The notes beneath the pieces were generated by a model that worked only from the letters and a program-made list of their open reading frames with translations, was not told the origin of the DNA and did no database searches. Positions 1-64,000 of a DNA stretch of 64,000 bases are shown in pieces. Each line of letters begins with the position of its first letter. Position 1 is the first letter of the stretch. This stretch comes from Octopus vulgaris (Eukaryota). Both the position numbers and the translations under genes were made by a program. The stretch lies in the NCBI GenBank assembly GCA_951406725.2, contig OX597817.1:155620001-155684000 (forward strand). Direction: 5' to 3'.

Positions 1-173
1 ATCAGATCTCTCACACCTGCCCTATAATGTCGTTCTAAAAATAAACAAGCACATCATCAAAATCTCAAAGCTATGAGATAATGCAATGCGTGATTAATTA
101 ATTAATTGATTCAAAGCAATGTGAATAAATAAGCATTACATTTGACAGAGCTGTTGTCATGCTAAAGGATTAA
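1..173. mobile_element. End of piggyBac-like MITE (truncated by window edge)
   Basis: Ends ATGCTAAAGGATTAA, resembling an ...AAAGGG-TTAA piggyBac terminus; other end not in window. Confidence 0.4.
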
Positions 174-488
174 GGCATGACAATTAAACTTGCTTCATTA
201 TATTTTAAATATTTTGATTATGTCTTCTGTTTCCTTCCATAATTAAGACAGCTGAATGTGTAACACTTGAACACATTGGGACAAGCGGGGAAAATATTAC
301 AGATAATATTAGTCATTAGCTAATATTGTTTTTACCTCACTGCATAATTATTTCTACTTAGCTTTTTGCGGGCCATTGCTTTTAATATGTTATTAACTTA
401 GCAATTGATTTTTCATACAAATGGTGCCACTGAGTAATATCCTTCATTAATTTGTAACATGTTTATATGACAGTCAGTATCCAGAATG

Positions 489-634
<146 letters not shown>

Positions 635-788
635 CTGATGGTGTAAATTTGATAATTAGTATTTGAATGAAACACACCAGAGAATATAATTTGAATGAAA
701 TCCATTTAATTGTATATAACTCTAAATTGTTTTAGAGAGAGGCTAGAAATATATTCCTGTCTGTGTTTGTTTTTATTTACTTGTCTAG

Positions 789-900
789 TAATGAAATTTT
801 ACAGGAAGGTATTCATTCAAGAAATGTGTTGTCCTTCACTACTAGATATCTTGTTCAACTGCATAACGAAGCTCCTTCATTGAACTGGGAGCCATTATAA
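789..900 (+). CDS. Candidate terminal coding exon (xNEILQEGIHSRNVLSFTTRYLVQLHNEAPSLNWEPL*), product unknown
   Basis: Pyrimidine tract plus AG at 787-788, 36 open codons ending TAA at 898-900, followed by non-repetitive UTR-like sequence; no family recognised. Confidence 0.35.
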
Positions 901-1087
901 ATAGTTCTGAACACGTGACCATTGGGCTGAGTCACATAACACAGCAAATGTGTAAAATACGCAAGCTATAACAACTCAACTGTCATAGCTCACTTCTTTT
1001 CACATTGCATTTAACTGCTGGTATATCATATTTTTAAACACTTGCTGCTTGGGCATGGACTATTTTTTAAACACACCTAGAGATGTG

Positions 1088-1270
1088 GAAGCCAGCTGCA
1101 CTTGTTTCAGAAGCCAGCTGCACTTGTAGAATCTAGCTCCACTTGCTGTAGAATACAGCTTCACTTGTAGAAGCCAATTACAATTGTAGAAACCAGTTGC
1201 ACTTGATGTAGAAGCTAGATGCACCTGTAGAAGTCAGCTGCTCTTGTAGAAACCAGTTACTCTTGTTGTA
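1088..1270. repeat. Minisatellite of 19/22-bp units (GAAGCCAGCTGCACTTGTA)
   Basis: Nine units of lengths 22,19,22,19,19,22,19,19,22. Confidence 0.85.
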
Positions 1271-1419
1271 TCTCATGATAATAGCATCTAGCTTCTCCGT
1301 ACTCCATTGCTCCAAAAGCCACTGAAATATCACAAAAAGAATGATGACTTCGTTTCCTCACAGAATGATGTCACTAAATGATTGATTTTTTTCCAAATTT
1401 CTGCATATAAGAATTTACT

Positions 1420-1733
1420 GGAGGTGCAATGGCCCAGTAGTTAGGGCAGCGAACTCATGGTCAGAGGATCGTGGTTTCAATTCCCAGACTGGGTGTTGTG
1501 TGTGTTTTTTGAGCGAAAACACCTAAAGCTCCATGAGGCTCCGGCAGGGGGTGGTGGCGACCCCTGTTGTACTCTTTTGCCCCAACTTTCTCTCACTCTC
1601 TCTTCCTGTTTCTTGAGTAATGCTGCGATGGACTGGCGTCTCGTCCAGCTGGGGTGGGGAACTCATACGCCACAGAAACCGGGAAACCGGGCCCATGAGC
1701 CTGGCTAGGCTTGAAAAGGGCGAACAAAAAAAA
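1420..1733 (+). mobile_element. tRNA-derived SINE, head A + tail 2 (OR2-like)
   Basis: Box A TGGCCCAGTAG and box B GGTTTCAATTCC, A-tail, TSD AAGAATTTACT (1409-1419/1734-1744). Confidence 0.85.
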
Positions 1734-2077
1734 AAGAATTTACTAAGAGAAATAATTCTAAGCACAGACATGGCTGTGTGGTCAAGCAGTTTATTTCCAA
1801 ACCCTGCAGCTTGATTTCAGTCCCATTGTATGACAGCTTAGGCATGTGTCTTCTACTATAGCCCTGAGCTAATTGAACCCATGTAAATGGATTTCTTTTG
1901 GCTTTTATTTTTGTGGGATTCAGCCAGTATACAGAACAAGCACACTGATTGTGTGGAAGTTTTTTTTGTGTGTTCTTTCATTGATATGTCTGTATGCATA
2001 TGTGTATGCATATATGTATGTAAGAGTGTGTGTGGATGCATACATATATGCATGTGTGTCTGTAAGAATGCATGTGC

Positions 2078-2312
2078 GGGGAGCGAGCTGGCAGAAATGT
2101 TATCACACCGGGTGAAATGCTTCCCAATATTTTGTCTGCCACTACTTTCTGAGTTCAAATTCTGCTGAGGTTGAATTAGCCTTTCATCCTTTCAGGGTTG
2201 ATTAAATAAGTACCAGTTATGCACTGGGGTCGATGTAATTGACTTAATCCCTTTGCCTGTCCTTGTTTGTCCCCTCTATGTTTAGCCCCTTGTGGGCAAT
2301 AAAGAAATAAGA
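2078..2312 (+). mobile_element. tRNA-derived SINE family F
   Basis: GAGCTGGCAGAA...GAGTTCAAATTC...GCCTTTCATCCTTTC; further copies at about 10472-10650(-), 22335-22753(- x2), 27622-28050(- x2), 48402-48870(+ x2), 60361-60585(+). Confidence 0.8.
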
Positions 2313-2361
2313 ATGCATGTGTGGGTGTTTAAGAGTAAATTATTGTGTGTGTGTGTAGTAA

Positions 2362-2682
2362 AGGTGCGTGGCTTAGTGGTTAGGGTATTTGGCTCGCAAT
2401 TGTAAGGTCATGAGTTTGATTCCCTAGAGCACATTGTGTCCTTGAGCAAAAAACTCTATTTCATGTTGCTCCAGTCCACTCAGCTGGTGAAAATGAGTAG
2501 TACCTGTATTTCAAAGGGCCAGCCTTGTCACACTTTGTGTCATGCTCAATATCCCTGAGAACTACATTAAGGGTACATGTATCTGCAGAGTGCTCAGTCA
2601 CTTACACATTAATTTCCATGGGCAGATTGTTCCACTGATTGGATTAACTGGAACCCTCATCATCGTAACCGGTGGAGTGCCA
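2362..2682 (+). mobile_element. tRNA-derived SINE, head C + tail 1
   Basis: TGGCTTAGTGG head, CCAGTCCACTCAGCTGG core, tail shared with 3375-3758; copies at 6462-6765(+) and 23326-23648(-). Confidence 0.8.
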
Positions 2683-2740
2683 GTTTGTGAGTGTGTGTGA
2701 TCAAAGGCATAACCAAGTATATGATTAAGAAGTTTGTTCC

Positions 2741-3022
2741 TGTGGGATGACGTCAGCAGCTGGGGAGCTGACTGGAACTTGGAGCTGACCAGAAGAGGAA
2801 GGTTGTAGGGGTGACACGTGCACAGGCAGGGGAGTATTGGGCCTTTTTGATCAGGGTAGCCGACAGGGCTGGACGTGTGAGCACTTCGACAAGGTAAGGG
2901 AAAAGCAGCTGGTATTTTTAGCGTTCAAGTCAGGCAGTGGAAAGGTGTGTTACCGCCAGAGAGGTCTGCATCGATGAAGAGAAGGTAGGTGTCTTTACTT
3001 CAAATCTCCCACATACACCACA
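2741..3022. mobile_element. Solo LTR
   Basis: TGTGG...CCACA termini, 5-bp TSD GTTCC (2736-2740/3023-3027), inserted in a decayed SINE-B head. Confidence 0.75.
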
Positions 3023-3374
3023 GTTCCATAACCATAAAGTCTCAAGTTTGATTCTAAAGCATGCCATTATGGGCAAGTGTCCTTTACCATAACCACTTCC
3101 TCACCTCCTGCCGTCACTCCAAGCCTTGAGCAGGTAACTAAGTCAATGGAAACTTTATGTAAACTAATCAGATGAACTGTGCCATTAATTCATTGAACAG
3201 CCTCATCACACCCCTTATGACTTTGTCCGAGGATTATGTTGACATTATACATGTCTGTGGAATACTCAACCATTTAAATACAAATACAGTAAGTAGATCA
3301 TTTAGTTGATCAAAATTCTGTAATAGACACCAACAAAACTGATTGAGGTCTGTTTAACTTATATATGTCTTTGA

Positions 3375-3758
3375 GTGGAGGCGCAATGGCGCAGTGGTTA
3401 GGGCAGCGGACTCGCGGTCATAGGATCGTGGTTTCGATTCCCAGACCGGGCGTTGTGAGTGTTTATTGAGCGAAAACACCTAAAGCTCCACGAGGCTCCG
3501 GCAGGGGATGGTGGTGATCCCTGCTGTACTCTTTCACCACAACTTTCTCTCACTCTTACTTCCTGTTTCTGTTGTACCTGTATTTCAAAGGGCCGGCCTT
3601 GTCACTCTCTGTGTCACGCTGAATATCCCCGAGAACTACGTTAAGAGTACACGTGTCTGTGGAGTGCTCGGCCACTTACACGTTAATTTCACGAGCAGGC
3701 TGTTCCGTTGATTCGGATCAACCGGAACCCTCGTCGTCGTAACCGACGGAGTGCTTCC
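3375..3758 (+). mobile_element. tRNA-derived SINE, head A + tail 1 (OR1-like)
   Basis: tRNA-like head, TSD ATATGTCTTTGA; near-identical to 41208-41585 and 53833-54218. Confidence 0.9.
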
Positions 3759-3759
3759 A

Positions 3760-4355
3760 TATGTCTTTGAAAAAATGCATGTGTAAGTGTGTCATTAAAA
3801 GTATATGTGTGTTTATAAGAGTTCTCCTATATATGTGTAAGAATAAATGTGTATATGTACCTGTGTGTGTATATGTGTTAATGTGTATACAAGCATGTAT
3901 CAGTTTATTAGTGCCAGAATATGTGTGTAGGCATGTGTATATGTATATGTAAGTATATGTAAGTGTGTAAGAGTACAGGTATGTAGGTATGTTTGCTAGA
4001 GAATTTGTATGTGGGATTATGTGTGTGTGTGTGTGTATTTATATGTATCTGTTTATGTGTGTTTCTGAGTACGTGTAATAGTATTTGTACAAATGCATAT
4101 GTGATGGTATGCCAGAATGTGTATCTATTAGTGTGTGTGTGTATAAGTGTGAATGCGTGTCTGAATATGTGTAAGAATGTATCTCTTGTGTATGTATAAG
4201 AGTGTGTGTGTATGCTTGGGAGTATGTCTCACTCTCTATGTGTGTGTTTGTGTGTGTATGAACAAGTAAGTGTGTCTAGGGCTGTTTATAAATGTGACTG
4301 CCTATATGTATACGTGTGTTTCTAAATATGTGTGTGCGTGAGTCTGTATGTGTTT

Positions 4356-4398
<43 letters not shown>

Positions 4399-4780
4399 TG
4401 TGTGTATGAACAAGTAAATGTGTCTAGGGCTGTTTATAAATGTGACTACCTATATGTATACGTGTGTTTCTAAATATGTGTGTGCGTGAGTGTGTATGTA
4501 TTTGTGTGTAAGTGTGTGTGTGCGTGTGTTTGTGTGTGTGTGTATGCACATTATAGGTATATTTGTGTATGTGTATATATGATGGAGTGCTTGAAAAATG
4601 TACATTTAAATATGTATGTGTGTATGTGTGTATGTGTGTGCATGCACATAGAAGCATGTCTCTGTCTATGAATGGTATCTGTATGTGGGCAGGAAAGTGT
4701 GTAGGTGCTTCTGTGCATACATGTGATACTTGTATTGTATGTGTGAATGTGGTCAGGTATGTGTGTCTGTGTAAACTGTG
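3760..4780. repeat. Degenerate (TG/TA)-rich low-complexity tract with internal ~148-bp tandem duplication
   Basis: Block AACAAGTAA..CTAGGGCTGTTTATAAATGTGAC begins at both 4261 and 4409. Confidence 0.85.
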
Positions 4781-5367
4781 TTAAGTACAGACAGAAGATG
4801 AGGTGAAACAGGTCTGTATATAACAATCTAGGAGACTCTAGTCACTTTAAATTAGTCACTCATAATTAGTAGAATCTATTTTAAAATTGTTTTGTCTGTT
4901 TGCTTCTGTCCCTCTTTCAATTTGTCTTTGTTTCTTTTTTTTTTGTTGTTGTTGTTGCTGCATATAGTCACAACATTTTATGCAATATGGAGGATGGTAG
5001 CAGTGATTAGAGGTGGGTGGGAATACACTTCCTTCTTTTATCATCAATGACACTCACCACCATTACCAGCAAAACCAACATACCGCACCACCGGTAACAA
5101 CAACAAAAAAGTAAGTCAAAGTGTAGCACCTCTAAGTGGTCATCCAACCTGCAAGAAATAGTAGTGCAATTTCCCTCAAATCTCTACCCACTGTTTTAAG
5201 CAAAGAAGGACACATTGGACAATGTTGTTGTAGTTATACTATGACTGAAAATAAGAGGGGATTCTTATATATATATATATATATATATATGTGTACATAT
5301 ATAGGTATGTATATATATATGTATATATATATATTTGTATTTATATGTATATATATATACATATATA

Positions 5368-5402
<35 letters not shown>

Positions 5403-5435
5403 TAATCAAAATAAAAACATGATGCCAAGGATTCA

Positions 5436-5513
5436 GTGGTACATATGTTTCAGGCCTTTATTAGACGGATTTATAACAATGCATAATGTGTGTCTATGGC
5501 CTTCTTCAGCCGC
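5436..5513 (-). ncRNA. Minimal type-I hammerhead ribozyme
   Basis: gcgg-CUGAAGA-aggcc...ggccu-GAAAC-auau-GUA-ccac. Confidence 0.75.
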
Positions 5514-5677
5514 ACACAATTACTACTTCAAGGACATGTATTCTACATCGAGTGAGAGACGAGATGGACGCTTCGCTTTTGTGCTGGTGCCCCACCCTGT
5601 CGTACGCGACTGTGAAGATTTGCATCCCCAACGTAAAACTTATAATATAATACATGTCCTTGAAGTAGTAATTGTGC

Positions 5678-5755
5678 GCAGCTGAAGAAGGCCATAGACA
5701 CACATTATGCATTGTTATAAATCCGCCTAATAAAGGCCCGAAACATATGTACCGC
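5678..5755 (+). ncRNA. Minimal type-I hammerhead ribozyme
   Basis: gcag-CUGAAGA-aggcc...ggccc-GAAAC-auau-GUA-ccgc; consensus of the two arms gives a perfect stem I gcgg/ccgc. Confidence 0.75.
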
Positions 5756-5898
5756 TGAATCCTTGGCATCATATTTTTATGATGCCACTAAATGGTATAT
5801 ACCACTAAATGGTATATACAGGTGCTTACAATTATCAAGTATTCACCCTGAATTTTTGTATATATATATATATATATGTATGTATATATTTATTGTGT

Positions 5899-5990
<92 letters not shown>

Positions 5991-6037
5991 AATAAATAAA
6001 TAAATGGAGTTAAACATGTGTTATTCAAATTCTTTTA

Positions 6038-6123
6038 CTTCCGACATTTGTTTCAAAGACAACATTGATATTATTCCAAAGGAATAAAATGGTGTAAAAC
6101 AATGTAATCTTCTCATCAGGCAA
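6038..6123 (-). ncRNA. Degenerate type-I hammerhead (PLE-like fragment)
   Basis: CUGAUGA-gaaga...ucuuu-GAAAC-aaau-GUC-ggaa; homologous to 51609-51691. Confidence 0.6.
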
Positions 6124-6275
6124 AGAAAGAAAAAAAAAACCCAACATATCAAATTTGACCGCAATCGGATGGAGGATGCCCGAGATCCTAGAAGCCACAC
6201 ACATACACAGACAGAACAGATTTTATATAAGGGATATGTATATACATACATATATACATATACATATATACATGC

Positions 6276-6356
<81 letters not shown>

Positions 6357-6810
6357 TACATATATATATACATATATATGTATATATGTATATATATATG
6401 TATATATATAAGTATATATGTATATGTATGTATGTATATATAGAAAGAAATGTATGTATCTATGGCTCAGTGGTTATGGCATTTGGTTCACGATTGTAAG
6501 GTCGTGAGTTCAATTCCCGGCGATGCGTTGTGTCCTTGAGCAAGACACTTTATTTCATGTTGCTCCAATCCACTCAGCTGGCAAAAATGAGTTGTACCTG
6601 TATTTCAAGGGCCAGCCTTGTCACACTTTGTCTTACGCTGAATCTCCCTAATATTAGGGTTACACATGTCTGTGGATTATTCAGTCACTTGCACGTTAAT
6701 TTCACGAGCAAGCTGTTCTGTTGATTGTATTAGCCGGGACCCTCATCGTCATAACCAGCGGAGTTTTCCTACACATATACATATAGATATACATATATAT
6801 ATATGCATAG

Positions 6811-6889
<79 letters not shown>

Positions 6890-6894
6890 AATAC

Positions 6895-6933
<39 letters not shown>

Positions 6934-6979
6934 CACATATACATATATATACACAAATATATATATATACATATGTATA

Positions 6980-8694
6980 TTCAACACTTTGTATCATATT
7001 GAAGTCATTTTGACATTTGCTACTTTGAGAAAAGTAAAAAGTTAAGTCCTTTAAAAAGCACTCGAGATACGAAGGTAACACCTTCACTGCTTAACTTGAA
7101 CAAAGTGCAAACGAAAGGCAAACATAGCCTATTTTAAATAGTCAGAATATGATTTCTCAATAACTTTTGAAACCCGCTCTTGTTACCCATCGTTGTTGAG
7201 CAATTATCGCTGGCAAATCCAAGTATGTTGTTCATAGATACATCTTCTTTTGTAAGCGTAGATTTGACAGCATCATACAAACCCTGAGATGAACCATTTT
7301 CAACTACAATTGCATCCAGAAGAGCATCCTTGACATTAAGCGATTGTTCATCAAAAAAATGAATAATTATTACTAAGAATTGTGTCACTGAGATGTCCAT
7401 ATTCTCATTTATCAATAATGAAAACTTTTGTTTCTTGAGAATTCTCTCTTGCATATTGTACGTTAATTTAAAATTTTTACATTTGTAAATTTTTAGATAT
7501 CTCACTATTGGCAAAGGCCTTTTTACAAATTTCAGCTAAGTGATTTATATGGACGAAAGGTATGTGATTTTCAGCAACATAACCTGTTAGTAACAAGTCT
7601 GCCTTAGCTACTTTTTCATTTAATGTATCATCTGTTTTTTTTTAACAAGAAATGAATCTAATTTAATAGCAGATTTCACACAATCAAAAGCTTTCTTATT
7701 TTTGGCAGTGTTTTTATGAGCTAACAGCATTGATTTATTAGCATTTTTCAACACAACGTTGCTATAAACTCAGTAGCAGGTGTCAGGATTTTTATCATCT
7801 TGACGTAACCAATGTGTATGTTCAGCATCCCCTAACCACGATTTCTTGAAATTTTTGGTGTACTACTTCCTCTCTTTGGACACACTAATATCTGCCGTTA
7901 CTTCGCAAAGGGTTACAAAACAAAAACACACACTCAAAATGTTGTTAAACAAATTTTAAGTCGCAAGTAACAATCGAAGTGTACACCATCAACACAGCCA
8001 AGTTGTCAACTGGTGGTGTCAGAGTTTCAGACAAGTGTCCAAGCAGCCACCAATGTGGTGTAACTTGTTGTTGCCTGGTATGATGCAAGTATAAACAAAT
8101 AATGAATGCATACATTTGGTAATTACGTCACATACAATATTTGTATTGATAAATTCATTAGTGAGATCATCATCATCATCATCATCATCATCGTTTAGCA
8201 TCCGTTTTCCATGCTAACATGGGTTGGACGGTTCAACTAGAGTCTGTGAAGCCGGAAGGCTGCATCAGGCCCAGTCAGATCTGGCAGTGTTTCTACGGCT
8301 GGATGCCCTTCCTAACGCCTACCACTCCGTGAGTGTAGTGGGTACTTTTTACGTGCCACCTGCACAGGTGCCAGACGGGGCTGGCAAACGGCCACGAACG
8401 GATGGTGCTTTTACGTGCCACCGGCACGGGGGCCAGGCGAGGCTGGCAAGAGATGATTATGGATAATAGAAAGAGATGATTATGGATAATAGAAAGAAAG
8501 TTTACAAAGTATTAGAAGAGGTGAAACTTTGGTACATATTGCATACAAAGAGTATGACACCGAATTCTCTTTAAAAGATAAGTTTGCAGCTAAAACTAAC
8601 TTAAAAACCCAGGTTTAATATAAATTTGGAAATTAAAACCCATAAACCCATCATTTCTCCAATTGGGTGGAAAAACCAATCAGTGGCATCCCTG
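6980..8694 (-). mobile_element. Decayed hAT transposon with transposase remnant (ZNF862/KIAA1586-like)
   Basis: CAGGGATGCCA terminus at 8694; N-terminal zinc-finger remnant (FKKSWL..WL); FSLLINENMDISV, GFASDNCSTTMG and VCHSFAL motifs; stops and frameshifts. Confidence 0.8.
8168..8448 (-). mobile_element. RTE LINE 3' end (family D)
   Basis: (GAT)n tail and GTTAGGAAGGGCATCCAGC motif; other copies 16790-17046(+), 17416-17725(-), 18949-19540(-), 23010-23255(-), 28558-28763(+), 36917-37430(-), 43080-43447(-), 45716-45981(+), 46320-46625(-), 58075-58320(-). Confidence 0.8.
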
Positions 8695-9014
8695 TTCATA
8701 GTATATATAAATTAGTAAAATGTAAAATATGTATTTATACATAAAAATAGGGGTGGGGGTACTGAGGGTATTACTTGCCATGAGGTGGGGCAGTGGCTCA
8801 AAAAGTTTGAGAACCTCTGATCTATGATCATCCCAACATGCAGATCAATGAATAAAATAAATACATTTTAAAAAACTTGAGGAAGCCCATTAGAACCATT
8901 ACTACCAAGAAATAGAATTAATGTTCGTAGAACTCAACTATACCTGAATTGCTCTTATTGGATACTACACTACATAGTCATCAAAATAATTAAGAAATTA
9001 AACAAAGAAATAAC

Positions 9015-9400
9015 AGGCATAGCTGTGTGGTAAAGAAGCCGGCTTTGCAACCATGTGGTTTCAGGTTCAGTCCTACTTTGTGGAACCTTGGGCAAGTGCT
9101 TTCTACTGTAGCCATGTGTTGACCAATGACTTGTGAGTGAGTTTGGCTGATGGTAACTGTGTGGAATCCCATTGTATATGTATGTATGTATGTATGTGTG
9201 TATGTCTTTATGTTTGTCTTCTCCACTGCTTGACAACTAGTGTTGGTTTGTTTATATCCCCATGACTTAGTAGTTCAACAAACGAGAACAAATGATAAAG
9301 TACCAGACTTAAAAATAAGTGCTGGAGTTGATTTGTTTGACTAACACTTCAAGGCAGTGCTCCAGCATGGCAGCAGTCCAATAACTGAAACAAGTAAAAG
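9015..9400 (+). mobile_element. SINE family B (OK-like), diverged copy
   Basis: GCTGTGTGGTAA head, internal microsatellite, CCAGCATGGC..ACTGAAACAAG tail; other diverged or partial copies near 1767, 11215, 18020, 26125, 26768, 28765, 36600, 43500, 52875, 57150. Confidence 0.8.
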
Positions 9401-9853
9401 AAACATAGAAAAAAAAGAGAACATAGAAAAACAAGCAGTAAAATGGCAAACATTTGAACAGTTGTATTCAAAGGAATAATTATAATACTATAAAAAGTCA
9501 TTAGCATCATGAATAACTCTAAAACTGGCCACATAACATGTCCCAATAGCAATCTCTAGTAACATACTTACACTTTAATAGGAAGCAACTGTGTTTTCAA
9601 AAGCTGGAAACTGAGAAAATTGTTCAAAGTTATTAAAAAAAAAAAAAAATCCAGGAAAAACCCAAGAGAGATAGCATTACACAAACTCATCAGCCACTTG
9701 CATAACACTCTCAAAGATTTTGTAAAGACCTGGCTTCATATCACTAAATCACACTTTCCTCTCTCTCTCCGAATAACAACACAGAATCACACACCTATGC
9801 TCAACTGCACTACTCACAAACTTTTTACACACATGCATGCACGCACACACACA

Positions 9854-9884
<31 letters not shown>

Positions 9885-9953
9885 GCACAACTTCAATAAC
9901 AACTACAAAGGCAACACACATTCTATGAACCTTTTTTTCTCTTTTATCTACTA

Positions 9954-10469
9954 CTAGCAGCATAGCCCGGCATTGCCCGGGTATGTAAGAGCCCCTGGAG
10001 CAGACATGATGCTCGCTGTGAATTTAAAAAAAATTCCTGCTAATTTGTGAAAGATATTGTCGAAAATATGTCATCTTGAATTTGAACACGATTTCCCAAA
10101 ATGGCATGATTTTATCGATTTTTTTCTGATGGTAAGGTATTGCATGGAAAACTAACGTCAGAATTAAGTTTCTTAGGGTAACATTAAGCTTCACCATGAG
10201 TTTGGTGAAAATCGATTGCAAGTTGCTAAAACTATAACAGAAAATGTGTTGCAAATAAAAAGCTTAGATTCTCGACCCCATGTAGAATTTATCGATTTTT
10301 GTCAGAACTGGGGGAACTTTTCAAAATTTTCGCTGCGTTAGTTTTGAATTATGACATTGGGCTATGTGTGTGTCAAGTTTCATCAGAATCGGTTGAAAGC
10401 CGTGGTCAGGGTCAGGGTACAACCTGACAGACACACAGACAGACAAACTTCCGTTTATATACAGAGAGA
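9954..10469 (-). mobile_element. Non-autonomous Helitron
   Basis: A|TC 5' end, subterminal CCCGGGCAATGCCGGG hairpin, CTAG|T 3' end; 5' part homologous to 58538-58905. Confidence 0.8.
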
Positions 10470-10797
10470 TAAGCACAAGGTCTGAAATTTGGGGGAGAGC
10501 ACCAGTCAATTACATTGACTTCAGTGCTCAGCTGGTGTTTGCTTTATCAACCCTGAAAGGATGAAAAGCAAAATTGACCTCAGCAGAATTTGAACTTAGA
10601 ATGTAAAACCAGAAGAAATGCCATTAAACATTTTGTCCAACAGTTCTAGCAGTTCACCACTTTCACCTCTCTAGGTACCACTGACATCAACATAGCTTTG
10701 ACTTCATCCTCCATTACCCACATGGACATAAAATCCTTAACAGCCAAGATAATATGATAGCTAGCAAAGTGCCTCATGCTGAGGAACTTATATAGTA

Positions 10798-11172
10798 CTG
10801 GCACTATAACCTGGCAATGCCGGGTCATAGTGCTAGTGCATGCATATACAGCTGCGTGCATGCACACATACACGCGAGTACTGTCCAAATCTCCGACCAA
10901 TCACATACAGCTAACTGGCATTCAATTGGCGTATCAAGTTTTGGACATTTTGATTGGGTTTTGGATAGAAAATTCACAAAAAGTCACTTCTATTGATTTT
11001 TTAATGGCTTTGCGGGGTGACTGGGGAAATGTAAAGATGTGTACGACCACCCTTGGACGGTTTTGAATGACCATAGAAAGTGCGAGCCCTCTAACTGAAA
11101 AACTGTGGATTTGTATAAAGGATACATACACACACACACATAGACATTTTGCCGTTTATATATATATAGAGA
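10798..11172 (-). mobile_element. Non-autonomous Helitron with extended 3' hairpin
   Basis: A|TCTCTATATATATATAAACGGC 5' end; 3' hairpin with 19-bp arms at 10797-10837. Confidence 0.7.
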
Positions 11173-11677
11173 TTATAGAACAATAAAATGTCTAGAATCT
11201 GTGACTTCTCAAATCCATTATCATGGTTTCAGATTCAGTCCCACTGAGAGGCATCTTAGGCAAACATTTTCTTTTATAGCTCCAGGCTAACCAATGATTT
11301 GTAAATAAATTTGGTAGATAAAAACTGCATAGAAGCCTGTTTTATATGATTCTGTGTGTGTGTGTGTGTGTGTGTATACATGCACGTGTGCATGTTTGCA
11401 ATTGTCTCTCATCACTCGACAATCAGTGTTGATTTGTCTGTGTCCCCTGTTGCTTAGTAGTTCAGCAACAAAGAGCCTGATAGAATAACTACCAGACTTA
11501 AAACGTACTGCAAATGAGTCAATTGACTTAACCCTTCAAGGCAGTGTCCCAACATGACTGCAGTCCAATGACTAAAACAAGTAAAAGGGTTGAAAGACTA
11601 AAAGAAAACACTTAACTCCATTACAGTTGCTCTACACTTTACTGAATTACACACCTTTAATTTACACTGCACTAAAC

Positions 11678-12098
11678 GGATCTTTTCGGTTTGAACAGCA
11701 GTTTTTTCTAGCGGTGTCATATGAAATTGTCACCCATAATTATGACCCTAGTATCGATCTATTGCATTTCAATCTGTTTTAGGGTTAGGGTTAGGGGTGG
11801 GGTGAAGGGTATATTTTTTTTCTTCAGAAATGTAAATAAACCCAATCTGTTTCTTAAATGAGGGACATATTAATACGGCACAATGTTTTTTTTTACCTCA
11901 ACAGACGTCAGTGATTGGTTGAAATTGCAGAAATTGAAGAAAAAAAAACCAACAAATATCTTACAGACTATAGAATTTTCTTAATAAAGCCAAGAGAAAA
12001 AGATATTTTATAAACACAGTCTACCAGTATACGAAGTTTAAAATTTTTTAGTTACCTAGAAATTATGTTAAAAACTGCCGTTCAAACCGAAAAGATCC
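11678..12098. mobile_element. MITE with ~29-bp TIRs and 8-bp TSD (Merlin-like)
   Basis: GGATCTTTTCGGTTTGAAC TIRs, exact TSD CACTAAAC, internal (TTAGGG)3. Confidence 0.85.
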
Positions 12099-12789
12099 CA
12101 CTAAACTATACTACTTCATACAACATAACATTTCACTATATCAAACTACCCTGCAGTACTATATTACACTACAGTATGCTAGCCTACACTGCTCTACAAT
12201 ATACAACAGTCTAGCCACTACACTGTATTTCAGTACAATAAGCAATACTACTTTCATTAAGTTATACTGATTTACAATACATTGCATTACACTCTATACA
12301 TATAATTCCTTCTGGTCACTAACAGCACAGCCTGCTTACTGTTCCTTTTTAATAACACACATTCCAAAGCAGATGATACTATGCTTCACTGATTAACAAT
12401 CCTCACATAGGTATCATCCACACACAACCTAAACTCTTAATAACATCAGATATACACACGGCTCCCATGAACAAGGCAATGAGAACATTTGTTAATGAAG
12501 ATGTGGCTACATATTCTCTTTCAGTGACACAAAAATACAATCACTCTACATATCAAGTAAAGTTACTTGTATTTCAATCTTCCTAGTTATGAGCAAATGC
12601 ACAAATAAAATCTTCAAGGTCTGAATCAGGCAAGAAAATAGTTCAGGCCTGATCAGCTGTAAAGCTGACCTGATATAAATCCGGTGAGATCCACATTTAA
12701 GTACTGCTTACATCTACAACAGAGTGCTTCTGCTATATATGCAAACATTGTGAACTTCATCTAAATATTGTAAAACACATCCAATGAAC

Positions 12790-13253
12790 ACAAGTGTGGA
12801 TGTGTGGTAAGAAGATTGGTCCCCAATCATATGGTCTCAGGTTCAGTCCCACTGCATGGTACATTGGGCGAGTGTTTTCTTCAGTAATCTCAGGTCAACC
12901 AAAACCTTGTTGGTGGATTTGATAGATGGAAACTGAAAGAAGACCATCATATGTATATATACGTATATATGTATGCGTGTGTATTTGTGTGTGCATGTGT
13001 ATGTGCATGTGCATTTGTATGTGTTATTATTGTTTTCTTGCCTTGACTTCATGTGATAGTCGTAAATGAATATCACCTTCATGTCCTTTGTTTGCAATCT
13101 TCTGTAAAGCATGTCTGGACATGGGGCATATTACCTTATTTGCAAATATGAGGGTCGGTGACAGGAAGAGCATTTGGCTATTGAAAACACACCTTGACAA
13201 ATTTCATCTGACCCATACAAATATGGAAAAGGGGGCATTAAACAATAATAATA
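12790..13253 (+). mobile_element. Chimeric SINE: family-B head + RTE-type tail (family E)
   Basis: B head, microsatellite, then GGTGACAGGAAGAGCAT...GACCCATACAAATATGGAAAAG tail; homologue split across 58345-59555. Confidence 0.7.
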
Positions 13254-13992
13254 AAGAATGGTCCACACAGAGAGACAAATATTCAATCACCAACCCATTA
13301 TATTTCCAGTTATGGAAATGGAGTGATGTACAGGAGGGTGATGTTTCCAAACCTATCAGTGCAATGCTGAAAGAAAAACTTTAAATATCTAAGACCCCTC
13401 TTCACAACTTCAGCCCCATGGACCTTAGCATATCCCTTGTTCTTAAAACCCATTTCCATCACTGACAACCACCAGTTTACAGACATGTTGTTTCATTTTT
13501 TTCTCTCTGCTCCTAGTTTTCGAACTAGTTTTCGAACATCAGCCCCTAGTTTTTTAACTAGCTGGCTGCATAACCCACTTAATTCAGGCCCATATGATAC
13601 ACCTGTGTCACCCTTTCATGTTACCTCTTCTGTATCTCCTCTATCAGATCCCACACTCAATCACTCATCAATTCTTCATTCCCAGAATTCCATTCCTACC
13701 CATGTTTTTCTGCAGACATTGACCTATAAATGTTCAGAATGAACAACAAGTTCATTAATTTTCCTCAGCTTAAGTATCCCACAAAGGTCAGGGATGCTGC
13801 TCTCTTCCGCTGATTAACATTTTTTAAAAAAACTGTTTTGCATTTTCCAGTCTTTTTTTTTTCATTATTATCACTGAATGTTATTTGGTTAAGCACATAC
13901 TGTGAATATCCAATGGAAGAAAACAGATGCATACATACACACAGATACACACATATATGTGCATGCAAAGGCACACACACACACACACACAC

Positions 13993-14035
<43 letters not shown>

Positions 14036-14300
14036 ATGATGCAAATGAACAAATAATACTGCTTGGGCTAGATATACAGAATATACATACATACATACAT
14101 ACATACATACATACATACATACATACATACATACATACATACATACTTACATGCATACATACATGTATATAGAGAGAAATCAAAGACTGAAAATATTAAA
14201 TATTCCATGTAAAAATATATAGATATTTACTTATTACCAAAGCAAACTTACACAGGGTATAAAGACACAGAAAATTTAGGGGAGACGGTATGGTGTTATA

Positions 14301-14424
14301 GGCCTTACAGCTGTTTCTGGGGACTCAAGATTACTTCTTAATGTTGGCAGATGTAGTTTGCAAAAAGTCCGGGATTTGTGGAAACATCTAAGCATTAGGT
14401 AGATCCAGCTTCCATCTTCAGGAT
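14301..14424 (-). ncRNA. Degenerate type-I hammerhead with long stem II
   Basis: CUGAAGA-ugg...cca-GAAAC-agcu-GUA; palindromic ACAGCUGU; stem I weak. Confidence 0.5.
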
Positions 14425-14650
14425 GGAGAGATAGATATTTAACATAATAGCCACTTTTTACCCTGCCGACTTAGTCCTCAGTAATGATTTTGGAGGTGTA
14501 AGTTCAAATTATTTGAATGCTACTAAGTATTTTCTATACGAAGCATTTCTGGTCTTATATGTTAACTCTTTGTCTCTGTCTGTCTGTCTGTCTGCCTCCT
14601 GCTTGCCTGTCTGTCTGTCTGTCTGTCTCTCTCTTTATGTATATATATAT

Positions 14651-14783
14651 TGCTAACCAACCTCATGGTTCCGGGTTCAGTCCCACTGCGTGGCATCTTG
14701 GGCAAGTGTCTTCTGCTATAGCCCCGGGCCGACCAATGCCTTGTGAGTGGATTTGGTAGACGGAAACTGAAAGAAGCCTGTCG

Positions 14784-14817
<34 letters not shown>

Positions 14818-15035
14818 AGTTTGTGTGTCTGTGTTTGTCCCCCTAGCATTGCTTGACAACCGATGCTGGTGTGTTTACGTCACCGTCACTTAGCGGTTTG
14901 GCAAAAAGAGACCGATAGAATAAGTACTGGGCTTACAAAGAATAAGTCCCGGGGTCGATTTGCTCGACTAAAGGCGGTGCTCCAGCATGGCCGCAGTTAA
15001 ATGACTGAAACAAGTAAAAGAGTAAAAAGAGAGAG
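14651..15035 (+). mobile_element. SINE family B, young copy (5'-clipped)
   Basis: Near-identical to 15475-15898. Confidence 0.9.
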
Positions 15036-15127
15036 TATACACACACACATACATATATACAAATGCATATAGACATACATAAATACAAACATGCATACTC
15101 ACACACCTACATTCATGTATATATACA

Positions 15128-15470
15128 TATCTGTGAAAGTTTTTAAGACATTCTTGGGATTTCCATTTGAATTTTTGGAGATATATATACACGTGTACAA
15201 TTACATATATATATGGGGATACACATACACACATGCACATAAACACATGCAAATATGCATAAATAGTAATGAAATACACGTAACTACAGTGACATGCTCA
15301 CTCATAACATGAGAGCAAGTATGTCCTCACATACAAATCACTCATATTCACAAATTCCAGGAACTCTCTTGACTTTAGAAGAGCTTTATCACTTTGTTAG
15401 TGACCTGCTTCAAATTTGAGAACTTAAGGAAACTTCAAAGAGAAATGTACATCTATTATTACATACATAT
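15128..15470 (+). mobile_element. 3' end of R4-like LINE
   Basis: VKVFKTFLGF C-terminus plus UTR similar to 25810-26000. Confidence 0.5.
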
Positions 15471-15474
15471 ACAC

Positions 15475-15646
15475 AGGCGCAGGAGTGGCTGTGTGGTAAG
15501 TAGCTTGCTAACCAACCACATGGTTCCGGGTTCAGTCCCACTGCGTAGCATCTTGGGCAAGTGTCTTCTGCTATAGCCCCGGGCCGACCAATGCCTTGTG
15601 AGTGGATTTGGTAGATGGAAACTGAAAGAAGCCTGTCGTATATATG

Positions 15647-15677
<31 letters not shown>

Positions 15678-15898
15678 AGGGGGGGTTTGTGTGTCTGTAT
15701 TTGTCCCCCTAGCATTGCTTGACAACCGATGCTGGTGTGTTTACGTCCCTGTCACTTAGCGGTTCGGCAAAAGAGACCGATAGAATAAGTACTGGGCTTA
15801 CAAAGAATAAGTCCTGGGGTCGATTTGCTCGACTAAAGGCGGTGCTCCAGCATGGCCACAGTCAAATGACTGAAACAAGTAAAAGAGTAAAAGAGAGT
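15475..15898 (+). mobile_element. SINE family B, full length
   Basis: AGGCGCAGGAGTGGCTGTGTGG head, box B GGTTCAGTCCC, (GTAAAAGA)n tail. Confidence 0.9.
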
Positions 15899-15920
15899 AT
15901 ACCCACATACACCCATTTAC

Positions 15921-16011
15921 CTAGATATAGAGGTCAGCTGTCCCACAGATGTGAACAAATAGGAAAGAGAATATTCATGGACAACAGTTTCAAAACCTTT
16001 AGTTTCTCTAT
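15921..16011 (-). CDS. Candidate internal exon (xRETKGFETVVHEYSLSYLFTSVGQLTSISR)
   Basis: tttatattctag acceptor, AG|gtaaat donor, 91 nt open; phase fits an acceptor at 12760 giving AG|A-TGA stop. Confidence 0.35.
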
Positions 16012-16319
16012 CTAGAATATAAATCCACAATCATATTCATAATTACAAATGCAATTATAAATATATTGTTATGTTAGTAGTCACTTTCTTTTGCTTGAAA
16101 GCCTTTGCTAAATCCATCCAGCAAATACAGTTTTTAACCAGAATAGTAAAATAATGCTAGCCTTTTCTAAAGTTCAAACTATAGCTATTTATTAATGTTG
16201 CTATTTAAATTCCATTAATGGAGATTCGTTTCTTTGTTAGGAATTAGCTTCTTTATAAGAAGAATTCAAATTATAAAAAAATGTCTATATACATACATAC
16301 ATACATATATATATATAAC

Positions 16320-16363
<44 letters not shown>

Positions 16364-17088
16364 AATATTGTCATCTGTTGAAAGGATTGCCTAGCAACAA
16401 GTATGAAAAATATTTTTCCTGCTGAGTATATTCATACATTCCAATACAAGGAATTATTGTTGCTATATTTTAATCAAAACTTGTACTAAATACAACAGGT
16501 CTGAATATAGTTATACTATTGTGAAGGTCACCCACCAGGCTGATCTTTAGATTTTATTCAAAATTATTGGGAAACAGAAGAGTAAGTGATGAATACTTTG
16601 AAACTTTCATCTACCATCTACTTTTCCAAATGTGCATGGATCAGATGGAATTTGCTGAGGCAGATTTTCTATTCCCTGATATGCTGTTTATTGCCAACCT
16701 TTACTTGTGTCCAAGAAAGGTAATATTTCCCTTTGGGTGGACAACTGGACATGTTTTCAAGGAAAATTGGAAATAAATAACACAACTCATTGCCAGTGCC
16801 GCTGGACTGGCTCCTGTGCAGGTGGCACATAAAAAGCACCATTTGAGTGTGGCCGTTGCCAGTACCACCAAACTGGCCCTCATGCTGGTGGCATGTAAAA
16901 GCACCCACTACATTCTCGGAGTGGTTGGCATTAGGAAGGGCATCCAGCTGTAGAAACTCTGCAAGATCAGATTGGAGTCTGGTTCGTCAGACCTCAGTCA
17001 AATCGTCCAACCCATGGCAAACAGACGTTAAACGATGATGATGATGAACTCATATGACAGTAATACTTCTTTTACAACTGTCATGATA

Positions 17089-17983
17089 CAATCATGGCCA
17101 AAAGTTTGGAACATAGGTGAAAATTAGAATTTTTATATTAAATACCCAAAGTTATATTCAGTATAGAACTGACCATTGGATCAGTTATTATCTCTATTCT
17201 TTTTTTTATTTTTTACTTGTTTCAGTCATTTGACTGTGGCCATGCTGGAGCACCGCCTTTAGTCGAGCACATCAACCCCTGGACTTATTCTTTATAAGCT
17301 TAGTACTTATTCTATCGGTCTCTTTTGTCGAATCACTAAGTTACGGGGATGTAAACACACCAGCATTGGTTGTCAAGCGATGTTGGGGGGACAAACACAG
17401 ACACACACATACATATCATCATCATCATCATCATCATCGTTTAACGTCCGCTTTCCATGCTAGCATGGGTTGGACGGTTCAACTGGGGTCTGGCAAGCCC
17501 GAAGGCTGCACCAGGCCAGTCAGATCTGGCAGTGTTTCTACAGCTGGATGCCCTTCCTAACGCCAACCACTCCGAGAGTGTAGTGGGTGATTTTATGTGC
17601 CACCGACACAGGTGCCAGACGAGGCTGGCAGACGGCCACGCTCGGATGGTGATTTTATGTGCCACCGACACAGGTGCCAGACGAGGCTGGCAGACGGCCA
17701 CGCTCGGATGGTGTTTTTATGTGCCATATATATATATACTTGACAGGCTTCTTTCAGCTTCCGTCTACCAAATCCACTGACAAGGCTTTGGTTGGCTCGA
17801 GGCTATAGTAGAAGACACTTGCCCAAGGTGCCATGCAGTGGGACTGAACCCGGAACCATGTGGTTCATAAGCAAGCTACTTACCACACAGCCGCTCCTAT
17901 GCCTATATATTTGAATTGAATTGTACTTGGGCATAGCTACTTTAATTTTTTTTTTAAATGTTCCTAACTTTTGACCATGACTG
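17089..17983. mobile_element. Tc1-like MITE containing nested SINE-B and RTE tail
   Basis: TA-CAATCATGGCCAAAAGTTTGGAACA ... TGTTCCTAACTTTTGACCATGACTG-TA. Confidence 0.75.
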
Positions 17984-18298
17984 TATGTCAATGCAATGAC
18001 ATACGCACATGCACACATCTTTTCTCTTTTACTTGTTTAAGTCATTGGATTGCAGCCATGCTGGGGTAGCACCTTGAACGGTTTAGTTGAGCAAATCAAC
18101 TCTAGTACTTATTTTTAAGTCTGGTACTTATTATATCAAACTCAATTGCTGAACTGCTTGATTATGGGGCTGTAAACAAACCAACACCAGGATAATTACA
18201 AAGACACGCACACACACATGTATATAAATACGTGCTTTTACATACTGTCTGTCTGCCAGATTCACTCACAAGGCATTGATCAGTCTGTGGCTATGGTA

Positions 18299-18515
18299 CA
18301 AGGGGGTGCTGAAAAGATCCTGGCTTTAAGGGTATCATGAAAGGCCTGGTTGAAGGTCCAACCTTCCAAGTTCTTTTGCAGGGCTAAGAAAAACCGAAGG
18401 ACCTCTGTGATAAGTGTGTGGATCTGAGAGGAGAATATGCTGAATAAAATCATAATTAACTGATCTTCCTGTATTTTCTTTTACCCAAAGCCAGGAACTT
18501 TTTCAGACCCTCCTG
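18299..18515 (+). mobile_element. Mariner-derived MITE
   Basis: GCTGAAAAG(T/A)TCCTGGCTTT TIRs, TA TSD, retains transposase C-terminus (KCVDLRGEYAE*); copies 47395-47614(+) and 58946-59160(-). Confidence 0.8.
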
Positions 18516-18734
18516 TAGAAGACACTTGCCCAAGGTGCCACACAGTGGGACTGTACTAGAAACAATATGGTTGCAAAGTGAACTTCTTAACCGCATAATT
18601 GTGCCTGCATGTATTTCTACTCTTATCGTAAATTTGCACTTAGACAAAAAGGCTATTGGTGTACTTGGTTGTGTTAGAGCTTAAGTAATTCTTGAGACAA
18701 GCTGTTTATCTCAAGGTATAGGTGTTCTTTAACA

Positions 18735-19789
18735 CAATGGCTCTCAACCAGGGTCCATATGGCCCTTGAGGTTTCCTATAAGATTTTTTTGCTAAAACTA
18801 TCTGCAATAAGTTGGTTATATTTCTACAATGCACAAAATAGTTTAACAAATTTTCTCTTATACAATTCCTTATAACACTCAGTTATAAAAATATGATATG
18901 ATTTTTTAAAACCCTTTTGTTACCATGTTTCTGTAGAGATGTTCTGTTATCATCATCATCGTTTAACGTCCACTTTCCATGCGAGCATGGGTTGGACGAT
19001 TTGACTGAGGTCTAGTGAACCAGATGGTGGCACCAGACTCCAATCTAATCTGGAAGAGTTTCTACAGCTAGATGCCCTTCCTAATGCCGACCACTCCGAG
19101 AGTGTAGTGGGTGCTTTAACATACCACCGGCATGAGGGCCAGTCAGGCGGTACTGGCAACAGCCACACTCAAATGGTGCTTTTTATGTGCCAGCTGCTCA
19201 GGAGCCAGTACTGGCAACGACCTCGCTCGAATGTATTTTTCACGTGCCACCAGCACAAGTGCTAGTAAGGCAACGCAAGAAACAATCACGCTTGAATGGT
19301 GTTTTTAACGTGCCATCAGCATGAAGGCCAGTTTGTTGCTCTGGCAATGATCTCACTCATATGGTACTCTTAGCGCTCCACTAGCACGGATGCCAGTCAT
19401 CAAATTAGATTTCGATTTCGATTTCACTTGTCTCAACAGGTCTTTGCAAGCAGAGTTTAGTGTCCAATGAAGGAAATGAACGCATAAGTGGGCTGGCTAC
19501 ACTCCTGGCATAGGCCACAAGGTTCATAGGCCACAAGGTTGCATCAATTAATTTTAAATATAACAAAGAATTTAGTAAGCTAGTGTTGGGAACATAAATT
19601 GTGACTAAGGTTTGGTGGAAGATTCTAATTCAAAACTTATGAAAACAAGGCATTTGTACAACAGAGCCAGAGGCTATTTCAGGTGGGTTCGTGTTGAAAA
19701 GGTTAAACATCAAATGGCTAGGATGGTCCACCTGAGTAAAATAGACATCAAAATAGTTCATAGGTAAAAAAAATGGTTGAGGAACCCTG
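18735..19789. mobile_element. hAT MITE containing nested piggyBac-like MITE (about 18908-19706) and RTE tail
   Basis: CAATGGCTCTCAACC...GGTTGAGGAACCCTG, 8-bp TSD CTTTAACA/ATTTAACA. Confidence 0.75.
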
Positions 19790-20072
19790 ATTTAACACTT
19801 ATTCTACAAATTCACTCTGCAAGCCAAACAGTGAAAATGTGTATGATTTTTCTAAAATTAGCAAGTATCTCTTTACTTTTGTTATAAACTAAATTTCAGT
19901 GACAGTTTTATTTCCTAGGAATCAGTCCAATCTTTATCGGAAGAATTCAAAGAATTAAAAAATAGAATAAATATACATAACTACATGCACGAATACGTAC
20001 ATACATACATACATACATACATACACATGCATGTGTACATACATGCTTACATATATTTATTTAAACACATAT

Positions 20073-20137
<65 letters not shown>

Positions 20138-20419
20138 CATAAATACACAGGCATGCATACTTATATAGACATACATACTCACAGACAGACATGCACAGAC
20201 ACTTACAGACATACATATAAATACACACATGCATGCACATAGTACGAGAGAGAAAGAGAAAAATACACATACACATTTATATATATCCACATACGAATAC
20301 ATACATATACACATATATTCATGCATACATGCATGCACACACATATGCTCACATTGCTAAATATATACACACAAACAGATTGAGAAGCTATCAAGTAGTA
20401 CTTTTGTAAGCTATAAGAT

Positions 20420-20488
20420 AGATACCAGTCTGACTCCATGATATCATGTTCCTTTGGGACCTGATATTATGGAGTTAGACTGGTATCT
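20420..20488 (+). other. 69-nt near-perfect hairpin (pre-miRNA-like)
   Basis: 27-bp stem whose only two non-Watson-Crick positions are G-U on +, plus apical stem and UUU loop. Confidence 0.55.
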
Positions 20489-20596
20489 TTCCTACCAAAC
20501 AGAAGAAGCAAACTAGAGATTAGACAGTTTGAGGTCACTGATTTTCAGTTTTCTACATCGGTGACATGAAAAAATTCATTGATATTGCAACATAAC

Positions 20597-20688
<92 letters not shown>

Positions 20689-20941
20689 AACAAACTTCCA
20701 AACACGCACACATACACACAAACTCACCTATATGTGTGTGTGTGAGTGCATGCGTGTGTGTATGTGTGTGCGTGTGTGTGTATGCATCAGTGTATGTACA
20801 TGTGTATGTATGTATACATACATATATGTGTGTATATATGTATAATGTATGGTTCTGTGATGGAAAGTTCAGCCAAAATAAGGTACTCCTTTAAATAAAT
20901 AATATATATATATATACACACATGCATACATACATATATAC

Positions 20942-21015
<74 letters not shown>

Positions 21016-21700
21016 GCACATGTGCACACACACACATACATATAGACATATGTATAAATATATAAATATATGTATATAAGTATATAAGCAGGTATAGGTA
21101 AGTGTCTATCTATATACATATAGATACAAGTTGATATATACACATTGCACTCTACATGTATACATGCGTACACACACATGTATGAATGTATGTATGTATG
21201 TATGTATGTATGTATGTATGTATGTATGTATGTATGCGTGTGTGTATATATATCTAAATGCATATAAAACTCTCTCTCTCTCTCTCTCTCTCTCTATAAA
21301 TATATATATATATGTATAAAATATATACGTGTATACATACAATAGTAAGAGACACTAACATAACCTGTAATTTCTTTGTGGACAATCTTAAGACATATGT
21401 TAAAATATTTACAATACTGGAAAAACAACTGGATTTAGTAACACCAGTTTCTACTGATATTGAGATGGAATTTGGTCAAAAGAAATGTTCATGTCAAAAA
21501 GTTGAATGCTGGAAAATTCTTACTCAAAACCTATGCGTCAATGGCCTCTTTCTATCTTCCCTGTATCATGTAAGGTGCTATGAATACTCGTACCTAAAAC
21601 ATATACAAAGATGTGAAAGAAATGATGGAATGTTTAATGAAAATTATATGACAATCAGTGATTTTATTTTTCAATAATATAATGTACACAATGTGTACAT

Positions 21701-22107
21701 AGGCGTAGGAGTGGCTGTGTGGTAAGTAGCTTGCTTATGAACCACATGGTTCCGGGTTCAGTCCCACTGCGTGGCACTTTGGGTAGGTGTCTTCTACTAT
21801 AGCCTCGGGCCGACCAAAGCCTTGTGAGTGGATTTGGTAGATGGAAACTGAAAGAAGCCCATCGTATATATATATATATGTATATGTGTGCGTATTTGTG
21901 TGTCTGTTTGTCCCCCCAACATCGCTTGACAACCGATGCTGGTGTGTATTTACGTACCCGTAACTTAACGGTTCGGCAAAAAATAGACCGATAAAATAAG
22001 TACTAGGCTTATAAAGAATAAGTCCCGGGGTCGATTTGATCGACTAAAGGTGGTGCTCCAGCATGGCCGCAGTCAAATGACTGAAACTAGTAAAAGAGTA
22101 AAAGAGT
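21701..22107 (+). mobile_element. SINE family B, full length
   Basis: Homology to 15475-15898. Confidence 0.9.
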
Positions 22108-24440
22108 AATGTATTTGTAATATCAGTATTGATACCAGCATTTGGGATACTTGATGTGTTTGTAAAGGAAATAGGCTCCATAGAAATTAAAATCAACAGT
22201 ATATCCTGACTTCAGCTTCAAATGATATCAGTAGTCTCAGGAGATAAGAGTAGGGAAGAGACTTACAATTAGCATAGATAGACTCTGAGTGCTGGATGGT
22301 ATCACTTGGGTAGCATCTGCTAAGTAATCATTTCTGCACAAGGCCTGAAATTTTGGGGGAGGGGACTAGTCTATTACATAGACCCCAGTGTTACACTGGT
22401 ACTTATTTTATCGATCTGAAAGGATGAAAGGCAAAGTCGACCCCAGTAGCACTTGAAATCAGAATGTAAAGTTGTAAAGAAATGTTACTAGACATTTTTC
22501 CCTGGCATGGTAACAATTCTTATTTCTTTATTGTCCACAAGGGGCTAAACATAGAGGGGACAAACAAGGACAGACAAATGGATTAAGTCGATTACATCGA
22601 CCCCAGTGTGTAACAGGTATTTAATTTATCGACCCCGAAAGGATGAAAGGCAAAGTCGACCTCGGCGGAATTTGAACTCAGAATGTAACGGCAGACGAAA
22701 TACTGCTAAGCATTTTGCCCGGTGTGCTAACGTTTCTGCCAGCTCACCACCTTTGATGGTAGTAACATTAAATTAAAATGAAGTCTCTTGGACTCATAAG
22801 TGTCCCTCTATATCATATTTTGAAAGTCAAACTTTTGCAATTGATGAATGAAAAAAATAGGTACAAAATAAATAATAAACAAAAGAGACAGTGGAGCCCT
22901 TAAGCTCCCAAGATGCAATTGAAAATGTCATGTCACATTCTTATGCAAAGTATTACACATCATTAGTAGCTGTCCCCCAAAATGCCATCATGGTACAACT
23001 TCCTATTACATCATGATCATGATGATGATGATCATCATCGTTTAACGTCCGCTTTCCATGCTAGCATGGGTTGGACGATTTGACTGGGGACTGGTGAACC
23101 AGATAGCTGTGCCAGGCTCCAATCTGATCTGGCAGAGTTTCTACTGCTGGATGCCCTTCCTAACGCCAACCACTCCGAGAGTGTAGTGGCTGCTTTTAAA
23201 GTGCCACCGACACGAGGGCCAGTCTGGCAGCACTGGCAATGGCCACACTCGAAAAAAACAATATATAATGCTTTTCAGAGATAAGACTGCCTTGGGATAA
23301 ACATAAGCAATACCCCTGTAATTGAATGGCACTCCATTGGTTATGACAATGACAGTTCCAGTTGATCTGATCAACAGAACAACCTGCTCATGAAATTAAT
23401 GGGCAGGTGGCTGAGCACTCTACAGACATGTGTACCCTTAACGTAGTTCTCAAAAAGATTCAGCATGACACAGAGTGTGACAAAGTTGACTCTTTGAAAT
23501 GCAAGTACTACTCATTTTTGCCAGCTGAGTGGACTGCAGCAATGTGAAATAAAGTGTCTTGTTCAAGGACACAATGTGTCACCAGGAATTGAACTCATGA
23601 CCTTACAGTCATGAACTAAATACCCTAACCACTTAGCCACACACCTTCATCCTGTTATTGAATACATACATGGCCTTGCTATTTGCTTTTGAGCCAAATT
23701 AACTAACTAACTAACTAACTAAAGCAAGGACTATTGGCGAAGCATTTCCTGCAAATTTTCTTCCAGATGACGCACAATCTGTAAGTGAAGCAGTTAAATT
23801 AGGTAAGACTATTTTACAGATCAACCTGTACCACTGTCATTTTTGTTGTCCAAATTTCAGCAATGAAGCTTTGTTTTTATTTTTTTTTAGTTAGAAACCA
23901 TCTTCTGTAGGGTAAGAGTTTGGTTAGGATAAGTGTTGATATTTAGTAATCATTTGAAAAAAGACTATTGGCCTGGATTTTGATAGCCTGTCTCCCTCTC
24001 TGCTGTATCTATAATTGCAAATGTTGCAAATATGTGAGTTGTCTAACCTACTTACTTAACAGAAACTTAGGGGAGAAATTCTCATCATATCAAGAGAGTG
24101 ATATGTGTGGGTACATGTTCTGCATTTGAGAGGACACCAACAACAGTGACAGGAAGTGTAACCTATCTTAGACCTGTGGTAGATACAACACACCCAACCT
24201 TGAATGATATGCCTTTGATAATCAGAAACAGGAAATAGCTACTAAATACCTAATTAATAAGAGAGATAAAGATACCTTCTAATCTCGCAATTGAAATGTT
24301 GTGATAAAACAATGTTATAACGAAAAATGTTGAGTGTATCATATCAACATGGTAGATAAACAATCACATGATTAGCAACTGTCCAAAAATATTCACTGAG
24401 TATTATCTTCTTATAAGATATGGTATTGTTGCTAAAACTA

Positions 24441-25044
24441 CTGTAAATCCTCAAGTATAGTCTGCCCTTGAGTATAATACGCAGGGGAATTTTGTGGGGC
24501 TGAACCTCTGAAAAACTTAAACCTTGGGTATAATACGCACCCCTTCTCTAACTTGAGTCAAGAAGGTCTATATAATGTCCTTGGTTTGTAAAAATTTATA
24601 CGGTAACGTCCTTTATTATGCACCCCTTGTCTAACTTGAGTCAAGGAGGTCTATATAACGTCTTTGGTTTGTAAAAATGTATACGGTAACGCCCTTTATT
24701 ATTATTGTATATATAACATAATGCAAATGTGTAGCTTTTTCGTGCATTTTGTTTGCAGAAAATAAAGAAATAACAGTAATAACAGTAATAACGTTTAATA
24801 AATGTTGCTTACTGCAAGTTATGGATGATTCTCTTATGACTTCATTGCTTTCAGGCTTAGCTTAAGGTATTTTCGCGCCCAACACCACAAAATGCATCTG
24901 AATAAACATTGCTGGACAGCAAATAGAGTCTCGGACATTGCTAAGAAAATAATTTTCATTTTTAACCTCGTGTATAGTATGTTCTAGGGATTTTGACCTT
25001 TAAATTTTAGGGGAAAAATGCGGATTATACTCAAGGATTTACAG
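24441..25044. mobile_element. Tigger/pogo-like MITE
   Basis: TA-CTGTAAATCCTCAAGTATAGTC ... GATTATACTCAAGGATTTACAG-TA; internal ~83-bp duplication. Confidence 0.8.
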
Positions 25045-25367
25045 TACTTTCTGTAATATCCAAAGGATATGGTAAACTAAGGAAGTACTTACTACTTTTG
25101 TATCTGGGGTTTTAGATATTCATTTGTACCTGTTATCATAGGTGTACTGGGTTATGCAGTATGAGTTGGTCATAAAAGATTGGAAATGTTAGAGCTTTCC
25201 AAAAAAGAACAAAGCAATTTAATTTGCAAACTCTGAAGCCAATTTAGTGGGTACAATGAAGATCTGTGAAAACATTCTAAGTTTCTGACATTGACATATG
25301 TATACAATCACATGTGTACATTTGACAAATACACATACATAAAGAGTAATCAAACACATGCACACAT

Positions 25368-25531
25368 AGGCGCAGGAGTGGCTGTGTGGTAGGTAGCTTG
25401 TTTACCAACCACATGGTTCTGGGTTCAGTCCCACTGCGTGGCACCTTGGGCAAGTGTCTTCTACTATAGCCTCGGGCCAACCAAAGCCTTGTGAGTGGCT
25501 TTGGTAGACGGAAACTGAAAGAAGCCCATCG

Positions 25532-25577
<46 letters not shown>

Positions 25578-25800
25578 CGTGTGTGTGTTTGTGTGTCTGT
25601 ATTTGTCCCCGTAGCATTGTTTGACAACCGATGCTGGTGTGTTTATGTCCCTGTTACTTAGCGGTTCGGCAAAAGAGACCGATAGAATAAGTACTGGGCT
25701 TACAAAAAGAATAAGTCCTGGGGTCGAGTTGCTCGATTAAAGGCCGTGCTCCAGCATGGCCGCAGTCAAATGACTGAAACAAGTAAAAGAGTAAAAGAGT
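25368..25800 (+). mobile_element. SINE family B, full length
   Basis: Homology to 15475-15898. Confidence 0.9.
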
Positions 25801-26899
25801 ATATGATGAGTAATCACATACATCCACACTTTTGTACTAAGGAGATATGTATGTCCATTACGTGAGAGTAAGTTTATTCATGTATATACTTGCATATATG
25901 AATATATTCACATATAATTTCCTGGAACTGACTAGCTTCAAACAAGAAGTCTTTGTCATTTTGTTTATGACTAGCTTGAATTCTACCAAGAAAATCTTAG
26001 ATACATATTAAAGAAAATCTTAGATACATATTAAAGAAAAACTTAGATACATATTATAGAAAAACATAAATACATGCAAGCATGCATACATACATATCTG
26101 TATGCATACCTACATATACTCTCTCTCTTTTCCTCTATTACTTGTCTCAGTCATTTGACTGTGGCCATGCTGGAGCACATCGACCCCAGGGCTTATTCTT
26201 TGTAAGCCAAACCACTAAGTTATGGGGACGTAAACACACCAGCATCGGTAGTCAAGCGATGTTGGGGGACAAACACATATACACACAAACATATACACAC
26301 ACATGCATATACGCACAAACATATACACACACATGCATATATATATATACATATATACAATGAGCTTCTTTCTACCAAATCCACTCACAAGGTTTTGGTC
26401 GGCCCAAGGCTATAGCAGAAGACACTTGCCCAAGATGCCACGCAGTGGAACTGAACCTGGAACCATGTGGTTCATAAGGAAGCTACTTACCACACAGCTA
26501 CTCCTACGCCTACACAAATGTATACACAAATCCATACTATATTTATTCATATATAATACACACACATGCATAATGCGCACCACTATTTTTCTGCAATAAA
26601 ATGACAGGAAAAATATGTCATGTATATTATGCACTGATTTTTCATTGGAGAAAAAACAGTTCAATTAAAAAATGAAACAAGTAATTACAGGAAATCTTAA
26701 AAAATAATTTGGCTTTCCTGTGTTACCAAAGTGAATGAGTAAAAAGATTTAGAATAATGCAAAAATTTTGCTTCTCAACCACATGGTTGAGGGTTCAGTT
26801 CCACTATGTGGCACCCTGGGCAAGTATCTTCGACTATAGCCTTGGACTAACCAAAGCCTTGTGAGTTGATTTGGTAGACAGAAACTGAAAGAAGTCTGT

Positions 26900-26968
<69 letters not shown>

Positions 26969-28182
26969 GTGTGTGTGTGTATGTGCATACGTGCATGTGT
27001 GTGTGTATGTGCATACGTGCATGTCTGTGTGTGTGTGTGTGTGTTTGCGTTTGCATCTGTGTTTATCCCCTACCACTACTTGACAACCGGTGTTGGTGTT
27101 TTTACTTCTGTGCAACTTAGCAGTTTGGCAAAAGAGGTTGGTGGAATAAGTACCAGGAACAAAAAAATAAGTATTGGGGTCGATTAATTCTTCAAGATGG
27201 TTCCCCAGCATGTCTGCAGTCTAATGGTGGAAACAATTCAAAGATGAAAGATAAAAGATAGATGAAACATGTACCACCATCTAATATTTAAGCATTTTTT
27301 AAATGTCTTAATTTTTCTCAAAATGGTTTCCAGATTTCTAAGTTTCAAATTTTGGTGATTCCGCATTATATATCATTACAACTACTATTATATTTTTGGT
27401 TGTGTAGGATTTGGTTTCATTTTTGTTGCAGGACAAATGAACATCTTCATTCAGGAATTTCTCTTCCAATAATTTCCAAATAAATAATTGCACAACTGTT
27501 TACTTTTCATAATAGTTTTTTTTTAAGGAAGAAATGTCTTACTTTCAATAATGGTAGCTTCATAAGTGAACTAAATGCTTTTAATGATGATGTTGAGAAA
27601 TGAAAACAGTGCTCTATAAAAATGGTTTCAAATTTTGGAACAAGGCCTGCAATTTCAAGAGTAGGGATAAGTGGATTAAACTGTCCCCAGTACTCAACTG
27701 GTACTTATTTTATTGACCCCAAAAGGATGAAAGAAAAGTCAACCTCAGCAGAATTTGAACTCAGAATGTAAAGATAGATAAAATACCATTAAACATTTTG
27801 CCTGGCATGCTAATGATTCTGCCAGTTTGCTACCTTGATTGGTTTCAAATTTTGGTATAAGACCATGAATTTTAGGGAGAGGTCAGTCATTTACATCGAC
27901 CCCAGTACTCAACTGACATATTTTATTGACCCCAAAAGGATGAAAGGCAAAGTTAAGCTCAGCAGAATTTTAACTTAGAATGTAAAGATAGACAAAACGC
28001 CACTAAGCATTTTGCTCAGCAAGGTAACAGTTCTCCTAGCTTTCCCCCTTCTCGATGCTCCTTAATAATAACCTACTTAAAATCATTTATGTATTCTTTT
28101 TGGTTTGTGTTGTCACATTAGAACAAAGAGTCAAGTGTGGAGTTTGTTTATAATTCCATTTTTATTCTAGATTATTTTTTTC

Positions 28183-28482
28183 ATGGAGGCAATGACAAAT
28201 GACTGAGACCTTTGGCATTATACTGTGCTTAAGGAGAAGACCCATTAAGCCAAGTAAAAGCACAGTCATGGCAGATATTGGGATCATGCAAATAGCACTC
28301 GTGCCAGTGGCATATAAAAGCACCCGTTACACTCTCAGAGTGGTTGGCATTAGGAAGGGCATGCAGCCGTAGAAACCATGCCAAATCAGACTGGAGTCTG
28401 GTGCATCCTTCCAGCTTGCTAGCTCTAGTCAAACTGCCCAACCCATGACAGCACGGACAACGGATGTTAAATGATGATGATG
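28183..28482 (+). mobile_element. RTE LINE 3' end including ORF C-terminus
   Basis: EAMTND*DLWHYTVL..EKT precedes the family-D UTR and (GAT)n tail, linking family D to an RTE ORF end. Confidence 0.7.
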
Positions 28483-29049
28483 AACCTTTGGATTAAATGT
28501 TTGAGAAACAAATATTAAGGATCTGGCAAAAATTTTCTATTAAAAAATAAAACTGACCCCACCTGGCACCTGTGCAGGTGGCACGTAAAAAGCACCCACT
28601 ACACTCGTGGAGTGGTTGGCGTTAGGAAGGGCATCCAGCCGTAGAAACTCTGCCAGATCAGACTGGAGCCTGGAGCAGCCCCTGGCTTCCCAGACCCCGG
28701 TCGAACCGTCCAACCCGTGCTAGCGCGGAAAACGGACGTTAAACGATGATGATGATGATGATGTTAGTGAATTTGGTAGACAGAAACTGTTTGGAAGCCT
28801 GTTTGTTGTATATACGTATATAAGCTATGTGTGTTTGTCCCTCACCTGCCACTTGACAACTGGCGTGGGTTTGTTTATTCTTGCAAACTTAGCAGTTTGG
28901 CAAAAAAACTTAAGATCATTTAATAAAATAAAAGGAAATATTTTTTTTAATAAATTATATAGAAAATGATTTCAACATATTTTAAGATAAATATATTGTA
29001 CAGCAATAGATCGTAATGTTTTATATATATGCAATGCCATCATCATCAC

Positions 29050-29081
<32 letters not shown>

Positions 29082-30568
29082 CCATCATCATCATCATCAT
29101 CACCACCACCACCACCACCACCACCACCACGATAAAACATGTTAAATGATGATGATGATAATGATAATATAGCATATATAAAACATTATATTCTATTGCA
29201 ATGGGTTATTAAAACAAAATTTTGAGAAGCGTATGCTCTTGAAGCAGCTTATACACATAATCTGTAATACATAGCAATGTAATAAACTAAGTAAAGTTTG
29301 TCATTTTGCTGTTTCCATCTCATTGTTACATTTTATATCTGAATCCAGTTCATTGTGTTTATAAGATAATAAACAACCTTGAGGGATATTATCTTACAGG
29401 GACACACTTATGAAATGTAATGAATATTTAATGTATTATCATTATCATTATCATAGAAAAATGTGATATTATTATCGTAATTTAAACTCTTCATTACACA
29501 TCAGTTAACTTGAACAATAGATATGATCTATGCCATTCCGGATACAGTCTGCTCTGAACCTACAGGCTCATGAAGCTGGACCTTATCTGTGTTTTCAAGC
29601 CGTTTAAGCTCAGAATATAGGATGCTCCACTAAACAGCACAATCTATCACAAGGTTAACCCTAAGATGCCACCGGTCCTCTTTTATACTGAATCAATGTG
29701 AAGGGATGTGCCTTGTTCAAGGACATAAGTACACTGTCAATTTTGAGAATCAAACCCACAACTTAAGGATTTTTAACCCAACACCTTAACCACTAGGCCA
29801 CTCTTATCTTAACCATGAGCTACACATCATCACCATCCTGAATATGGCTACAAAAAAATAGGTAAGATTTAGTTCTTGAGAACAATTTGTACCTACAATT
29901 TTTAGGGTTAAAAATCAGTTAAAAATGTGTGCACTATACATGAATAAATACAGTACATTAAGTAATGGGTGAACCATCGAAGCTAAAGCCACAATCACTA
30001 CTAGCAGCTATTGAATATCTAAGAAGACTTGGTATACCACTTTACTTCTCAGAGGTGGTGATAAACGAAACTACATCTGGCAAATTACATTATCAAAAAG
30101 CACTCTGCATTAAGATATCTTGTCAGTTCTGCTCTTTGTCCTGTTGTTAAAGCCATTACCATGCCTGCTCATAAATCATAGTCTTTATAGAATTGGAGAC
30201 TCAGAACCTAGTAGAAAACCTCAGCTCTTTACAGAAGACCCGAAGTTGTTTGAGCCAAATATTAATAATATTAAAAAGCAATTGGACCTCATTAACTGAA
30301 AGTATGAAAAGTATCAAAATCAATTGAATACTTATTGGCCCACAGACTTTAAAATAAAATTTCCCAAGTTCAGGTGTGCATTTCTGGTTATATGACAAGG
30401 AAAAAGGCAACCAAATTAAAAATGCAACCAAATTAAAAATGCAACCAATCTTATACTGTTGTTCAGGACACTAAAAAGCTGGTCATTTATATCAATTTGG
30501 GAAGAAAAATACAGAAAGATGATATCTCTGGAACTATTGATGAGGAGATTACAAATCAATTACACAAA

Positions 30569-31690
30569 TGTTGCAGGGAATTAGTAATAATGGTACACCC
30601 CTCCCATATGATGAATAGAATAACCTAGTTACTATAAGTAGAGAGAAGTACATAAAGTACCAAAGTAGATAGTAGGTGTTGAGAGATAATTGTGTCTTAC
30701 TGGTTTTACTAAGTATACTGTATACCAAAGTGGGCGTTATAACAGTCCAATGTTTTAAGGATTATAACAGTGATGACGAGGATTTAAACAACTCACAAGG
30801 AATCAAGAAACTTGAAGAGGAGTTAGGAAACTTGCAAAGTTGATGTATGAATTTTATGAAAAATTATAGAAGTATGGAAAATTTGTTGGTAGGTTTGCTT
30901 GAGCTGCAAAAACAAAAACAACAATAATTGAGAGAACAACAACAACAGCAGATACAACTGCAAGAACAACAACAGAAGCAGTTGTCTGGATAGTCGGAAA
31001 AAGTGTTCTTAATAGACTATGTCGCGAACTCCATAACAGAGTTCAAATATGAACCTGACGAAGGAGTTACCTTTGAAGCATACTACTGAAGGTATGAGAA
31101 AATCTTCGAGAAGGAATGTTAAGATTGGGATGATGAGATGAAAACACACTTAATCTTGAGAAAAGTGGTGGCAACAGAGCATGAATGATACAGTAATTAT
31201 GTATTCCCAAGAAAACCTTCTGACATATAACTACAGCACGGTACCATCCCAGATCTAATGGACAAGGAGAACACTTTGTTGATACCTTCAAAAGAGCCTT
31301 GGAAAATTGAATAAGGAAGTCATGGATGAGGTAGCTCTACAACAATTTTTAAGAGTGTACCGCGTGACACCAAATCCAAATACACCTGCTGGATCACCAG
31401 CAGAGCTAATATTTGATAAACTGCTACCTGGCAAGAAAAGAAAACGTGCCAGGAAAGACATAGCAAGATTCTTTAAAGTTGGTAAAAAGGTGTTTATGAG
31501 GGCATACAAGAATGGAAAGCAGAGTTGGGAAGATGGTGTAATTACCAAATGCATAGGTAAAATGATGTATTGGTTAAAAAGTAGAAAATGCATACAAAAG
31601 AAAGACAGGGACCAAGTGAACTAAAGAAGTTGGAGGAACCAATGGAATGGTTGTATGATACGTTCCAAGTACCAATGCCACTTACTGGAC
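30569..31690 (+). mobile_element. Internally deleted Ty3/Gypsy (K02A2.6/Mag-like) retrotransposon
   Basis: Putative TG..CA LTR 30569-30769, PBS-like GTGATGACGAGG, gag (FKYEPDEGVTFEAYY..YEKIF) fused directly to integrase (YHPRSNGQGEHFVDTFKRAL, YRVTP..SPAEL). Confidence 0.8.
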
Positions 31691-31823
31691 TGATTTTGCT
31701 CTCTGATAATAACAATAAAAGAATGTCAACACCAGTAGTGAACTAATGAGGAGTTTGCAAATACTATACCCAGAATAACCTTAGATTTATATCTGAGATC
31801 ATTGAAGTTCTCGGTTGGGTAAC

Positions 31824-32177
31824 TGTTGTGGAGTGAACCGACACACCCACATGTGATGGTCAGTGGACTGGATGAGTCTTGTAAACAGATGAGTCGGTAG
31901 AGAGTTGAGGTTGAACTCTGAGAGCGTTAGTCTCGTTATTGATTCTGCATTGGAGTATTGGATTGTTATTGTGCAAACAGTCATAAGAAGATAACCAGCT
32001 CTTGTCATATTGCTTATTGTTATACAGTTATATTCGGCACTGTGATATATTGTTACACACACACTCACACATACACACACACACACACACCCACTCACAC
32101 ACACACACACTCACACACACACACACTCACACACACACACACACATCACATCACATATCATCACTGGTGATATAACA
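31824..32177. mobile_element. Solo LTR
   Basis: TGTT...AACA termini with exact 5-bp TSD GTAAC. Confidence 0.75.
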
Positions 32178-32611
32178 GTAACTAACTGTCTCAACAACAA
32201 TATTGAGAAATTGGGCTTCACTAAATCAGCATGGACACGACTAATTTGAAAATTATAATTATAAGTCACCAACGGAAGTGTAAAAAATATATAAACTCTT
32301 CTAGAAGTAATACATGACAAATGAGAGGTCAGCAACTTATTGCAGAACAAACCTGCACAGAGGATTTGTTTCTAGTGATCAAATATTTGTGCTGTATATT
32401 AGTTCACTCTCTCCAGAAAATTGACATTGTCTATCTAGGTGCACAGTACACTTCACATCAGATTTTGATGGGATTCAGAACAATGTGAAATGAAGTGTTT
32501 TGCTCAAGAACACACATCATCTAATCCGGTAATTGAAACCATGATCTTGTGATTGTGAGTGCAGTACTTTTCACCATTAGGCCATGCAACCACAACATAT
32601 ATATATATATA

Positions 32612-33890
32612 TTAGGTTATCAAGTATGAAATTTGTAGTAAGGTATATGGTAAAATTTGAGAGCTGCTCATTTTGCGCCATTATTATATTTTAACAATCT
32701 TTATTTTTTGTTAGAAAGTTGACACATCTATTTCTTTATTCTAACTCTTTTTGTGCTTTATAAAGTATTTATAAATCGCTTTTTGCTATTTTTGTTTAGA
32801 GATGGATAAGTCGGAAATTCATACAGTTTTGAAATATGAGTTCTTTCTTGGAAATACAGCATCACAGACAGCTCAGAATATTAATGGAGTATTTCATTCT
32901 AATGTTATTACACAGCAGACAGTATCAAATTGGTTTGCAAAATTTCGTTCTGGTGACTTTGATCTCACAAATGAGCAATGCAGTCAACCAAAAATAAAGG
33001 CGGATAATGACAAACTGAAAGCCACTGTCAAGTCAGATCCATCTCAAAGTACCTATGAATTATCGTTGTTATTTGGTGTTAACAAGCAAACAATATTGAC
33101 TCACCTAGTTCAAATTGGTAACATGAAAAAGTTGGCTAAGTGGGTTCTACATGAACTCAATGAAATCAGAAACAGCAATGTTCGGAAGCCTGCATTATGC
33201 TACTTTCTTGTCACAAAAATTAATCATTTTTGAATCGAATTGTAACATGTGATAAGAAATAGATCCAATACAACAACCGTAAATGTTCAGCACAATGGTT
33301 GGACAATGATCAGCCACCAAAACACAGTCCCAAAAGCAAAATTCTTCAAGGGAAGTTGATGGTGTGTGTTTGGTGGTCTGGTGCAGGTGTGATCCATTAT
33401 GATTTCATTAAACCTGGCTCATCAATCACTGCTGAAGTATATTGCAACAAACTGGACCAAATGATGTAGAAACTTACAAAAAGACAGCCTAGATTAGTCA
33501 ACAGATCCACTCCTATTTTATTGCAAGACAATATCAGACCACACATTGCAGAAATGACATTGGCAAAACTACAGGAGTGGGAGTTGGAAGTTCTCCATCA
33601 TCCACCATACTCACCTGATCTTTTCCCCATTGACTTTTTCCAAAATTTGGATAACTTTTTTATAGGAAAAAATTTAATTCCAATGATGCTGTAAAACAGA
33701 CCTTCCAAGATTTTATTGACTCTAGATTGCCAGGCTTTTACAGTTCCAAGCTGGACAAGCTACTGCTTAAATAGCAAAAGTGTATTGAAAATACGGGTGC
33801 ATACTTTGATGAATAAAACTCTTCCTTGTGTTTATAAAACATTAGCAAACATTTTTGTCTTTTCTACAGAGTTCATACTTGATGACCTAA
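32612..33890 (+). mobile_element. Full-length mariner transposon (1279 bp)
   Basis: TTAGGT(T/C)ATCAAGTATGAA TIRs, TA TSD in (TA)n. Confidence 0.92.
32802..33816 (+). pseudogene. Mariner (Hsmar1/Mos1-like) transposase pseudogene
   Basis: HTH, WVLHEL (WVPHEL), IVTCD, LLQDN, HPPYSPDL, GAYFDE*; frameshifts and stops. Confidence 0.92.
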
Positions 33891-34514
33891 TATATATACT
33901 TGAGGGAAGAATAAAAAAAAAGGTGTATTATTTGATGCTCAAGAAAAATGGAAAAGTCTTTAATGTTTTGAGCATATGCTCATTGACAGAAAGGAGCAGG
34001 GAAAGGAAACGGAGAAAGAAAAAAATGGAGAGAGAAAAAGAAAACATCTGGATTAATGGTTTCCCATGTAGAATTATATATATATATATATATATATACA
34101 AATTGAGATAGGGGTTGTAAATGCAACCCTCCATGGGATAACATATATCCAATATACTGCTAGTGACGTACCCAACAAAGTTAATACATAAATGTTAATG
34201 ATTGCGATGCAATCAATTCATTTACTGTATTATATGGGCAAAGGTAAAATGATTTACCACAAATTACTAATACAAGATAAGAAAATGGAGAAATAAATCT
34301 AAATCAAATATCAATTACCAGATAATACTCAATCACATACTTTATTAAACCACCACATAAGAGACTGTAGGGTTAAATATAAAAAGCAGAACAAATCAGT
34401 GTACATAAAGGAATGTACATAAAAAAGTGTACATAAAAGAGTAATGTTGTATAATAAGTAGAATATATATAAAAGAGAATATAAATATAAGTAAATATAA
34501 ATATAAGTATAGGT

Positions 34515-34650
34515 TACATCTTACAGCTGTTTCGGCCATGTAGATAAGTATGTCTCATTTTACCAATATTAGCCCTTTATGGTTGGTCAATATATAGATA
34601 TAAATGAGACATTTACAAAAATATCATAAGACCTCTTCGGAGATTATGTA
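34515..34650 (-). ncRNA. Type-I hammerhead with core mutation (CCGAAGA) in PLE-like fragment
   Basis: aucu-CCGAAGA-gguc...ggcc-GAAAC-agcu-GUA-agau; stems I and II intact. Confidence 0.6.
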
Positions 34651-35710
34651 ATATAAATCAGTCTACATATATACCCACATGGGTGTGGGTGCATACCCAT
34701 AATACATATACATATACATATGAGTGCATATACTCACACTCCTATACATATAAAAATATACATATACATAATGATATAAATAAATAATATAAATTAGTAA
34801 ACATATATATGTGTTCCACATTCAATGTTTCAGTTTTTTGACTTAATATTGTGATAATAAACATACACAAATTAGTACCTAGATGCAAATATACATAGTC
34901 AATAGTACATTATATTACTTCATAATAATTTCTAAAGTGTTATTAAAGTTAGCATCATTATCGTTGTCAATACCATTAATGTTACTATTATTATCATTCA
35001 TAATATTATTAATAACGCTTACATTATGATCCAGAGCGGTATATATATATGTCTGGGTTCAAGTTAGTAATTTTCCTTATGACATAAATACACTATTGGA
35101 TTTGAATTTAAAATTATTATTGTGTTGCATTTGTTAAATAATTGTAAACTGTAACCCTCCTCCTTTCGGAGAAGGGGCTTTGGTTATTGTTTAAAAATTG
35201 AATTGTGTCCCTGTTTGGGAAAATTGACAAAATTTTCACCGTCTTTACTGATGCATTTTTGTTAAAATGCCTTCGATAGAAGAAAGTCTAAAAATGAATT
35301 TTGCTGCAGCCGTACACTTCTATACAAGAGGGAGGACAAGATCCAATTGATCGAAATTGCAAGAGACGGGCCTATAATTCCAGTCTGTTATATATTTTGA
35401 GTATCGTTATCACTAGCGATATCAAGATATAACTTTGTATTTTGTATTTTATGTGTAGATGTATATATATAGATGTACATGTAATATGTACACATATATA
35501 TATACACATATATACATGCATAATATATCTACCCATACACACATACGCACACACACACACACATACATAGGGGCAGGTGTGGCTGTGTGGTAACAAACTA
35601 CGTTCCAAACACATGGTCCTGGGTTCATGTACATATATACATACATACATCCATACATGCATACATGTGTGTGTGTGTGTATGTATGTGTATTAATGTGT
35701 GTGTGTGTTA

Positions 35711-36202
<492 letters not shown>

Positions 36203-36828
36203 ACACACACACATATCTATATATATATACATATATATATATATCTTTATATACATATATGTTTATGAGGGATATTTGAAAACAGTTTTATCAAACAATA
36301 AATAAGTCAGTGCACACACTTCTATATTGCTACCTTACAAGGAATCCAAGTGTTTTAAGGATTAATTCAAGATGTGTATTTCATTTTCAGGTGGTAAAGC
36401 AAATCAGAGGAGACAAAAGGGCAAAGTGTTATCTTTGCAACTCAGAAGAACTTCCTGCAAAGACAGCTTGTTAAATCAATTCAGGATTACTATGACCTGT
36501 ATGTATGTAGTTTGATAAGCACTCTTTTGTGTGTGTGTGTGTGGTGTGTGTGTGTGTGTGTGTATGTGTGTGTTTGTGTATGCTTAGGTGTGTATGTATT
36601 TCTTTCATTTCTTTCAGTTACTGGACTGTGGTCATGCTGGAGCATCGAACAAGTTGATCTCAGTACTTATTTTTTTGAAGTTTGGTCCTTATTCTGTTGG
36701 TCACTTATACTGAGTCTCTAAGTTACCAGGATTTAAACAAGCCAACACCAGTTGTCAAGCAGTGGTTGTGGACAAACAAAGACTTGTGTACACACATGCA
36801 CCCCCCACCACACGCACTCATGCACACG

Positions 36829-36875
<47 letters not shown>

Positions 36876-38397
36876 CAGGTTTCCACACATTTTCTGTCTA
36901 CCAAATTCACTCGTATGGATCATCATCATCATCATTGTCATTTAACGTCCGTTTTCCATACTGGCATAGGTTAGACAGTTTGACTGGAAGTGATAAGCTG
37001 AGAGCTGCACCAGATTCCTGTCTGATTTGGCTTGGTTTCTACAGCTTGATGCCCTTCCTAACACCAAACACGCCAAGAGTGTAATGGGTGCTTTTACGTG
37101 CGTGCCACTTGTATGAGTGCCATATGCATTGCACTGGCAACGGTCATAACTATGGTTTCATAGGTGCCATTTATATGAAATTGACAATGGCTGCAACTAC
37201 AATTTTACTTAGCTTGACAAGTCTTTTCAGTCACTTGTCATCAGCTACCTGAAGCCAATATTTGAAGATCACGCTTCACCACCTTACCCATTGGCCCTAT
37301 TGGGCCCAACACGCAAAACCGGTAAAGGCCATGACTACAACTTCACTTGGCTTGACAAGTCCTCTGAAGCACAGCATATTGGCAAAGGTCTCGGTTACTT
37401 TTCATCGCCTCCATGAGGCCCAACATTTGAATATTTATATTTTTGGTGTGGTGTTTTCAGTCTGACAAAGGCTTGTGATGTAATGGTTTAGGCGTTAGGC
37501 TCACAATTGCTCGGTCATGGATTCAATTCCCAGAAAGAGCAACTCATTGTATCCTTGAGAAAGAGAGATACTTCATGACATTTTTCTCCATCTAAAATTT
37601 TGTTACTATATTTCTGTTGAGATACACTTATTATTTTAATCAATTCTTGAAATAATGAGGAATTTAGTAAACTAACTTTGTCTTTATTAAGCGGGTGATT
37701 GTACATAAATTAACATGAAATTTCGGTGGAAGGTTTTAATTTCAATCACTTTTAAACAGGAACTTGTAGGTTGATATTAAAAAGGTTTATTTTTCTTTCT
37801 TTTTTTTTTTTTGTTATCTCACTGATTCATCTTTGCCAATGTACATCAATAAAAGATATACACTTTATACACTTACACAAAAATATGCACGTGTTCATAC
37901 ATACACACAGGTATATATACACACACATCATCATCATCAACAAAATTTTATATCCACTTTTCTATGCTGGCATGGGTGGTTGTATGATTTTTCTGAGTTA
38001 AGATAAATAATTCATAGAGGCCACTGGCACATAATTGAACAACAAAAAACAAATATGGATATTTTAAATACTATACAAAATAAGTTCTTGATTTATAGAA
38101 ATTATGCTATTTTCCAGAGAATATATATCTATAATAACAATCAATGGGGAAAAAAGATCACTGTATCTTTATACTGCCATCTTTATTCTTTCAATTGTTT
38201 TATTTTATATTCTGAAACAGATAAACTATTCTTATAATCAGTACATTTCCAGGATTTTTAGTTTGTACAGAACACTCTTGAATTAACTGGATGATTTTCT
38301 CTCTCTCTCTCTCTCTTTGCATGTATAAAGCATGAAGTGGTGATATTTTTGCCTGGATTTCATGAATGTCCCTTTTTTAATATATATATGTGTATAT

Positions 38398-38614
38398 ACT
38401 CTTTACTCTTTACTCTTTTACTTGTTTCAGTCATTTGACTGCGGCCATGCTGGAGCACCGCCTTTTAGTCGAGCAAATCGACCCCGGAACTTATTCTTTG
38501 TAAGCCCAGTACTTATTCTATCGGTCTCTTTTGCCGAACCGCTAAGTGACGGGGATGTAAACACACCAGCATCGGTTGTCAAGCAATGCTAGGGGGACAA
38601 ACACAGACACACAA

Positions 38615-38651
<37 letters not shown>

Positions 38652-38824
38652 CATATATACGACAGGCTTCTTTCAGTTTCCGTCTACCAAATCCACTCAC
38701 AAGGCATTGGTCGGCCCGGGGCTATAGCAGAAGACACTTGCCCAAGATGCCACGCAGTGGGACTGAACCCGGAACCATGTGGTTGGTTAGCAAGCTACTT
38801 ACCACACAGCCACTCCTGCGCCTA
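38398..38824 (-). mobile_element. SINE family B, full length
   Basis: Near-identical to 15475-15898. Confidence 0.9.
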
Positions 38825-39149
38825 TGTGTGTGTATATATATATATATATATGTATCTTAATGGGGAAGGCTTGTTTATGTGATTGAAATGTACACTGCGC
38901 TACATCTTAGAGAGTGCTTCTCCTCTGGATTTATGTTTCCTACAAATGATATATATATATAAGCTGTTATAAGGCTTATCTTCTTTTCATTTTTGGTGAA
39001 TGGTGAACCCTGCACTTTCTAGACAGATGATACCAAGTTTTTATAAGCACTGAAATTGTAATGACTCTGGATAATTGACTTATTAAACGGGCTTATCCAT
39101 TTCTGTTTTTTCTACTTTCTTTTAATTGTTGTGCATGATGTTCAAAATT

Positions 39150-39205
<56 letters not shown>

Positions 39206-40486
39206 ATTCACATATTCTATCACCATTTTTGGTGAATGGACTTAACATGCTAGGGCATTGCTTTCAAGAGCTATTTTAATCATATCCACCCCAACATTTA
39301 TTCCAATCTGTTATTTATTATATTGATCTCTGTTTATTCAGTGAACTCGAAAACAACATCTTTCTACCAATTTCTCTTCATAAAGTATTGTTGAGCCCAT
39401 ATCAATAGTGTAAAAGTTATTTCTTCATAGCACCTTGTAGTGGGACTGAACAGGAAGCCACATGGTTTGGGTATTTAAACTTCATATCCACAGAGCCACA
39501 CCTGCAACTCTCTCTCTCTCTCTGTATGTGTGTGTGAACTAAGAATTGATAAAACCTTACATTAATAAAGAACTCAACACCAGATACACTGATCATGTAG
39601 AATCAAAGACAAAATTAAGAGTTCAAATTATCTCAGAGATATCTTTGTTTCTTAGATAAATCATAATTCTTGTCTAATCATCAGAGATTATCATTTATAT
39701 ATTTTTCTAATGGACTTTTGATAAAGCCTATCTTATCACAACATTTTAAAATCTGAATTTGAAAAGTATTACAATATTTTTCAAATTCAGATTTTGTTAT
39801 GTTGTGATAGAAATGTTTACATGTGGACTTTATCAAAAGTCCATTAGTAAAATAAATGATAATTGCCTGATTAAACGAGAATTTTTTTTTTTATGTATTA
39901 TCATCATCATCATCATTGTCGTTGTTGTCATTGTTATCATCATCATCATCAGCATCATCATCATCATCAGCACCATCATCATCATCTCATCATCGTCATC
40001 AAAACATTTGTTGCTGCCACCTCTGTTGTCATTGCCATCTTCATCAGTACCACAGCCACTGCCACCACCACCACCACCATCGCCATTGTCATCATCATTC
40101 TCATCTCTATTATTTTTTATCATGCTGACATGGTTGACTGAAATTTATTGAAACATTATTCTAGTTTTCTAAGACTGGATGTCTTTCCTGTAGCCAACTC
40201 TTACTTGTTTTTCAAGTAAAGTATTATTATTCTAATAGACTTCACATGCTCAAAACCACTGATGAGCTATAGGACATAGTTACAAGACAGGTAAACAGGC
40301 ACCAATTTCACTCAAGCAAAGACACTCATACAAAGACAGGTAGGAACTAAAATTCAATGTGGTATTTCTCTAAGCTATATACATATATATGTGTGCATTC
40401 TTATATATATATATCTAAAATGAAGATATTTTATCCCACATGGGTAGAAATATAGGAAAAATAAAAGTAGAAAATGCACTGAGAAT

Positions 40487-40656
40487 AGGCACAGGAGTGG
40501 CTGTGTGGTAAGTAGCTTGCTTACCAACCACATTGTTCCAGGTTCAGTCCCAGAGCGTGGCACCTTGGGCAAGTGTCTTCTACTATAGCCTCGGTCCGAC
40601 CAAAGCCTTGTGAGTTGATTTGGTAGACGGAAACTGAAACAAGCCTGTCGTATATA

Positions 40657-40695
<39 letters not shown>

Positions 40696-40903
40696 ATACG
40701 TTTGTGTGTCTGTGTTTGCTTGACAACCAATGCTGGTGTGTTTATGTCCCCGTCACTTAGTGGTTCGGCAAGATAGACCAATAGAATAAGTACTAGGCTT
40801 ACAAAGAATAAGTCCTGGGGTCGATTTGCTCAACTAAAGGTGGTGCTCCAGCATGGCCGCAGTCAAATGACTGAAACAAATAAAAGGATAAAAGAATAAA
40901 AGA
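40487..40903 (+). mobile_element. SINE family B
   Basis: Homology, with small internal deletion. Confidence 0.9.
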
Positions 40904-40914
40904 ATATTCAAAGA

Positions 40915-40951
40915 TTTAACCGGTTTCACAGTTTACACTGATTTTCAAAAA
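40915..40951 (-). ncRNA. Degenerate U3-A8 variant hammerhead
   Basis: uuu-UUGAAAA-ucag uguaaa cugu-GAAAC-cg-GUU-aaa. Confidence 0.4.
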
Positions 40952-40976
40952 GTTGAAGTAGAAAGACATGGCTTAC

Positions 40977-41073
40977 CTTACAACTGTCTTGCTTCTGACT
41001 AGTGTTTGGAGTTTGCCCTATTTCTAGAAGGAGTTCATGGCTCAAATTATTATTTGTTTTGAATAGGACTTCA
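40977..41073 (-). CDS. Candidate internal exon (EVLFKTNNNLSHELLLEIGQTPNTSQKQDSCK)
   Basis: cctctcccag acceptor, AAG|gtaagc donor, 97 nt open in unique sequence. Confidence 0.25.
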
Positions 41074-41207
41074 CTGGGAGAGGATAGTCACATAACTGGT
41101 TTTAGAAATTTTTGTAGGTTCCCTGATGCATCTGTGTGTTATTATCAAGTGACAAATTAAGGCTGATATGGTTGACTGAACATGTCTAGTGACATATGTA
41201 TATATGT

Positions 41208-41585
41208 GGTGGAAGCACTCCGTCGGTTATGACGATGAGGGTTCCGGTTGATCCGAATCAATGGAACAGCTTGCTCGTGAAATTAACGTGTAAGTGGCTG
41301 AGCACTCACAGACACGTGTACCCTTAACGTAGTTCTCGGGGATATTCAGCGTGACACAGAGAGTGACAAGGCCGGCCCTTTGAAATACAGGTACAACAGA
41401 AACAGGAAGTAAGAGTGAGAGAAAGTTGTGGTGAAAGAGTACAGCAGGGATCACCACCATCCCCTGCCGGAGCCTCGTGGAGCTTTAGGTGTTTTCGCTC
41501 AATAAACACTCACAACGCCCGGTCTGGGAATCGATCCTATGACCGAGAGTCCGCTGCCCTAACCACTGGGCCATTGTGCCTCCAC
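41208..41585 (-). mobile_element. SINE head A + tail 1 (OR1-like)
   Basis: Near-identical to 3375-3758. Confidence 0.9.
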
Positions 41586-41609
41586 TGTGTATATATGTAT
41601 ACACACGCT

Positions 41610-41697
<88 letters not shown>

Positions 41698-41924
41698 GTC
41701 ATCAGCAGCAGCAGCATCATTTTAACATCCACTTTCGCATGTCCACTTTTCAATACTTGCATAGGTCAGATAGAGTTTGTTAATGTAGATTTTCTACAGC
41801 CAGATGCCCATCCTCTTGCCAATATGCACACACACATATGTATGTATGTATGTATGCATGTATATATATGTGTGTATGTATGTATGTTTGTATATATATG
41901 TGTATATATGTGTGTGTGTGTGTG

Positions 41925-42005
<81 letters not shown>

Positions 42006-42037
42006 CATATATGTATATATATACGTATATATATATT

Positions 42038-42640
42038 GGCTTCTGTGCCGGTGGCACATAAAAAGCACCAACCGATCGTGGGATCCCGGAACATCTCGCT
42101 GTGCTTGAGGAGACCTGTTGAGTCAAGTGCATGTACATGAACAGCGAACCAAATATCAATGGAAACAGTAGTTGTGATACCTGTGCTGGTGACACATAAA
42201 AAGCACCATCCGAACGTGGCCGTTGCCAGTGCAGCCTCCACTGGCTTCTGTGCCGGTGGCACATAAAAAGCTCCATCCGAACGTGACCGATGCCAACCCT
42301 GCCTCGAATGGCTTCTGTACCGGTGGCACATAAAAAGCACCACCCGAATGTGGCCGATGCCAGCACCGCCTTGACTGGCTTCTGTGCCGGTAGCACATAA
42401 AAAAGCACCAACCGATCGTGGCTGATGCCAGACCCCTCTGGCACCAGTGCAGGTGGCATGTAAAAAGCACCCACTACACTCGCGGAGTGGTTGGTGTTAG
42501 GAAGGGCATCCAGCTGTAGAAACACTGCCAGATCAGACTGGAGCCTGGGGCAGCCCCTGGCTCCCCAGACCCCGGTCGAACCGTCCAACCCGTGCTAGCG
42601 CGGAAAACGGACGTTAAACGATGATGATGATGATGATGAT
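42038..42640 (+). mobile_element. RTE 3'UTR with five tandem ~65-bp structured units plus one 5' extra unit
   Basis: Repeated TGTGCCGGTGGCACATAAAAAGCACC; (GAT)n tail. Confidence 0.85.
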
Positions 42641-43442
42641 ATATCTTCTATATAATAAAGCTCAACGTCTGTGTGTTTGTACAGCTATAGGACGAAAGGG
42701 AATAGAAGATATATAAAAACAAAGTATGTGTTCTCATGTAAAATTTTATGAGAGAGATGATGAGCTTCATAAAAGGCACTTTCTATTGCAATTACGGGGC
42801 TTAAAGGGGCGGGGTGGGGCAAACATCCCCTGTGAAATTTCAAATACCTCTGATTTCAATGAAAATAACAACATAACTACTAGGTACTAAGTAAAGACGA
42901 TTTTCAAAATTTCCCCATCTTACGATACTATTCAACTCCACTAATGGGGTTATAACAACACAAGACAGAGCCCCTTTGAAAGTGTAAATGCATCCACTTT
43001 TCATGGAAGATACACAGAATTTAAGTATGTGTTCTTGGAATAAGTGTACTACAAAACTTAAACAATGCATATCTTATGTCATCATCATCATCATCATCAT
43101 CATTTAGCATCCGCTTTCCATGCTAGCATGGGTTGGACAGTCCAACTGGGGTCTGGGAAGCCAGAAGGCTGCACCAGGCCCAGTCTGATCTGGCAGAGTT
43201 TCTACGGCTGGATGCCCTTCCTAACACCAACCACTCCGTGAGTGTAGTGGGTGCTTTTTACGTGTCACCGGCACGGGTGCCAGACGAGGCTGGCAAACGG
43301 CCACAATTGGATGGTGCTTTTTACGTGCCACCAACACGGACGCCCGTCGGGGCGGCGCTGGCAACGGCCACATTCGGATGGTTTGCTTACGTGCCACCGG
43401 CACAGGTATCACAGCTACAATTTCCATTGATGTTGATCGATT

Positions 43443-43488
<46 letters not shown>

Positions 43489-44166
43489 TATATATGTGTG
43501 TGTGTGTGTGTATGTGTTTATGTGTCTGTGTCTGTGTTTTTACCCTCACCATCACTTGACTACCAATGTTGCTGTGTTTATGTTCCCATAATTTAGCCGT
43601 TTGCAAAACACACCAATAGAATATGTACTATGCTTACAAAGAATAAATGCTATTGTCAATTTCTTTGACCAAAGGTGGTGCTCCAGCTTTGCTGCAGTCA
43701 CATGACCGAAGCAAGTAAAACAATAAAAAAACTATGCCATTTTATTCCTGAGCAATGTCGAGTATCTCTACTAGTATATATATAAATCCCCAAAATGGAA
43801 CAAGAATTCAACAGATGACAATAAAACATCCGGAGAAATAGATGATCCAAAGATGGACAGGAAAAACAACAAAAATACAGACAAAACAAGGAAGGGTCAT
43901 TTGCAGCCTTCTCTCCTCAGTCAAGTTTCCAGATTATCCTTACAGTTTCAGGTGGTTACACTTGAGACTGGCTGGCCCCAAAAATCTAAGCTAAGAGCAT
44001 TAAATATTTTGCAAGCAAATGTGTATGACAACAAAGATTAAAAAAAAACGGAGAAAATGTTACACAATTACAAATACAAACAAGAAAACAACAACATATA
44101 TATGTATGTATATATATACATGTATATGTGTATATGTATATGTGTGTGTGTATATATATATATTTA

Positions 44167-44297
<131 letters not shown>

Positions 44298-44309
44298 ATA
44301 TACATGTAT

Positions 44310-44530
44310 ATGGCAAAAAGAAAATGGAGAAAATCAGCTAGTAGGCATTCCATTATATCTATTTATTCCAAAACAAAAGGGAATATTATAAGAATACATA
44401 CAGCCGTTTCTGCAGAAACGGCTGTAAGGAACTGATCTTTTGTTTTGTTTTGAAATAAATAGATATAATAGAATGCCTACTGGCTGATGTATGTCATTTT
44501 TGCATCCCCTCCATTTCCTTTTTGCTGTAT
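44310..44530. mobile_element. Collapsed PLE-like inverted repeat with half-hammerheads at the centre
   Basis: Centre TACAGCCGTTTCTG|CAGAAACGGCTGTA (44399-44426), diverged outer arms. Confidence 0.65.
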
Positions 44531-44727
44531 AAATTAAGGGTAAACCATCTTTTACCCCCACCTATATATGACATTCGACTGCAAAATTGCTACGCGATAA
44601 CCAGCACTTGGATATTAATAATTGGGCACACTCCCAGCAGTATATTGGATAGGTACTATCCCTTAGTTGGTTGGCTTCCCAACCTCTAGCACTCACGGAA
44701 ATATATATACATGTATATACATGTATA

Positions 44728-44948
44728 TATAAAATGAAACTGGATCTCTTCTTGTCAGGTATCCCAGATGAACCAACTTCACGGCAGGAGGTGCAGATGA
44801 GGGCAGCTGCATTGAACTCTCTCATGCACCAAATGGCAGTTGCTAAAAAGCATTCGTGAAGTACAACCATGTAGCAACACCAAATGGCGGTGCCCCAGCA
44901 TGGCCACAGCTCGTGAGCTGAAACTAGAATCAATCAATCAATCAATCA
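44728..44948 (+). mobile_element. CR1-like LINE 3' end
   Basis: KMKLDLFLSGIPDEP...NSLMHQM C-terminus, short UTR, (ATCA)n tail. Confidence 0.75.
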
Positions 44949-44958
44949 TATATATATG

Positions 44959-45260
44959 TAATTTACAAGATAAAGGCAGAAGAAAAATTCTAATGCCAAA
45001 TATGCCGAAACAAAAAATTGTTGATAACCATTATAATTATAATTATAATGGTTATCAACAATTTTTGTACCCCCACCATTAATTAATTATAATTATATTA
45101 TAATGGTTATCAACGATTTTTTGTTTCGGCATATTTGGCATTAGAATTTTTCTTCTGCCCTTATCTTGTAAATTATGTATAAATTTTACCTTCAAAGGCA
45201 TTTCTTGATATGCTGGCCATTGATAAAATTTTTTTCCCGAAAAAATTTTATCCTATATTA
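44959..45260. mobile_element. PLE-like fragment with nested palindromes
   Basis: Outer arms about 44959-45037 and 45097-45175; perfect 54-bp palindrome 45013-45066; homologous to 56507-57120. Confidence 0.65.
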
Positions 45261-45271
45261 ATTATCATATA

Positions 45272-45362
<91 letters not shown>

Positions 45363-45980
45363 TCATCATCGTTTAACGTCCGTTCTCTACACTAGCATGG
45401 GTTGGACATATATGTATATACATATATATATATATATGTATATATATCTATGTATATATATGTGTATATATATATATATAAATATTGGAAGCTTTGGAAA
45501 TGATGTACAGGTATTATATATTTTATAAAATGGTCAAAACTCCTCACACAGGAACTTAGTTTGATTTGAAAACCCCACTAGAATAGGAGAAAGCGCTAAT
45601 ACATGATCTAAGTTATATGATATATAAAAAATGTAATATACAAATAAATATCTGTAAATATAAACCATCCGATTTTCTGAGTACCTCATTTCTTCTAATA
45701 TATATATGTATATACCGTGCAGGTGGCACGTAAAATGCACCAATCCGACCCTGGCCGATGCCAGCCTCGCCTGGCACCAGTGCAGGTGGCACGTAAAAAG
45801 CACCCACTACACTCACGGAGTGGTTGGCGTTAGGAAGGGCATCCAGCTGTAGAAACATTGCCAGATAAGACCGGAGCCTGGTGCAGCCTTCTGCAGCCTT
45901 CTGGCTTCCCAGATCCCCGGTCGAATCGTCCAACCCATGCTAGCATGGAGAACGGACGTTAAACGATGATGATGATGATG

Positions 45981-46018
<38 letters not shown>

Positions 46019-46062
46019 CATATACATATGTCTATATGTATATGTGCATATATATATATATG

Positions 46063-46120
<58 letters not shown>

Positions 46121-46319
46121 TATACATATAAATATATATATATATGTATACATATACACATGTAACTGCATATATGTGTGTGGGGCATGGGTTGGATGTT
46201 TTGACAGGATCTCATAAGTTGTCAGATCATGTCATTCTACCAGTGTTTGCTTTGGCATGTTTTCTACAGGTGGAAGTTTTTACAATGACCAACCACTTTG
46301 CAGCATGCTTGTGCATATA

Positions 46320-46357
<38 letters not shown>

Positions 46358-46781
46358 ACATTTAACATTGCTTTTCCATGCCGCCACAGGTTGGACGGCA
46401 TGACAGGAACTGGCAAGGCCAAGGGTCACACCAGGTACCACAGACTGTTTTTACTTGGTTTCTATGGCTGGGTGTCCTTCCTGATGTCAAACACTCCACA
46501 GAGTGTACTGGTTGCTATTTATGTGGTACTTTGGTTTTAGGATCTCAATTCTGTTGTATTGTGCAAGTCTTCTCAAGTACAGCAACTAGTCACACATCTT
46601 GGTCCTCTGTCATCTCCTTTTGAGATTGTCCTTCAGTACTGTACCCCATTTAGACACACACAAACACACACATACACACACATGCATACACACACATATG
46701 CACTTACACACACATCACACATACACACATATACACACACCACACATACACACATATACACACACATACCTATCTATCTAT

Positions 46782-46820
<39 letters not shown>

Positions 46821-46821
46821 T

Positions 46822-46910
<89 letters not shown>

Positions 46911-49165
46911 ATGGACTTCTAGTTTCCATCTACCAAATGCACTCACAAGGCTTTGGTTGGCCTGAGGCTATAGTAGAAGACACTTGCCCAAGGTGCCATG
47001 CTGTGATTGGGAATCAAAATCTTACTTCTTTACTGCCCACAAGGGAATCAAACAGCTTACCACACAACACACCTGAACACATGTGTGCATGCACATGCAC
47101 GCAAGCATGCACACACACACACACACCACACACACACACTTGTACACATATGAATTGGCTGGTAATACACGAGGCATTGAGCTGTAAAAGCCGAATGAAA
47201 GATTAAGCATTGAAGTGAGACATAGCATTTTACACTCCATCTAGGAGGGCAGTAATTTTGAATATGAACTGACTCACACATCAACAGCTCATCCAAGTAT
47301 GCCAGCCTGGAAAGCAGACCTCAAATGGCAATGATGATGTTGATGATGATGTCTCAAGCATATAAAATCAATTGTAACTTGTTAACAATGTATATGAATA
47401 GGCGCTGAAATGTTCCTGGCTTTAAGGGTATCGCAAAAGACCTGGCTGGTGGCCCAATCTTCTTAGTTCTTTTACAGCATTTAGAAAAACTGAAGGACCA
47501 CTGCAACATGTGAGTGAATCTGAGAGGGGAATATATGTTGTATAAAATCATAATTAACTGATCCTCCTGTATTTTCTTTGACCCCAAGCCAGGAACTTTT
47601 CAGCACCCACCTTGAACAGTTTAGTTCCAAGGCAGCCAGAATAATCTGTGATCAATGACATTTGTTTTGTGACCATCCTATTTTTTATTCAGACAACATT
47701 ATCATGTTTTTTGAAATAGCACAATGTTGAGTGATGAAATAGTGGTTCACCCATTGGCTTGGTGTATTCTAGTAACATAATGCCAAATTGGAAAATGAGA
47801 TTGTGTAACATTCATATATTTTTCATATGAATTGACTTCAAAGTAAGACTGAAACCAGTTTCTTGTCTCCAACTATATAAAAACCTCTTTCTGTGAAACA
47901 GTGAATAGATTCAAAAGGTCAAGTGTGTATATTCATAAATATTTACAAAGAGCATTTATGAAAAACTACGTCAAACCCTCTGACATACCTCTTCAGATTA
48001 TAAACTAATGTGTGTACCTATGATCATTGGTACACTCAGTTGTTTTCTTTAGCTCTACAATGGCTGTGATTGAGCTTACCTTTGATCAAAAGCATTCACC
48101 CATGGTCCTTTTGTCTTAGTGTTTTTTTTTTTTAGCTTTTGTGTATGTTAAACTACATCATACAATTATTTTAGGGACTGGGAAACTTGAAGCAAATAAA
48201 GCTATAGATAATTGCGTGTAAATATTGGACTAAAAATTCCTTTTGGACAGAAAATGTCAAAGACTGGCTGTAGGACAGAAACCCACATTTCCTGTTGACA
48301 TGACTGGTGCTCTATCATTGGTAGTCTTCCCATTGCAGCCTTCCACTTTTTTGCCCCAAAGGGTTTTGCAACCTAATATTTACATGCTATTATTTATAGC
48401 TTTAAGGCAGTGGGCTTGCAGAATTTTGCCATGCCAGACAAAATGCTTAGCAACATTTAGTCTATCTTTGCATTCTGAGTTCAGATTCCACCGAAGTCGA
48501 CTTTACTTTTCTTCCTTTGTCGACTTTACTTTTCACCGAAGTCAACTTTACATTTCATCCTTTCAGGGTCGATAAAATAAGTACCAGTTGAGCACTGGGG
48601 TTGATGTAATTGACTTACCCACCTCCCCTGATAATGCTAGCCTTGTGCCAAAATTTGAAACCATTATTTATAGCTTTATGTAAGTTGGTGAACTGGCAGA
48701 ATTGTTTGTATGTTAGCAAAATGCTTTGCAGTATTTCATCCATCTTCATGGTTTGAGTTCAAGTTCTGCTGAGGTTGACTTTGCTTTTCATCTGTTTGGG
48801 ATCAATAGATTAAGTACCAGTTAAACACTGGGGTCGATGTAACTGGTTTAACCCCACCAAAATTCAAAATCACTTTTTATAGTTTTATGTGCTTCCAGAT
48901 CCAGTATTTCAAAAAGAATTATTTTACTTTATCCAATGTAGTTAGTCTAGGATATTTTGATATAGAGTGTGATTTAAGCAGATGGTTTAGGTGTGATTTA
49001 AGAGAAATTTGATTGCTGTTTTTAAGGAATCAAGCCACTATGAAGATATTCCCCAATGCATAAGTAATAATCTTGTAAAGCAGGAGTTTTAGAAACAGAA
49101 AAAGAAATGAAACCAGTTCATGAACTCAGACAATAGCAAATCTCTTTCTCTGATATACTCCTTAC

Positions 49166-49240
49166 ATTCAACAGGCAGACCGTGATATAAATATTTAAGA
49201 AAAGAGTTAACTGCCTCGGCATATTGACCAAATATGACAT
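49166..49240 (-). CDS. Candidate first coding segment (MSYLVNMPRQLTLFLNIYITVCLLN)
   Basis: Strong acceptor at 49315, gtaagg donor, signal-peptide-like stretch; no homology recognised. Confidence 0.2.
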
Positions 49241-49816
49241 TAATAATGTAGCATATTTTCTTCAGGATATGATCATTTAAGTGTGAAAAAGAATGTCAAA
49301 GTCTGTTTTATTGAACTAAGAAGTTTGAAAAACAAAAATGGTACAAAATACCAAAGTATATAAAGGTTAAGGGTATGGGGTATAAAGTATGTAAGAGATA
49401 TATTTTGTGTGTGTGTGTGTGCGTTTGTGAATGTGTATATATATATATATATGTATGTATTTATGAGTGTATGTGAGTATCTATATATATCTGTGACTAT
49501 GTTTATATGTATGCATCTGTGATTATGTGTGAGCTTGTGTGTGCTGTGCTTTGCTTTGTATCTATTTATACGTCTCATTATAAGTGTGTATATACTTATC
49601 CAAGCATGTAAGAATATGTGTCAATAAATCCCTCTATTTCAATACACACTCTACGAGCACCAGGGTATCAAGTCACATTATCATAAGAAAAATAAAATGT
49701 GATACTCTCTCCTCGGCTTCCTCTCTCCTTATATCCCTCCCCTGTCTGTTTGTCTCTCTCTATGCAAACACAAGCACACAAATGCATACATACATGTATA
49801 TACACACACATACATA

Positions 49817-50156
<340 letters not shown>

Positions 50157-50579
50157 TCTACCAGATGGTTGAGAGTGTATGTGTTTATATCACTGAAAGG
50201 CTCTGAAATGGAGTGTCCTTGAGAAAAACGGATTTGATTTTCGAAATCCACTTCCCAGCAGGAATGTATTTTTAATTAGTGATAAAAAAATATAATTTGC
50301 TATGAGAAATAACTCGACTTTTAGATCCTTAAATTACTATATCATTCCAATCTCTCTATCTGTCTCTTTCTGTATTTTTATGGTTTTCCCCTCTCTGTAT
50401 ATATTTACCACACTCTCATTCTTTCTCTGTATATTTCTCATGTGTGCTACTCCCCACTCTTTCTCTTGACATCTGATTGCTTTCATTTTGTTTAAAACTT
50501 TGTCATAATGTTTTTACTTTCATTTTGTGATAAACTTTTATCATGCGTATAAACTGTTATCATATGTATAAACTGTTAT

Positions 50580-50975
50580 AGGCGCAGGAGTGGCTGTGTG
50601 GTAAGTAGCTTGCTAACCAACCACATGGTTGCGGGTTCAGACCCACTGCGTGGCATCTTGGGCAAGTGTCTTCTGCTATAGCCCCGGGCCGACCAATGCC
50701 TTGTGAGTGGATTTGGTAGATGGAAACTGAAAGAAGCCTGTCGTATATATGTGTATGTATATATATATATGTGTGTGTGTTTGTGTGTCTGTGTTTGTCC
50801 CCCTAGCATTGCTTGACAACCGATGCTGGTGTGTTTACGTCCCCGTCACTTAGCGGTTCGGCAAAAGAGACTGATAGAATAAGTACTGGGCTTACAAAGA
50901 ATATATATATATATATATACATATATACGACAGGCTTCTTTCAGTTTCTGCCTACCAAATCCACTCACAAGGCAT
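50580..50975 (+). mobile_element. SINE family B, 3'-truncated, followed by inverted internal segment
   Basis: 50920-50975 is the reverse complement of about 50696-50751. Confidence 0.8.
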
Positions 50976-51163
50976 ATGTGTAAAAAATTTTATTAAGGCA
51001 ACAGAATTGGAAGACCCTAACAAAGCATCAGTGACAAGCTCAGATGACACCTGAACAGAGAAGGAATAGACTTGATACATAAACACATGCCTTCATCACA
51101 TGTTCTCAGGAGAGACTTGAGCATAGCATGTATCAATTAGATGGTAAGCACTCAGACTCAGGA

Positions 51164-51372
51164 GATGATGTCCCATTTCAGTGCAAAGGACTTTAATTTC
51201 CAGTGAATCTTAGTTTTGCCTTGACCACCAACGAATTGCAAGGCAAACATTTTCAGTTGCTGGTTTACACCTTGAAGAGCCCTGCTTCACACATGGTCAT
51301 CTTTACATTGGATGAGTAGGAAGTGAGAAAAAATCTTTACATCTATGAACCAAATGGAAAAACAAAAACAAT
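51164..51372 (+). pseudogene. Helitron Pif1-like helicase C-terminal remnant
   Basis: VPFQCKGL*FPVNLSFALTTNELQG/TFSVAGLHLEEPCFTHGHLYIG resembles QFP..AFAMTINKSQGQT..FSHGQLYV. Confidence 0.8.
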
Positions 51373-51608
51373 TTCTTTTATTGGGACGTTATAAATTGCT
51401 CCAAATAATGTAGAAATCTGTCCTGATCAAAGAGACTTATTCATCGGGGAAGATATGGTTGGACTTGAAATAAAAAGTAATTGAAACAAGGGCATTCTAT
51501 TGCGAAAATGACTTGGCAATGACAAGCTACTCAGCTGGAACATATATATATATATATATATAAAATGAAAGAATGGAGTCGAACGACGATTTTAACAAAA
51601 TTCCTTTA

Positions 51609-51691
51609 CTCTCGACACATGTTTCGAAGGCTGCATATTCCTAATTCCGAAGGAATAAAGGGTGCATTATGCCGCCATCTCATCAGGAAAG
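51609..51691 (-). ncRNA. Type-I hammerhead ribozyme
   Basis: cuuuc-CUGAUGA-gauggcggcaua...uaugcagccuuc-GAAAC-augu-GUC-gagag. Confidence 0.75.
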
Positions 51692-51760
51692 ACAAGGAAC
51701 TTATGTCAGCACCATGAAGAGCAAAAACTTTTAGATGACTGCCCACATGATGTCTACAGT

Positions 51761-51811
<51 letters not shown>

Positions 51812-51904
51812 AAATATTATTAGAGACAAAACCACTATTTTGCAAAACAAACAAGGAAAGACTTAATCAATACATAAAATTTTAATAAATAGTCAAAAAA
51901 ACCG

Positions 51905-51947
51905 CCACTACAATCGTTTCTTGTCTTGATCGACAATCTTCAGGTGG
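51905..51947 (-). ncRNA. Minimal type-I hammerhead ribozyme (mirror copy)
   Basis: Reverse complement of 51998-52040. Confidence 0.85.
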
Positions 51948-51997
51948 ACTTCAATAAGTCAGTTTCAAATTATAATTTGAAACTGACTTATTGAAGT

Positions 51998-52040
51998 CCA
52001 CCTGAAGATTGTCGATCAAGACAAGAAACGATTGTAGTGG
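51998..52040 (+). ncRNA. Minimal type-I hammerhead ribozyme
   Basis: ccac-CUGAAGA-uuguc gaucaa gacaa-GAAAC-gauu-GUA-gugg; core and stems I/II perfect. Confidence 0.85.
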
Positions 52041-52278
52041 CGGTTTTTTTGACTATTTATTAAAATTTTATGTATTGATTAAGTCTTTCCTTGTTTGTTT
52101 TGCAAAATAGTGGTTTTGTCTCTAATAATATTTTATAATATTTTACTATAAAATTGGATTTAATCTGATTTTTTCCCTGTAAATTTGGATTTATTCCCTA
52201 ATATTTATTATACACACATATATATATATGCATACATACATACATACATACATACATACATACATACATACATACGTA

Positions 52279-52320
<42 letters not shown>

Positions 52321-53043
52321 AATTAAATTAAAGATAAAACCACTATTAGGCAAATCAAACAGTGAAAAACATAAACCAAAACATAGAAAAAAATTAATTA
52401 ATATATATATATGTTTAATGATTAAGGTGGCTAGATGCAATTTAAAACCAAAAAAGAAAAAAGTCACCATTACTAAAAGTGACTGAGGTGCAGGGTAGCA
52501 CCAGCATTGCTAGAAACAAGAGTCAAAGTCTCTTTAGCGATGAACAAAGCACAGTTTTATGTACTGACTAGAGACATAACTTCCCCACAGAAAGTGAAGG
52601 CAAAGTGATTTAAGGCAGCTACTGTTAGCCTTTCATGATTCATGATTGCCTACATTCTGGACAACTCTGAAGAAGACCCAAGCATCAACTGATGAACACA
52701 ATACCTTCATACACCTTGAATAAGTAATCTTAAATTAGCCTCTATACAAAGGGCTGTGCTTCAGCATGGTCTTTAGTAATGATGGTTAAAACAAATTTAT
52801 AGATTGTTTTATTTTATTCTAATTTATTTGATATAAAGACTGGGGACATCCATGATGCTTCAAGATCCTCCTTATTCTTTTATTCTTTCATTTGCTTCAG
52901 TCATTTGACTGTAGCCATGCTGGAGCACCACCTTTAGTCAAGGACTTATTCTTTGTAAGCTCTTGCCGAACTGCTAAGTGACAGGGACACAAACACACTA
53001 GCATTGGTTATCAAGCGATGTTGAGGGGACAAACACAGACACA

Positions 53044-53082
<39 letters not shown>

Positions 53083-53832
53083 ACACTTATATATACGACG
53101 GGTTTCTTTCAGTTTCCGTCTACCAAATCCACGCACAAGGCTTTGGTCGGTCTGAGGCTATAGTAGAAGATACTTGCCCAAAGGTCAGTTTAATTTGATT
53201 CATATTCAGCGTAAACTTCTGATGGTCAATGTTTATAGAGAAAATGTGGATTCACAGAAAATTCGAAGGGGAAACAGTTTGGGGGAGAATGGATTGAGCA
53301 TAATGTTAAGAACAGAGATTTGGTGGGTGAAAGACAATTTTATACAGACATTACACTTACACCCACATACACACACATCTATATGTTTGGAGTAAGGATG
53401 GTCGTATGGTCAAGACGTTTGCTTGTGAACCTCATGGTTTTGGGTTCAGTCCCAATACAACAAGGTATTTTATATAGCAATATAATACCAAAAAAAGACA
53501 TGTAAATAGCACACACATCAAAAAATTAACATGTCACAACTGGCATTAAAACTTATCGATTAAAAGTTTGGTTGCTACAAAAAAAATTGACACGTGTTTG
53601 CTGATACATATGGCTGTCAATTAAAAACTCTTTGACAGGACAGTCAACATGAATTCAACCAGAATCTAAGAAACAGCACAAATGCCAAATATATTCAATT
53701 CTTGAAAATGAGACGGCAAATATCTGGAAATGATGAATATGAATTTAAGAACTTTATTGTTCCAAATTAATTGTGAAAAATAACTTGAGAATATATGAAA
53801 AATCTAAAATAAAAAACTAGAATTTGAATGTG

Positions 53833-54218
53833 GTGGAAGCACTCCGTCAGTTACGACGACGAGGGTTCCAGTTGATCCGAATCAACGGAACAGCCTGCTC
53901 GTGAAATTAACGTGTAAGTGGCTGAGCACTCCATAGACACGTGTACCCTTAACGTAGTTCTCGGGGATATTTAGCGTGACACAGAGAGTGACAAGGCCGG
54001 CCCTTTGAAATACAAGGTACAACAGAAACAGGAAGTAAGAGTGAGAGAAAGTTGCGGTGAAAGAGTACAGCAGGGATCACCACCATCCCCTGCCGGAGCC
54101 TCGTGGAGCTTTTAGGTCTTTTCGCTCAATAAACACTCACAACGCCCGGTCTGGGAATCGAAACCGCGATCGTATGACCGCGAGTCCGCTGCCCTAACCA
54201 CTGGGCCATTGCACCTCC
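53833..54218 (-). mobile_element. SINE head A + tail 1 (OR1-like)
   Basis: TSD AATTTGAATGTG. Confidence 0.9.
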
Positions 54219-54299
54219 AATTTGAATGTGTTCATGTATTTAATGTAACACACACACACATACACGTGAGTGTGTGTGTGTGTGTGTAAATATATACAC

Positions 54300-56086
54300 A
54301 CCAAATCTTTTACAAACCATACCTTACCTACCTGATATAAAAGGTACATTAGGTAATGTTGTACTCTTATAGACATTTAAAAGGATGGGCTTGTCATATC
54401 TGCAATGCCTTTGATCATGGGTTTGCTCAATAAGAGTTGATCTGGAGCTTGAGCAAGCAACAACAACGACTTCTGCATTCCAGAAGTTCATAGACTTTCC
54501 AGGAGAGACGTTTCATAAGTTTCTATGGTGTTTTTGCCCCAGTTTAAAACAAAACTTCGTTGCATAGTGAGCGTCCAAATTGTATTCATGTCTCAACTGT
54601 ATTCTGCAAACTAGTTAGCAGTGACAAGCAGTGTTTAGTAGGGTGTGCTCAAGTTTTTGTTACAGCTGTCTACTTCAATTTGGAATAACAAAAGTTGTCA
54701 GGTCAGCTTATTAAAACTATTTTGTTTTTATTTATGAGCCCTTTTCAAGCCTAGCCAGGCTCATGGGCCTGGTTTCCCAGTTTCTATGGCATATGTGTTC
54801 CCTCCAGCTGGACGGGACGCCAATCAGTTGCAGCATTACTCAAGAAACAAGAAGAAAGAGTGAGAGAAAGTTGGGGCGAAAGAGTACAACAGGGGTTGCC
54901 ACCACCCCCTGCCGGAGCCTCATGGAGCTTTAGGTGTTTTCACTCAATAATAAACGCGCACAACGCCTGGTCTGGGAATCGAAACCACGATCCTCCGACC
55001 ACGAGTCTGCTGCCCTAACCACTGGGCCATTGCGCCTCCACTATAGTAATGATATACTAAAATTACAATAATCTAGGACAATTATAACTTTCTCTCCTAA
55101 AAGGCCTCAAAACTTCTGGAATACACCTCATATCTATCTATCTATCTGAGTGTGTGCGTGTTTGTGTGTATATTTGTGTATGTAAAGTAAAATATAGCAT
55201 ATCAAGTTTGTTTTTTGTTTTGTAATGAAAGGGCAATAAACATGACTCTCCTCAGGGCTTCTAATTGGTGATGGAAAGGGAGAAAGGGAGGAACGAGGAG
55301 GTTATATTTAGATAGGAAACTTAGCCTAAATGCATGCAATTGAGTGGACTCTTCTAAAAGTACACAAGGGTCAGGTGGTAATGTTAATACTGGTGATAGA
55401 TTAAGTCTACCATTCATGAACATTCTTTTCATTTTTTTTATTTTTCATGCAAGGCTTTGGTAGACTTGGAACAATGGTAGAAAATTCTGGTCCAAGTTGA
55501 CGAAGCAAACTTTTTAATTACACATCCATGCCTCTTATGTCCACCCTAATCCACCAGACTTATGTTCAAAGATATCTTGTCAATGCCATAATTTTTTTTT
55601 CTGACATAATGTATCTAGAACCACATAATCCATCCCAGTTATAAGATGGTATAATGTGATTTAAGGTAGCTGTGACTGCTATTTTTAGCTGGTGAGTAGC
55701 CTTGCTGAGGCTTCTTTGGATTGTTTGAACAGATATTTATATCACAGCATAACTTCTGTAATGTGAACCACTTAACCATGAAAAGGCAATTAAAGTAATG
55801 ACTACTTGCAACCTTATTTGCACCATTGAACTCCATATTAGAGATCACTCATATACCACATCGTTATAAAATTACTTTTCTCAACTAAGAAACTGTTGTT
55901 GTTGCTGTTGTCATTGTTGTTGTTGTTGCTTGCTCAAGCTCCGGGTCGACTCTTATTGTGCAAACCCATGATCAGAGGCATTGCAGATATGACAAGCCCA
56001 TCCTTCTAAATGTGTATAAGAGTACAACATTACATAATGTACCTTTTATATCAAGTAGGTAAGGTATGGTTTGTAAAAGATTTGGT
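54300..56086. repeat. 168-bp inverted repeat pair (54300-54467 / 55919-56086)
   Basis: Ungapped, 9 differences by manual comparison. Confidence 0.85.
54738..55041 (-). mobile_element. SINE head A + tail 2 (OR2-like)
   Basis: Homology to 1420-1733. Confidence 0.85.
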
Positions 56087-56506
56087 TTCTGTTTCTAGCA
56101 AGGTGAATGGCCAACAGAGCACAAACTTATGAGAGTATGTTACTTAATACAAGTCTGTATGGAAAGATTTAAAGTGTTTGAATTTCCATGAATCTGTATC
56201 ATAGAAGTTGAAAGTAATCTGCAACAAATACGTCTCTACCAGAATTGACCTTCTTGGCTTAGGCAGGAAATTCAGATGAGCAATACTCTTCTTTTTCTTT
56301 TCTTTCTTCTTTAATTAATTAATTTATTCATTTATTTTTTGCAGCTGCTAGGTCAACGTCATATATACACTGTAGTTATATATATACATATATACATGTA
56401 TATATAATATTTACATATATATATATATATATACAAATATATAAACTTATATTCCTATAAGTATTCATATATATATATATATTTATATATAAATACTTAT
56501 ATATAC

Positions 56507-57120
56507 ATCTAATATAGGATAAAATTTTTCTGAAAAATTTTATCAATGGCCAGCATATTAAAAAAACCTTTAATGGTTAAATTTATAAACAACTTATAAA
56601 CAAGGGCAAAATAAAAAAATTCTAATGCCAAATATGCTGAAAATAGACAAATCATCAATAACCATATAATTTATCACTATAAGCACGCGTCTCGAAGTAA
56701 GCCGACAGAAATTTCTAAAAAATTATGTTATTATCACATCAGTTCCAATTTCAGAGTTAATTCATAAGAATTTTATCCTCGTCAGCGATAAATACGGTAA
56801 GAAATAAATGAAATACTTACTTATACCCATGGAAGAAGCAAACACTAAGTCATGAGCACAATTAAGTACCCCAAATATATCCAAAATAGAAATTCTCCAG
56901 TACACCTCAAGACATGTGCAATCAGACTGAAAACTCTCATAGAGTGAGAGAGTCTGGAAGTGAACACTATTAAATTTACATCTAATATAGGATAAAAATA
57001 CCTTTAAAGGTTAAAATTATAAACAACTTATAAACAAGGGCCAAAGAAAAAATTCTAATGCCAAATATGCCAAAAATAGACAACTCGTTAATAACCATAT
57101 AATTCATCACTATAAGCATA
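56507..57120 (-). mobile_element. PLE-like fragment with partial direct repeat and decayed hammerhead
   Basis: Direct repeat about 56507-56685 / 56977-57120; CUGACGA...GAGAC-gc-GUG at about 56680-56790. Confidence 0.55.
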
Positions 57121-57381
57121 CTTATATATATATATATATTATATTTTTTATCTTTTATTTGTTTCAGTCATTTGACTTGGGGCACTGCCTTGAAGAACTT
57201 TTAGTCAAATGAGTGAACCCCCAATTCTTAATTTCATTGACCCTAGTACTTATCGTATTGGTTTCATACTGCTAAGTAATGGGGATGTAAAAGTGGTAGC
57301 GGAGAGAGGGCATACAGACAGACATACACCCAATATATATCATCATCATCGTTTAACGTCCGCTTTCCATGCTAGCATATT

Positions 57382-57433
<52 letters not shown>

Positions 57434-58537
57434 TAAAATCGTAAAAAATAGGGATTTTCATTAAAAAAAAGCACCTTTTTGATGTAAATAATTTTTGGTG
57501 TTAACATGGTCCGATTTGAATTTTATCTTCTACGGAATGAAGAGCAAGCCTTCTTCTATCATACTCTCAGTTTTGGTCAACTTGCATCGCAGGGTCTCAG
57601 AGGAGATAGTGTTAGTTGAAGGCTATCAAACCTGTCACACACAGACAACTTCAGCCTTATATATAAGATAAATATATACATACAGACAGAAAGCAGACAG
57701 TCAGATTCTTGATAGGGAAAGAATTATAGTAAAGTGTACAGTAAGTTATTGGAAAAACTGCTAGTGTAGCATGATAATGTTGTTAAAGGATTCTTTAGCT
57801 GTTATCTATTATGTTTGCTCGCCTGTAACTTAAGGGAAGATCATGATGAAATAAGATATTGAGGCATCATAAAGGCTTCATCTTACTGTCATGGCTAAAG
57901 AGAGAATCCACTAGAGTGGTTTTCTAGCAGTATGTTAAAATTTCTCTTCCTATGGCTGAACTGCAGCCCAGCACCGCAAGTAATGGAATGCCTATCAGTT
58001 ATTGTGGACCCCTACCATGCACAAAGGTGAAGTTTGTCTGTAAATGGTACCTACTTAAATTTCGAGTACTGATACATCATCATCGTTTAACGTCCGCTTT
58101 CCATGCTGGCATGGGTTGGACGGTTCGACCGGGGTCTGGGAAGCCAGGAGGCTGCACCAGGCTCCGGTCTGATCTGGCTGTGTTTCTACAGTTGGATGCC
58201 CTTCCTAACGCTAACCACTCTGTGAGTGTAGTGTATGCTTTTTACGTGCCACCAGCACAGGTGCCAGGGGAGGCTGGCAACAACCATGATCGGTTGGTAC
58301 TTTTTACGTGTCACCAGCACCTCCTGAAATTATGTTGGGTGAAAGCATGACTGTGTAGTAAGAAGTTTGCTTCCCAACCACATGGTCTTAGGTTCAATCC
58401 CACTGGATGGCATCTTGGGCAAGTGTCTTCTACTATTGTCTTGGGCTGACCAAGGGTTTTTGACTTGTTAGTGGATTTGGTTGAGAGAAGCTAAAAGAAG
58501 CCTATTGTGTGTATATACATACATGTGTGTATGCATA

Positions 58538-58905
58538 TCTCTCTATATATAAACGGCAGTTTGTCTGTGTGTGTTTCTGTGTGTCTGTCAGGTTGTACCC
58601 TCACCCTGACCACGGCTTTCAACCGATTCTGATGAAACTTGACACACACATAGCCCAATGTCATAATTCAAAACTAACGCAGCGAAAATTTTGAAAAGTT
58701 CCCCCAGTTCTGAAAAAATCGATAAATTCGACATGGGGTCGAGAATCAGAAACACAAACCACAGACTGTCTAGGGGACGCAACTCGACCTTTTTAACTAA
58801 AAAAAATTTACCATCATTTTTTTCCATTTTTTGGCTATAACTCTCTAAAAATGCTTTATAGTTAATTCCCTTACAAACCCGAGCAACGCCGGGCGATACT
58901 GCTAG
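58538..58905 (+). mobile_element. Non-autonomous Helitron
   Basis: A|TC start, CCCGAGCAACGCCGGG hairpin, CTAG|T end. Confidence 0.85.
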
Positions 58906-59552
58906 TGTGTGTATAAATGTGTTTGTGTGTGTGTGTGTGTGTTTGTAAAGGGATGCTGAAAAGTTCCTGGCTTTGATAAAAGAAAATACAGGTGGATCAG
59001 TTAATTATGATTTTATCGAACATATTCCCCACTCAGATTCACACACCTACTGCAGCAGTCCTTCAGTTTTTCTAAGCCCTGTAAAAGAACTTAAAAGATT
59101 GGGCCTCCAACCAGGCCTTTTGTGATTCCCTTAAAACCAGGAACTTTTCAATACCTTCATGCACATGTGTGTGTATGTATGTGCATGTGCATGTGAATAT
59201 AAGTGAGTGTGTGTATATATATATATATGTGTGTGTGTGTTTGTGCGTGTATAAATTCATGTGTGTGTTTGCGTTTATTTATATATATATATATATATGT
59301 AGATGTGTGTGTACGTATGTGTATGTTACTGTCTCCTTGCTTTGACTTCATGTGATTGTTGTAAACAAATGTCACCATCTTGCAAGAAATGCATTTCATT
59401 TTCACTCTTCTGGGTAAACATTTCTGGTCATGGAGAAATATTATTTTATTTGGAAACGGATGAGCATTAGCAACAAGAAGAGCACCTGACTGTAGAAAAT
59501 CCACCTCAACAAATTCTGTCTGACCCATGTGAGCATGGAAAAGTGGACATTA

Positions 59553-59614
59553 AATGACGATGATGCTGACGATGATGACGACGACGACGACGACGACGAT
59601 GATGATGATGATGG

Positions 59615-59658
<44 letters not shown>

Positions 59659-59744
59659 ATGATGAAGATGATGATGATGATAAAGATAACGACGACGACG
59701 ACGATGATGATGATGATGGTGATGATGATGATGATGATGATGAC

Positions 59745-59831
<87 letters not shown>

Positions 59832-59836
59832 GATGA
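59553..59836. repeat. Expanded (GAT/GAC)n tail of family-E SINE
   Basis: Follows GGAAAAGTGGACATTAAA terminus. Confidence 0.9.
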
Positions 59837-60035
59837 ATCATGCACATTTCAGTATCTTTACATAATGCAACACTGATGGCAAGAAAAGAATCTTGGGCTC
59901 TTCTAATGATAGACTGGAATCTCTGTGATTGTCTTTGTTAGAATGAAATTGAAAATTAATGAAAGTAAGCTGTGTTTCACGATTTTCAAGTCTCTGAAGT
60001 TGAACACTGTTTAATATGTGGTACACTACAAAGGG

Positions 60036-60352
60036 GTGGAGAAGCAATGGCCCAGTGGTTAGGGCAGCGGACTTGCAGTCGGAGGATCGTGGTTTCAATT
60101 CCCAGACTGAGCGTTGTGTGTGTTTATTGAGCAAAAACATCTAAAGCTCCATGAGGCACCGGCAGGGAGTGGTGGCGACCCCTGTTGTACTCTTTCACCC
60201 CAACTTTCTCTCACTCTTTCTTCCTGTTTCTTGAGTAACGCTGCGATGGACTGGTGTCCTTTCCAGCTGGGAGGAACACATACTCCATAGAAACCAGGGA
60301 ACCGGGCCCATAAGCCTGGCTAGGCTTGAAAAGGACACATAAATAGTAAATA
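60036..60352 (+). mobile_element. SINE head A + tail 2 (OR2-like)
   Basis: Homology to 1420-1733; TSD ACACTACAA. Confidence 0.85.
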
Positions 60353-60665
60353 ACACTACAAGGTGGGGGTGCGAGGTGAGTAGGCAGAATCGTTAACACA
60401 CAGGGCAAAATGCTTAACAGCATTTCGCCTGTCTTTATGTTCTGAGTTCAAATTCCACTGAAGTTGACTTTGCCTTTCATATTTTTATGGTTGATAAAGA
60501 AAGTACCAGTTGAACACTGGGGTCAATGTAATCAACTGACTCCCACCCTTAAGCATTGCTGGCCCTGTGCCAAAATTTGAATCCAATATGTAGTACAGTA
60601 TGGCCAGCCATCACTTGTGAGTGAGCATGGCTTAGTCATATGTATTATAAATAAAAATAATAAAT

Positions 60666-60912
60666 GCGCCCTTTTAAAACCTAGCCACGGCCATGGGCCC
60701 GGTTTCCCAGTTCCAATGGCATATATGTTCTCCAGCTTGATGGGATGCCAGTCCATCGCAGCATTACTCATTTTTGCCAGCTGAGTGGACTGGAGCAACG
60801 TGAAATGAAGTGTTTTACTGAAGAACACAACGCATCGCCCGGTCCAGGAATCAAAACCACAATCTTACAATCATGATGCTAACACCTTAACCACTAAGCC
60901 ACGTGCCTCCAC
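60666..60912 (-). mobile_element. SINE head C + tail 2
   Basis: CCAGTCCACTCAGCTGGCAAAAATGAGTA joined to ATGCTGCGATGGACTGG tail. Confidence 0.8.
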
Positions 60913-61218
60913 CATATGTATTATGCTTTGGCTAATTGCTACGGTTTTTTTATGTGGTCACTAGCATATAGAGACTCTCTCTTGTGTCTTGAATCTTCAT
61001 TTAGTGGTATATCTAGAATGTGACAGCTGAAGGGACAAAGTGTAGCACTGGTACCTGGTTAGTACTCATTTACAGCTGAGTAGACTGGAGTAACATGAAA
61101 TGAAGAACCTTGCCCAAGGACACAACATTCCACTCTGTCTAGGAAATGAATTTGCAACATTATGTCCAAGTGCTAAATGCGCTAACCACTAGGCCAAAAA
61201 AGCCTCTATAGTAAAGTA

Positions 61219-61509
61219 CAGTGGTTCTCAAATTTTTTCAGGCTGCCACCTGCTTGGTTCTAAGGCTACATTCCTAGTGCACCCCACCTCACCATCACAG
61301 ACATAGAAATTTTCTGCAGCAAATTCAAAACAACAGTATTCCATAAATAGATCTTAACCTAATTAGCCCTTTATTTTGTTTGTAATTTTTTCATCCTTTG
61401 CTCTGTTTTGGTTACTTCATTATCACCCCATTTTTCTTCAACAGACCCCTGGAAGTTTCCATTGCCAGGGATGGGTTTGGGGCAGTACCGCTCACTTGGG
61501 GAACCATTA
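61219..61509. mobile_element. hAT MITE
   Basis: CAGTGGTTCTCAA ... TTGGGGAACCATTA, degenerate 8-bp TSD GTAAAGTA/GTGTAGTA. Confidence 0.6.
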
Positions 61510-62440
61510 GTGTAGTATATATAATATATCATGACTGGCACAGTGTATATCAAACAAAACAATGATATCAGTTTGGCACACTTTATATTATTCCTCATAT
61601 ATCGCAATATTATGCAGACACCAAACTGAGATATCATATGGAGATGATATCAATATCACTCTAGCACACCAATGATAATACAACAATAACCCAACAGTAT
61701 TATCCAACAACTAAACAAAGATATCACTCTCATGAACTAATATTATTAAACAAACATAAAGGAGAGTACACTTAAGCTAAGTAAAAAATTATGAACCAAC
61801 TACAATAATATCGCATGCAGTATACATTACATTGATCTTAGACATAAATGAATGTTATTATACTAGCAAGACAATGATACTGGCTTATACAGTGGCACGA
61901 CTCATGATTGATTGTGTTGAAAAACCCACAGAACTAGGTGTTGCCTTGGTTCTGGTAGTTTATGGCCCACTGGATAAGGTCAGTTATAGCTTTCAGCCTG
62001 TAAATGGAAATATAGGCTAAGCAGTTTAAATAGTAAAATGATTCATATAACATACATGTCGATATAAGTATATATGTATTTGTATACATGAGTGCCTATT
62101 GTGAAATATGTATGATTGTATACATATACATGTGTGTGTGTGTGTATACATCTATTGAAATCATAATCCCGGTATATAAATATAAAAGGGTCTAATGCTC
62201 TTAGCTTAGACTTTTTTGGGGGCAACCAGATCGAACCATCTCAAGTGTAACTGCCAGAAATGGTCGTGACTTCTTGCACTTGACTGATGAAAGAAAGCCA
62301 AGAATGACCTGTGTTTTTTGCCTGTCCTTCTAATTGTTGTTTCTCTTGTCCGCCTTTATGTTGTCGATCTGTCCGAATGTATTAATGCCTTCTATTGCGT
62401 TTTTGTTCCATTTATATACCTATCTATCTATCTATCCATG

Positions 62441-62552
<112 letters not shown>

Positions 62553-62554
62553 CA

Positions 62555-62595
<41 letters not shown>

Positions 62596-62774
62596 ATACA
62601 TACATATATATATACATACATATATATATACATACATACATGGATAGATAGATATATCACACACACATAATATGGACATATATATGATATATATATAAAT
62701 ATATAGGTATAAATGGACATATGCATATAATGTGTGTGTGTGCATCTGTGTGTTTGATGTAAATTATTAATGCA

Positions 62775-63420
62775 GTAGAGATGCAATGGAATCACTGACT
62801 AGCTGACAGAGAAGGACTTTGTTTGCAGCAGATGTGCAGGAATAGTTAGCAGTAAAAGCACCCTTAAAATATATTCTTTCAAAGCTCCAAAGGTTCTCTA
62901 GAAATACTTGATAGCTTCTGTTACCTAGGTGACCTAATTAGCAATGGAAGGGGCTTTTTGGAAGCATAATAGTCAGAGCAAGAATTCTGTGTGTGGTGGT
63001 GGCGAATTTAGGGAGCTAGCAACAAAGGGAATTCACTCACAGAGTAAAAGGGTAGATGTGAATATTGCTTGTGTATGAAGCACAATGTTGTAAGGTAGTA
63101 AAACATGGGTATTAAATGCAGGTAATGTGCAAAGGCTGGAATGAAATGCAGCAAGCATGATCTGATAAAGGTGCAATGTTAGTGTGCATGCACAACAGAA
63201 TTCAAATAAACTGCAAGAAAAGTTTGTATGAGAGGAATCAGATGTAATGTGATAGAGAGAAGACTGTACTGTGAGAAGATGAACATGTGATACGTACAGA
63301 GGATGCTAGTTAAATAAAGGTGTATCAATGAACCCGCAGAAGAGAAATAATGTGGAAGACAAGGGAAGAAGTAGTGAAAACTGATCTAAAGAAGCTGAAC
63401 CCAGTGATGATGATGATGAT
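62775..63420 (+). pseudogene. RTE LINE reverse transcriptase C-terminal remnant
   Basis: DFVCSRC, LEILDSFCYLGDLIS, STML*GSKTW, ERRL motifs with many disablements. Confidence 0.8.
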
Positions 63421-63535
63421 GAAACACTGCAATGAATGGTAAGGTACTGTAACAGAGTAGTTGTATTCAGACCTTAAAAGCAGGGAAAAAAATCTTTATA
63501 TAGTCCATACATGATGACAATGATGATGATGATGA

Positions 63536-63581
<46 letters not shown>

Positions 63582-63711
63582 ATTAGAGATAAAAACCACT
63601 ATTAGGCAAATCAAACAGTGAAAAACATAAGCCAATACATAAAATTAATTTTAAAATATAGAAGTTAAAAATTAAAAAAATATTTAAATAATTTAAACTT
63701 ATAAATTTTAA

Positions 63712-63779
<68 letters not shown>

Positions 63780-63956
63780 ATTTTTATATTTATATATTAT
63801 TATATTAATTAATTTATTTTTATTTTTATTTTTATTTTTTTTTAAATATCAAAAGTATTAAAAGTTTAATAAAAGACAAAGAGTAAAATATATGATATAT
63901 ATATATGGGAAGAAAAAGTCACGATAGAAAATGCTAAAATGATTTTATAAAAAACA

Positions 63957-63998
63957 TTTCAGTACCGGTTTCAGTCATTCAGACTTTTTCAACTGTAA
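63957..63998 (-). ncRNA. Minimal hammerhead with U3-A8 covariant core
   Basis: cag-UUGAAAA-aguc ugaau gacu-GAAAC-cg-GUA-cug. Confidence 0.65.
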
Positions 63999-64000
63999 CA

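What the first reader, a model, noticed from the sequence alone, without database searches (positions are those of the whole stretch)
5411..5780. Second, unrelated head-to-head hammerhead cassette with a 106-bp GC-richer spacer
Seen: 132-bp inverted arms, each with CUGAAGA...GAAAC-auau-GUA. Mutations differ between the arms and their consensus restores stem I (gcgg/ccgc) and stem II (aggcc/ggccu). Loop III ACAUAUGU is self-complementary, as expected for dimerising minimal HHRs. The primary sequence is unrelated to 51808-52137 but the architecture and (TA)n context match. Divergence between arms argues against an assembly artefact. Inference: a recurrent architecture; the spacer may hold a promoter.
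Basis: partly seen in the sequence, partly recalled or inferred. Interest (0 to 1): 0.75.

Follow-up and report, generated by a model that had tools for sequence, protein, structure and literature searches.

The report
Penelope retroelement stub marking its start
The mirror-image ribozyme motifs are two back-to-back, cut-short ends of a Penelope-like jumping gene in what is likely an octopus genome, a known layout, and the "spacer" is the element's own sequence, which likely begins where its RNA starts.

Summary
The inverted arms and both type I hammerhead motifs are real, but this is not a purpose-built cassette. [quoted passage not shown] It consists of a long arm with a 3' tail plus an inverted shorter arm, in (TA)n. 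Inverted 5' copy, tail and opposite-strand hammerhead pairs are published, and this scan noted the same layout before on other DNA. The spacer is element sequence present only in the longer arm; junctions differ copy to copy. Two measured extras: 56 of 60 two-armed insertions carry the tail on exactly one arm, and arm 5' ends pile up at an initiator-like TCATTC (21 of 66 arms reaching it stop within 20 nt; 1 of 45 in the next 20 nt), with GGACG at +27. This copy's long arm starts exactly there. So the spacer likely holds the element's one-way internal promoter, and the arms likely arise by twin priming on one RNA. Each ribozyme here has lost a stem I pair; cleavage and transcription are untested.

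The parts
5266..5401 (.). (TA)n-rich microsatellite, left part of the insertion target
   Evidence: sequence; nearly all arm ends abut (TA)n
5402..5542 (-). Short inverted arm: end of the pseudo-LTR without tail, ending at TTGATTAA next to (TA)n
   Evidence: L001: reference 110-254 on the minus strand
5440..5509 (-). Type I hammerhead motif, predicted cut after GUA at 5440; stem I pair broken by a CpG change at 5437
   Evidence: cleavage untested
5540..5542 (.). Junction of the arms: 3-nt shared ATT
   Evidence: sequence against intact copies
5540..5858 (+). Long arm: pseudo-LTR from the inferred RNA start (+1) through hammerhead to the tail end
5540..5548 (+). Inferred transcription start: A of TCATTC in intact copies (the TC is replaced by the junction here), 212 nt before the cut site; hotspot of arm 5' ends
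   Evidence: initiator consensus recalled
5543..5648 (+). The 'spacer': element sequence (+4 to +109) present in the longer arm only
5566..5570 (+). GGACG at +27 to +31, DPE-like; +24 to +35 has no subfamily-level variation
   Evidence: Penelope DPE RGACGTGY in PMC2377424 passage; one base off the recalled +28
5618..5625 (+). Octamer ATTTGCAT inside a conserved block (+75 to +93); role unknown
   Evidence: motif name recalled
5682..5751 (+). Type I hammerhead motif with long two-part stem II, predicted cut after GUA at 5751; stem I pair broken by a CpG change at 5680
   Evidence: cleavage untested
5781..5858 (+). Tail = start of the element's 5' UTR; here with about 26 nt lost at the arm-tail border and a 17-nt duplication (5782-5798 / 5799-5815)
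5859..5980 (.). (TA)n microsatellite, right part of the insertion target
   Evidence: sequence

Best explanation
This is a decaying, 5'-truncated insertion of a Penelope-like retrotransposon with Hydra-clade motifs: two head-to-head copies of its hammerhead-bearing end, likely made in one insertion event by two reverse-transcription starts on an RNA that likely begins at the left edge of the spacer. SHOWN: the arm sequence is the end of a 4,759-bp unit (pseudo-LTR, tail/5' UTR, ORF, 2-kb 3' UTR, pseudo-LTR); the spacer is the part of that end held by only one arm; arms end at two fixed 3' points (about +42 and +110 to +122 from the cut) in (TA)n, one arm each; 5' ends pile up 212 nt before the cut. 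INFERRED (about 0.65): that point is the RNA's 5' end, set by an internal initiator/DPE-like promoter. INFERRED (about 0.55): the element's enzyme cuts both strands of a (TA)n target, primes one strand at the tail end and the other at the pseudo-LTR end of the same uncut RNA, and the two cDNAs stop at different points and are joined by short shared letters; here one ran to +1 and the other stopped near +109, leaving the spacer. INFERRED: the ribozyme serves the parent transcript, as a dimer through the palindromic stem III or with protein help; this copy is a relic.
For: Link to the ORF: L032 joins the nuclease end to the arm, 94.6% like the window's spacer+arm; 17 of 20 nuclease-bearing loci hold the arm downstream; L202 holds two direct pseudo-LTRs 4,759 bp apart around the ORF. 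Protein: model pLDDT 78, top fold matches are telomerase RTs; RW, DKT, CxCX5C, CxxC, CxH motifs as listed for Hydra. Tail runs into the ORF start in 12 of 25 loci. One tail in 56 of 60 two-armed insertions (after removing 9 duplicate rows and re-classing L057 by hand); on the longer arm in 30, the shorter in 19, undetermined in 6 of 55. Inverted pieces made of tail only, ending where the other arm's 3' end begins (L026, L032, L083). Arms of one insertion agree at subfamily sites in 182 of 188 cases and share 8 rare alleles. Hotspot: 21 of 66 arms stop in -9..+10, 11 of them in -3..+1; 42 of 884 arm-bins elsewhere; 1 of 45 in the next bin upstream (Fisher 6e-5); seen in both samples, 13 and 8. 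Decay: 4 of 6 arm differences are CpG transitions. Literature: inverted copy and one-sided tail; opposite-strand hammerheads 100-700 bp apart; two RT start sites, both strands cut and extended, uncut RNA as template; internal promoter in the pseudo-LTR.
Against: No covariation proof for the ribozyme: 2 pairs with changes on both sides, reached by 216 of 500 shuffles; the hammerhead fold is not the lowest-energy fold of any of 4 copies tested; no Rfam match. Pfam names neither RT nor GIY-YIG in the ORF itself; GIY-YIG is hit in 1 of 20 aligned homologs. No tree with published Hydra sequences was built. No intact ORF was seen for the window's own subfamily (L032 is frameshifted; L065's arm is 83% alike). 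GGACG is one base off the recalled DPE position. The bin +11..+30 is also raised (10 of 76), and some stops use letters shared between the two arms, so the hotspot is not a single base. 4 of 60 two-armed insertions break the one-tail rule. Samples are the best-scoring 40 hits of each search, so young copies are favoured.
Confidence: 0.9

Rival explanations
1. Same element, but the inverted arm is made by fold-back (self-priming) of one cDNA or antisense template, and the endonuclease later trims the tail from one arm.
For: Proposed in PMC3846280 (passage). Gap-free palindromes exist (L133, L174); the 51808 family shows small hairpins at junctions; arms share rare alleles; the window's own tail border holds a short fold-back.
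Against: The tail is on the shorter arm in 19 of 49 decidable cases, and tail-only inverted pieces sit at the 5' end of tailless arms (L026, L032, L083, L151); fold-back from the 5' end cannot make these without a second priming event.
Confidence: 0.25
2. Same element, but the 5'-end hotspot is a place where reverse transcriptase stalls, or where long palindromes are later deleted, not an RNA start; the spacer then has no promoter.
For: The hotspot lies at the border between the GC-richer spacer and a pyrimidine-rich tract; stops are spread over about 30 nt and several use microhomology between arms. No RNA ends could be read.
Against: Sharp edge: 11 stops in -3..+1, 1 in -29..-10; single-armed copies with no palindrome stop there too (L130, L139, L176, L179); the site reads TCATTC and is conserved with GATGGACG at fixed spacing across subfamilies; sampled ORF-linked copies have longer pseudo-LTRs, so the edge is not inherited from a short master.
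Confidence: 0.3
3. One reading: a self-contained mobile or functional cassette in which a two-way promoter drives two hammerheads that dimerise.
For: Palindromic stem III invariant, self-duplex -7.0 kcal/mol; three loci share one junction (L007, L009, L014); a two-way promoter was suggested for a rotifer Penelope.
Against: Junctions otherwise differ; the three shared junctions have the tail on different arms and sit on a repeated GTAGAAT; the spacer is sense-strand element sequence; both ribozymes here carry stem I lesions; the left arm lacks the start site.
Confidence: 0.03

Closest known systems
Hydra clade of Penelope-like elements, incl. Hydra-1_Obim of Octopus bimaculoides (Craig et al. 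2021, PMC8557442)
   Same: C-terminal nuclease, RW/DKT/CxCX5C/CxxC/CxH motifs, type I hammerhead near the 3' end with a mismatch after the core in many members, (TA)n targets, inverted 5' copy (noted for Penelope-13_HM).
   Different: A different family: hammerhead sequence unlike Hydra-1_Obim's, our 12-nt and 6-aa words absent from that supplement; unit 4.76 kb with a 2-kb 3' UTR against 'generally <3 kb'; 51 nt between core halves; tail about 75 nt against 30-40 bp; RWA for RWK; N-rich inserts in the ORF.
Dual minimal hammerheads on opposite strands in Schistosoma mansoni PLEs (Cervera and de la Pena 2014, PMC4209133)
   Same: Pairs 100-700 bp apart on opposite strands, tied to truncated PLEs; palindromic positions 15.2-16.2 and loop 3; dimer proposed.
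   Different: Here a 4-nt loop III is kept, stem II is long and two-part, and A-C replaces the usual G10.1-C11.1.
Poseidon PAc of Anolis (Frangieh et al. 2024, PMC11167929)
   Same: Two internal RT start sites bounding the tail; AT-rich targets; hammerhead upstream of the start sites and uncut in inserted copies.
   Different: Other clade; in PAc the ORF starts inside the hammerhead, here about 190 nt after the cut; in the parts read, the two sites are not tied to one arm each.
Penelope of Drosophila virilis (Schostak et al. 2008, PMC2377424)
   Same: TATA-less internal promoter in the pseudo-LTR with Inr and an RGACG-type downstream element.
   Different: There shown by reporters; here inferred from where copies end. 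No intron was looked for.
L1 twin priming (recalled)
   Same: Two primers on one RNA give an inverted 5' piece joined by microhomology; tail-only inverted pieces look the same.
   Different: L1 pieces do not overlap; here both arms usually hold the same sequence, which would need strand displacement or a second pseudo-LTR.
Non-LTR retrozymes (bioRxiv 10.64898/2026.07.22.740005)
   Same: Non-coding, type I hammerhead, PLE-related.
   Different: Retrozymes are head-to-tail tandem units; this is head-to-head and has a coding parent.

Membership tests
EN+ Penelope-like elements | Single ORF with telomerase-like RT | tested here: met
   835-aa ORF in L065; top six fold matches are telomerase RTs; QFDI, MGS, YRDD motifs
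EN+ Penelope-like elements | C-terminal GIY-YIG endonuclease | tested here: met
   VIY...YIG, R, E, N pattern aligned; Pfam GIY-YIG in 1 of 20 homologs, none in the ORF itself, so support is by motif
EN+ Penelope-like elements | Pseudo-LTR from partial tandem | tested here: met
   L202 direct repeats 4,759 bp apart
EN+ Penelope-like elements | Inverted 5'-truncated copy and one-sided tail | tested here: met
   56 of 60
Hydra clade | RWK motif, GxKF/Y not conserved | tested here: inconclusive
   RWA in this family, RWK in most aligned homologs; GxKF/Y not seen
Hydra clade | DKT in place of DKG | tested here: met
   ADKTG
Hydra clade | CxCX5C linker; CxxC and CxH around E and N; no CCHH | tested here: met
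   CNCICASEC, CQLC, CIH; no conserved CCHH by eye
Hydra clade | (TA)n targets and a canonical hammerhead | tested here: met
Hydra clade | Length generally under 3 kb | tested here: not met
   4,759 bp; a tendency in the paper, not a diagnostic motif
Hydra clade | RT phylogeny with reference elements | not tested
   reference sequences were not obtained
Type I hammerhead ribozyme | Conserved core CUGANGA, GAAA, UH | tested here: met
   each core column 76-79 of 79; intact in both window arms
Type I hammerhead ribozyme | Three stems supported by covariation | tested here: inconclusive
   92.8% of cells paired; common variants keep pairs on one side (A-U/G-U 43/29, U-G/U-A 61/11, G-U/A-U 47/25); both-side changes not above shuffles
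Type I hammerhead ribozyme | Self-cleavage | not testable with these tools
   needs an assay
Non-LTR retrozyme | Head-to-tail tandem non-coding units | tested here: not met
   head-to-head, coding parent
MITE / fixed fold-back element | Constant length and junction across copies | tested here: not met
   cut-to-cut 100-7,741 nt
Inr + DPE core promoter | RNA 5' ends at the Inr A; DPE at +28 | tested here: inconclusive
   copy ends cluster at the A; GGACG at +27; no RNA ends available

The most novel reading that the evidence does not exclude
Penelope-like elements insert by twin priming on one RNA, one fixed start site per target strand, and copies primed in the first pseudo-LTR run off the capped RNA end. 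The thousands of fold-back stubs then map each family's transcription start, and a start-to-tail stub such as this long arm carries promoter, ribozyme and both priming sites, so it can act as a SINE-like mini-element; the 51808 family, whose sampled copies all stop at one point, would be such an element.
Probability: 0.4. Interest if true: 0.6.

Novelty: new member of a known kind. Interest (0 to 1): 0.32.

Why it matters
As an object it is ordinary: one worn stub among more than a thousand, in a published layout. What could matter is the counting. How Penelope-like elements make their inverted ends and tails is called open in the papers read. A near-strict one-tail rule, tail-only inverted pieces and a sharp 5'-end edge give a specific, testable model and a way to read promoter positions from genome sequence alone. 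The family has near-identical young copies and an uninterrupted 835-aa reading frame, so the clade, for which the paper read reports no biochemical work, can be tested in vitro.

Tried and rejected
Rfam: no hammerhead among the 150 listed of 184 window matches or at E<=10 on 5400-5860. RNAalifold on 79 arms did not return the hammerhead fold. First guess of Nematis clade, dropped after reading the Hydra diagnosis. Pfam and PDB sequence searches of the ORF gave nothing useful; the profile gave a retron RT at E 0.003. Spacer as coding: frames are short and the true ORF ends 2 kb upstream. Sequencing runs: no RNA holder listed; contigs of four runs guessed to be RNA cover the pseudo-LTR but cannot show ends, strand or level; no evidence either way. 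A cap-derived G before +1 could not be told from letters of the opposite arm. One search was swamped by simple repeats; one search held a reference without the start motif and was redone; several 'ends' beyond -190 are alignment breaks in long arms, which is why one search is cited. No ORF found for the 51808 family in two wider stretches; one search added nothing. Paper searches for Penelope + twin priming + inverted (2 papers listed, neither on this by title or abstract start), Penelope + pLTR + truncated + transcription start and octopus + Penelope + hammerhead showed no report of the hotspot or of this family; the library lacks most subscription papers and Repbase, and only 1 of 59 parts of the Craig supplement was read, plus two term searches. 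No predicted complex was run.

Full report
Observation. The region holds an inverted repeat with arms at 5411-5545 and 5646-5780, 135 nt, 95% complementary, inside (TA)n. Each arm has a type I hammerhead core with AUAU in loop III (5682-5751 plus, 5509-5440 minus); the spacer is 106 nt and 49% GC. The genome is 2.8 Gb in 227 contigs; this, and named homologs from Argonauta and Octopus, suggest an octopus (inference). The stretch is a high-copy repeat: 1,417 candidates, 40 scored.

The cassette is not a unit. In the 30 loci fetched, arm lengths and junctions differ from copy to copy, and the spacer is simply the next stretch upstream of the arm, held by the longer arm only. Longer copies continue through about 2 kb of low-complexity non-coding DNA into the end of a nuclease-like ORF (L032). 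Of 20 loci picked by that ORF end, 17 hold the hammerhead arm downstream, and L065 has an uninterrupted 835-aa frame. L202 has two direct pseudo-LTRs 4,759 bp apart around the ORF and an inverted copy in front. In 12 of 25 loci picked by the ORF start, the sequence after the arm runs on into the ORF: the roughly 75-nt extension on the window's right arm (to about 5858) is the tail, that is the start of the 5' UTR.

The protein. Pfam and PDB sequence searches name nothing, but the model (pLDDT 78) matches telomerase RTs first. The alignment with 19 of the 32 homologs shows RW, DKT, the RT motifs, CxCX5C, YIG, CxxC and CxH, the diagnosis of the Hydra clade in PMC8557442 (section 11), whose members insert in (TA)n and carry hammerheads. 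Its supplement lists Hydra-1_Obim with a different hammerhead and lacks our words. So this is likely a further Hydra family, longer than the published ones; no tree was built.

The layout is published. Inverted 5'-truncated copy and one-sided tail: PMC8557442 (passages) and PMC3846280 (passages). Hammerhead pairs 100-700 bp apart on opposite strands, palindromic helix III, dimer model, low activity: PMC4209133 (parts 1-2 of 4). Two internal RT start sites bounding the tail, both strands cut and extended, uncut RNA as template, protein-assisted ribozyme: PMC11167929 (parts 1-2 of 4). Internal promoter in the pseudo-LTR: PMC2377424 (passages) and PMC8557442 section 10. Retrozymes: bioRxiv 10.64898/2026.07.22.740005 (part 1 of 5). 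Earlier notes of this scan reached the same identity on other DNA; my reading was set before that call, and no note fitted the start-site words.

The ribozyme. In 79 aligned arms (79 of the 95 listed, duplicates mostly left out, plus the two window arms among them) every core column is kept in 76-79, loop III in all. Stem I extends past two bulges, and its common variants keep pairing on one side; stem II is GGCC/GGCC behind an A-C mismatch, then a second helix. Changes on both sides do not exceed shuffles, so structure is consistent but not proven; the family is too young. Of six true arm differences four are CpG transitions, and each arm has lost one stem I pair: neutral decay. A transcript over both arms would be one long hairpin, so the two motifs cannot dimerise in cis.

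Tail rule. One search listed 69 head-to-head pairs; 8 rows are the same loci fetched twice and one is a tandem duplicate, leaving 60. After re-classing L057 by hand, 56 have the tail on exactly one arm, 3 on none (L057, L068, L155), 1 possibly on both (L150). The tail is on the longer arm in 30, the shorter in 19, undecided in 6 of 55. Some inverted pieces are tail only and end where the other arm's 3' end lies (L026, L032, L083). Arms of one insertion agree at subfamily sites in 182 of 188 comparisons and share 8 rare alleles against 47 unshared (47 pairs), so both come from one source. Twin priming on one RNA, one start site per strand, explains all four facts (inference); fold-back with trimming explains the sharing but not the tail-only pieces; later gene conversion between arms is not excluded.

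Start-site edge. Two searches with short queries around the cut site, which do not reach the spacer, gave 102 arms. Of 66 arms that reach the 20-nt bin around the A of TCATTC, 21 stop there, 11 within -3..+1; the next bin upstream stops 1 of 45; all other bins together 42 of 884; the bin +11..+30 is raised at 10 of 76; 43 arms pass beyond -40 (contexts). TCATTC fits the initiator consensus (recalled), and GATGGACG at +24 to +31 is kept at fixed spacing across subfamilies while neighbours vary (80 distinct sequences); it resembles the RGACG of Penelope's DPE but sits one base before the recalled +28. The window's long arm begins exactly at this A (5540). The likely reading: RNA starts here, copies primed in the first pseudo-LTR run off its end, and the spacer is the first 100 nt of the transcript, kept by one arm only. 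Stalling or later deletion remains a rival. No RNA ends could be read.

The other cassette. The 51808-52137 family is unrelated in sequence and younger (the 40 scored candidates all match at 100%). In its 30 loci (26 distinct) arms stop within about 10 nt of one point some 30 nt before the core, tails are one-sided, and tail-only inverted pieces occur (read by eye; the query itself required reaching that point). If that point is its RNA start, a start close to the core gives a gap-free palindrome and a distant start gives a spacer, which unites the two findings. Its coding parent was not found.

Verdict. Real, explained, and a known kind: a stub of a new Hydra-like Penelope family. The one-tail rule and the start-site edge are modest additions that I did not find in the searches made and that are directly testable. 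Interest 0.32.

Noticed in passing
window 51808-52213: Unrelated, very young hammerhead family; right arm has a tail to about 52213; sampled copies all stop at one 5' point, some with tiny junction hairpins; no coding parent found, possibly non-autonomous.
   Followed up: partly
window 6043-6119 (-) and 51614-51686 (-): Two more hammerhead cores (CUGAUGA, GUC) of a third, older family; they align with each other over about 130 nt and end in (TA)n.
   Followed up: partly
window 52320-52374: 55-nt piece 78% like 51812-51866, a worn relative of the 51808 family.
   Followed up: no
window 5618-5625: Octamer ATTTGCAT in the most conserved block of the spacer (+75 to +93); recalls the snRNA-type promoter of newt hammerhead satellite DNA (recalled, not checked).
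   Followed up: partly
alignment A2 columns 11-16 (window about 5652-5657): ACAUGU upstream of the core can pair with the stem III palindrome and is kept across copies; a possible off-switch for the ribozyme.
   Followed up: no
L065:2951-5458: The ORF has two asparagine/arginine-rich inserts, predicted disordered (residues about 484-548 and 627-692), absent from most homologs; N-rich inserts are described for rotifer Penelopes.
   Followed up: no
L068:397-2901 and 6306-8822: A 2.5-kb inverted duplication that includes flanking DNA; L065, L066 and L068 share one junction and may be duplicates of one insertion or assembly doubles.
   Followed up: no
L095: Several short tandem and inverted pieces spanning cut site, tail and ORF start; one begins a few bases before the predicted cut.
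   Followed up: no
L007 / L008: A whole two-armed stub duplicated in tandem 671 bp apart.
   Followed up: no
L043:4731-5627, L047:8306-9002, L062:1317-3197: Fragments of other Penelope-like families next to or inside copies of this one; L043's has a weak GIY-YIG match.
   Followed up: no
window 32775-33233 (+) and 7134-7535 (-): Mariner-type transposase fragment (HTH_48, E 7e-15) and a DUF4371 fragment.
   Followed up: partly
window about 6460-6770: A repeat with a tRNA-like head, likely a SINE (by eye; ARAGORN finds no tRNA in the window).
   Followed up: no
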